Source of the DNA: Octopus vulgaris
Lineage: Eukaryota
DNA length: 64,000 bases
NCBI GenBank assembly: GCA_951406725.2
Contig: OX597820.1
Coordinates: forward strand, 80,414,001-80,478,000
Direction of reading: 5' to 3'
Shown: in pieces, positions 1 to 64,000 of the stretch
Layout: every line of letters begins with the position of its first letter
How positions within the stretch are numbered: position 1 is the stretch's first letter
Made by a program: the position numbers and the translations under genes
The notes under the pieces: model-generated
What the model was told of the DNA's origin: nothing
What the model saw: the letters and a program-made list of their open reading frames with translations, nothing else
Databases searched by the model: none

Positions 1-32
<32 letters not shown>

Positions 33-34
<2 letters not shown>

Positions 35-250
35 GTAATCCCTTGCCATATCGTGGTTCACCTATTGTGGTTTATTATTTAAGCTTATGTCGATTCCTCT
101 GTGGTGTTGGTTTGCATCTATAATAAAATAAATATATACAAATTATAAGAATAAAATAATATACAGTACAGTACTGTTTCTATTTTGCGAATTTTCACCT
201 ATCGCAGGGTTTTTGGGAAAGTAACACCCACAATAATCGAGGGATTACTG
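33..250. mobile_element. Tigger/pogo-like MITE
   Basis: Termini TAGTAATCCCTTG...CGAGGGATTACTG in a TA context. A related shorter copy is at 42210-42290. Confidence 0.7.
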
Positions 251-679
251 TATATATATATATATATACATACATACATACAGGGTATGAGAGGTATTTG
301 AGGACATATTTAGTAAATTAAATTTATTATTTAATTTAATAAAACAGTGCTAATCTAATAAAAATCAAATGTATTTTAATCAAGATTTGTGTAAATGTTC
401 TTGGTAAATTTTCTTATGAGATTATTCTATGAATCAGCCTTCAGCTTTGATGACTGCTTCAATGCAGGACTGGAATCATTGATATTTCTGCACTATATGG
501 TCTTTATTCATTCTGGACATCACCTGGACAGTGGCACCCTTCAGTGAAGCTATGTTAATGTGAGAATACCAGTTAATCTTTTGCACAAAGCTCCAAAAGG
601 GTCTAACAGCCATCCTTGGTTTACATGGCTCTGCTGAGAAGAGCTGAGTCTTGCTCAAATACATATATTCTATGTTATT

Positions 680-1345
680 CATCATCATCATTGTTTAACG
701 TCAATTTTCGATGCTGACATGGGGGTCACAACTACAATTTCCATTTGATTTTGATGTACTCGACTCAATAGGTCTCCTCAAGCGCAGCATGTCGCCCTAC
801 GATCCAAGGTACTTTTGAGTGGGCTGGGGCTGGTTATGTGAGACTGGTGTAGGTTTCACCTGTGAACTCACTTTGTTTGCCTGGTCTTCACAGTCACAGC
901 ATATATCCAGAGGTCCCAGTCATTCATCATTGCCTCTTTGAGGCCCAACATTCGATGGTCATGCTTCACCACCTCATCCTATGTCTTCCTGGGTCTACCT
1001 CTACCCCAAATTCCTTCAACTGTTTGGAAGTGGCACTTCTTCACACAGCTCTCCTCATCCACCTGTAGTACATGACCATACCAGCACAAACGCCTCTCTT
1101 GCACACCACATCCGATGCTTCTTCTGTTCAACTTTTCTCTCAGGGCGCTTAAACTCTGTTGTGTGTGCACACTGACATTACACATCCAGCGGATCATGCT
1201 AGCTTCATTTCTTTCAAGCTTACGTATGTCCTCAACAGTCATGGCCCATATTTCACTGCCGTGAAGCATGGCAGTTTGCACACATGCATCGTACAATCTA
1301 CCTTTCACTCTGAACGAGAGGCCTTTTGTCACCAGTAGGGGTAGC
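680..1345 (-). mobile_element. RTE-clade LINE 3' fragment
   Basis: ORF 979-1332 (LYDACVQTAMLHGSEIW...RRLCWYGHV...RGRGRPRKT) resembles an RTE ORF C-terminus; ends in a (GAT)n tail near 680. Confidence 0.85.
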
Positions 1346-1553
1346 TAATCTAGTTTACACTGTGTAATATTGTTGAATATTATGAGAAAAGTAGTATATA
1401 AACAATCAACACAATAATTTTGGATCCCTGTGAAGGGGTTTGCGGTCAGGCTGAAACATTTTGAAATCCTCAAGCTGTATTGATCTTTAATTACATATCA
1501 GTGATTTGTATTGTATCATTTACATGTATTTTTGTTTATTCTCATTCTTCTAG

Positions 1554-1620
1554 TTGATGTTGAACATTCTCACATCCGTTTCCTTGGCAACCTAGTTCTC
1601 AACCTTTGGGATTGTGGTGG
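1554..1620 (+). CDS. RRAGA: RagA/B GTPase, first coding exon within the window ((I)[21 protein letters not shown](G))
   Basis: AG at 1552-1553, GTAAGT at 1621. Translation matches the RagA/Gtr1 switch I to G3 (WDCGG) region. N-terminal exon(s) lie upstream of the window. Confidence 0.95.
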
Positions 1621-1756
1621 GTAAGTGCCCATATTTCAATGTATAATACACATCAGCACATTACAGGCACAAAGTAGCATGTAGAGCAGTCATTCTACAA
1701 TTGTTTTGAAAATTTCAGCTTTTCTCTGTATTATTTAAATAGCAATATGCAAGTTA

Positions 1757-1950
1757 TCATCATCATCATCATCGTTTAACATCCGCTTTCCATGCTGGCA
1801 TGGGTTCGATGATTTGACTGAGGACTGGCGAGCCAGAAGGCTGCACCAGGCTCCAATGTGATCTGGCAATATTTCTACAGCTGGATGTCCTTCCTAATGC
1901 CAACCACTCTGAGAGTGTAGTGGGTGCTTTTTACATGCCACCAGCATGTA
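1757..1950 (-). mobile_element. RTE-type 3' end with (GAT)n tail
   Basis: Same tail sequence recurs at ~4715, ~5983, ~8845, ~15975 and ~17508. Confidence 0.7.
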
Positions 1951-2016
1951 AGTTATGATAAAGCAAATGTTGCTGCTGAAGGAAAACATTTCATAAGGAT
2001 CTGAAAGTTAGTTTAA

Positions 2017-2193
2017 CCCTTTTGGTACCAACCCACAACGCTGCCTCTGGTTCCATGACACAAATTTCATGTTAATCTATGTTCCAAACACCAGCTTAAT
2101 AAGGACAAAGTTACTTTACTGAATTCTTCCAAATTTCCAAAATGAATTGAAACCAAGTCAGTGTATTTCAACAGAAATATGGTAACAAAAGGG
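2017..2193. mobile_element. piggyBac-like MITE
   Basis: TTAA|CCCTTTTGGTACCA...TGGTAACAAAAGGG|TCAA. Confidence 0.65.
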
Positions 2194-3072
2194 TCAAATA
2201 GTAAAGTAGTAAGCCCCTTGGACATTACTGTCTCAAGCCTTAGGGGACATTAAGCTGGTTGCCTGGTTTCCATGGTATTTGAGCGACCAAGATCACAAGA
2301 TGCCCCTTGAATGGGATGCAAGTCTATCTCAGGGTTACACAGTAAAGCAACATGAAATGAAGTGAATTGCATAAGAACACAACACACCACCCAGTCTGGG
2401 AATTGAAACTACAATTTTACAATTGTGAGTGCAACACCCTAACCACAAGGCTACACACCTTAACAGATGGTTTAAGATTAGGAGGAGGAAGTCATTTGCT
2501 TTAGTATTTGTTTGATGTCGTGTATTGATTAATATTGCAAATATTTAAAGTGGTGAGAGCTGATCAAACCATTATCACACCAGCAAAATGCTTAACGGCT
2601 GTTCATCCACCTTTACATTCTGGGTTCAAATTCTGTTGAGGTCATCTTTGTTTTTCATCCTTTCGGGGTCGTTAAAATAAATACCAGTAGATCAATGGGA
2701 TCATTATTATTGACTTACCCAACTCACCAAAAATGCTGGCTTTGTGCCAAAATTTGAAACCAATTTTTCAAAATTCTTGAGAGTAGGAGAATTAACTGTG
2801 CCTAAAGAAGACCAGAGTGGATACTTTGGTATTTCACTCTTCTAATTTTAAACTCCACTGGGGTCAGTTTTGCTTTTTACTGTTTTTAGGTCTATAAAAT
2901 AAGCAGTTTTATGTTGTATACTGGACCCACAATATTTTTCCTCTACAAAAACTGACTTTGTGTTGAATCAAGAGAAATCAGTATTAAACAATTGGTGGTT
3001 GAACTCTTTGGAATAAGTCACCAACATGACTTTGATTCTTGATTGCACCCATTTCCCTTCACATTTATAAAT

Positions 3073-3460
3073 AACTAGCAGTATCGCCCGGCGTTGCTCA
3101 GGTTTGTAAGGGAAATAACTATAAAGCATTTTTAGAGAGTTATAGCCAAAAAATAGCAAAAAAATGGAAAAAAAATGATGGTAAATTTTTTTTGAGAGTT
3201 AAAAAAGGTAGAGTTGCGTCCCCTAGACGGTCTGTGGTTTGGGTTTCTAATTCTCGACCCCATGTCGAATTTATCGATTTTTTTCAGAACTGGGAGAACT
3301 TTTCAAAATTTTCGCTGCGTTAGTTTTGAATTATGACATTGGGCTATGTGTGTGTCAAGTTTCATCAGAATCGGTTGAAAGCCGTGGTCAGAGTGAGGGT
3401 ACGAGAAAACAGACACACAGAAACACGCACAGACAAACTGCCGTTTATATAGAGAGAGAT
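3073..3460 (+). mobile_element. Non-autonomous Helitron/Helentron-like (Lep1/DINE-type) element
   Basis: 5' ACTAGCAGTATCGCCCGGCGTTGCTC hairpin, 3' AAGTTTCATCAGAATCGG...(ACAG)-like microsatellite and TTTATATAGA end. Family assigned by resemblance only. Confidence 0.5.
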
Positions 3461-4036
3461 TTCCATCCTTCCATCCATCTTCTTCATCCTCCGTTCTTGA
3501 GAGGGTTACAGGAGTTGAGTCTTCAAGCACTTCCTCCATATGGGTAGAGTCCTCAAGTACCGATCAGAAGTTTAGCAAAACAAGAACTTAATTCCTAAAC
3601 TGGCATTCAGTGTTAAGCAGTGACCCTTCATTAAATACTGTGTAATTAACACGCTGATTTGCTAATTACAATTCCATCTGCTTAAACCTTCCCATTTATT
3701 CTTTTGTCTTAGGAATTAATTCTTTGCCTATCTCAGTCCTTTGGAAAATACTTGAACTCTCCCAGTTCACAAGTAGTTAGCTGTCTTGTTGTAAAATATG
3801 TGCCCCAGTAACTCATGTAAATATCTGAATTTGTAAAACTGTCAAACCCATATCATCATAGAATGACAAATACAAAACTGCATTTAAGGATTATTGTAAA
3901 TACTTCAACGAGCATTTACCATGAATACATTTTGTTAAAGAAACTTGTAAAATGAAAGAGATATAAAAACAATCAGGGGAAAATGTTTGACTAACGAGAG
4001 CATTGGATAAAATAATGTTTCATAGTCTTTATTTAA

Positions 4037-4259
4037 CCCTTCTGTTGCCATGTTTCTGTTAAAATACTCTGCCTTTATTTTAATTAATTTTGAAAATAAT
4101 GAAGAATTTAGTAAAATAGCTTAGTCATTACGAAGCTGATGTTTGGAACATGAACTAATCTTGAATTTTAATGGAAAGTTTTAATTGAAATCACATTAAG
4201 ACAAAAAGTTTGTGTCATAAAACTAGGGGCACTCTTGAGCAGGATAGTGTCAAAAGGGG
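4037..4259. mobile_element. piggyBac-like MITE, same family as 2017-2193, opposite orientation
   Basis: TTAA|CCCTTCTGTTGCCATGTTTCTGTTAAAATAC is the reverse complement of the right end of the 2017-2193 copy; ends AAAAGGGG|TTAG. Confidence 0.65.
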
Positions 4260-4410
4260 TTAGCTCTACTCAACCTTCTAAGGTTGATAAAACATACAGT
4301 AATGTATAGTACCAATCCACTTAACTGTACACAATTCCATTCAACAATTCATTATGTGTCCCCCAAAAAAAAAAAAATTAATCCATTATTCTGACTTTTC
4401 TTTTTTTAAG

Positions 4411-4633
4411 ACAAGAAGCTTTTATGGAGAACTATTTTGCCAGTCAGAGAGATAATATTTTCCGAAATGTTGAGGTTCTTATTTATGTATTTGATGTGGA
4501 GAGTCGGGAATTGGAAAAAGATATGCACTACTATCAGTCCTGCTTAGAAGCTATATTACAGAATTCACCAGAAGCGAAGGTTTTCTGCTTAATTCACAAA
4601 ATGGATTTGGTCCATGAAGATCAGAGAGATATT
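4411..4633 (+). CDS. RRAGA: RagA/B exon (QEAFMENYF...[16 protein letters not shown])
   Basis: Polypyrimidine tract plus AAG acceptor, GTAAGT donor at 4634, phase compatible with the previous exon. Contains the G4 HKMD motif. Confidence 0.96.
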
Positions 4634-5037
4634 GTAAGTTTTTATCATATACATATATATATCTGTGAGTGTGTATGTGTGTGTGTGTATATATATATAT
4701 ATATACGTATTTATTAATCATCATTTAACATCTTTTTTACATTCTGGCATGGCTTGGATGGTTTGATCAGAGTTGGTAAAGTCAGAGGCTGCACCAGGCT
4801 CTATTACCTCTTCTAGTATGGTTTCTACAGCTGGATGTCCTTCCTAATGCCAACCATTCCACAGAGTGTATTGGATGATTTTTACATGGCACTAGCATTG
4901 CTGGGGTTACCAAGTGACTTATAGGGCAAAAACCTCTCAGCTGTGGGGCAGGGTAGCTTTGTGGCATTTGATGAGAGATCACAGGTATAGAGGAACAGGG
5001 ACAGGTGTCTTGCTGTAGAGTAAATACATGGATACTC

Positions 5038-5370
5038 CATGGCACAGTGGTCAGAGCGTCGAGCTTATGATCATGAGGTTGTGAGTTTGATTCCTGGACC
5101 AGGCTGCATGTTGTGTTCTTGAGCCAGACACTTTATTTCATGTTGCTCCAGTTAACTCACCTGTAGAAATGAGTTGGGACATCACTGGTGCCAAGCGGTA
5201 TCAGCCTTTGCCTTTCCTTTGGATAACATCAGTGGTGTGGAGAGGGGAGGCCAGTATGCATGGGCGACTGCTGGCCTTCCACAAACAAACTTGCCTGGAC
5301 TTGTGCCTCGGAAGGTAACTTTCTAGGTGCAATCCCATGGTCATTCATGACCGAAGGGGGTCTCCCCCTC
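5038..5370 (+). mobile_element. tRNA-derived SINE (family C)
   Basis: A box TGGCACAGTGG and degenerate B box. A near-identical body and tail occur inverted at 28485-28800. Confidence 0.75.
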
Positions 5371-5372
5371 CC

Positions 5373-5418
<46 letters not shown>

Positions 5419-5982
5419 TAGAACCTGTTAAGAATGAATAAATACATTACTGTTTGGATTCTCCTTGCTCAGCATGTACTCCACAAACTATTATCATCAT
5501 CATCATAATCATTACCACTATCTTCATTATCATCGTCTTTTTGTATTCCTTGCTGATATTACTTCAAATTTAAGGACGCTTTGACCATTCTCTTAAAAAC
5601 ATTCACACTTACACAATGTAACCGAGATGATGATGTTTGTCCTTGTCTGGCCAAGACTGAAGAGAAGTGGCAAGCAATAAGTGATCAGAAATCAATGCAG
5701 TTCAATGAGTGAAAAAGAGGTGAATTGATTTTTATTAGGTACAGCCTCAACAATATAATCTAGCAAAGTCTAAAGGTCACTTTGCTTAGACAGTCAGAGG
5801 AAAGGGGTGGACATGGTGTGTTAATGAAGTTGCTTTTCTAGGGTTGAAGTCAGCTAATGATCACTTGTTGGGTGGAAGTAATTGTGATCTTAGTCATTGA
5901 TTACTTTCCCACTAGCAACAATACGATGACACGACCTGTGTAATTAATGTATACTTCTATAATTTCTCTCTCTCTCTCTCAT

Positions 5983-6397
5983 ATCATCATCATCATCATT
6001 TAGCGTCCGCTTTCCATGCTAGCATGGATTGGACGGTTCAACTGGGGTCTGTGAAGCCAGGAGGCTGCATCAGGTCCAGTCTGATCTGGCAGTGTTTCTA
6101 CGCCTGGATGCCCTTCCTAATGCCAACCACTCCGTGAATGTAGTGGGTGCTTTTTACGTGCCACCCGCACAGGTGCCAGACGGAGCTGGCAAACGGCCAC
6201 GATCGGATGGTACTTTTTACGTGCCACCGGCACTGGGGCCAGGCGAGGCTGGCAACAGCCATGAACGGATGGAGCTTTTACGTGCCACCGGCACGGAGGC
6301 CAGTCGGGGCGGCGCTGGCAATGGCCACGATCGGATGGTTCGCTTACTTGTCACCGGCACTGGTATCACAGCTGCAATTTCCATTGATGTTGATCGA

Positions 6398-6430
<33 letters not shown>

Positions 6431-6800
6431 TCATCATCATCCGTTTTCCATGCTGACATGACTCAATAGGTCTCCTCAAGTACGGCATGTCACCCTACAA
6501 TCCAAGGTACTTTTGAGTGGGCTGGTTATGCGACACAGGTGTAGGTTACAGCTGTGAACTCACTTTATTTGCTGGGTCTTCTCAGTCACAGCATACCTCC
6601 AGAGGTCTCGGTCATTTGTCATTGCCTCTGTGAGCCCCAACATTTGAAGGTCATGCTTCACCACCTCATCCCATGTCTTCCTGGGTCTACCTCTACCCCG
6701 GATTCCTTCATCACACAGCTCTCCTCGTCCATCCACAGTACATGACCATACCAATTTAAACGTCTCTCTTGCACACCATATCCAATGCTTCTTATGTCTA
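5983..6800 (-). mobile_element. RTE-clade LINE 3' fragment with a minisatellite in the 3' UTR
   Basis: GRGRPRKTWDEVVKHDLQMLGL...DRDLWR in ORF 6560-6943; ~4 copies of a ~60-bp unit at 6145-6365; (GAT)n tail. Confidence 0.8.
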
Positions 6801-6806
6801 ACATAT

Positions 6807-6878
<72 letters not shown>

Positions 6879-6892
6879 TACATACATATATA

Positions 6893-7155
6893 CAGGGTGT
6901 TCACAAAGTCTCTCTGCAGTAAGTATTTTATTGCAAAAATCAATATTTACAAGATGGTATAAAACTACAAAAGAATATATTAGACTTAGAAAGACTTTAA
7001 AAAACTTTATAAGAGGTGTTGAAAGTGTCGTCCTTCATTTTCAAAACATAATAAGTTGACTCTTCTACACGTTTTGAAATACATCTTGGAGAGTCTGACG
7101 CGGTATATGAACCGTGTGATGGTTATGATTGCAGAGAGACTTTTTGAACACCCTG
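6893..7155. mobile_element. Tc1/mariner-type MITE (263 bp)
   Basis: TA|CAGGGTGTTCACAAAGTCTCTCTGCA...TGCAGAGAGACTTTTTGAACACCCTG|TA: 25/26-bp TIR and TA TSD. Confidence 0.85.
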
Positions 7156-7346
7156 TATATGTTTGTATGTTTAGCTATGATAAAAACAGTTTTACATTAA
7201 TCTGAAGTGTTACTCCATCCTTTTGTAGAATACAAATTTATTATTCTTAAACAGGAATAGTATTGATAGTGACTTCAAAGTTTCAGCTCGCTAAACCATC
7301 ATTGGACTGTGAGGCATTCAGTTAATCTTGGCACTATATAGTCGCT

Positions 7347-7555
7347 AAGGCAGTGAGCTGGCAGAAACGTTAGCCTGCCAGGCGAAATGCTTAGCAGTAT
7401 TTTGTCTGTCTTTACGTTCTGAGTTCAAATTCTGCCGAGGTCAACTTTGCCTTTCATCCTTTTGGGTCGATAAATTAAGTACCAGTTATGTACTGAGGTT
7501 GATCTAATTGACTGGCCCCCCTCCCCAAAAATTTGTGCCTAGAGTATAAAAAGAG
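7347..7555 (+). mobile_element. tRNA-derived SINE (family A)
   Basis: AAGGCAGTGAGCTGGCAGAA...GAGTTCAAATTC. Further copies at ~2550, 23950, 25470(-), 27090(-), 28156, 34127, 48050(-) and 54148. Confidence 0.8.
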
Positions 7556-8315
7556 TATATGGTCTCTGTTGAGATAAAATTTTGAATATGTGTGTGCGTC
7601 TCTTCTGAAAAGATTAGATTAGTATCATGCATTAGAGAACCTTAGGATTACTTTTTGTTGATATTGTTTAATCCCAGTTAAATCCTGATCAAAGACACAA
7701 CATTCCTCTTTCTCTTCTTTTTTTTTCTTTATTTCTCAGAATGTTTTGAAGACTATGTTATGTAATGTGTCCTTCATTTATTAAGACTGTAGGTTGTATT
7801 TTGAGGGAAATTTGGTGGCTGTTTCTGACATCAAACATACACCAAATAACCTTATGGAATCATTTAGTATTTTTTTTTTATATATTATGTCCTGGAATGA
7901 TTAATGATAACAAAGAATCTCAGTTGAAAAAGTGATGCCTGTATCTAAATTTGAACACCAAGTAAACCCATATTTTCACCCCCATTTTTATCATATTCAT
8001 AGCTATCATCATCAATTCAATTAAAACGCAAGCATAACTTTGCAGATGAATGAAGTGAAATAAGATTTGCAACCTCATCAATGGCATACCATCTCTACTG
8101 CAGGCCTGCTTTATATCCATCTGTGTCGGACTGACCTGAAGCACATCTTGAGTAGAAAGGCTATGCACTGATGAGGTCTTGAATGTCCTCAAAAGGACTT
8201 AGACAAACCTCACTGATTGATTGATTGATTGATTAGTCAAATGAAATATTTTCTCAAAAGAAATGAATTATTTAATTGACTGTCTCAAAATGTCTCCAAT
8301 TGTTTTTTCATCCAG

Positions 8316-8411
8316 ATTTTCCATGAAAGAGAAGATGACTTAAAACGACTGTCAAAACCCCTACAGTGTACCTGCTTTGCCACCTCAATATGGGACGAAA
8401 CATTATATAAG
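8316..8411 (+). CDS. RRAGA: RagA/B exon ([32 protein letters not shown])
   Basis: CAG acceptor, GTATT donor, 96 nt, phase 0/0. Contains the G5 [10 protein letters not shown] motif. Confidence 0.95.
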
Positions 8412-9388
8412 GTATTTCAGTTTCATCCTTTTAATTTTTTCTCAAGCATTTACTGAAAAGAAAAGGGCTTTCATTAATCTAGAATTAGCTTAATATATGC
8501 ATTTAGAATAGCTTTAGGTTAAAATATGAGTTTGTATAATACAATAAGTATACAAGTATTGAACAGCACCAGTTTTAATATTTTGTCTCAGAGAAAATTT
8601 CTCAACAAAACTTGTATTAATAACACAGGGCTTTGCTTAGAATGTTGGTGGGTCACTAGACATGATTTTTTAACCTGATTTGGTCTCCACAGTGATGAAG
8701 ACCTTGCATTTTCTGAACCAAACTGAAAATTGTTCTAATATAGAAATTAGTAAACCGATGTTAAATAAAATGAATGAACAATGTAATTTTGAGGACGAAA
8801 GGTAGAAGTAAATCTGTGATGGTCTATCGTATCCTTAGTCAACTTCATCATTTAACATCCTGGGTTGAACAGCTTGACAAAATCTGGGCTATGTTGAGCT
8901 CCAGTGTCAGCTTTCTCGTGATTTCTATGGCTGGATGCCCTTCCTAATGCCAAACACTTTCTAGTTTTTACTGGGTTCTCTTTTTATGCCAAAGCATTAG
9001 TGGTCACCAAACAACTGGCAAGGCAAGAAAAAAAAAAACAGGTAAAAGGAAAATGGAAGAAGCCATTTCTTTTGACTTAGTTGAGTGGGAATATTTGAGA
9101 GATGGTTTCAGGCTAGGCGTTGAGAGATCAAGGTATGATAGAGGTACAAGCACAGGTGTCTTGCTATAGAGGAGATCTAAGGCTACCCTGTATTATATAA
9201 GGGCAGGTGTTGTCCCAATTGTTCTATTGAATGGTTAGTGTCAGTATGTTGCCATTCTGTGGAACGTAATCCATATACATAATTGTTTTAATCTAAATTT
9301 CTTCCACTTTGCCATAGTTTCTAGAAATATGACTTCAAGATATTTTAATCAACACTAAACAGACGTTAACACCTCCTGTTCTTTGTAG

Positions 9389-9511
9389 GCATGGTCATCA
9401 ATAGTCTATCAACTAATTCCAAACGTACATCAGCTGGAAACCAATTTAGCTCACTTTGCAGATGCTATTGACGCTGAAGAAATTTTGCTGTTTGAAAGAG
9501 CAACATTCCTT
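9389..9511 (+). CDS. RRAGA: RagA/B exon ([13 protein letters not shown]...LLFERATFL)
   Basis: TAG acceptor, GTAAG donor, 123 nt in frame. Conserved AWSSIV and LFERATFL. Confidence 0.95.
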
Positions 9512-9941
9512 GTAAGAAGAACTTTATTTTTTTCTCACTCATTCTCTTGCTAACTTTCGCTTCCGTTCTAATTTTCTTTCCAACTTTCTCTTTTTTTCTT
9601 TCTCTTATTCGCTGTCTACGCTTCTTTTCTTTTCCTAATATTAAGTGCAGACCAGTACACGAAAGCTTTACGTAGCTTTTATTATATAAGGGAGATAATT
9701 CCTTGTAATAATTTCTTTTTGTGACCATTTTACAAATTCCAAAAGAAATTGCCATTTTGTATTTAATTCATAATTTCGATATTTTATCAAATAGATACGA
9801 AAAGACAATAGAGAAAACAATCAGAAAGAAAGAAGCTTTTAAGGAAAATCCATCTAAAAAATATGCTTGTTACAGCCATCAATTTTGATGGAGCAGGTAT
9901 AGGAGTCCTCAGATGAATAAACTTTGCTTTCTGTTTTGTAG

Positions 9942-10149
9942 GTGATCTCCTATTGGCAGAGGAAACCTCATCGTGACGTGCACAGGTTTGAGAAGATCAG
10001 CAATATCATCAAACAATTTAAGCTGAGTTGTACGAAGGTAGCTGCTTCTTTCCAGAGTATGGAAGTCCGCAATTCCCGCTTTGCTGCTTTTGTTGATGCT
10101 TTCACCTCCAACACTTATGTTATGGTCATCATGGCTGACTCTTCAATCA
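9942..10149 (+). CDS. RRAGA: RagA/B exon, roadblock domain ([30 protein letters not shown]...MADSSI)
   Basis: TAG acceptor, GTAAGT donor at 10150. [17 protein letters not shown] is a RagA/B signature. Confidence 0.96.
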
Positions 10150-10249
10150 GTAAGTATCCAACAACATCGTTTTGCTGTCTTTGTTTTGATTTGACAATCA
10201 TCTCTCTGCTTTATTCTGGGTATCTGTTTCTACAGTCGAAGGAAAATTG

Positions 10250-10530
10250 AACAAATCATGCTTGGAATCATCACAAAGAAAACCAATGCATGGATTCGAC
10301 TGCACATGAGAGTCAATGACATCATAAGAACCATTCAAGGAGGACAAATATTGAAGGGCAACAGGTAGACAGTCAGAGTGACGGAATGGACACCAAGACA
10401 ATGGACTAGGTCAAGAGGCCAACCGAAGACAAGCTGGCAAGATGATCTCACCTGCTATCTGGGACCTAGAGACAAACAGGTGGAAGGAGTCCAGGCAGAG
10501 GTTCCTCCTTCAGGATTGATGAAGCCCTAG
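10250..10530 (+). mobile_element. Degenerate RTE-clade 3' fragment
   Basis: Hand translation TNAWIR...VRVTEWTPRQWTRSRGQPKTSWQDDL. Confidence 0.65.
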
Positions 10531-10644
10531 ATAAGGATGAAGTCACATATAGAATACAGCATCTGGCCTAAAACAGATATTGCTAGAAAGCTTTGTCTTC
10601 TGAAAGGCTGTGATATATTTTAATTATTTTTCTGTCATCTATCT

Positions 10645-11000
10645 TTTACTTATTTTAGTCATCTGACTGTGGCCATGCTGGGGCACTGCCTTGAAGGTTT
10701 TGGACAAACAAATCAACACCAGTACTTTTTTTTTTTCAAAGTCTATTATTAATTCTATAGATTTCTTTTGCTGAGTTGCTGGGACATAAACAAACCCACA
10801 CCAGTTGTCAAGCACTGGTGGGTACTAACACAACTACACACACATACACAGTGTGCTTCTACACAATTTCCATCTCTCAAATTCACTCACAAGACATTGG
10901 TCACCCTGCGGCTATGATAGAAGGCACTTGCCCATGGTGCCGTACAGTGGGACTGAACCCCAAATCACGGGCCTGTTAAGCAAACTATTCCTGCACCTAC
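10645..11000 (-). mobile_element. Degenerate SINE family B
   Basis: Similar to 24335-24740. Confidence 0.65.
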
Positions 11001-11074
11001 AATGGCATTGACTTTTCACCTTTACAAAATATTTTTATCTCAGGATCTCCCTTGAGTTAAAAAAGAACCAATCC

Positions 11075-11466
11075 TATACACTATGGATCTTTCCTGCAGT
11101 CATATATGGACACAATGCAACAAATACTGACTGGTAAATCAATCTGACTTCAGACAAGTGCACCATCATGCATTTTGGGAGGAAAAACCCCAGCTTTTAA
11201 ATACTCCCTTAACAACACCAATCTGAAGAAGACAGCTAGTGAATGTGACCTGGGCTTTGTCATCAACAGCAATTTGCTTTGGACAAACCACATCTCTAAA
11301 ATTGTCAAAAAAGCCAAGGATGTATTAGCATTACTTGGTAAGGCTTTTGTCGGCTGTTCTCTAGCTGTTTACTTCAAGGTGTATTTGGCTATGGTATGTC
11401 CACACTTTGAGTTTGCATCACCTACCTGGAACCTCTGTCTTGTTCAGAATATCAGTCTTCTGGAAA
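11075..11466 (+). mobile_element. CR1-group LINE RT fragment
   Basis: ECDLGFVINSNLLWTNHI...YLAMVCPHFEFASPTW resembles the CR1/L2 post-RT region. Confidence 0.75.
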
Positions 11467-11745
11467 CTCTCTGAGTGAGAGGCCCTTTGTCACCAGTAGA
11501 GGTAGGAGGTCTCTGAACTTTGCCCAGGCTATTCTTATTCTAGCAGCTACACTCTCAGAGCATGCACCCCTGCTACTGACTTGGTCACCTAGGTAACAGA
11601 AGCTATCAACTACATCTAGTTTTTTCCCCTGGCATGTGACAGAAGCTGTTTTCTGCACATTTTCAGTATTTAATGCCCCTGAGCATTTGCCACACACAAA
11701 AACTATCTTCCCAGTTAGCCTTCCTTTGATATTGCTGTACATACC
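11467..11745 (-). mobile_element. RTE-clade LINE fragment
   Basis: LDVVDSFCYLGD...AARIRIAWAKFRDLLPLLVTKGLSLR overlaps the start of the 979-1332 ORF sequence. Confidence 0.8.
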
Positions 11746-11789
11746 TAGAAAAAAGAAGCCTATTAATTAAATAATTACTTGTAATTAAG

Positions 11790-11923
11790 ACATTTGCTTC
11801 CTAGCCATGTGGTCTCAGGTTCAGTTCCATCGTATGACGTCTTGAGGAAATGTCTTTTACTATATAGCACTGGACAAACCAAATTCTTGTGAGTGAATTT
11901 AGTAGTGAGAAACTGAAAGAAAT

Positions 11924-11959
<36 letters not shown>

Positions 11960-12212
11960 CGAGTGTATGTTTGTCTGTATACTTTTTTGACATGGTTGTA
12001 AACGAGCATCACTGTTTATACAAGCAATGGTGTTCATTTTCGGTCTTCAGTGAAAAACGTGTCTGGCCATCAAAAACGTTTCCTTGCTTGGAAACAGATG
12101 AGGGTTGGCAACAGGAAGAGCATCTGGCCATAAGAAATTTGACTCAACAAGTTCTGTGTGACCCACTGAAGCATGAAAAAGTGGACATAAAATGATGATG
12201 ATGATGATGATG
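11790..12212 (+). mobile_element. SINE with family-B head, internal (TA)n and RTE-type (GAT)n tail
   Basis: Head similar to 24335-24500; tail ...GGAAGAGCATCTGGCC...GTGGACATAAAATGATGATG. A related partial copy is at ~12620-12915. Confidence 0.6.
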
Positions 12213-12915
12213 AAATATGTAAAGTAACATGGAAAGTGAGACGTGGTTGGAAAACAAACTTTCTAAACTCACAGCCACGCCTGCGCCCTGCCAAATGGTA
12301 ATTCCAAAGTCAAACGATGATAGTTTAAATGTTGTGAAGCATAACAGCTGTGAGGTTAAATTGCTGGCCGAAATAATGACAAATAGGGTCCTCTTGCTAC
12401 TGTAATACCTGGAATCTAACTCGCTCTCCATGGAATCCTATTAATATTGTAAATTACGGGAGTTACTTCCCCTGCCTTTCTTACTATTTATATAACCAAA
12501 TACTTTTTATCTTTTACTGAACCGCTAAGATACGAGGACGCAAACAAACTAACACCGGTTGTCAGCAGTGGTGGTTAAACACAATAACATAAACACAGAC
12601 ACATGCATATATGGGCAAATGTCTTCTATGATTCTGAGCTGGCCAACATTTTCTCAGTGTATTTAGTGGAGAGAAACTGAAAGAAGCTGTTGTTTGTGTG
12701 TTAGGGTCTGCTTGCTTTGGCTTCTTGTGATAGTTGTGTAAATGAATGTTTCCGTCATGCAGGCTGTGTTCCCTTTGTTTCCGATCTTCTGTGAAAATAT
12801 GTCTGGTCATGGGGAATATTACCTCACTTGGAAAGAAATAGGGGTTGGTGACAGGAAGAGCAGCCACCTCAACAAATCCGTCTGGACCGTACAGGCATGG
12901 AAAAGTGAACATTAA

Positions 12916-13235
12916 CACATAAAGCGCGACGGGCCACGATCATGGCCGTCACGCCCAGGATTACAGGCCACGATCGTGGCCCAGATAGATGCATTCAATT
13001 TATAGACGTTTGTTGGGGGTCTAATGTCACTCAAACACTCCGAAACCCCCCAGAATGCAAGAGGACTAATAGTTCAACTAATGATTTTTCAGATGATGTA
13101 AAACTTGCCACCATTATATACTAAGAAGATATTTTAACTATTTTTTGTTTTTTTATGTGTGCATGGTAGTCTCTTTTTCATAAAATGTGCTCAGCAGTCC
13201 ATGCTATGTAAGAGCAAATCCCAGTGCTTCATGGG
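12916..13235. mobile_element. Possible piggyBac-like MITE
   Basis: TTAA|CACATAAAGCGC...GTGCTTCATGGG|TTAA (9/12 TIR match) with subterminal GGCCACGATCRTGGCC palindromes. Confidence 0.45.
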
Positions 13236-13379
13236 TTAAGCACTCGTGATGGTTGAGAGGATATATTTCTTGTAATGTTTGCATTCCCATCACAAAATAC
13301 ATAGCAAAAGATTTTGCTGTAGCTTTGTCTGTTTAAGATTGTTTTCATCATTTTATTTCTTTGCTTTGTTTTCTTTTAG

Positions 13380-13477
13380 CTTCTGCTGCTACCTTGTTAA
13401 ACATCAAGAATGCCAGACAACATTTTGAACGTCTCGAAAAAGAAGAACTTGCTCGTGCTCCAATGGTATCACGATAA
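13380..13477 (+). CDS. RRAGA: RagA/B terminal coding exon (TSAATLLNIKNARQHFERLEKEELARAPMVSR*)
   Basis: Long polypyrimidine tract plus TAG, phase-1 join to the previous exon, resembles the RagA C-terminal SAATLINIRNARKHFEKLE, TAA at 13475-13477. Confidence 0.93.
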
Positions 13478-13958
13478 TAAAGACTAGACAAGAATATATT
13501 TGCAAGATGTTGTTGTTGTTGTTGTTTGTGATTGAAATTTCTGTCCAGTCACCAGGGACAACATGTCACTTACCAAATTATTGATACTCCAAATATTTTT
13601 TTTTTTTTAAACAAATTATAAACCTTTTGCCCAGTGAAAAACCCATTGTCTTTAACAGAACACAAACGGGTCCCAAACCACTTGGTCCACATGTTAAATT
13701 GTCTTCTAGTCTTCGTCTTTGTTCATCTTTGTTTTATTTGTTTTATTTGCTAACAAAATAATAATAATATTAACAATAATTAAAATTATGACTAATTAAT
13801 TTGTATTATGTGAATTCTTACTTGCAGTAAGATAAACTGACCAAGATTTCATCTGCAAAGCTCCTTCACCTGAAGAATATCTTTCTAACAACCATCTATT
13901 CTAATCATGCTCAAGATTTTAGTTTCCCAACTTTCTAAAAATATTCTCATTTAAATTA

Positions 13959-13964
13959 AATAAA
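13959..13964 (+). promoter_or_regulatory. Candidate polyadenylation signal for RagA
   Basis: AATAAA ~480 nt after the stop, followed by T/GT-rich sequence. Chance occurrence is plausible in AT-rich DNA. Confidence 0.35.
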
Positions 13965-14884
13965 ATCATGGTTTATTGTATTATGGTCAGAATTAGATCT
14001 TTTCTTTTAATTGTTTTTGTTTTTGAGATGGACAATACATATTTTTTTTTTTTGCATCCATATATTATTTTTTAAATTAAAACAAATTCATAATATTGAA
14101 GAAGTTGTTTTTGTTTTTATTTAAAGTTGTCCTGGGTGAAAAGATTTTATAAACCTTTTACTTCTGTTATGAGAAGCATTTAATAGGACATTTTGTATGG
14201 TAGCATGTTATTTTCAGTTTCTTTTATTTCTGCCATACACACATGCTCACACACATACACTACATTTTCCTCTGCCTGCCACTCGTCTGTCACATTTCCA
14301 CAACCTTACCTCCCACCCATACCACTTCTCTTTTTCATTCATATTCTTGTAACTCGAGGATGTGCCCTGAAACAGCTTCACCACTATCTTTTCTCTTCTC
14401 CAACTGGGGTAATTATGTATCTTTTCTACTGTAAGACACCTGTTCCCATCCCTCTATCATACTTCAACCTCGCAACTACTCCCCTCACTGTTGAGGGGTC
14501 TTTCAAGTTAAAAACCTCACTAGTGCTGGTGTCACATAAAAAGTACCCACTACACTCTATAAAGTGGTAAGGTGTCAGGAAAGGCATCAAGCTGTAGAAA
14601 GTATGCTAAAGCAGAGACTGGGGCTTGGCCCCTAGTCCTCAAGCTTGTCAGCTCCTGCCAACCTATCCAATCCATGCCAGCATTGGAAACATCTGATTAA
14701 ATAGTTCCTTTCCCAGCCACGTGTCTTGTGTTCAGGCTCACTATACAACTATACCCTGGACAAATGTCTCCTATAGCATTTAGCCAAAGTTTTGTAAGTG
14801 AATTTGGATGACAGAAACTGAACAATGTCCATCATACATACATGAAGGACGTTATCACTCATAAGTCACGCTAAGAGCCCACAC

Positions 14885-15645
14885 TCAGTTGTAACTATTG
14901 AGACCCTGAAGCTTGCTCACTTACAATTGTTTATGAAACCAAATTTACTGCAGTGCTCCAAAACAACAATTGAGAAGAAAAATGACATCAGTATATGCGA
15001 AGGCAATTTTAAAAGCTGTTATGCAAACTAACAGTCTTCTTTCCAACACATTGATAAAAATAAAGCCACTACATTTGCTAACCACATATGGAATCTGAAG
15101 ACTAACTGTACACCACACATGATCAAGTGGAGAAATCTACATATGTAAATGGACCGAAGAGGTGAAAGTCATGTGTAGCTGAAAGATCACACATACTTTT
15201 TAGGTCCAAGAATTCTACCATACTACTTTATTCCAGATCTGAAATTTTTAGCAAATGCAAGCATGTTGACAAATTTCTTTTGTGAAACTGGAGGATACCA
15301 TCTGCTCCAGATTGAGAAGCTATCTCACAGAGTTTCTCCTTTCTGTTATATAAATTCTACACCAGTTATATTAATTATAGTTTCTACAGTCAAAGAGGAT
15401 GAAGATCTTGATTTTCTTAGTTTGCTTTTCTTTCTTCTCATTCCATTTTTGTATCAACCTTCATTGTGTTCTGTCTTCTCATTTTTCCTCACAGATCACC
15501 GTCCTGGTTTTTAGATACATTTAACATTATGCACTAGGCCTGAAAGATTGCTTGGAAATACATAGCACGTTATATAAATCTGCCAAATTAATGTATCTTA
15601 AAAGCATGAAACTATGAGTAGCTCTTTTGTAATTGTGTATATTAA
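14885..15645 (+). mobile_element. Penelope-like element 3' fragment (decayed GIY-YIG endonuclease plus pseudo-LTR)
   Basis: Hand translation ISICEGNFKSCYAN*QSSFQH...ATTFANHIWNLK...SCVAER...SRSEIFSKCKH resembles the PLE endonuclease C-terminus. The 3' repeat is shared with 45657-46063. Confidence 0.75.
15536..15624 (+). ncRNA. Hammerhead-ribozyme-like motif in the PLE pseudo-LTR
   Basis: CUGAAAGA, long stem II (UGCUU...AAGCA), GAAA, CUAUGAG, UA, GCUC. Core is non-canonical. Confidence 0.45.
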
Positions 15646-16364
15646 ACGAGATACAATATAATATAAAAATGTGTGTGTTTGTGCCAGCATGTAACATTGA
15701 TGTTGAGTGATGAGTATGAAGTGTAGAAGTATGTGTGTGTGTGTGTGTATGTGTATATAGCAGATACAAAGATACACAGGCTTGAAGTTAGCTGTTCATA
15801 GAAAGAGTGTCAAACCATTTGATAAAGAGTAAAGAACTCAAAGTGGCAGATCTGACTGCTTGTCTTTTACTAAAAAAAATTAAGCTCCAAAGGCATTTTG
15901 TCTGAAGGCTTGTCAGGGTCTAAATTAGTAACATGGAATAACTCCTTATACATATATATATATATGTATGTATATCATCATCATCATTTAACATCTGTTT
16001 TTCATGCTAGCATGGGTTGGACGGTTTGACTGGGGTCTGGGAAGCCAGGAGGCTACACCAGGCTCCACTCTGATCTGTTTCTACAGCTGGACACCCTTCA
16101 TAATGCCAACCACTCCGAGAGAGTATTGGGTGCTTTTTACGTGCCAGGGGAGGCTGGCAGTGGCCACGATTGATTGGTGCTTATACATACATATATATGT
16201 ATGTATGTATGTATATATATATAAACATAATGTGCTATTACTACCACTTTTCTTTATTAATTAAATTTATGGCTTATTAGCGCAATCAACCAACTTCTTC
16301 CTGTTGTTTTTCCTCCATGTTCTTCTTCCATATATAAATACATATAAATAAATATATATATATA

Positions 16365-16525
16365 TACTTATTTCAGTCATTTGACTGCAGCACTGCCTTT
16401 AGTCAAGCAAATCGCCTCCAGGACTTATTCTTTGTAAGCCTAGTACTTATTCTGTCGGTCTCTTTGGCCAAACCGCTAAGTTACAGGGACATAAACACAC
16501 CAGCGATGTTGGAGGGGACAAACAA

Positions 16526-16560
<35 letters not shown>

Positions 16561-16720
16561 CACGATGGGCTTTCAATTTCCTTCTACCAAATCCACTCAT
16601 AAGGCTTCGGTCGGCCTAAGACTATAGTCGAAGACGCTTGCCCAAAGTGCCACGCAGTGGGACTGAACCAGGAACCATGCGGTTGATAAGCAAGCTACTT
16701 ACCACACAGACACTCATGCA
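16365..16720 (-). mobile_element. SINE family B
   Basis: Reverse complement of the 24335-24740 type, with internal (CA)/(TA) repeat. Confidence 0.75.
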
Positions 16721-16722
16721 TC

Positions 16723-16892
16723 TATATAATTATATCAAGGAAGCTCAGGTGAAAATGACCTTTCCCCAGCATGCTTGAGGTGCCTATGTATATATTTTAG
16801 CTGGAGTCTTTGGTAGTTTTTGAAGGTATTGGCACTTCAAGCATGCTGCAGAAAGGTTGTTTTTGCTCGATCTCCCTTGATATAATTATATA
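16723..16892. repeat. Imperfect inverted repeat (~65-bp arms)
   Basis: TATAATTATATCAAGG...CAGCATGCTTGAGGTGCC / GGCACTTCAAGCATGCTG...CCTTGATATAATTATA. Confidence 0.7.
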
Positions 16893-17507
16893 CATATGTA
16901 CATTATTATTAATTTCTATAGCATGCTGACTAATTAATAAAAATCATTAACATGATTTTTATCCTTATATTCTTATATATATATATATATATATATGCAC
17001 TCTGCTTTGTATAACATTATTTGATTAATTCTAGCTTGAATAAGCTTTATGCACATCATTAAATGTTCCGCATACTGTTTTAATTAGAATAATTTTATGT
17101 TTCGGAACTGTGAGTGACAAATTTGGTTTTCATATCTTACAAAGCAGAATGAGGTGGAAACAATTTCGTTCCACGATTCAATGTTGTCATTCACAACTGT
17201 CCATCCAAAAAATAGTTTTTTCACAGGTCTGCATGGAGAATATTCCTCCAGGATTATCTTTGCATCTACCAAGTTCCAAGGCACTTGAATGTGTTAAATA
17301 TGACTTTACACAAATATATACCTTTCAATGCTGCTTCGTACAATATATATCATATTATATATATTTTTACATGATTTTTTTTACATGTTATGTATGTATA
17401 ATCATATATTTACATATATAATTTGTCCACATATATATAACATAAATAGAATTCTTATAATAAACAATATATATGAATAATTTATATATATATATATATA
17501 TATATAT

Positions 17508-17915
17508 ATCATCATCATCATCATCATCATCATCGTTTAACATCTGCTTTCCCTGCTGCCAGATGGCTGTACCAGGCTCCAATTTGATCTAGCAGAGTTT
17601 CTACAGATGGATGCCCTTCATAATGCCAACCACTCTAATAGTGTAGTAGGTGCTTTTATGTGCCACTGGCACGAGGGCTAGTCTGGTGGTACTGGCAATA
17701 GCCATGCTCAAATGGTGATTTTTACATGCCACCTGCACAGGAGCCACTCCAGTGACACTGGCGACGACCTCGCTCGAATATTTTTTCATGTGCCCCTGGC
17801 ACAAGTGCCAGTAGGGCGACGCTGGTAACAATCACGCTTGAATGGTGCCTTTTACGTACCACCGGCACAGAAGCTAGTTAGCTGCTCTGGCAATGATCAC
17901 GCTTGGATAGTGCTC
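17508..17915 (-). mobile_element. RTE-type 3' UTR with diverged ~60-bp tandem units
   Basis: Homologous to 5983-6365. Confidence 0.65.
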
Positions 17916-19229
17916 TATTTCTATACAATTGTTTCTTATAAATGGACCAAGATATTCATAAACAACGTTGTAATAGTCAAATTTGCACTCCTCAGTAAGT
18001 AATATTTAAAGAAAAATAAAAAGACGTTTAACATATTTGTAGGTTTTTTTTTTTTCTTAGTTATCATTTTAAGGGATTTATATATTCATTCTTCCAGTCA
18101 TGCTTATTTGAATCTAGGCTAAAATATAATAGAACTTGGGGGGGCTAATGTTTAATTTGGTTTCCTCTCTATGAAATTTAATATATATATATCGATTTGA
18201 AACTCCTAAAGAAAAAAGAAATTTTACTGGTCAAACTGTATTTCTAAGTACATTCGGAATTACCAAATAAGGAGCTATATGTTATTCCCAATTCATAATT
18301 AATATTTCTGAACCGTCAACTCTCATTTCGACTAAGAGTTTAAGTAAATAGGTCGTTGGTACTAGAATGTGAGAATAATTGATAGTTTATATAGTTTTTT
18401 TTTTATTTTAATATTTTTTTAATAAATAATAGATCAATCATTTATAGACAAAAATAGGTGTTAAATGTCGTAATTAATTATTTAACCACAGCTTGATATA
18501 TTAAAAAAAGGATTTTACGAAATATATACAATATGAGTAAAGATGTATAAAAGGGAACTACTTTTAAATAATAATATAATCAGATATTGAGTTATTTTGT
18601 ATGTAAGATAAGTTTTATTGTGTTGATGTAGGGGGGAAATAATTGTTCTTTATTTTTATAGAGAGGAAATCAAAATGAAAATAAAAGATGGTGTGAATTA
18701 TTTAGTAATGTAGGGGGGCAACAATTCAAATACTTGGATATTCTAAAAATAATATATTCATATTTACACAGATGTACATAGATTTGGATATACATTTGTA
18801 AATACACGTACACACTGATATAGATATAGGTACACATATACGTATGTGTGTATATACTCATAGACTTATATATATATAACAAAGTGAAGTTGTAAGATAC
18901 AATTTTAAAAGGTGTTTATTCACTTGACTGGTTTCACTTTTTTAGAAAAAGATTGTCAAAAGTAAAATGTAAAAGCTTTGTAAAAACTTTTTTGTGTTAA
19001 ATACTGGTTGTCACAAAATATTACAATACATATATACATTCTTTGATAATAATAAGAAAAATGTTAAAACAGTTTAAGAGGAAAAATCTTGTGAAGATAT
19101 TAAAAAGTTCATTGAAAATATTAGGATTTCATTAAAAATCATGTTTGTTTGGAAGTATCTGTTTATATACACAGAAAATTTATAAGTTCAAAAAGGTCAT
19201 ATTTTGGTGGTATATATATATATATATAT

Positions 19230-19449
19230 AGGAAGAGTTTACGAAAAAAACAAAAGACGAAGACAGGTGGTGTATAAAACAAACAGATGTATTAGTATAA
19301 CGCTCAGGAATAGAAAAAGTCTTTTACGTTTCGAGTCCATGCTCTTCTACAGAAAGTGACATAGAAAAAACAAGGAGAGAAAAAAAAGGGAAGAAAAAAA
19401 ACAATGGGAGAAAAAATGTGTGTAGTGGCTAACGATCTATCATGGCGAC

Positions 19450-19450
<1 letters not shown>
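19230..19450 (-). mobile_element. PLE pseudo-LTR-like repeat with hammerhead motif (19321-19356), between (TA)n tracts
   Basis: Homologous to 22147-22310. Minus strand reads CUUU CUGUAGA A GAGC AUGG ACUC GAAA CG UA AAAG. Confidence 0.6.
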
Positions 19451-19489
<39 letters not shown>

Positions 19490-19559
19490 GAGATATATTT
19501 AGGAGTTTACAAAGAATGTGTGATAAACTGACCTGTTCTACCATTTTTCGTTTTCGACA

Positions 19560-19845
19560 AAAGCCTTGTGAGTGGATTTCGTACACGGAAACTGAAAGAA
19601 GACTGTCGTATATATGTGTATATTTGTGTATGTGCGTATGTGTGTGTGTGTGCGCGCGCGCGTGTGTGTTTGTACCCGCACCATCCCTTGGCAATTGATG
19701 TTCCTGTGTTTACGTCCCCGTGTCTTCGCGGTTCGGCAAAAAACATCGATAGAATAAGTACTAGGCTTACAAAGAATAAATCTTGTGGTCGATTTGTTCG
19801 ACTGAAGGCGGTGTTCCACCATGGCCACTGTCACATGACTGAAAC
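19560..19845 (+). mobile_element. SINE family B, 5'-truncated
   Basis: Similar to 24450-24740. Confidence 0.7.
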
Positions 19846-20339
19846 AACGCCAAGTATCTCTGCTAGTATAATATAAATGTGTAGACTGAATCCTGTTAGT
19901 TACTATACACTTAATACAGCGTCGGTTATGAATGAATAAATGAAATCAATATATACCCTGTTCTAACCGCATATATATTTCGTCACTGTGCTGTTTTTAC
20001 CCGAATGAAACACCAACGTCGCTCTTCAATGAATCAGAAATTAACAACCGTCTGTCAATCAAAGGCTGATATACGTCATAACAATATCATAAGCTGTTGA
20101 TCTGTAGTCCTGGGACAGCTCTCATCGAACAGATGACTTATGATGGAAAGCGTTCAACCCTTTACCATTTTAAATTTATATTATATATTTCATTTTTATT
20201 TTTTCTGTATGTCCGGAACTACATCATTGAGTGCCTTTTGTTTTCTTTTCTCAGACGCTACAGTGTGATTATCTGAAAGAGATTTCGCTAATATTTCTCT
20301 CAAATCAAACATAAAAAGCTGTCTTGTTGGTTCAAGACC

Positions 20340-20569
20340 TATTTCTTTATTACCCACAAGGGGCTAAACACAGAGCGGACAAGCAAGGACAGACATAGGT
20401 ATTAAGTCGATTACATCGACGCCAGTGCATAACTGGTACTTAATTTATCGACCCCGAAAGGATGAAAGGCAAAGTCGACCTCGGCGGAATTTGAACTCAC
20501 AACGTAACGCAGACGAAATACCGCTAAGCATTTCGCCCGGCGTGCTAACGTTTCTGCCATCTCGCCGCC
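20340..20569 (-). mobile_element. Full-length SINE family A variant with Tx1-like tail and 16-bp TSD
   Basis: TSD TTGTTGGTTCAAGACC at 20324-20339 and 20570-20585; tRNA-like head at the right end. Confidence 0.85.
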
Positions 20570-22146
20570 TTGTTGGTTCAAGACCGTTATGGTGCTGCTG
20601 ATGCCGCTGTTGATATTGGAGTTGTTGTTACTGCTGCTGTTGCTGCTGTTGTTGTTGTTAACGTAGCTGTTACTGCTGTAGTCGTTACCGCTGTTGTTGT
20701 TTTCTCACTCCGATCAGCTTTCAAGAAGCAGACTTGGGACAAATATATACTTGACATTCCACTTCAAAAAGACCTACAATACAATCAACAAAGCCATTTT
20801 GGCCGTGACCATCCATCTTTTATTGTTTTGCCGACACAGTATGTCCTTTTTCTCAAAACGAAAAAGTGGGGTGATTTGAGGGTGATTTGACCGCTAATTT
20901 CTGCATCTCGAACGGCCAAGTAAGAGAAAAGTAGTAAATTGTATTTGTCTCAGGTTTGACATTATGTAGATGAGACGCAGAGTCAGTAAATTCTTCTTAA
21001 TAAAGTATCTTGATCGTAAGAATAGAGTTTTTAGCAGTAAATTGGTTTATCGTGTTAGGGATTTTATTTCCTGGTTACAGTAAACGACGGTTGAGAGTTC
21101 CATAACTTCTTACTGGATAATTTCCACTGATGATTTGTTTATGAAGACCAATTGTTTTGTGCAGTACATTAGTTCACTCCCCTCCATCAAATTGACATTG
21201 TCTGTACAGTGTGCCACATGTCACATGTGGAATTGGTGACAGAGTAACAAGAAGCGAAGTGTTTTGCTCAAGAATATAATGCATCACCCGGTCCGTGAAT
21301 CGAACTCACAATCGCAAGGTCTCGAGTGTGATACCCAATCCACTCGGCCATGCACCTTCCCTATGGTTACTGCATGATGATATGGTGACTACAACAAGAG
21401 GAAAGCGTTAATCAAAATGCTTTTATTTGTTCCAGAACTGGAAGGAAATGAACAAAAATTGTTTAGAGAAGAAGAAAAAAAGATCAAAATAGATTTCAGT
21501 AAACTTGAGAAAATCAACAACGACAAAAATGGTTGACTTCGACATAATTCTTTATTTTGACTTCATTTTTTTCCCTATTTATTTACTTTTATTTTTATCA
21601 TCGAAACAAAAAGTGTTTTCAATTGCCTGATCTTTATCCTGTTATTTCTTTAAACTGTCATAGAATTCCCGTCAGGGAAATTTAAGCTAAAGAAATTAAT
21701 TTGTTAAAAAACATAAGAGAGGAATTAGAGCGATGTTTTAATGTACCAAACTTTTAACATTTTCAAACAACTATGCACGTTATCTCTCTCTCACACACAC
21801 ACACGCACACACATACTCACTCTCTCTCTCTTACTCATATTTTCTGTCCTTTTAAACAGATTTATTTCTTTAACCCTATAAAAAGTTTACAACTTGCCCC
21901 AAACATGTCACCATATACTGAGTTCTTAAATTAGAAATTGCAAGAAAAACGTTCGAAAATAAGTCAGAAGCTTTAACATCATGGAATATACTTAATAACC
22001 CGAGCCGACCAATGCTTTACGAGTGAATTTGGAAGACGGAAGCTCTGAGGAAGCCTGTCGATGTATGTATGTATGTATGTATGTATGTATGTATGTATGT
22101 ATGTGTATAATACATGCATACATACATACATATATATATATGTATA

Positions 22147-22530
22147 TACAGTTGAAATTTACTGAAAAACAAAAAACGAAGACAGGTGTATAAACAGCAA
22201 ACAGGTGTATTAGTTTAACGCTCGGGAAGGCGAGAAAGTCTTTTACGTTTCGAGCCTACGCTCTTCAACAGAAAGGAACACGATGAAATAAACAGAGAGA
22301 GAACAAACAAGCTTTTGGAACAGCCGCCATGGTTGACCGCTAGCTCTAAAAGTTTTTTTATTCTCCCTGTTTATTCTCTCTCTGTTTATTTTCTCGTGTT
22401 CCTTTCTGTTGAAGAGCGTAGGCTCGAAACGTAAGACTGTCTCACATTCCCGAGCGTCAAACTAAAACAACTGTTTGTTGTTTATACACCTGTCTTCGTC
22501 TTTTGTTTTTCTGTAAATTTCAACTATATA
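22147..22530. mobile_element. Inverted pair of PLE pseudo-LTR-like repeats (~160-bp arms), each with a hammerhead motif
   Basis: Arms are reverse complements. Motifs at 22240-22275(-) and ~22402-22436(+). A third partial copy is at 22755-22865. Confidence 0.7.
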
Positions 22531-22675
22531 TTGCACGCTCACGTGGTCACACCAGCTTTATCCTGCTTTAACCTCCTACATTCCGGACTTCAACCTGGAA
22601 TTTCTGCACCTCTCCTCATCTACACACCAGCATTTCACACGGATTACTACTGGATATACTTATGGATTTCACTGG

Positions 22676-22739
<64 letters not shown>

Positions 22740-22924
22740 CACATATATACATATAGTTGAAATTTACAGAAGAACAAAAGACGAAGACAGGTGTATAAAC
22801 AACAAGCAGATGTTTCGAGCCTACGATCTTCAACAGAAAGGAACACAAGAAAATAGAGAGAGAATTTTAAAAAATTATGAATTTAGCGGTCCGGTCAATC
22901 ATATACTTACATACATAGATACAT

Positions 22925-23107
<183 letters not shown>

Positions 23108-23115
23108 TCTTTTAC

Positions 23116-23500
23116 TTATAGCAGTTTTTTGTTCATTTTGGCAATTTCATGGCAATATCTTTGGGCAGTAATGGTTTTACCGGGTTTTAAGAAGTTATAG
23201 TGAATGAGTCCAGCAGAACACCACCAAATAGTCACCATAACCTTCTTTTTGAAGAGCTCGGATTTAGGGAAGGTTTTCGGTACTTCATTTTGGTCCAACC
23301 ACTGCGAAGAACGTTTTTTTATTATTGTATAGAATCCACTTTTCATCGCAAGTTACAGCACAGTCGAGAAATGGATCGGTCTGGTTACGGAGAAGAAGCA
23401 ACGAACAAATTTCGTATCTGCGCATTTTCTGATTTTCATTCAAATCGTGTGGTACACATTTGTAGAGCTTTTTTTCCGATTGCTTTTTTGATATTCTGAT
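23116..23500 (-). mobile_element. mariner transposase relic
   Basis: CVPHDL (WVPHEL motif), VTCDEKWILY, KKVMVTIWW; frameshifted. Confidence 0.88.
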
Positions 23501-24334
23501 TATATATATATTATATATATATACGACGGGCTTCATTTCAGTTTGTCTACCAAATCCACTCACAAGCCTTTGGTCAGCCCGAGTCTATAGTAGAAGACAC
23601 TTGCCCAAGCTGCCACGCAGTAGAACCGAGCCCGGAACCACGTGGTTGGGAAGCAAGGTTCTTACCATACACCCACTCTCGCGCCTATATATATTATGTG
23701 TGTGTGTGTGTGTGTATTTTTCCCCCAACACTGCTTGACAACCAGTGTTGGTTTGTTTGCCTTCGTAACCTAGCAGTTCTGTAAAAGAGATTAAGTACCA
23801 GAATTTGAAAAACAAGGACTTCGAAGTGGTGCCCCACGCTGGTATTGAAACAGGTAAAAGTTAAAGTAAAACTCAAAACACCAAGTATTCTTCCTCTCTT
23901 AAATATTTAACTCCCAAAACTTACATCCGTTTAATATTATCAAGTTAGATAAGGCGATGAGATGGTGGAATCGTTAGTACACCGGGCAATATTCTTAACG
24001 GCATTTCGTCTGTTTTTATGCTCTGAGTTCAAACGCCACCAAGGTCGACTTTGCTTTCCGTCCTTTCGGAATTGATAAAATAAGTACCAGTTGGTCACAG
24101 GGGTGGATGTACCCGACTTAATCCCTCGTACCAAAATTTGAAACTGATATTACGAAAATAGCTCCAAGTTCAGTGGAACTTGCGAGTCTTTCCGTTACCA
24201 GCCAAACAAACCTTTTCTATTTGATAATTTTTTTTTGTTTTTACGTTCTCAGTTCAAATCCCGCCAAGGCTCCAAATTTCTCTGAAAATCTTTGATTTGT
24301 GTGCCTAAGTTACGAGAATATAAATAAATTCATA

Positions 24335-24499
24335 TGCGCAGGAGTGGCTGTGTTATAAGTAGCTTACTTACCAACCACATGGTTCCGGGTTCATTCCCAC
24401 TGCATGGTACCTTGGGCAAGTGTCTTCTACTATAGCCTCAGGCCGACCAAAGCCTTGTGAGTGGATTTGGTAGACGGAAACTGAAAGAAGCCCGTCGTA

Positions 24500-24531
<32 letters not shown>

Positions 24532-24546
24532 CATACATACATACAC

Positions 24547-24578
<32 letters not shown>

Positions 24579-24740
24579 GTATTTGTGCGTCTGTGTTTTC
24601 CCCCACAACTTAGTAGTTCGGCAAAAGAGAACGATAGAATAAGTACTAGGCTTACAAAGAATAAGTCCTGGGGTCGATTTGCTTGACTAAAGGCGGTGCT
24701 CCAGTATGGCTACAGTCAAATGACTGAAAGTAAAAGAGTA
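24335..24740 (+). mobile_element. tRNA-derived SINE family B (CORE-like domain, internal microsatellite, CR1-group-like tail)
   Basis: B box GGTTCATTCCC, ACCTTGGGCAAGTGTC, (TA)/(TG) tract, tail GGCGGTGCTCCAGTATGGC...GACTGAAA. Confidence 0.8.
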
Positions 24741-24803
24741 AAAAAGTAGAAGAATCTCTGAGTATCCGACAAAATACCTTCCAGTATTTCATTTCCGATT
24801 TAC

Positions 24804-25254
24804 ACTCCAAGCGCTCTATCTGTTGCCAACAACTGCTAAAGGCGACATGGAGGACACGGATGAAAGGATTGGTGATAGACACTTTCATTTCCGGCAAAGG
24901 CTTGAGTAACATTTTGTCTCCCTTCTACGAAGGAAAATAAGGCTAGAAAGGAAGTGCCTGTCATCGGACAGGTTTGGTAAAAGATGGAGGCAAGTGGTTC
25001 GCATGCTGGGAATGAATGGTCCTACGTGAGTGCTATCCATGACAAGTTAAACAAAAGGCTCAATGGTGGAACGTTTCTTGCGGGGTCGGAACAGTTCCCC
25101 CACTCCATTGTGTTGTGATTTTGTCTGTCCCTTCATTCGATTTATATTATCATAAATTTTTAACTGCATTTTTGTGTAATAATATCCGATACCCTGACCT
25201 CGAATTCATTTTTGCACTGTCCCCTCTTTGTTTGGCCCTGTGGCTCGAATAAAA
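24804..25254 (+). mobile_element. Tx1-clade 3' fragment inserted into a family-A SINE, 16-bp TSD
   Basis: WRTRMKGLVIDTFISG...LRRKIRLERKCLSSDRFGKRW is homologous to the protein at 37900-38254. TSD 24788-24803 vs 25255-25270 (14/16). Confidence 0.7.
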
Positions 25255-25810
25255 TTCCTTTTCGATTTACGTTCTGATTTCAAGTCCCATCGGGATCACC
25301 TATACTCTTTACCCACCTGTGGTCAATAAAATGAAATACCAGTCAATTCTAGGGTCGATGTAATAGATTTCTCCCTCTCCCACCCCCACCCGCCCGAGCC
25401 CTTAAGGTCGGTTTCCATGGCGTATAAGTGACCGAGATCGCAACATTCTTTCTGAACGGGATGTATTCCGTTGCAGGGTTCGAGGTCAGGAATTTTAAGG
25501 AGAGGAGAAGAGTCGATTATATAGATCCCCGGTTCATGACTGGTATTTTACGAGTATTTTATCGACCCCGAAGGGATGAAAGGGGAAATTCGACCTCGGT
25601 AGAAGAAATTTAAACTCAGATCGTAAAGAACTGGAAGTGATGCCGTTAAGCATTTTGTCCGACGCGCTAACAACTCCGCCAGCTCGCTGCCTCATACCCT
25701 TTCAAAATTGTGGGTTTTGAATTTGAGATGAATATTATTAGAATGTAGCAACCAAAATGTGTTTTTATAGGTCGCTTCCATAAGCTTCATATTTCATTTA
25801 TCTACATCAC

Positions 25811-25853
<43 letters not shown>

Positions 25854-27404
25854 GATGACAACAAAATCAACAATAGAAATCATTGAGAATAAAAGCCACC
25901 AGTGAAGCAAATACTAATTACTGAAGTTCTTATTTCGATGGCGAGACAAATTATAGTTCTGCTAGGAGGTCTTAGACAAGAGGAAATGAGATTGTAAAAT
26001 TTTCATGGACATTAGCGACGAAAAATGAAATTAGTGCTGCCAACTGGTAATTGAAACACAATAATCATGACAACTTTCCATGACTAATTTTATTCTGATC
26101 GTTTCGTGGGCTAAAGTATAAGCAATACACGAAGCAACAAATAATTATAGGATAAAATACGTGGTTAAACATATTAAGTTAAAATCTGTCGCGAATATAG
26201 TCTCACTATGTCGGATTTTCTCCCAGTTTCTGTGGTATGGTAATGACTGAGAAGAAAAGGCTCTCCTCCAAAAAGAATCTAATCCGCCGCGAGGTTACCC
26301 CCACCACAACTTACTGTTGGCTTACGTTTCTGCTGAGTATACTAGACCAGATAAAGTGCGTGGCCCCAGTGGTTAGGGTGTTGCACCCCCGATGGCAAGA
26401 TCGGGGTTTCGATTACACTGTGCTCTTGAGCAAAACACTTCACTTCATGTTGTGCCATTCCACTCAGCTGTAAATTATTAATTTACTGCAATAATCTGGT
26501 GTCCTGTTCAGGGAGAATGTTTTGATCTCAGTGGAAACCAGGTATGAGCCTTAAGCCTCGAGACAGTACGGTTCTAGAGACTTGCAACTATATACACTAC
26601 GGAAACTTCAAATGAAGAACTTTGCTCCAGGTAATAAACTCACGACCACCAGGCTACATTCCTCCATAGAATAAGTGGTGAAGAAGAGTATTCATCGATA
26701 GATTGTTTTATGATTTTCCCACCAAGTACACTTTATAACTCCTGATCTAATTCCGGACTGATTATGCATCATCAGCGGAAGTTTGCTCAACATGTGATGT
26801 TCCATGCTGAGACTAATTTGTCGTTTATAAGGAATCAGGGAATAATTTAATTTATCTTTTAAAGAATCCTATTCCCCTCCCCACCCATAATTCTGTATAT
26901 TTATTTGAAGGCGGCGACCTGTTGTACAAAATGCTTAGCAGCATTTTTACTGGCATTACAGTGAGTAATGCTTTGCATTCCCCCACCCCGAGCCTTAGGA
27001 TCTTATAAGGCCGTGTTACTCGGGATCTCCTTGTTATATAAATGACCGAGATCACATTCCCTCTGAACGGGACACCGGTCCATTGAAGAGTTCAAGGCCA
27101 GTAGTTTTTGAGGGGAGAGGACGAGTCATTTACAACGACCCCAGTACTTGACTGGTACTCTACTTCATCAATCCTGGGGGAATTAAAAGCGTAGTCGAGC
27201 TCTGAAGAAGAAAGTTGAACGTAGAATGTAAAGAGCCGGAATAAATGCCGCTAAGCATTTTGTCCGATATGCCAACGATTCTGCTAGTTTACCATTTTCA
27301 TATTTTGATTAGAGGAGTTGATATATACTCTGCTGAATTCTAGCTGAGTCTTATAGCCAATGGAATAACAAGCTTAGGAATTTTAATATTATAATATTAC
27401 GTTT

Positions 27405-27483
27405 AGTCCGGGTTCAGTCCTACTGCGTGGCACTTTGGCCAAGTGTCTTCTACTATAGCCTCGGGCCTACCAAAGCCTGTGTA

Positions 27484-27573
<90 letters not shown>

Positions 27574-27603
27574 TGTATATGTTTGTGAAAGAAGCCCGTC
27601 GTA

Positions 27604-27676
<73 letters not shown>

Positions 27677-27880
27677 ATATGTTTGTGTGTCTGTGTTTGT
27701 CCCCCCAACATCGCTTGTTTACGTCCCCGTAACTTAGCGGTTCGGCAAAAGAGACCGATTGAATAAGTACTAGGCTTACAAAGAATAAGTCCTGGGGTCG
27801 ATTTACTCGACTAAAGGCGGTGCTCCAGTATGGCCGCAGTCAAGTGACTGAAACAAATGTAAGAGTAAAGAGTAAAGAGT
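27405..27880 (+). mobile_element. SINE family B with expanded internal microsatellites
   Basis: Head and tail match 24335-24740. Confidence 0.78.
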
Positions 27881-28484
27881 ACTTCACGAGGCATTCTCTG
27901 ACTCGAAATACGAAACTTACCCGGATGAATTTCAAACTGCACTTTTTAGTTTCTTTCTCTGTCCCAGACGCTTTTATATCCACTCCCTCGTGACCAACTG
28001 CTATGTGCTCACCACTCTATATCATAAATTGAATAGACAAACCAACAAATATTTATTACTGTGGAGATGACAAGAAAATAGTAGAAAATAGATGACAAAA
28101 AAATAGCGGAAAATAGGAGATGACAAGAAAATAGATTATATTCTTTGAGTATATAAGGCAGCGAGCTTGAAGAATCGATAGCACGTCAAACAATAATTCT
28201 TAGCAATATTTCTTCCTTCTATCGCATCGGCCTCTATAAAATAAAGTACCAGTCAAGTACTGAGGTCGATGAAATTGACTTGTCTCTCTCTTTTTAAAAT
28301 TGCTGGTGATGAATCTTGCACTGGACCGTCGTCCTTTTCAAAGGGAAATCTGATCTCGGTCACTCACTCGCTATGGAAAATATGTAACCCGTTCTAAAAG
28401 TACTAAAGTTCAAGGAAAAAAAAATCATATATAATATATAATACACACACAGATACATACATACATATACATATACATATGGGA

Positions 28485-28798
28485 GACCCCCGTCGGTCAT
28501 GACTGACCATGGGATTGCACCTAGAAAGTTACCATCCGAGGCACAAGTCCGAGCGAGGTTGTTTATGGAAGACCAGCAGTCGCCCATGCATACCAGCCTC
28601 CACTCTCCACGACACCAGTGTTATCCAAGGAAAAGGCAAAGGCCGATACAGCATGGCACTCATTTCTACAGCTGAGTGAACTGGAGCAACGTGAAATAAA
28701 GAGTCTTGATCAAGAACACAACACGCAGCTCGGTCCGGGAATCGAACTCACAACCTCAACGTCGTAAGTTTGACGCTCTAGCCACTGAGCCATGCGCC

Positions 28799-28800
<2 letters not shown>
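28485..28800 (-). mobile_element. SINE family C
   Basis: Minus strand AGGCGCATGGCTCAGTGG...GAGTTCGATTCCC; matches 5038-5370. Confidence 0.8.
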
Positions 28801-28868
<68 letters not shown>

Positions 28869-29130
28869 TATATATATTGTTGCTATTATGCAAAATTGTC
28901 GTAAGTCCAAAACGTTGCTTTTCCAGAAAACAAAAAAATAGTTTCACGATTCCATAGTAAAACTGTTGTACGAAACTTTGACAATTTTTGATATCTTGGC
29001 ATCTGAAGATCTGAAGTAGCTGCAGAACGATAGTTTGACCTAAAGAATCGGCTATTGCAAGCAAAAATAAATATTGAAAAAACCGCATTTGGCCAAATTT
29101 AGATATACAATAGTTTAACATAATAGCAAC

Positions 29131-29260
<130 letters not shown>

Positions 29261-29433
29261 TACACACACACACTTTATTTGGCATCGTCGAGATTCCTTT
29301 ATTTATCTTACATTTTATTTCTTCACTTTAGACATATGCCATAGCTGCGAGAAATAAATAATTATTTGTAATTATTTATTCAGCACTGTTAAACGAGTTG
29401 AGATGTACTTTATCTTCTTGAATTATCACTTTG

Positions 29434-29494
<61 letters not shown>

Positions 29495-29574
29495 AGAAAC
29501 ACCTTGAAATACATTACTGGAATTGTTCTCGACAATAGACTTTAATAAGCCAGAAAAGCAATTTAGCACCCACG

Positions 29575-29613
<39 letters not shown>

Positions 29614-29801
29614 CTGAGTATTCACTTACATATATACGTATGTATTTGTGTGTGTGTGTATTTATATATATATGTGTGTATATATATAGTAGTAACAGAA
29701 AAGAGGAATTTCGATTATCCCCACGTGGTGAGTTGTAATGTATATAAGAAATTAAAAAAGGAAAATACGCACACTTACATAGTTCTAATATAATTTTTAA
29801 T

Positions 29802-29836
29802 ATATCGACCGGTTTCGCTATCGCTATTCATGATAT
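29802..29836 (-). ncRNA. Minimal type I hammerhead ribozyme motif (A3-U8 core)
   Basis: AUAUC AUGAAUA GC GAUA GC GAAA CCGG UC GAUAU: 5-bp stem I, 2-bp stem II, palindromic stem III, GUC site, followed by ATTAAA. Lies in a ~150-bp island between (TA)n tracts. Confidence 0.65.
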
Positions 29837-30590
29837 TATCATACAACTACAGCATATATATATATATATATATATGAACCCGGAACCATGTGGTTGGGAA
29901 TATCGTCAGGTTCCACTCTGTGCCCACATAGACTCTTGCGCTAGAAATAAAAACCCCAAATTTCTTATATTCCCTTTCTATCAATGTAAAGACAGAATCT
30001 CTACACAAGAAAGAATAAAAAATTAGAATCTTTTCATTGAAAAATTCCAAACGCTTCTTAATATGCAAACTCCATGGTGACCGTATTCCTTCTTTTTCTA
30101 GCCTACCTAATTAGATACATATACATTTGTTACTTATATTTCTAAGAACGGACATAAGCATTCTGTAGACAAAAACAATTCAGCATTCCAATTAAAAAAT
30201 ATAAGACCCACAGAATTGTCTCCCCTTACCCACAGGAACTGGATAACTCCTACCCCATTTCCTGTTTGACACATAAACATCCAACGTTCTCGAACAAAAC
30301 ACTACACTGAAACACATGCATCCTAATTCTTCAAACAAGTTTTTCCATGGAATACTATTGAACTTTAAGAGCTTAAAGACACTGTGATGCATTGGTATAT
30401 TTATTTATTTGTTTTTATATATATTTATAATTTTTTTTTAAAAAAAGCATTATTTCCCCACCTTTCTTATCCTGAAAATTTGCTATGCAATGGAAGCTGG
30501 TTTGAGATCTTTTTTAATCTTTCTTACACCCATTTATATTAAAATTTGCTTTCATTTTAGCATTCTGCCTTATTATTATCATTTTCCTTT

Positions 30591-30666
<76 letters not shown>

Positions 30667-30943
30667 CATATACATGTAGTATATTTTACGTCATGTGAGC
30701 AGGACCCTCCGTTATAGGTTTTGAACAAGCTGATCATTGATTCGCCGTACTTCCGATGGTTAAAGGGGCTAGAGTTGGTCTGGCCTGTACAAATTTGGTG
30801 GATTAAATACCACAAGTTATTCGTAATCGCTGAGATGGCTTCTCTTTCAGCACATAATAGAAGAGACTTTTCCAAGAGGGTTCATGAGTGGGATCGAAAG
30901 CACACCATGGAATTACGAAGCGAACGTCTTACATACACCACTA

Positions 30944-30981
<38 letters not shown>

Positions 30982-32659
30982 TGTGTTTGTGTGTGTGTAT
31001 GTGTGTGTGCTGCGCGTGTGCAGTATTTGTCTATAATGTCCTATACTTTCTCTTCTCTCTGTTCGTCACGTGCATGCGCGCGAACAACCAATCAAAGGTG
31101 CACACGCATAGTAAACACCGGCAGTTGTTATTAATAACCAATCGTTTTCCCTCAGATCCGTTGGTGATAAACCCTTCTTTTCCATTGAATTTTACTAAGT
31201 TACATTACTGGTTTTTTTTCTGAACCTTAAAGAAACCATAGATGTAGCTAATTATCAAATATTGTATTCCAATGTTGAACTGACAAATCATATCGGATTG
31301 CGTTCAGGAGATTCGCAGATTCGGCAAAGCAAAAGCTTGCAGGATAGATCGTTATTTTGAACTTCACACAAAGAACAAGATACACATCATTAACAATTTC
31401 CCTTGCATATAAATAAATTGTCGCTAAGATTATCAAGAAATGTATGTCTTTCCTACTAGATTTCATAACACACTATAAAATATGTCTTTTGTCCGACTCA
31501 AAATTTACGCATTCTTCCAAATATCAGAGATATGATTACATATTTCAAACACACGAATTTTACTTGAAGACTGAACGATGAGCAATTTAACCTAGTTTCG
31601 GGAAATATTGAAACGGGGTGAATATTCCTCACGAATGAAGATGTGTGTTTTCTGAGAATGACTTTCAAACTAAATCTAGTAGTGGTTTGGAAAATATAGC
31701 ATTTTAAGGGTGTGGAACCATCTCTTAACGATTATTGTTATAAAGTCTACTCTGACCCGGAGCAGCAGCACCTGCCAAGATCCCAGCTATGGGGTTAATT
31801 TGTATGCCACAGAAGTACCATCAGAAGGTCACCCACAGACATCTACAAAGGATCCGGGGTAGATCATCAAATCCTGCATCAAGGTGGCTACTGAACTCGT
31901 GGCACCACTTGCACCAGACTAACACGAGTTTGAAGGATGAGAGAGTGGAACTGGTTCTGCACAAACCATGTCCACTTTAATGATATTCATCGGGCAAGTT
32001 GTCCAACAAACCAAAAAGCAGCAGCATCACACTTTCTTCATAAATCCAGCAGTGATAAGGAAAAAGGTGATGGTGACAGGCAGATGATGCTACTTGAAGT
32101 CTTCAGTCCTAACTCTACACGCAAGCGGCCAAAGGGCGATGGTCATTTTCCATAGACTTGGGAACACCGTGAAGATGTGTCTTGCTGGACTCTCATTCGT
32201 CGAAGTGATGAGGGAATCCATAATGAAAATATATATTAGCGATTTATCAACCACAAAATACACGCGTTTAAAATACGCTTCGATTTTTCTGGAATGCTTA
32301 ATTGATGCATTTAAACGCTAATACTGCTGTACTTTAAAGCAAACAGTTTTCGTGTCTCTTGGGAGTCCGGCTTAAGTTTGTCTATTTCTTAATAAACGTT
32401 ATTAAACTACATGGAGTTCAGAATGAATCATCGATTTCCATATATTTATTGTTATCTTAAACTGGAAATAAAGTCTTGATCTATTTTTTAGATGATCACT
32501 TTGAAGGTAGTTTCTTCTACATTCTAATCCTTTGCGGATTACTTTATGTTACAGAGGTTATATTCGTTTCTATTTTACCCTTTTAAATGAGTTTAGATCC
32601 GACCCATATCAGGTACTGCACGCTGTATGAATTCAAAAGGGGTTCTTCAGCAATGGGAG

Positions 32660-33560
32660 TGCATGAAAATGTATGGAAATGAAGCTTTAAGTGCAGGAAC
32701 ATGCCAACGGTGGTTGGGCCAGCTTTGATGAGGAAATGTTTCTTTCGCAGAATCCTCTCGATGTGAACGACCAAATTCTGTCAGTTCTGAGCTTCTGAAA
32801 ACCACAGAAGAAGGAACTCCAAAGCAAACTGCATGAGAATTAGCAAAGTTCTTCACTTCAAGCCACACTTTTATCCTAAAACACCTTCATGAACGAGGAA
32901 AAGTGTCTTAACTTGGTCAGTGGGTACCTCATCATTTGACAGCTTCTCAGCTTAATCAAAGAGTTGCCTTCTCTTCGTCATTGAAGAGTAGACGAGTTAC
33001 CAAACCTATCCCGGAGTAGAATTATCAGAGATGATGAAAAGTGAGTTCTCTGTAATCATTTCCAACGAAAACAACAATGGTTAGCAAAAAACCAAGACCA
33101 CATTCGAGAAAAAATAATGCTCTGCGTTTGGTGGAAAGATATGAATGGAGTCGTCTATCACGAAGGGTTAAACCATAACGAAACAGTTGGTGCAGAGAAG
33201 CATTGTCGTCAATGGAAGCACAAAAATTTGGAGAAAAAGCACCCATCATTGGTCAATTGTAAACGGGTGTTGTTGCAAGACTTCATATTAACCAGGTCAC
33301 CCAAGAAAAGATTACGGCACCAAATATGGAAGTTGTGCTTCATCCTCCTTACTCTACTGACTTTGATCGATCAAACTATTATCGTTTCAATTCATTGCAC
33401 CGTTATTTAGAAGGAAAACGGTTGTGAAGAAGTAAAAAAATTATATCGAGGGTCTCTTTGCTTCAAAACCTGAAGAATTTTATGCTCAAGGGAAAGGCAA
33501 TTTGCCAAATAGGTAGGATTTTGTTATCAGTAATGAGGTGGAAATAACGTCTTGATCAAA
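32660..33560 (+). mobile_element. Highly decayed mariner transposase
   Basis: GQWVPHHL, DEK, KIMLCVWW and HPPYS (YSPDL-like) motifs across frameshifts. Confidence 0.8.
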
Positions 33561-34479
33561 TATATACCTTGAGATTAAAAAGAAGCGATCTTCTTTTCAG
33601 CTTAATACATCGCTGCATACATTTGCCTCACATAACGCCTCTGTGTGTATGTGTGTGTATATGATATTTGCCATGCGGTAAAACAATCAGTGAAAGTATT
33701 GTAGCTTATATGTAATATTAGAAGTATTTTGCAGATGCAATGAGAATATTATCTTAAATGTATTAAATTTAGCAAAGATCGAAGAAATGTAGAAAACCTG
33801 TATTAGTGAATATTATGCAAATATATAGGTAAAGATGGTTTAAAGTGTTTGCTACGAGGAAAACAAATTGGGTTAGACATAACTAGATTTACTTTTTCCA
33901 TCTCAGACGATTTAAGCTAGCTTTACATGTGTGTCTGTGCTTGTGTTTCTGTATGTATGTATGTATGTATGTATGTATGTATGTATGTATGTATGTATGT
34001 ATGTATGTATGTATGCATGTATGCATGTATGCATGTATGTATGTATGTATGTATGTATGTATGTATGTATATGTATAGAAGCAGGTAGATTTATATATGT
34101 ATATTAATAATTACAAACACATGCAAAAGGCGTAGAGCTGGCGGAATCGTTAGCACACCGGATAAAATGCTTAGCGGCATTTTGTCCGTCCTTACATTCT
34201 AAATTCAACTTCCGCCGGGGTCGACTTTACCTTTAATTTTTTCGGGTACCAATTCCCGAAAGTACCAGTGTTCCAGTTGAACACTAAGTACCAGCTGAAT
34301 ACTGAGGTCGATGTACTCGACTTAGCCCCTGCCCCCCAAATAGCCAGCCTTGTGCCAAAAATTGAAGCCAATAACTACAACATGTACAACCACGCTACAG
34401 GGTGAGTCAAAAGTTCTTTTAGTGTTAATATAAATTGTCTAACAATCAACATCATTTGGGTTTCTTAATATATATATCA

Positions 34480-34635
34480 TCTCCTCTCTCTCCCTCCCCC
34501 CTCTCTCTCTTCCACACGACTCTCTCTCTCTCTCCACACGTCTCTCTCTCTTCCACACGTCTCTCTCTCTCTCTTCCACACGTCTCTCTCTCTCTCTTCT
34601 ACACCTCTCTCTTTCTCTCTTCCACACATCTCTCA
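34480..34635. repeat. CT-rich minisatellite, CCACACG(TC)n units
   Basis: Direct observation of about 6 units. Confidence 0.75.
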
Positions 34636-34779
34636 CTTCCTTACCACAGACTTCTACACCCACAACGTATTCCACGTTGATCGCCATTATTCAGGGATTC
34701 CAGGTGAAGTGGGCCACTACCCCGCCGATCATATTGATATCCGTCTCTCACAATAAACTATTCTGGTGGACTTAAGGTG

Positions 34780-36200
34780 TACCTAGGAACGAAGGCTAAA
34801 CTCACAGAGGCAGAAATCGCAGATGCGATTAAAGTACTCAAATGTGGTAAGGCTACTGGAGAGAACGAATTCCGGTCTAAGATTTGAAAGCTTTAAATAG
34901 AGAAGGTACTCTCTGGTTGATTTGTGCATGCCAGGTGGCTTGAACCTCTGGAAAGAAATGGTAACTTTTAGAAAAGGGAGACACAAGACAGTGCTTTAAT
35001 TATAGAGGAATTTCCTTCTCAAGACTATCTGGTGTCTGGAAAAGAGATGTAGAGAAATCGCTGAACTCAGATAAATTGGAAAACAGTGTGGCTTCCGTCG
35101 ATGGGCCCGACATTTCTTAGATAGATCGCGGAAATATTACCAAGCGGTATACGCTTGCTTTGTAAACCTGGGAAAGGCATATGCTGTGGAGGATTCTGCA
35201 GGAGTTTGACATTGATGGGTAACTTCTGGTTGCCGTGAAGTCCTGATATGAATGTCCTGATGTTTAGGTTCGAGTAAATAGTGACAAGTCGAAAACTTTC
35301 AACCTGAAAGTTGGGCTTAAGCAGTGGTACATATTATATCGTTTCCTTTTCATAATTTTCCTGAACTGGATTGGCATGAGCAGCCATTGTCGAAGTGGCA
35401 TCACAATCGGTAGGAGTAGGATCGCTCCCCTGATATTCGCAGATAACATGGTGCTACTTGGCTCATCAAAAGGTGATCTCTAGCATGCTCCGAATGGATT
35501 TATTGCCGAGAGCTGCAGGACAGGGATGAGAATTAGTGATGCGAAGACTGAGATACTGGTCCCCCCAAGAAAGGTCTTCCAGTGCACCCTGCATAATAGT
35601 GGAACATCTCTGAGGTAAGAGGAAAGTTTAAGCACCTGGGGATCGTATTCACAAGTGACGGAAGGTAAAAGGTCCTGGCAAAGAAATGCGCCAGCTTCAG
35701 CATTCAATTTTCAGAAAAGTAGAAGTTGATAAAACAATCAAAATTGCTATCTTTAGTTCAGTCTTCATGTCTATCTTATTCATCATCTTAATCATAGTGG
35801 TCTCAGTCTAATGACTGATGCAAATAAGGAGTAAAATGTAGAGGTATCCTCACTTATTGTCACGAATATTGGATGATGGGCGAAAGAAAACTCGCGAATA
35901 CAAGGGGCCGAATTGGGATTCCCGCGAGCGATTGCATAGCTAGGAGATAAGGAAGTCTCTGCAGGTCGAGCCACCATTCCTCTGCATTGAAAGGTCATGT
36001 CTATGGTATTACGAGCACGTGATTAGAATATCGCAGAAAAAGATCGCAAAACCAATTCTTCAAGCTGAATGAACAGGTAAGAGATCTAAAGGTGGAACAA
36101 GAATGAGATGTCTGGATAATATTTATAGTGTCTTATTGGTCATGCTTAAGAATCCAGCCGAAATCTGAAATAACTGTTGCTTCGGATAGGACCCAATGGA
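34780..36200 (+). mobile_element. Old, decayed RTE-clade LINE (RT region)
   Basis: Hand translation QCGFR, YACFVNLGKAY, KVGLKQ, LIFADNMVLLGSS; many stops. Confidence 0.65.
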
Positions 36201-36456
36201 GGATATCTAAAGGTAATGCAGTACGATCGTTTCATGCGACTTATTTAATTGAACAATGTGATTTCCTTACATCAATTTAAAATGCAGAGCAGTCTTCAGC
36301 TGCACAAAGATATAGAATTTAATTAAATTAGAAGGACTATGTCTTTGTGAAGCTGATGATTGCTCTACATTTTAAATTGACGTAATGAAATGATCGCATT
36401 GTTCAATTAAATGGAGTCGCATGAAACGATCGTACTGCATTACCTCTAGATATCCT
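36200..36456. repeat. ~255-bp palindromic fold-back (MITE-like)
   Basis: AGGATATCTAAAGGTAATGCAGTACGATCGTTTCATGCGAC... / ...GTCGCATGAAACGATCGTACTGCATTACCTCTAGATATCCT. Confidence 0.85.
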
Positions 36457-37254
36457 TGTTGCTTATTTTGATTTTATACATCTTGTTTTGAAATTGTATG
36501 GATAATACCGTACTAAATTCTGGTGCCTCAACTTAAGTACCGTATTCATCTGAATCTAAATTTTTACATACATACTTATATATAATCCAAACGATAAGAC
36601 AAAGAAAGACACATCTTTAACGATCAGTTACAATTGTTTCTGTACCACTTTGCTTTCTACGCCAGTTCACACAAAGGTTCCAAGTGGAAAATTACATAAT
36701 ATTTGTAGTTTTCGACATTAGAGTGGCAACTTCCTCAGACCTGCATCAAAATTGCATTCTTACAAAAGCGCGCTCTTACATTGTGCCAATAGCTTTGGTG
36801 TGGTGGTGGTGGAAAAGACCTAAAGAGACATCGATTCCATTCAGAGACGGTGTATAGAAACATTCTCTGCACACAAGTCTTTATCCTGAAAATGCGTGTG
36901 TGCGTGTGTGTGTGTTTATATATATATATATATAGACATGTATATGTGCGTATATATGTGTGCGTGTGTGTGTATGTGCATACAGCTATTAATATAACGT
37001 GTCTCTAATAAACGTTGTATTAATATGTAATGCAAAATGAAATAAATTAAAAAGAAATGGAAAAGAAATTTGGATGTTTTTTTTTTACAAAGGAACACGA
37101 AAAGAATGTAAACATCATTACTTAGAATACGTTAGACAAACGAACCAAAGTACACACACGCACACACACACATACACATACACATACACATACATATGTA
37201 TGTATTAATGTGTGTGTATGTGTATATATATGTGTGCGTATGAATATGTATATT

Positions 37255-37330
37255 GATTGATAGATACATAGATGAATAGATAAATAGACAGACAAACAGA
37301 CATATAGATAGATAAATAGATAGACAGATG

Positions 37331-37389
<59 letters not shown>

Positions 37390-37469
37390 GGATGGATGGA
37401 TAGATAGATAGATAGATGGATAGATAGATAGATAGATAGACAGACATAAATAGATAGATAGATATATAA

Positions 37470-37525
<56 letters not shown>

Positions 37526-37547
37526 GCAAACAGACGGACAGACAGAC

Positions 37548-37612
<65 letters not shown>
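37255..37612. repeat. (GATA)n/(GACA)n compound microsatellite
   Basis: Direct observation. Also at 38607-38820, 58237-58310 and 61030-61200. Confidence 0.95.
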
Positions 37613-37613
<1 letters not shown>

Positions 37614-38606
37614 CTTCCTTTATTGGCCACACAGGGCTGAACACAGAGGGGACAAATAAAAATGTAGAGCTTTTCTTTTCGAAAATGAAAAAAAAGCGGG
37701 GAAATAAGAAAAAAAGTAAAATTCCGATCAAAAATGATCGGGAAAAAATAAACAAAATATAAAGAACGATCAAAAGGGTTCGTGTATCACAGAAGAGTTT
37801 TAAAAACGTAAAAAGTAAGATTAAGTTTATCCGTGGCAAGAAAAACCTACGGAAAAGACCGCGGTAACCTCTCTCTCTCTCTCTCTCTCTTTCGATTTAC
37901 AGGGTCATGTTCAAAACGGTTTCGACACCCAGACATTCACCCACCATTTTTGAAACTTTTACTAGACAAAACCTGCCTCTCCATTCTCACCTTCCTTTTC
38001 AAGTGCTACTTGAAAAAGTTGATGAGCGATTGGCCAGAGAGGTAGGTGTTTGTCTCTAATCCTTTCGCTCGAGTCCACCACACACATTCTTTCACCATGG
38101 CCCCCAGTACGATGAAGACTGCCTTGCCTTCCCGGTTGAGGGAAGTTGGCAGACTAATTGTCACGATAGACTCGGCTGACAGGCGGACTCGTCCCACACG
38201 TGACAGAAATCGTTCGGCATAAGCCCACAGGCCCGAAATGGTTGGACACAGCACGAGTGCGTGCAGAACGGTTTCGTCGCTCTGACTACATCTCGAGCAA
38301 GTCGGTCCAGTGTGTCTCGAAGCCTGTAGAGCTTATCCCGAACAGGTAATGCTTGTCGATAGCACTACCAAGCCAGGGATCTTCGGTGATTGTCCATAGG
38401 TCCCGGCCCGAAAGTTGTCCTGAACAGGCAGGTCAGGTATTCCTCGTCGACAACCAGATTCTGCCCGAGAACGTCGTCGCACCTCCCGTCCACTAATCCT
38501 CTATAGAACGCCTTTGTTGTAATGAAGTCGCACAAGTTTGGTCCCGGACGGCAGAGTTGCTTGAGAGCAACGCGACACTCGCGGTGCCATTCGCCTAGCC
38601 TCGGTC
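37613..38606 (-). mobile_element. 5'-truncated Tx1-clade (L1 group) non-LTR retrotransposon
   Basis: ORF2 C-terminus SLAW*CYRQALPVRDKL...CSRCSQSDETVLHALVLCP (CCHC) ...VKECVWWTRAK. 3' UTR ends AATAAAGGAAG then (TATC)n. Confidence 0.8.
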
Positions 38607-38666
38607 TAGATAGACAGAGAAATAGATAGATAGACAGACAGACAAATAGATAGATAAACAGATAGA

Positions 38667-38801
<135 letters not shown>

Positions 38802-38843
38802 GTATAGGTAGATAGATAGATAAATACATACATACATATATAC

Positions 38844-38946
38844 ATACAAATAAATGAAAGAATGGAGTTGAACGACGAATTAACAAAATTCCTTTATTTT
38901 CGACATATGTTTCGTAGTTCAACTCCATTCTTTCATTTATTTGTAT
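38844..38946. repeat. Hairpin with 36-bp arms, PLE-like fold-back
   Basis: 35/36 inverted match. The loop region contains GAAACATATGTC plus AATAAA on the minus strand. Confidence 0.75.
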
Positions 38947-39437
38947 TTAAAAAAACACACAAATTTCCACACGAAAGCACGTGATCTCTGTCCTTGGCAT
39001 GTAGCTTCAACCGTGTTTTTCTGACGTGAATTTGCTACCCAGGTATCGGTTAACCGAATTATCTATAATAAGATAATTAATTCAACTACTCAAATATACA
39101 TATATACATACATATACATACATATATTTATATATACATACATATATACACATACATATATTTATATATACATACATACATATATGCATACATACATAAG
39201 CATGTGTGTATAGAATTGTTTTGTTTGGAGTATATTTATGGTTATGTCGGGTATTTAAGAATATATATGAGTGTATGTATGTGTGTATTTATGTGTATAT
39301 ATACATGTGTATAGATCTCCATGTCTATATGTATGTGCATGTATATATATATGTGTGTATTACTGGTTTATTTTTGAGTAGCATTCATACTGTATATCGT
39401 CAAGCACATATAATATTATACGTATAAGTATATATCA

Positions 39438-39537
<100 letters not shown>

Positions 39538-39666
39538 ATATATGCCTACCTACATTCATACAATGCATATCGCCACACTTTTACATCCCTAAATAAATCA
39601 CTACAAAATACATGGACAAGGACGCACACACACACACAGACACACAGACACAGACACACAGACACA

Positions 39667-39715
<49 letters not shown>

Positions 39716-40074
39716 ACACACGCTACAATATTGTAATCGTAATACAGCACACGGTTCCTACATCTTCACAACCTCTTTATATTAATCTGCTACAAATAAA
39801 TTCTCTATTTCTGTATTCACCTTACTTTATTCTTTCGAATATCTTCTTACATATTTATCCCTCCGCTTGTTTTTTTCTTTTTTTTCAAGAGGATAACAAG
39901 AAGAAAACATTATTAAAATCATTTGCAAAGAAACGCATTGATATTGATTAAGGAGTATTTTGATTTACGTCAATTGGAGAATTGGATAAATATTGTAAAT
40001 AAATAAATATAGATATACCAAATATCCTTTTAATGAATACAACAACCATCATTATTGCAGTTCCTCTATCCACG

Positions 40075-40490
40075 GTGGTATCATTGATATCATAGAAATA
40101 TTATGGTGATATCGTTGGTATCATAGAAGTATAATGGGGGTATCGTTGAAATCATAGAAGTACAATGGTAATATCGTTGATATAAACGTACAGTGGTGAT
40201 ACCATTGATATCATAGAAGTGTACAGGTGATATCGTTGATACTATTGAAGTATAATAGTGATATAAATGATATCACAGAAGTATAATAGTTATATCATTG
40301 ATATCATATATGTACAATGGTGAGATCAGATATCATAGAAATGTAATGTTAATATCTTTCATATCACAGACGTATCATGGTGATATCATGTATGTAATGG
40401 TGATATCACTGATACCATAGAAGCATAATAGGAATATCATTGATGTGAGGGAAGTGTTATGGTTATATCATTGATGTAGAACTACAATGA
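40075..40490. repeat. Diverged ~31-bp minisatellite (~14 units)
   Basis: Consensus approximately GGTGATATCRTTGATATCATAGAAGTATAAT. Confidence 0.85.
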
Positions 40491-41088
40491 GCTTAATTTT
40501 TGTTGTTGTTTAACACCAATCATGACTCGGTATGGCTGTGTTTTTGAGAAGCTTCTCCCTTTCGTCACCGCTTGAAACCGGTATTGATGTATTTACGTCG
40601 CCATAACTTAGCAGTTCGGCAAAAGAAACCGTATACTAAGTACCAGACTTTAAAAAAAAAGTAAGTATTAGGATCGATTTGTTCGACTAAAACCTTCTAA
40701 GGTGGTGCCCTAGCATGGCCGCAGTTCACTGACTGACACAAGTGAAAAAAATCTGCAACGAAAGCAAAGTTTTTTCTATATCAGTGGAGCCGCTGATATA
40801 GAAAAATAGTGATTGGCTTTCCTTGATCTAACTGTTTAAGTATGATACACAGATTGCTATTTGAAACTAATACAACTTTTGTTGCACATAACGAATTTTT
40901 ATTCAGCCGATCGGCTTATTGCAACATCAGTAATTTTTCAAACATCCAATTGCAACACATGAATAGGAATGCTGTATCTGCAACTAAAAGCTATTTACCT
41001 CCCATAGTAATGTATGTATGTATGTATGTATGTATGTATGTATGTATGTATGTATGTATGTATGTATGTATGTATGTATGTATGTATG

Positions 41089-41445
41089 CGTCTCTTCTAT
41101 ATTTTAATCATTATAAGTCTTCCACAGAGGAGGGAGCCGGTTTCCAACAAAGATACAAGGCCCCATCTTCGGAATGTAGTTAACACAGACAAATTCACAT
41201 TTGGAATTCGAGAAAAGTCTTGCATATTTTTATTGTTCCACTCACAGATTGCACTTGTAATGTACGAATTAGCCACTTATTTTCTCTTTCTGAAAATCCC
41301 AGTTTATCCAGATTCTCCTCTAAGCATTTACTAAGAAAACTTAGTGCTCCAAATATTATTGGTATGAATATAAATTCATAGTCTGGATATAGAAGCTGGG
41401 AGTTTCGAAGCAGTTGTCAATAGATATCCTCTTTTTGTTTGATAG

Positions 41446-41446
<1 letters not shown>
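41089..41446 (-). mobile_element. RLE-type non-LTR 3' fragment between (TATG)n tracts
   Basis: KQKEDIY*QLLRN...YPDYEFIFIPIIFGAL...TLQVQSVSGTIKICKTFLEFQM*. Confidence 0.75.
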
Positions 41447-41476
<30 letters not shown>

Positions 41477-41510
41477 TGTATGTATGTATGTATGTATGTA
41501 TGTATGTATG

Positions 41511-42392
41511 TTAGTTCACTTCTAATTTAAAATTATTTGAATTCTTCCTGTAAGGAAGGAGTTGGTTTCTAACAATAATTCAATGCTTCATCGTTGAAAT
41601 GCAGATTATAAAAACAGATTCACATTTTGAACTTGAGAATGTCCTGCATACTTTTACTGTTCTGCTTACAGATTGTATTTGTAATGTGCATCTTAGCTGA
41701 TTGATTTCTTTTTTTGAAACCCCTAACTTTTCCAGATTGTTACTTAGGCATATATCACATGCCCAACATACCCAAATGCACAACTCATTATTGGTATAAA
41801 TGTGAACTTATAATCTGGAGATAGAAACTGAAGATTTCCAAAAAGTTGTCCACAGTTGTCCTCTTTTTCCTTGATTTTCGAAGAGACACTCACATTAGCA
41901 GGGCCTCTATGACCTCTATGATGGTTCATATCTTTTAATGCCTGTGCCAAACAACAATATCCAGCCTGTTATGCATCCACTTAACAGATGTTTTGCTGGG
42001 AATGTTCCACTATTACCCCTTGTGTTGATGTTTATGCTGATATTCTACAGAAGTGGGAGTCTCTATATTTATCCCAGGACAGTATGCTTTTCAGATGGCA
42101 TAGTATAATGCTTTAGCGCCGTCATTTCGCATAGGGTAGTAGTACCGTGATGGCATTTTTGGGCAGCTACTGATCACACGTGTGAGGTCTTCCACAGGAT
42201 TGTGCCATACACTAATCCCTCGACTATCACGGGTGCTACGTTCCAAAACAACCCGCAATAGGTGAACCGCGATATGGCGAGGGATTACTGTAATCAACAT
42301 TTTTGGTTATATTGCGGGGGCCGAGGGCTTCATTTTTTTGTTTATTAGGTATTCTGTAGTAATCTCCCGCTCCTGGATTGCAAACATATAGC
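41511..42392 (-). mobile_element. RLE-type non-LTR 3' fragment, diverged relative of 41089-41446
   Basis: GYMFAIQEREITTEYL, zinc-knuckle remnant VEDLTRVISSCPKM, PANVSVSSKIKEKED, LQIQSVSRTVKVCRTF. Confidence 0.78.
42210..42290. mobile_element. 81-bp Tigger-like MITE with TA TSD
   Basis: TA|CACTAATCCCTCG...CGAGGGATTACTG|TA; interrupts the zinc knuckle of the RLE element. Confidence 0.8.
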
Positions 42393-43244
42393 CTATGTAT
42401 GTATGTATGTATGTATGTATGTATGTATGTATGTATGTATGTATGTATGTATGTATGCATGCATGTATGCATGCATGTATGTATGCATATATGAGTATGT
42501 ATGTATATATAAACGAATGAGTGAACGAATGAACTAAATTCTTGATTGTTCTGTTACTACTACTACAATCACAAAAGGTCAGTAGATTAGCAGAATAATT
42601 AGGGCACCTGACGAAAAGATCTGTAATATATAGTTACGTCCCTTAATGCAGTTAGTTCAAATTTAATAAAGGCTGACTTTTCCCTTCACCTATAAAATGC
42701 CAGACAAGCACCGGCTCAGACTTAATCTGCTCTCCCCTTCCCCACTAAATATGCCGAAAGTAAAATAACTGTTTAAGTCACAAAATAAAAAAAAAAAAAA
42801 GGAAAGGAAGGCATCGATGGAAATACTTTTGTGCGCAACATGAAGTATTTCAATTTATACAGAAATAGATTTTTATCTCTGAAACCTGTATCGATTCATT
42901 TTAATCGAATTTCAACAAATTCTATATGTATGTATATGTGACTGTATTTGGGTGTATATATGTATTAGGAAGACGTCTATTATAGACTGCGACTTTGATT
43001 CTGTAACGGTAAGAAAAAAGAGAAAGAAAAAAGGAAAAACAACAAAGACAACAATGATATTCATATGTAACCTTGGCACAGATTTTGAGGGGCGGAACGA
43101 AATCGATTGATTTGGCCCTACTTGAGGCCAGGGAAAATGAAAGCAAAGTCGACACCAGTGGTGTTTGAACTCACGTATAGTGAGAACAACTGCAGAACGT
43201 TTAATACGGTACTTTATCATTTCCGTCACAGAACAGCTATAATA

Positions 43245-43340
<96 letters not shown>

Positions 43341-43343
43341 GTA

Positions 43344-43690
43344 ACACGTTGTCATCTGCTGGTATTGATACATCAATTAGAAAGCATATTTTTTTCTTCA
43401 TGATCTCTGACAACTATATCTGGCCTATTGGCCTTAATTTCTCTATCGGTGTGTACAGAGAAATTAAGGCCAATAGGCCAGATATAGTTGTCAGAGATCA
43501 TGAAGAAAAAGAAATGTTTTCTAATTGATGTATCAATACCAGCAGATGACAACGTGTCTCTAAAAGAAATGGAGAAACTTTCAAAATACAAAGACCTGGA
43601 AATAGAGGTAACTAGAATGTGGAATCTAAAAACAGAAACAATTCCCATCATAGTAGGTGCATTAGGCATAACAAAAACACCAGGACTTAC
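43344..43690 (+). mobile_element. R4/Dong-like RLE fragment with an inverted duplication of its 5' part
   Basis: ANRPDIVVRD...CFLIDVSIPADDNVSLKEMEKLSKYKDL; arms 43344-43444 and 43457-43557. Confidence 0.85.
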
Positions 43691-43812
43691 AGAAGAAGAA
43701 GAAGAAGAAGAAGAAGAAGAAGAAGAAGAAGAAGAAGAAGAAGAAGAAGAAGAAGAAGAAGAAGAAGAAGAAGAAGAAGAAGAAGAGTGCCATAGTTCTC
43801 ATGTGAAATTGG

Positions 43813-43855
43813 TTGAACGATATTTCGGCATCCAGCGTGCCTTCCACAAGTTCAA
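43813..43855 (-). ncRNA. Minimal hammerhead-like motif (U6 core variant)
   Basis: UUGAAC UUGUGGA A GGCA CGCUGGA UGCC GAAA UA UC GUUCAA: 6-bp stem I, 4-bp stem II. The homolog at ~48604-48640 reads CUGUAGA. Confidence 0.55.
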
Positions 43856-44124
43856 AAATTACATGTCAGTCTAATTTAAAAAAAAATATTATATAGGACT
43901 GGGGTAACTCCTCCAGAAATTATAGAGAAATAAACAGAAATAAACTATTAAACTGCTAGCTGCTATTATTTATTCAGCTATTCGCCATTCTTTTAAATTT
44001 TATTGCCCTGCGAAGAAATTCTTTCAAAGGGAAGTTTTCTGTATAATTAGAAGTGTGTAAAGTAATTTTGTATTCATTATTCATAAGAAAACTTCCTCAA
44101 CGGAATTTCACAGTGTAGTAAAAC

Positions 44125-44525
44125 TTAGATAAATTTAGATATGTTTCGGCCATATCTAACTAAATAGCACCACTTCACAGAATCTAAGTCACTTTTAAAT
44201 TGAGATTTGTGGTATCATGGACCATTCACGTAGAAAGTTGTTCTTGATAGAGATGTATCCAGGTATAGGTAACTTGTTTGGTACCTCCTGAAGAAATGTA
44301 TCCAAATATCGTTGAAGGTGAAGGGATCTTCTTCTTTGATTTGTTTTTGGATAATGTTAAATAGAGTAGGGCCTGTTGAAGAAAATTAAATGTGTTGCGA
44401 TGTGTTTATGTGCTTTAGGTCTGAATTGTCTAGCGAGCGTATGGTTCAAGGTCCCAGCCTTGGATGGATTCCGAATTCGATGTTAAGATCGTTTGGTCAA
44501 TGCTGGTGGTATATTATCTCCACAT
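44125..44525 (-). mobile_element. CR1-group LINE 3' fragment
   Basis: GPTLFNII...LDTFLQEVPNKLPIPGY...NNFLREW. Confidence 0.6.
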
Positions 44526-45513
44526 TGTGAAAATGATGTAGCGCTCACGGTGACGTTGGAGAGAAAGTTTTAATGTTTTAGGAATTCTCAATAATCCCGA
44601 TCAGTCATGCCTTTTATTTTAATGGTTTCTCTGTAAGGGTGTTTCAGTTTTCGCAATGTTTTGTATGGCATGATGGAATTTGGAAAACAATAAAACTTTA
44701 ACCCCCCTTCCCCATCAACCTCGCGGAAATATAGAATAACCTAAACCGATCGTAGAAATACAGCCAGGATATAATTTATTGGTTCATTATTTTAGTGTAC
44801 TATGGATCAAGAATATATTTCCTTTGCCTTATCAGATATCCACGCTAGAATTCAGTTTGAACCAAGAGAAAATTGCGTAAACGAAAACAAAATGCTTCAG
44901 CATGCATTTAAGATTTGAGATGATTCACCACCAAAGCTTATGGCGCTGAAGACAAGTGAATCAAATCAGAATTCTGTTTATCTTTCTCCCAATTCTCTTT
45001 CTCTCTCTCTTTTCCCCCCTCTCTCTCTGTCTCTCAATTTATCTATTTACTTATTTATCTATCTACGTATCTATCTTCCTCTCTCTCTCTCTCTCTCTCT
45101 CTAACGGTAGCATAAAACTTAGTAAGAGAGAGAACAAAACGCATCTGCTGCTACTGTGTGTAACTTCGGAGAGAAAAAAAGAAAATGAAAGTGAGAAAAA
45201 AAAAAGAAGGTAGGAAAGGAAGAAGCCATGCGTTAGGATTAGAGAGAAAGAAATATTGAGAGTAGAAGGGAAAAAAATACTTTACAGCAATAGAGAAAGA
45301 GAGACGAAATGACAAACGATGCTACTGAGAAAGATTCATTGAGGACTGGACGAAAGGGGAAAGCAGACGACATGTCACGGGACCAACATTTACGATAGGG
45401 AAAAATTATTATTTTATTTTATATTAGTTATACACCAGAGAAATGTACAGAAAATTTGACAAACAAACAGAAATGATGATCATCGGCTGTTTTCATAGCG
45501 TGTAGAGGTTCCA

Positions 45514-45582
<69 letters not shown>

Positions 45583-45656
45583 CTATTACAGTTCCATTAT
45601 AGGGATGATCAACAAAAATAGCTCTCCTTCCAGTGAGAGATAAACATATTTTAAAG

Positions 45657-46063
45657 TACACAATTACAAAAAAGCTCTTAATAGTTTCATGCTTTAAGAT
45701 ACATTAAATAGGCAGATTTATATCACATGGCATTTATCTCCATACAATCTTTCAGGCTCAGCCCATAACATCATAGCTATTTAAAATCCAGGAGGCTGGT
45801 CTATGAGAAAGACAAAAACGAGAAGAAAAAAATCGTAAACAAGGTTGTTGCAAAGAATGGAACAAGAAGAAAAAAAAGTAAGAGAAAGAAGATCTTCGTC
45901 CACTTTGACTGTAGAAATCATAAATGATGAAAACAGGACAACGTCTAGCGTTATGAACAGAGGCTGAAAGATTGCTTGAAGATACACGGTATGTTGAATA
46001 TATCTGCCAATTTAGTGTATCTTAAAGCATGAAATTATTAGTAGCACTTGTGTAATTGTGTAT
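45657..46063 (-). mobile_element. PLE remnant with 5' inverted pseudo-LTR, same family as 14885-15645
   Basis: ~115-bp inverted arms (45657-45775, 45950-46063) around a segment homologous to 15380-15513. Confidence 0.7.
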
Positions 46064-46069
46064 ATGAAA

Positions 46070-46100
<31 letters not shown>

Positions 46101-46102
46101 CT

Positions 46103-46435
46103 CTATTACTTGTTTCAGTCATTTGACTGCGGTCATGCTGGAGCACCGCCTTCAGTCGAGCAAATCGACCCCAGGACTTATACTTTGTAAGCCTAGTACT
46201 TATTCTATCGATCTCTTTTGCCGAACTGCTAGGTTACGGGGACGTAAACATACCAGCATCGGTTGTCAAGCAATGTTGGAGGTGGGGGGGCAAACACAGA
46301 CACACAAACACATGTACACACATACATATATATATATAAATACATATATAGGACGGGCTTCTTTCAGTTTCCGTCTACCAAATCCACTCACAAGGCTTTG
46401 GTCGGCCCGAGGCTGTAGTGGAAGACACTTGCCCA
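46103..46435 (-). mobile_element. SINE family B, 5'-truncated
   Basis: Matches 24335-24740. Confidence 0.78.
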
Positions 46436-46709
46436 ACACATGGCTATGATGTTCCCCCACTACTTCTGCACATGATCAGAGATGCACATATTGTCAGCCA
46501 CTAAGGGACATTCTCAACTGGTTAAGGTCAAACAACTGACAAGCAAATCTGTGGCATTGAGCAGAATATTTGCTGTAGCCCTTCTTTTATACCAAAACAA
46601 AACAATGTACATGATAACACTTCCAATCAGTTAAGATCAGAAAGCCACTGCCTGGTACTGCATCAGGGTATTTATTATTATTATTATTATTATTGCTTTT
46701 ATTATTATT

Positions 46710-47405
46710 TTTTTCTTCTTTCAAATTTGCTTCCATTTCTTGCCGAGTGTCTTCCCGACTCATAGGGCAAAGAAACTCATAGTATACATTGGTAGGCCAT
46801 TAAACTAAACTCAATAGTTCGTTCATTTTTTTTTTTAAGTTAAATTAGAATACATGGGTAGTAATAGTTCTCACATCGACAATGCTCTTCTCAATACGTG
46901 TGATGTACCAGTTAAGACAATCTTTTGCACTTCTTGCAGGGATGGTAAGCCAGGGATCATTCTCATATAATTTTCGGTTCCCTTCTTGATCATTCCTAGT
47001 GCTCCTACGATCACTGGTATTGTAACCGCCTTCAGATGCCACATTTTCTCAATTTCAATGAGTAGGTCTTTATATTTTCTGAGCTTGTCAAACTCTTTCG
47101 CCGAGATATTATGATCACAGGGGATGCTCATGTCGATCAATAAGCAAACTTTATTGTTTTGGTCTTTCACAACAATATCCGGTTTATTGGCTTTGATGGT
47201 TCGGTCTGTATGTACTGGAAAGTCCCACAGAATCGTTACATTTTCTCCTTCAGTTACAGCTTCAGGGTGGTGATTATACCACTTGTCGGCAGTTTTGATA
47301 TTGTAATGCCGACTTATTAGCCAGTGTAGATATTAGCCAACTCTGTCATGTCTTAATTTATACACCACTGGTGCTAAGACTTTACATCCAGAGATTAGGT
47401 GGTCC
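46710..47405 (-). mobile_element. R4/Dong-like retrotransposon, short 5'-truncated copy
   Basis: PD-(D/E)xK-type RLE (KPDIVVKD...LLIDMSIP). Nearly identical to the 3' part of 48957-51093; (TAA)n on both sides. Confidence 0.9.
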
Positions 47406-47426
47406 TATTATTATTATTATTTTTAC

Positions 47427-47528
<102 letters not shown>

Positions 47529-47600
47529 GTAATACATCGTATGGTATACACCTTGTAGCTTACCGGTAAGGTACGTTCACTTTCACAGTGTTATTTGGGT

Positions 47601-47742
47601 ATTTGATTGATGAGAGAGACGGAATATGGAAGATACAAGAATCTTTAAACCCCACGAGGAATCGATGCTAGGTTGGTGGAAACAATTGTAGTGATTAACA
47701 AATATTCTCGTATCTTCCATCTTCCGTCTCTCATTAATCAAA
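47601..47742. repeat. Fold-back with ~40-bp arms, PLE-like
   Basis: Inverted arms with GAAACAATTGTA in the loop. Confidence 0.6.
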
Positions 47743-48358
47743 AATGTGTGTGTGTGTGTGTGTGTGTACTCACATATACACACACATTCACACAGCAGGA
47801 GATGCTGTGGACGTCGAGAAGGGATAACGAGATAAAGACATTGGGTCGAACGTTGAAGCCACAAGGAGACTTTGGACTTTTAGCAGTTTCAACAGTTCTT
47901 CGAGTTTTAATACTGCTAAGTTATGGTTTAAAGAACCGATTTCCTTCGCGACATCTTAAGAAGACAAATGTTTTCAACAATCAATAACAGTTAAAAAAAC
48001 AAAAAAACAAAATAGAAAGAAACGTAAATATTTGTTCATTTAAATGGAAAATTTATTGGTTTCCAATTGCGGAATCAGGTCAGTAAGTTCAAGGGAGCAG
48101 TTAAGTCAATTCATCGCCCTCAGTGCTCAACTGGTACTTATTTCATTGACCCCAATGGATGAAAGGCAAAGTCGATTTGCAATTCAAAACATAAAGACAA
48201 ACAAAATGCGTCAAAGCATTTTTGCCGGAGGGGCTAACGTTGCTGCCATCTTCAGATCAATAATTTATGGAAACTTTCAGTGCATTCACAAGAATTCCTT
48301 TGGTGATTGCAATAGTTTAGAAGTGAGAAATGCAATAACTGAAATGAATAGGCTTTAA

Positions 48359-48542
<184 letters not shown>

Positions 48543-48554
48543 GAGTATAATAAT

Positions 48555-48827
48555 AGTATATAGAAGCAAAAAAAAAATAGGAAGAGTGCCATTGTTATCA
48601 TGTGAACTGATATTTCGGCTTCTAGCGTACTTTCTACAGGTGAAACAAATAAACTTGTCAATTTACTTCATTTTATGTAATATTTTATAGGATTGAGGTA
48701 ACTCCCCCAGAAGGTATAAAGAAGCAAAAAAAAAAAAAAAATATCGGATCACTTGATAACAATGGCACTCATCCTTTTTTTTTTGCTTCTGTATACCTCC
48801 TGGAGGAGTTACCTCAATCCTATGAAA
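48555..48827. mobile_element. PLE-like repeat with direct and inverted partial copies
   Basis: Homologous to 43785-43935; internal inversion 48685-48730 vs 48775-48823. Confidence 0.55.
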
Positions 48828-48902
<75 letters not shown>

Positions 48903-48916
48903 TATTATTATTATTA

Positions 48917-48954
<38 letters not shown>

Positions 48955-48956
48955 GT

Positions 48957-51087
48957 CTTTTTTTTTCTTCATCTTTCAAATTTGCTTCCATTTCTTCCCG
49001 AGTGTCTTCTCGACTCCTAGGGCAAAGAAACTCATAGTATACATTGGTAGGCCATTAAACTAAACTCAATAGTTCGTTCATTTTTTTTTAAAGTTAAATT
49101 AAAATACATGGGTAGTAATAGTTCTCACATCGACAATGCTCTTCTCAATACGTGTGATGTACCAGTTAAGACAATCTTTTGCACTTCTTGCAGGGATGGT
49201 AAGCCAGGGATCATTCTCATATAATTTTCGGTTCCCTTCTTGATCATTCCTAGTGCTCCTACGATCACTGGTATTGTAACCGCCTTCAGATGCCACATTT
49301 TCTCAATTTCAATGAGCAGGTCTTTATATTTTCTGAGCTTGTCAAACTCTTTCGCCGAGATATTATGATCACAGGGGATGCTCATGTCGATCAATAAGCA
49401 AACTTTATTGTTTTGGTCTTTCACAACAATATCCGGTTTATTGGCTTTGATGGTTCGGTCTGTATGTACTGGAAAGTCCCACAGAATCGTTACATTTTCT
49501 CCTTCAGTTACAGCTTCAGGGTGGTGATTATACCACTTGTCGGCAGTTTTGGTATTGTAATGCCGACTTATTAGCCAGTAGAGATATTGGCCAACTCTGT
49601 CATGTCTTAGTTTATACTCCACTGGTGCTAAGACGTTACATCCAGAGATTAGGTGGTCCACTGTTTCAATCATGTCGTTGCAGAATCGGCATTTTGGGTC
49701 TGCTCCATTTTTCATCACATTGGCCTGGTAGTTCCGGGTTAATAGGCTTTGATCTTGAGCAGCCAGGATGAAACCTTCGCTCTCTGCTTTTAGCCCTGAG
49801 CTCCGTAGCTACTGATGGGTTTGCTTCTGGTCAACATCAGCTTGTTTGCTACGGGTCACATATTTGCCGTGCAGAGGTTTCTCCTTCCACCTATCAGCCA
49901 ATTGCTCGTGCGCTTTTTTCGTTGCCATTATTTTCACCTTCTTTGCAACAATAGTTGCCGTACTTCCCTCGGGCTGTTCAGTTTGGGGATCCTGCACGAG
50001 ATCAATAGCAAATGTTTTGCTTTCCTCTATGATAGAATGAAGCTTCTTTCGTCTCTCGTGATTTTCCACGAACTTTAGCATCCAGTCATTCGTTATTTCA
50101 AGATATTTGGCCAGTCTAATTGTGGTTGTTTTGTAAGCTAGTTCAAATTGGATCAGGCCTCGACCTCCTTGGGCTCTGGGGAGGTAAAGGCGATCTACGT
50201 CTGCCTTTGGGTGGTGCATCCTATTACAACTCAGCAGCTTGCGTATTTTCCTGTCTATATTCTTTACTTCACTCATATTCCAGTTCAACACATTGTAGCT
50301 ATAAGTAACAACTGGAACTGCTAAGGAATTTATAGCTAACACCTTGTTACGTGCATTTAGTTCAGATTTCAGGACTGCACGCACTCTCCTATAACATTCC
50401 TTCCTGATCTTCTCTTTCATGCTTGCATGCTGAATACCAGAGCCTTCATTTATCCCTAAATATTTGTATGTTTGTTCTTGTTCAAGCTCTCTTATGACTG
50501 TGTCAACATCTAACACGACTGAATTTGTGGTCTTCACTTTCCCTTTCTGGAAAGTGGCCTTGGCACACTTCCCAAGCCCAAACTCTATCCCGATGTCATC
50601 GCTAAATGCTTTCACAGTGCGCAATAGGCCTTCAAGTTCATTATCGTCTTTACCATAGAGTTTTAAGTCATCCATATAAAATAGATGGCTTATTTTTTCA
50701 TTGGCAATTTTATACCCATACCCTGTTCTGTTTAATTCACTTGTAAGGGGTATTAGGGCTATGCAGAATATTAAAGGTGAAAGTGAGCACCTTGAAAAAT
50801 TCCACAGTTGATGTTTATATTCTCTGAGGCAAGTACTCCATTAGAGTGGTATAATTGGAGATTCGTATTCCACAACGACATGTGCTTCAGGAAGCTTGAA
50901 ATCACAGGGGAAATTTTAAAGATGTCCTGCGATCTCAAGATCCATGGATGCGGTATACTGTCGAAGGCCTTTTTATAGTCAATCCATGCGGAGCTGAGAT
51001 TTCTGCGCTTGTCGTGACAGTTCTCAAGGATCATACAATTAATTAGCAGTTGATCTTTGCATCCGTATGAGCCTCGGCGGCACCCTT

Positions 51088-51093
<6 letters not shown>
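48957..51093 (-). mobile_element. R4/Dong-like non-LTR retrotransposon, 5'-truncated (RT, CCHC, RLE)
   Basis: AWIDYKKAFDS, GIFQG, YMDDLKLY, CRFCNDMIETVDHLISGC, RHD, KPDIVV. A few stops and frameshifts. Confidence 0.93.
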
Positions 51094-51126
<33 letters not shown>

Positions 51127-51150
51127 GTTGTTGTTGTTGTTGTTGTTATT

Positions 51151-51470
51151 ACTTATTGCCTTTGCACAGCTTCTTACGCTGGAGATGTACTACAGTGTCA
51201 GCTGTTCACTACCTGTGAACTAAGGTAACACCCCTTATTTTTCGAGCACCTTCCGGAGTATTCGAGTGTTTCCAAGCAGTGCTGTTTTCTGCAAATGATC
51301 CACCCCTATTGCAGCCCCTATTTGATCCAAGTACTTCTCGAGATTTTTGCTCACTGTTCCCAGGTTTCCGACAATTATTGGTACTACTGCTACCTTTTTC
51401 ATCGACCACAACTGCTTAACTTCCGAAGCTAACCTGTCATATCCCTTGACTTTTCTTTGTTTCTTATTGC
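51151..51470 (-). mobile_element. Short 3' fragment of another Dong-like family
   Basis: YDRLASEVKQLWSMKKVAVVPIIVGNLGTV...LQKTALLGNTRILRKVLEK*. Confidence 0.8.
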
Positions 51471-51509
<39 letters not shown>

Positions 51510-51511
51510 CA

Positions 51512-54058
<2,547 letters not shown>

Positions 54059-54369
54059 CATTATTATTATTATCATTATTATAATCATCATCATATTATT
54101 ATTATTATCATTATCATCATCATCATCATCATCATCATTATTATTATTAAGGCAATGAGCTGGTAGAATCGTTATCACGCTGGGCAAAATGTTTAGCGGC
54201 ATTTCGTCACTCTTTACGTTTTGAGTTCAAATTCTACCGAGGTCGACTTTGTCTTTCGGGGTCAATGAGATAAGTACCAGTTGAGTACTGGGGGTGGTGT
54301 GATCGACTTGCCCCCTGTAATGTTTTGTTGAAGTGAGTTATTTTCAAACACAAAGGCTACATATTCCAC

Positions 54370-54952
54370 ATCTCTCTGTCTCTTTCTTTCTCTCTCCCTC
54401 CTTCTCCCTCTCCCCTTCCCTCTCCCTCCTCTCTCTTTTTCTCTCTGCCTCCTTCTCTCTCTCCCTCCTCTCTTTCTCTCCACTCCTCCTTCTCTCCTTC
54501 TCCTTCTCTCTCTCTTTCTCTCTCTACCCCTCTTTCTCTCTGCCCTCCTTCTCTCTCTCCCTTCTTCTCTGTCTGTCTCTGTCTGTCTGGCTCTCTCTCT
54601 CCTCACTCTTTCTCTCCCTCCCTCCTTCTTTCTCTCTCCCCTCTTCTCTCCCTCCCCTCCTTCTCTCCCCTCCTCTTTCTCTTTCTCTCTTTTCCCCTCT
54701 TTCTCTCTCTCCTTCCTTCTCTCTCTCTCTCTCTCTCTCTCTCCCTCCTTATCTATTTCTCCCTCCTTCTCTCTCTCCTTCTCTCCCTCCCCTCCTTCTC
54801 TCTCCTTCCTTCTTTCTCGCTTTCTATCTCTCTTTCTCTCTCTCTTTTTCTCTTTCTCTCTCTCTCCTTCCTTCTCTCTCTTCCTCCTTCTCTCTCTGTG
54901 TCTCTGTCTGTCTGTCTGACTCCCTCTCTCTCTCTCTCTCTCTCTCCTTTCT
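54370..54952. repeat. ~580-bp polypyrimidine (CT-rich) tract
   Basis: Direct observation. Confidence 0.92.
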
Positions 54953-55139
54953 CAGTAGTAGAAAGGATTATCCTTTCTTTCGTTCTTTTTCAAAGAAATC
55001 AGTTTCCCCCGCAATTTGTTGTCTCGTCTTTTGCTCTTCAAAGAAGCTCTCGATGAATTTTACTTTGCTTGACGATTCCTCATCAATGCTACGCCGGTTG
55101 CTGTTGTGCAGAATATTCGCAGTGCAACACATGCATAAG

Positions 55140-55416
55140 AAGGCGCATGGCCCATTGGTTACTGTTGCACTTACGACAGCAGCATTGTCGTCTCGATTAC
55201 AGGATCGGAGCGCTGTGTGCTTGAGCAAAACACTTCTTTTTCTTTTCACATTGCTTCACTTCACTCAGCTGTAAATGAGTATCTTTGCCACGGATTGAAA
55301 CCCCATTCAGACGGATTGTTGTCATCTAGATCACTTATGGTCCACGGAAACCGGGTAACTGACCTCATGAATTCAAAGATTCTAAGCAGTAAAGTCTAGG
55401 GATGATGATGATGATA

Positions 55417-55498
<82 letters not shown>

Positions 55499-55530
55499 CG
55501 ATGATGATGATGAGGAGGAAGAGGAGGATC
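55140..55530 (+). mobile_element. Degenerate SINE (family C-like head) with (GAT)n tail
   Basis: AAGGCGCATGGCCCATTGGTTA...TTGAGCAAAACACTT...TTCACTCAGCTGTAAATGAGT. Confidence 0.55.
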
Positions 55531-56024
55531 TTCACACATTCCAGAAGAACGTCATTTAACTTGTACATTTTCATTGTGTTTTAAAGGTGATGTGGCCCAC
55601 CCCATATCTTCATCAAAGTTTGACCCATGAATTATCTTAAGGTGCTTCATTTTCTCTTGCGTTAATGCCGAAAAATCATTTCGCCATTTATCTAATAATC
55701 TTACACATGTAAAGTTGAGTTCTTTAAGTGTTTTACTTCGATGTTTCTTTAGAACACAGAAACGATGTATTCCTTGTGATTGTAGAATCGAAACACTGGG
55801 GCAATCAGGCAATAACTGAATCAGTGACAATAAAATTAATGTTTTTCAATTCGGATTCAGACTCGTCGGAGCCCTCGCGAAATTTTTGTTGCTCCTTCTC
55901 TTCTGGTTCATCATCGATATCAATAACAATGGGAATTGATCTGTTTTTTTATTTTTATTTCCCGCTTTGAGAGAGAGACGGGGCATAAATTTCGGTTGCC
56001 TCAGAGACCAGTTTCACTTTAGGT

Positions 56025-56842
56025 TCAGTCCAAATGTATGGCACCTTGGGCAAGTGAAATGAAAATTGATGCAGATCTCTCCCTAAGGAGCAAAGGTAAA
56101 ATATATTTATCAAAAGAACAAAATATTAAAAAATGGACCAGTTCACTGAGAAGATAGTATAAAGGTACTTGGCATGAAAAACACAAACCATAAAAGGAAC
56201 TGATCATGTCAAAAGCTTGGCATGGAATACCGATGCTTCAAAGACTACTTCCATGCAATTCAAGAACTGGAGATCCTCACCAAGTACCTACATCACAAAA
56301 GACAGAAAACAATCATTTCTACTCTAGGTACAAGACCTGAATTTTGGGGGAAGGGATTAAGTCGATTACATCAACACCAGGTACTAATTTTATCGACCCC
56401 GAATGGATGAAAGGCAAAGTCAACCTCGGTGGAATTTGAACTCAGAACGTAGTGGCAGACGAAATACTTATTTCTTTACTACCCACAAGAGGAGACGAAC
56501 AAGGACAGACAAACGGAGTAAGTCGATTATATCGACCCCAGTGCGTAACTTGCACTTATTTTAATCGACCCCGAAAGAATGAAAGGCAAAGTCGACCTCA
56601 GCGGAATTTGAACTCAGAACGTAGCGGCAGACGAAATACCTTTAAGCATTTTGCTCGGCGTGCTAATCGTTCTGCTAGCTCACTGCCTTTTAAAAAAAAG
56701 GCCGAAAACAATGGCAGATAACAAATGTAGGCTGTGCAAGACCAAGAGTGAAGACATCAACCACATTATTGCCAACTGTGAGAGGATATCTTCCAAGTAT
56801 TATCTTCCCATGAGGCACGATGTGATGGTCAGTACATTGTGA
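56025..56842 (+). mobile_element. Old RLE-type fragment of the 41-42 kb family, interrupted by a SINE dimer
   Basis: FKDYFHAIQELEILTKYL, then after the SINE DNKCRLCKTKSEDINHIIANC...YYLPMRHD. Confidence 0.72.
56310..56690 (-). mobile_element. Nested or tandem family-A SINE dimer
   Basis: Two copies of the GAGTTCAAATTCC...GGGGTCGAT body; the upstream monomer ends in the Tx1-like tail. Confidence 0.75.
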
Positions 56843-56890
56843 AAAAGGGTAACGAAAAAGAAAACACTATGGACGAAAAAATATAGGTGT

Positions 56891-57100
56891 AACTTAGTTT
56901 CGGATACCGTAGCTGAAGACTGCTCCGGCATTCTATCATAACTGATGAGATGCCGGAGTAAACTTCATCCCCTGTATCCGAAACTCTGAGTTTTCTCATG
57001 ACAACCAACTAATTGTCACATATTATATTTGTAGACAAATTCCTCTATTTTACATAATATTGAGGTCTCATTCATTCTTTTGTTGTCATATTATTATTAC
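56891..57100 (+). mobile_element. PLE pseudo-LTR-like sequence with hammerhead-like core and an inverted partner
   Basis: CTGATGA (56942) ... GAAACTCTGAGTT (56980); inverted diverged copy at 56891-56938; ends at (TA)n. Confidence 0.5.
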
Positions 57101-57108
57101 TTTATATA

Positions 57109-57168
<60 letters not shown>

Positions 57169-57292
57169 AATGAGGATAATATCGATATTTAAATATCGAT
57201 ATTATCAAGTGGCCATGAACATTTAACGTGGTTTTTATAGTCAGGGTTTCGACTGCTATTTCGGCATGGTGGTGTCTCTCAGACACCCTCAT

Positions 57293-57363
<71 letters not shown>

Positions 57364-58152
57364 CATACATATGTATTTATGCATGCATTCATGTATGTAT
57401 GTATGCATGTATCTATACATGACTTCAGGCGGTATATAGAAGCCGTGGAGCAAATCCAAAATCCAGAAGCGGTTAAACACAGCCATGCGTTTCCCATATC
57501 CGTCTTTCACTGCAGCATGTCACTGACCATAGCGATACATAACAGACATCACATCAGTAAAGAACATTATCTAAAATATCCGATCATAATATCCACCAGC
57601 CGCTTCTTTGAGGAGATAGACACTATCAAAGATGGTAATTGCGCTTCACACTCGAGGAATAGAACTTTGTTTTCTTTTCATATTGAATTAATATCCGCTT
57701 TTCTCCAAGGACTCGTCTGTTTACATGATATAGACACGACATAAAGACGTCGTTAAAACGACCAACACTTGGATGTAATGTTTGGTTGAAGTGTATTAAC
57801 TTATTTTCAAACACAAAGGGTAAGTTTTCCAAATTTCTTCCTCATTCACTCTCTTACTCTCCCTTTTCTCTCTCTCTCTCTCTCTCTCTTTCCACTCAGT
57901 CTATCTTTTTCTGTGCGAGTGAGTGTGTGTGTGTGTGTGTGAATTGAAGTAACAGGTTCAGCATATTCAAACACAACACATGCATATATGCAGGCATCTG
58001 CACCGACAACAGCTTCATATAGTGCACAGGTGGCATTAGCTGTTTATACCACTGCATATGTTACAACTATATATATAGACAGACTGACAAACAGACAGAT
58101 ATATACATATATAGAGAGAGAGAGAGAGAGAGATAGATAGATAGATATATAC

Positions 58153-58311
<159 letters not shown>

Positions 58312-58565
58312 TGTTTCTTTATTAGCCACACAGGGCTGAACACAGACGGGGCAAATTACAAAGTAGACCTTTTCTTTTTGGGGAGAAAACTAAAGTGGGG
58401 TAGGATTTTGATCAAAGGGGATCATAAAAAGGAAAGAAAAAAAATTTTTTAAATCGATCAATAGGGATCGTGTATCACAGAAATGTCATGATGTAAAGTA
58501 TAAAGGGGGAAACAGAAAAGCCTACGGAAAAGACCACGGTAACCTCGGTCAGTAATGTCACATGG
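58312..58565 (-). mobile_element. Tx1-clade 3' UTR fragment, same family as 37613-38606
   Basis: TTTATTAGCCACACAGGGCTGAACACAGA...CCTACGGAAAAGACCACGGTAACCTC is shared; GATA-type repeats on both sides. Confidence 0.75.
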
Positions 58566-58620
58566 ATAGAGTGATAGAGAGAGAGAAATAGATAGATAGA
58601 TAATAGATAGATAGATACAA

Positions 58621-58665
<45 letters not shown>

Positions 58666-58983
58666 CGTAGACTATATATCTGCAACTTAACGCATAATGA
58701 TACCTTACATACAGGAGTATATAGTCATATATAATATACGGTTATTATATAATATAATTATAACCGAGTACTCACATAGACAAAATCTACACACGCACAC
58801 ATACGTATAAACGCGCGCATGCACACACCGTATTCTCATGTATACACGCATTACGCATACACAAACACAAGCCTGCACATGTACGTTGATTGTACCTGAT
58901 GTTTACATAAAATTGAACAAATTTTAGCCAGAAACGATTTGTAAACAGAATCAGGAGAGAGAGAGAAAGGAAGAAAAAGAGAA

Positions 58984-59054
<71 letters not shown>

Positions 59055-59629
59055 GTGAGAGAGAAAAGCAAGACCGTAATGGCGGGAGAGAAAGAAAGAA
59101 AAGAGATTGAGACATAAAAACGCACATATATATATGTGACTGTAAAACAAATGTAGACAAATATATATAAATGTCCGTACATCCAATAAGTAATACGTAT
59201 ATGGTGAAAGACCGTGTGTATTTATACACAATATGGTATGGTGCAGTTTAAGAAAAACTGGTAAACTTTGAAGACATTTCCTAACTTATTTTAATCCTAG
59301 GAGAGAACTATTTCTTCAAAATATTTTCTATCTTAGATAAATATTTGCTGGCAATGAAATTGAACTACACTGGTGTTGGCGCTGGACGTACATTTTTTCA
59401 TGCAGTGACGTGGGTTTCAGGCGGCATCCTGATCCAGTGAGCAGACGACCGCGTGCGGATTTTGGATCCAATGCTGGGAGATTTAAAGATTAACAAAAAT
59501 TTAAGAAATAATAATTATTATTGTCATAAGAAACCAATAATAATAATAATAGTAACCAGATAACTAAAGTCAATTGCTTATCGTTGCAGTAAGTATTATT
59601 TTTGTTAATATTTTTTACTTATATATAAT

Positions 59630-59655
59630 AATGTGTGTATGCATGTTTATACGTA

Positions 59656-59710
<55 letters not shown>

Positions 59711-60565
59711 ATAGTAAAATGAAAAATAGAAAGTCCTTGCTACTGTATTATATATATGTAAGCATGAATAGAAATGTCTTTTCTTATAATGTTTACGCTT
59801 TAATAAATAGATGTTTATAAATCATCAGGTGTTAACAAATTGTGTATGTATGTATGTATGTATGTATGTATGCATGTATGTATGTATGTATGTATGCATG
59901 TATGTATGCATGTTTGTATGTATGTATGTATGTATGCATGTATGTATGTATGTATGTATGCATGTATGTATGTATGTATGTGTGTATGCATGTATGTATG
60001 TATGTATGTATGTATGTATGTATGTATGTATGTATGTATGTATGTATGTATGTATGTATGTATGTATGTATGTGTGTGTGTGTGTGTTTGTGCGCGCGTG
60101 TATATTTATACAGTAGATATATGTAGTTGAATGCATATATATATATATATGTGCGCGTGTATATATGTGTGGTGTGTATTTATACATATGTATGTTTTTG
60201 CATATGTATATGTATATGTATATGTATGCCATTGTGATTGTATGCACCTCTGTTTAAATACCCTTAATATGTACACACGCACACACACACACACAGACAC
60301 CTATACACTCACACCACACACGCGCACGCATACATTTATATCCATGTGCGTGTATATGTGTGTATATAGAGAGGGGTAGATAGACACAGACACACATATA
60401 TACACAAGCGTATAACATACACATTTCTGCACGCATTTTATTACTATACACATATGTGCACTCACCTCACCATACACATACACGTATGTATGTATGTACG
60501 TACTTATGTATGTATATGTATGTCTATATATATATAAATATATGTATGTGTATACGTATATGTAC

Positions 60566-60597
<32 letters not shown>

Positions 60598-60667
60598 ATA
60601 TATATGTATATATATATATACATACATACATACATACATATATATATATGTGTGTATATATACATAC

Positions 60668-60758
<91 letters not shown>

Positions 60759-60840
60759 AAACACCTGTATGAATACTTGTCCATCTTGTGCTTTTTGTTG
60801 TTTTTATTTTTTCAACATGTTATGTATGTATGAATATGTA

Positions 60841-60878
<38 letters not shown>

Positions 60879-60908
60879 CACGCACAAACACATGCATGCA
60901 TAAATATA

Positions 60909-60943
<35 letters not shown>

Positions 60944-60994
60944 GTTTGTATATAAACATGTATTTGTTCAAGTGTGTATGTATATGGATACAGA

Positions 60995-61036
<42 letters not shown>

Positions 61037-61082
61037 CAGACAGACAGATAGAAAGACAGGCGGATAGATAGACAGACAGATT

Positions 61083-61148
<66 letters not shown>

Positions 61149-61156
61149 CAGATAGA

Positions 61157-61188
<32 letters not shown>

Positions 61189-61756
61189 TAGATAGATAGA
61201 TGAAAATATTACGTGTTTTGTATTTCATACCCTGTTTACAAATTCACGTTTTCTCCAGTTCATTGGTGAAAATATACTAATTCGTATACAAACACTTTTT
61301 TTCCTGAAAACAATACAAAGTGCGCGCGCGCCTCTGTGTGTGCGTATGTGTCTGCATATGTGTGCATATGTGTGTGTGTGTACATGGTATTAATGTCATT
61401 CAACTATGTTTGCATGCATTATATGGATATCATATTCAGCTTTGCTTCTGTTGGCAATCTCTACCGTAAAACTGGTATGTACATCCATCTGTCTGTCCGC
61501 CTGTCCGTCTGCTTCTATTCACATGTATCTTTCTCATCATGTATTTTATCACAGATTCTGCAACCTGTACTAAAAGGACGCGGTAGCAGTCCCTTAGATT
61601 TTTCCGCATGGCTGCACAACCACACGTAACACATATATTCATGTGTAACCGTGTGTATGTGCTAGGATGTGCACATTATGCATACGTATTTTTTAAATTC
61701 TTTTATATGTTTCAGACCTGGGGTAGTGGCCATGCTGGGGCACAGCCATACATACA

Positions 61757-61814
<58 letters not shown>

Positions 61815-62076
61815 CAATATATACATTTAATTAGCTATATATACATATGTATACATATACATATACATATACATACATAAATAAGTATATATATGTATAC
61901 ATACATATATATATACATATAAGTATATATACATACATATAGGTAGATATATATTATATATATACGTATACAAACATATACATAGATAGATATGTATACA
62001 TATATATTCACACATATATGTATACATATATATATTCACACACAGATATGTATTCATACGTATATACACACACACG

Positions 62077-62126
<50 letters not shown>

Positions 62127-62335
62127 CATAGATATATATACATACGCGCGCGCATATACACACATACATATACATACATATGCGCGCGCGCATACACACA
62201 CACACACTATTTATGATGACCTACTCCAAAAAGGTGTATGATGTCTTAATAGATATGTATATCCATGGTTTGTGCAGTACATATTTTTATGTATGTATAC
62301 ACAAGTGCGTATGTTTGTTTATGTGTACGTATATA

Positions 62336-62371
<36 letters not shown>

Positions 62372-62375
62372 TGTA
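59630..62375. repeat. Extended (TA)/(TATG)/(CA)/(GATA) low-complexity field
   Basis: Direct observation; it generates many spurious ORFs. Confidence 0.9.
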
Positions 62376-62379
62376 TATT

Positions 62380-63125
62380 CTTTTTCTCTTATCGGTTTCA
62401 GCTCAAAACTGCGGCCATACTGGGGCACCGCCGTTTTGCTACGCTGTTATCATTGAGAGCTTCCTCTGATATGTGGCATTTGGTCAAAAAGGGAGCTTGA
62501 TGTCGCTGTCCTCATTTGCATCTCCTGCCGCAGGATAGGTTCATCTGGGACTTTCGACAGGAAGAGATCCAGTTCTGATTTGAAAACATCTACATCAACT
62601 TCGTGTATGTCTGTCAGGCTCTCTGGGAGAATATTAAAATGCTGTGGGCCCTTGAAACCCAGGCAGTTGCAGTAACTAGTCCTGATGTGCAGTGGCAACC
62701 CGTTCTAGCATTTGTGTAGCTTTCAAATTCCAAAATTTGACACAATTCCTTCCAGGATCTTCGAGATGCATATTACCGCATATCTCTCCCGCCTTCGCTC
62801 CAGGGAGTGGAGTCTTAGCTGTTTCAGCTTTTACCAGTAGCTCAGCTGTCCTAATGAGACGATCTTCTTTGTGAAGCTTCGCTGGATTGCTTCAAGATTT
62901 GCTGTTAATTTGAGTGACCATAGTTGGGAGCAGTAGCTCAAGCGGATGAGGAAGAATGTCCTCAAGAGGCCCATCATGGTTGCCTTCTTTCTGGTTCTGA
63001 AGGTTCTCATGATCCAGCTAGCCGTCTGTATTTTGTCACCATTTTGGTAATGTGAGAGTTTTCATCACTCATGTCGATACCCAGGTTACGCATTGACTTA
63101 GGTACTGCAGGGCTTTTCCAACATT
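62380..63125 (-). mobile_element. CR1-group LINE 3' fragment
   Basis: GFKGPQHFNILP...FKSELDLFLSKVPDEP; upstream WIMRTFRTR...LIRLSYCSQLWS. Confidence 0.78.
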
Positions 63126-63161
63126 AAACAGTATATTATAGTCCTCAGCTCATCTGTATAC

Positions 63162-63197
<36 letters not shown>

Positions 63198-63304
63198 AGA
63201 GCCCATCTGTATAGATAGATAGATAGATAGATAGCCATACGAACACGCAAAATCAGATGCATACAGAAAGATATATAGAAACATGTATACATTTATTAGC
63301 ATTA

Positions 63305-63642
63305 AAGAACTGGTACTCCGTCGGTTACGACGACGAGTTTTCCAGTTGATCCGATCAACGGAACAGCCTGTTCGTGAAATCAACATACAAGTGACAGAGC
63401 ACTCCACAGACACGCTTGGCCTTAAATCTAGTTTTCAGGGACATTCAGCGTGACACAGAAAGTGACAAGGCTAACTCAATAAAATACAGGTATAAATCAT
63501 TTTTGTCAGTTGAATGAACTGGAGCAATGTGAAATAAGGTGTCTTGCTCAAGGACAGAACGCCTCGCCGGGAATCGAACCCATGACCTTACAATCATGCA
63601 ATCGTAAACCGAACATGCTAACCACGAAGCCACGCACCTTCA
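63305..63642 (-). mobile_element. tRNA-derived SINE (family C head, different tail)
   Basis: Minus strand GGTGCGTGGCTTCGTGGTTAGCATG...GGGTTCGATTCCCGG. Confidence 0.7.
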
Positions 63643-63671
63643 CTATTTTTTCAAATTTATTTATGCGCACT

Positions 63672-63966
63672 TTTAAAGCCTAGCCAGGCTCATGGGCCCG
63701 GTTCCCCGGTTTCTATGGCGTATGTGTTCCCCCCAGCTTGACGGGACGCCAGTCCATCGCAGCGTTACTCAAGAAACTGGAAGAAAGAGTGAGAGAAAGT
63801 TGGGGTGATAGAGTACAACAGGAGTCGCCAGCACCCCCTGCTGGAGCCTCGTGGTGCCTTAGGTGTTTTCGCTCAATAAACACACACAACACCCGGTATG
63901 GGAATTGAACCCACGATTCTCCGACCGCGAGTCTGCTGCCCTAACCACTGGGCCATTGCGCCTCCA
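63672..63966 (-). mobile_element. tRNA-derived SINE
   Basis: Minus strand GGAGGCGCAATGGCCCAGTGGTTAGGGC...GGGTTCAATTCCC. Confidence 0.7.
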
Positions 63967-64000
63967 CTCTTCACTTGTATTACTGACATATAAGAGAAGG

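Follow-up and report, generated by a model that had tools for sequence, protein, structure and literature searches.

The window analysed here, a 64,000-nucleotide stretch of Octopus vulgaris DNA, holds two related retrotransposon fragments, elements A and B, between positions 41010 and 42510, and a more decayed relative further along. The features are as follows, in window coordinates, with the arrays delimited by TRF (RLE, restriction-like endonuclease).

41010-41088, minus strand: (CATA)n array of about 20 units, the 3′ flank of A
41089-41446, minus strand: element A, 358 nt, a 5′-truncated 3′ end from the younger subfamily of family 1
41447-41511, minus strand: (CATA)n array of 16 units, the 5′ flank of A and the 3′ flank of B
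41512-42393, minus strand: element B, 882 nt, older subfamily, comprising a zinc-knuckle remnant, RLE domain and 3′ UTR
about 42198-42337, strand not given: foreign insert within B, limits approximate, kin of the repeat at window 31-253
42394-42510, minus strand: (CATA)n array of about 30 units, degenerate on its outer side, the 5′ flank of B
56025-56842, plus strand: decayed, interrupted remnant of the A/B lineage, weakly nearer to family 2, ends lost

Since both elements lie on the minus strand and the arrays read as TATG on the forward strand, the sense-strand repeat is (CATA)n, or (ACAT)n, and the order along the element strand is (CATA)n, B, (CATA)16, A, (CATA)20. Element A carries the last 80 or so codons of the RLE domain, with one stop, and then a 3′ UTR of about 105 nt. 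The reading frame of B is broken by stops and frameshifts as well as by the foreign insert, which is about 130-140 nt long and in part resembles window positions 31-76 and 194-253. Against the C-terminus of P0145, one of the intact reverse transcriptase (RT)-RLE proteins, A corresponds to residues 1128-1208 and B to residues 1016-1203. The original prediction had described this alternation of (TATG)n arrays with two co-oriented but diverged relatives sharing related 3′ UTRs, and had quoted peptides for each. All three arrays are confirmed by TRF, the two elements align at 69% identity over 361 nt with the 3′ UTR included, and the peptides are present in the sequence. We thus confirm that A and B are 5′-truncated ends of an RLE-bearing LINE, belonging to two subfamilies and each lying between (CATA)n runs. 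They are dead copies of a single-ORF non-LTR retrotransposon whose protein comprises a reverse transcriptase, a zinc knuckle and a restriction-like endonuclease.

The best genome copies of A are about 90% identical to it, marking a younger subfamily, while those of B reach 72-77%, marking an older one, and the split between the two has an SH-aLRT support of 100. Given these relative ages, A most likely inserted into the downstream array of B, at 41447-41511. A single template-jump dimer was also considered for the pair and was rejected, as A and B come from different subfamilies.

The remnant at 56025-56842 had been proposed as an old relative with lost ends, and that description holds: it belongs to the same lineage, is split by another repeat at about 56352-56688 and gives weak matches to family 2 (79% over 48 nt, 72% over 75 nt). 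Elsewhere in the window, at least four minus-strand fragments of TAA-type Dong-like elements lie in train at 46880-53951 with (TTA)n arrays between them. A further Dong-like RLE fragment forms a fold-back inverted duplication at 43345-43690, flanked by (ATG)n/(ATA)n and (AGA)n arrays, and a minisatellite with a 31-bp unit in about 10 copies occupies 40074-40389.

DNA searches of the same genome returned 6250 candidates with B as the query and 3662 with A, first-look figures that are not copy numbers. Stepwise upstream extension of the family to which they belong, family 1, led to a fixed 5′ end and a full length of about 3.6-3.7 kb; two copies that retain both ends are 3591 and 3664 nt long. 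Full-length copies carry a colinear but broken ORF and are old, with pairwise identities of about 80-90%. No intact or young copy was found in this genome: every copy examined was broken, and the longest open frame reached 505 aa in a set of 150 scored RT matches and 216 aa in 20 full-length candidates. Copies with common flanks reflect local segmental duplications (C2 152.1-152.4 Mb, C14 73.5-74.5 Mb, C19 50.88-50.89 Mb and C20 44.98-45.11 Mb), and each of these was counted once.

RT matches at about 50% amino-acid identity define a second family, about 68% identical in DNA. Its 5′ flanks hold sense (ACAT)n in 17 of 28 cases and the antisense repeat in none (from 29 loci, less one that ran off; a probable pair of duplicates was retained). 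The 3′ end could be located in 14 copies, and in 12 of these at least 7 nt of repeat follow it. Family 2 (L231-L250, L305-L334) has a long 3′ UTR with an apparent internal (CATA)n tract and then a terminal piece of about 115 nt. This piece also occurs alone behind some family 1 copies (L053, L113, L188), and these isolated pieces may represent very short copies or else a non-autonomous derivative.

The central question is whether the repeat is only a tail, in which case the 5′ flanks should be random. We mapped 5′ junctions at 118 loci against four real copies and dropped 18 that were repeat matches, segmental duplicates or loci that the 5′ end ran off, and we scored a flank as positive when 10 nt or more of perfect repeat lay in the 30 nt upstream of the junction. 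For family 1, sense (ACAT)n was present at 17/21 full-length copies and 38/79 truncated or broken ones, against 0/21 and 2/79 for the antisense repeat (2/100 overall), and TAA was found at 0/100. Background tiles passed the same threshold in 2.5% of cases at the same loci (2712 tiles), 1.1% in the window and 0.5% at loci of the TAA family; these tiles are non-independent, so that p-values are approximate. The ACAT signal falls with distance, from 55/100 at the junction to 44/100 at 60 nt, 24/100 at 100 nt and 3/92 at 500 nt. A replicate set of 40 copies, 99-2434 nt long, gave 23/40 sense, 1/40 antisense and 0/40 TAA, this set having been drawn from listed matches of the 3′-junction pattern and so preselected for a CATA-bearing 3′ junction. 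As a control we used the TAA-type Dong-like family represented at window 51160-51470. Of its 30 loci 28 were scored, the copy in the window and the longest reference copy being set aside; ACAT was found at 0/28 5′ and 0/28 3′ flanks, and TAA at 10/28 and 22/28, respectively.

The 5′ flanks are therefore not random: they show (ACAT)n in one orientation from truncations of 99 nt up to full length, where the TAA family shows it at 0/28. This confirms that the repeat association of the A/B family is far above chance and that the repeat is more than a tail. An account without targeting, in which elements integrate randomly and persist or build up where microsatellites are plentiful, CATA being no more than a 3′ tail, could appeal to the microsatellite richness of this genome (121 TRF rows in the window alone) and to the half or so of truncated copies that lack a scored 5′ array. 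It is at odds with the strand asymmetry of 55 against 2, with the decay of the signal over distance, with the clean result for the TAA family and with the intact relatives described below, which bear one repeat unit at both ends, and we regard it as scarcely credible. Below threshold are 41/79 truncated copies and 17/40 of the replicate set, where some repeats are short or decayed and some absent; for the truncated copies, later breaks and decay are the likely cause. Some 5′ flanks consist of (CA)n, which suggests that the target sequence may be looser than ACAT.

A more serious challenge is that the element creates CATA microsatellites rather than finding them. It would cut at a short ACAT-like site, duplicate a few bases and bring a CATA tail, and slippage would then grow both arrays. 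The age of all the octopus copies would have allowed time for such expansion, several 5′ flanks hold just two or three ACAT units, and two within-locus searches (54 and 40 copies) found no clean empty site, the other matches being unrelated neighbouring repeats. On the other hand, many 5′ arrays exceed 60 nt, as reflected in the 44/100 still positive 60 nt out, and the array downstream of an older copy can hold a later one, A after B being one case and L009, L244 and L325 others. The single suggestive empty-site case (L365), in which other copies of the interrupted repeat hold a CA/TA-rich tract, points to a site that was already repeat-rich. Sequence-specific cutting would be needed all the same. 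We consider growth of the arrays from a short seed to be unlikely as the main source of the flanks, and favour recognition of existing arrays.

Intact relatives came from a metagenome scan that yielded 54 loci, the 12 closest being L251-L262; a scan of viral contigs confirmed 0 of 139 pattern matches. Two of them, L251 and L256, which are 37% identical to each other, combine an intact ORF with (CATA)n on either side, and L255 is likewise intact with (CTTA)n at both ends. (CTTA)n is present at one end in a further five, at the 5′ end in L252 and L253 and at the 3′ end in L254 and in the near-identical L259 and L260; the 5′ contig end of L254 is (ATA)n, not CTTA. No array was seen at the ends of the remaining 4/12. 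Short-read metagenome contigs tend to break at microsatellites, but such breakage does not explain one repeat unit, in one orientation, at both ends of an element. A GGAYGT motif, often on a small hairpin, starts about 18-22 nt (counted by eye) inside the 5′ repeat junction in family 1, L251, L253, L255 and L256; L252 and family 2 did not show it. The motif is reminiscent of a downstream promoter element, and if it is one, transcription would start inside the upstream repeat. Among other sequences recovered, the intact TAA-group element L263 opens with a tRNA-like sequence (positions 84-167; Rfam tRNA, 30.3 bits) directly after an (AAAT)n run, and its relative L264 terminates in (AATA)n, another tetranucleotide flank inside the TAA group. 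Two partial proteins labelled Pseudomonas aeruginosa (P0147, P0148) cluster with a Bombyx retrotransposon protein and are probably host contamination.

The intact relatives have single ORFs of 1134-1174 aa, and their proteins are 36-51% identical. A Pfam scan placed RVT_1 in L251, L255 and L256 and found no APE endonuclease family in the intact relatives. At the C-terminus, a CCHC knuckle and PD..E..K motifs align with those of the TAA-type proteins and are degenerate in single octopus copies. The N-terminus aligns with the N-terminus of the TAA-type proteins, with no C2H2 finger seen. It is predicted to form three helices (pLDDT 75.8), and its structural neighbours include many Myb/SANT entries at Z 5-7, below the clear-match Z of the tool, the best being 1ofc (Z 6.9, rmsd 2.3, 71 aligned residues); Foldseek returned no match to the model at E≤0.001. 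This putative Myb-like domain contains a conserved basic motif that is specific to the lineage.

Phylogenetic analysis of the RT (a 27-row subset of a 63-row alignment, LG+G4, midpoint root) included TAA-flanked Dong-like elements and the Bombyx-cluster protein, the latter of unverified identity, but no authenticated Dong, R4 or Rex6, and a quick tree of all 63 rows agrees with it. Elements flanked by CATA and CTTA form one clade that also takes in an Argonauta protein and unnamed proteins; its support is 95/93, or 99/96 if P0023 is included, and within it families 1 and 2 are sisters (100/98). The TAA copies of the window group with TAA-flanked metagenome elements, apart from this clade, and monophyly of all elements from the same genome, CATA families and TAA copies together, is rejected (p-AU 3.7e-46). 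The claim that the protein lineage differs from the Dong-like TAA copies nearby is thus borne out. The original prediction also spoke of a sister lineage with tetranucleotide specificity. Two-sided, strand-specific flanks and a separate clade uphold the core of that proposal, but the lineage ranges more widely than was envisaged, extending beyond O. vulgaris and including members flanked by (CTTA)n. CATA is found on the two earliest branches and in both octopus families, with CTTA in between at a fork that the tree leaves open, so at least one switch between CATA and CTTA is needed, in one direction or the other.

At the 3′ end the junction has a constant position and keeps phase with the repeat: a 22-nt junction pattern gave 211 exact matches against 0 for the control, and family 1 3′ flanks hold at least 10 nt of repeat in 15/27 copies and at least 7 nt in 22/27. 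This phasing could be taken to mean that the RNA leads: a relaxed endonuclease would nick TA-rich DNA, and the repeat with which the RNA ends would have to pair with the nicked strand, so that the tail, not the protein, chooses between CATA and CTTA. TA is common to TAA, CATA and CTTA, and the interleaving of CATA and CTTA members in the tree suggests that switching is easy, as RNA-led targeting would have it. Conservation of the putative Myb-like N-terminal domain, with its lineage-specific basic motif, weighs against it, and we think RNA-led targeting unlikely as the primary determinant; pairing of this kind is compatible with protein-led targeting as a contributing step.

We consider it quite probable that the CATA flanks result from an element protein that recognises and nicks existing (CATA)n arrays, into which the RNA is copied by target-primed reverse transcription. 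In R2 and Dong, the protein binds its target, nicks a single strand and primes reverse transcription there. By analogy, the protein of this lineage would engage the array, cut one of its strands in a set phase and start reverse transcription from the 3′ end of its RNA. The putative N-terminal Myb-like domain and the endonuclease may set the target jointly, and the nick would fall on the TATG strand just before ACATAC. Early stops of reverse transcription would give rise to truncated copies, and the downstream array of each copy would offer a target for later ones, producing stacks such as B followed by A. The best reading is that the lineage is an old branch of the R4/Dong group which targets tetranucleotide repeats, with at least one switch of target between CATA and CTTA.

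This lineage bears on what determines the target of RLE retrotransposons other than R2. Intact proteins 36-51% identical to one another have CATA or CTTA flanks, with their TAA cousins as a third state, which makes swaps of domains and RNA tails feasible. The lineage also widens the known target range of a class of element now used in gene insertion. In addition, it links one microsatellite of this genome to a LINE class that is abundant there. Dong-R4 LINEs account for 51 consensus families and 92.7 Mb in the octopus by RepeatMasker class (supplement of PMC13282606), and the available text of PMC8967140 and PMC9115989 also reports their abundance in octopus genomes; families 1 and 2 may well be among them. 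The portions of these three papers at hand give no target sequence for octopus Dong-R4 elements, the word ‘target’ being absent from that of PMC13282606, and those of PMC3124438, PMC13586686 and PMC5753468 add nothing further on such a target. No CATA, ACAT or CTTA target for an R4/Dong element was found in the literature searched, a body that did not extend to Repbase, Dfam and some key papers, and the odds that this target is already listed in a database are about even.

Microsatellite targeting as a behaviour is already known. Waldo elements of the R1 clade (WaldoAg1/2, WaldoFs1) target ACAY microsatellites, (ACAT)n among them, according to the sections of PMC3812793 available. The Waldo endonuclease is of the APE type, unlike the RLE found here, and the overlap in target is thus likely convergent. 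Togen, which targets (TG)n, and microsatellite-specific HERO families are RLE elements with comparable habits (PMC4640811, in part), but they belong to other clades, the target of Togen is a dinucleotide, and neither was placed in the present tree. The closest parallel is with Dong-type elements, whose target is (TAA)n in the accessible parts of PMC3812793 and PMC7998251. Dong of Bombyx mori, DongAg, DongBg and Darwinula Dong1/2 share with the present lineage a single ORF, an RT, a CCHC knuckle and an RLE, as well as microsatellite on both flanks and 5′ truncation, and perhaps also a Myb-like N-terminus without zinc fingers (a modest match here, with Z no higher than 6.9). The present lineage differs from the Dong group in its (CATA)n or (CTTA)n target, in an RT clade apart from the TAA-flanked elements and in its distinct C-terminal motifs. 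Dong has an HDV-like 5′ ribozyme (PMC3774820, in part), whereas here no ribozyme family appeared among Rfam matches on 13 loci and our own descriptor, a weak test used without a positive control, gave 0 matches in 26 5′ ends. Taken together, the data could describe an unnamed, old and widespread R4/Dong sub-clade on tetranucleotide microsatellites, whose intact members stand one target base apart (CATA versus CTTA), which converges on the target of the APE element Waldo, lacks the 5′ ribozyme of Dong and feeds a share of the CATA arrays of its genome; as a whole we hold this composite picture halfway between doubt and acceptance. The lineage probably works like Dong and is a member of the R4/Dong clade, but is not Dong in the strict sense.
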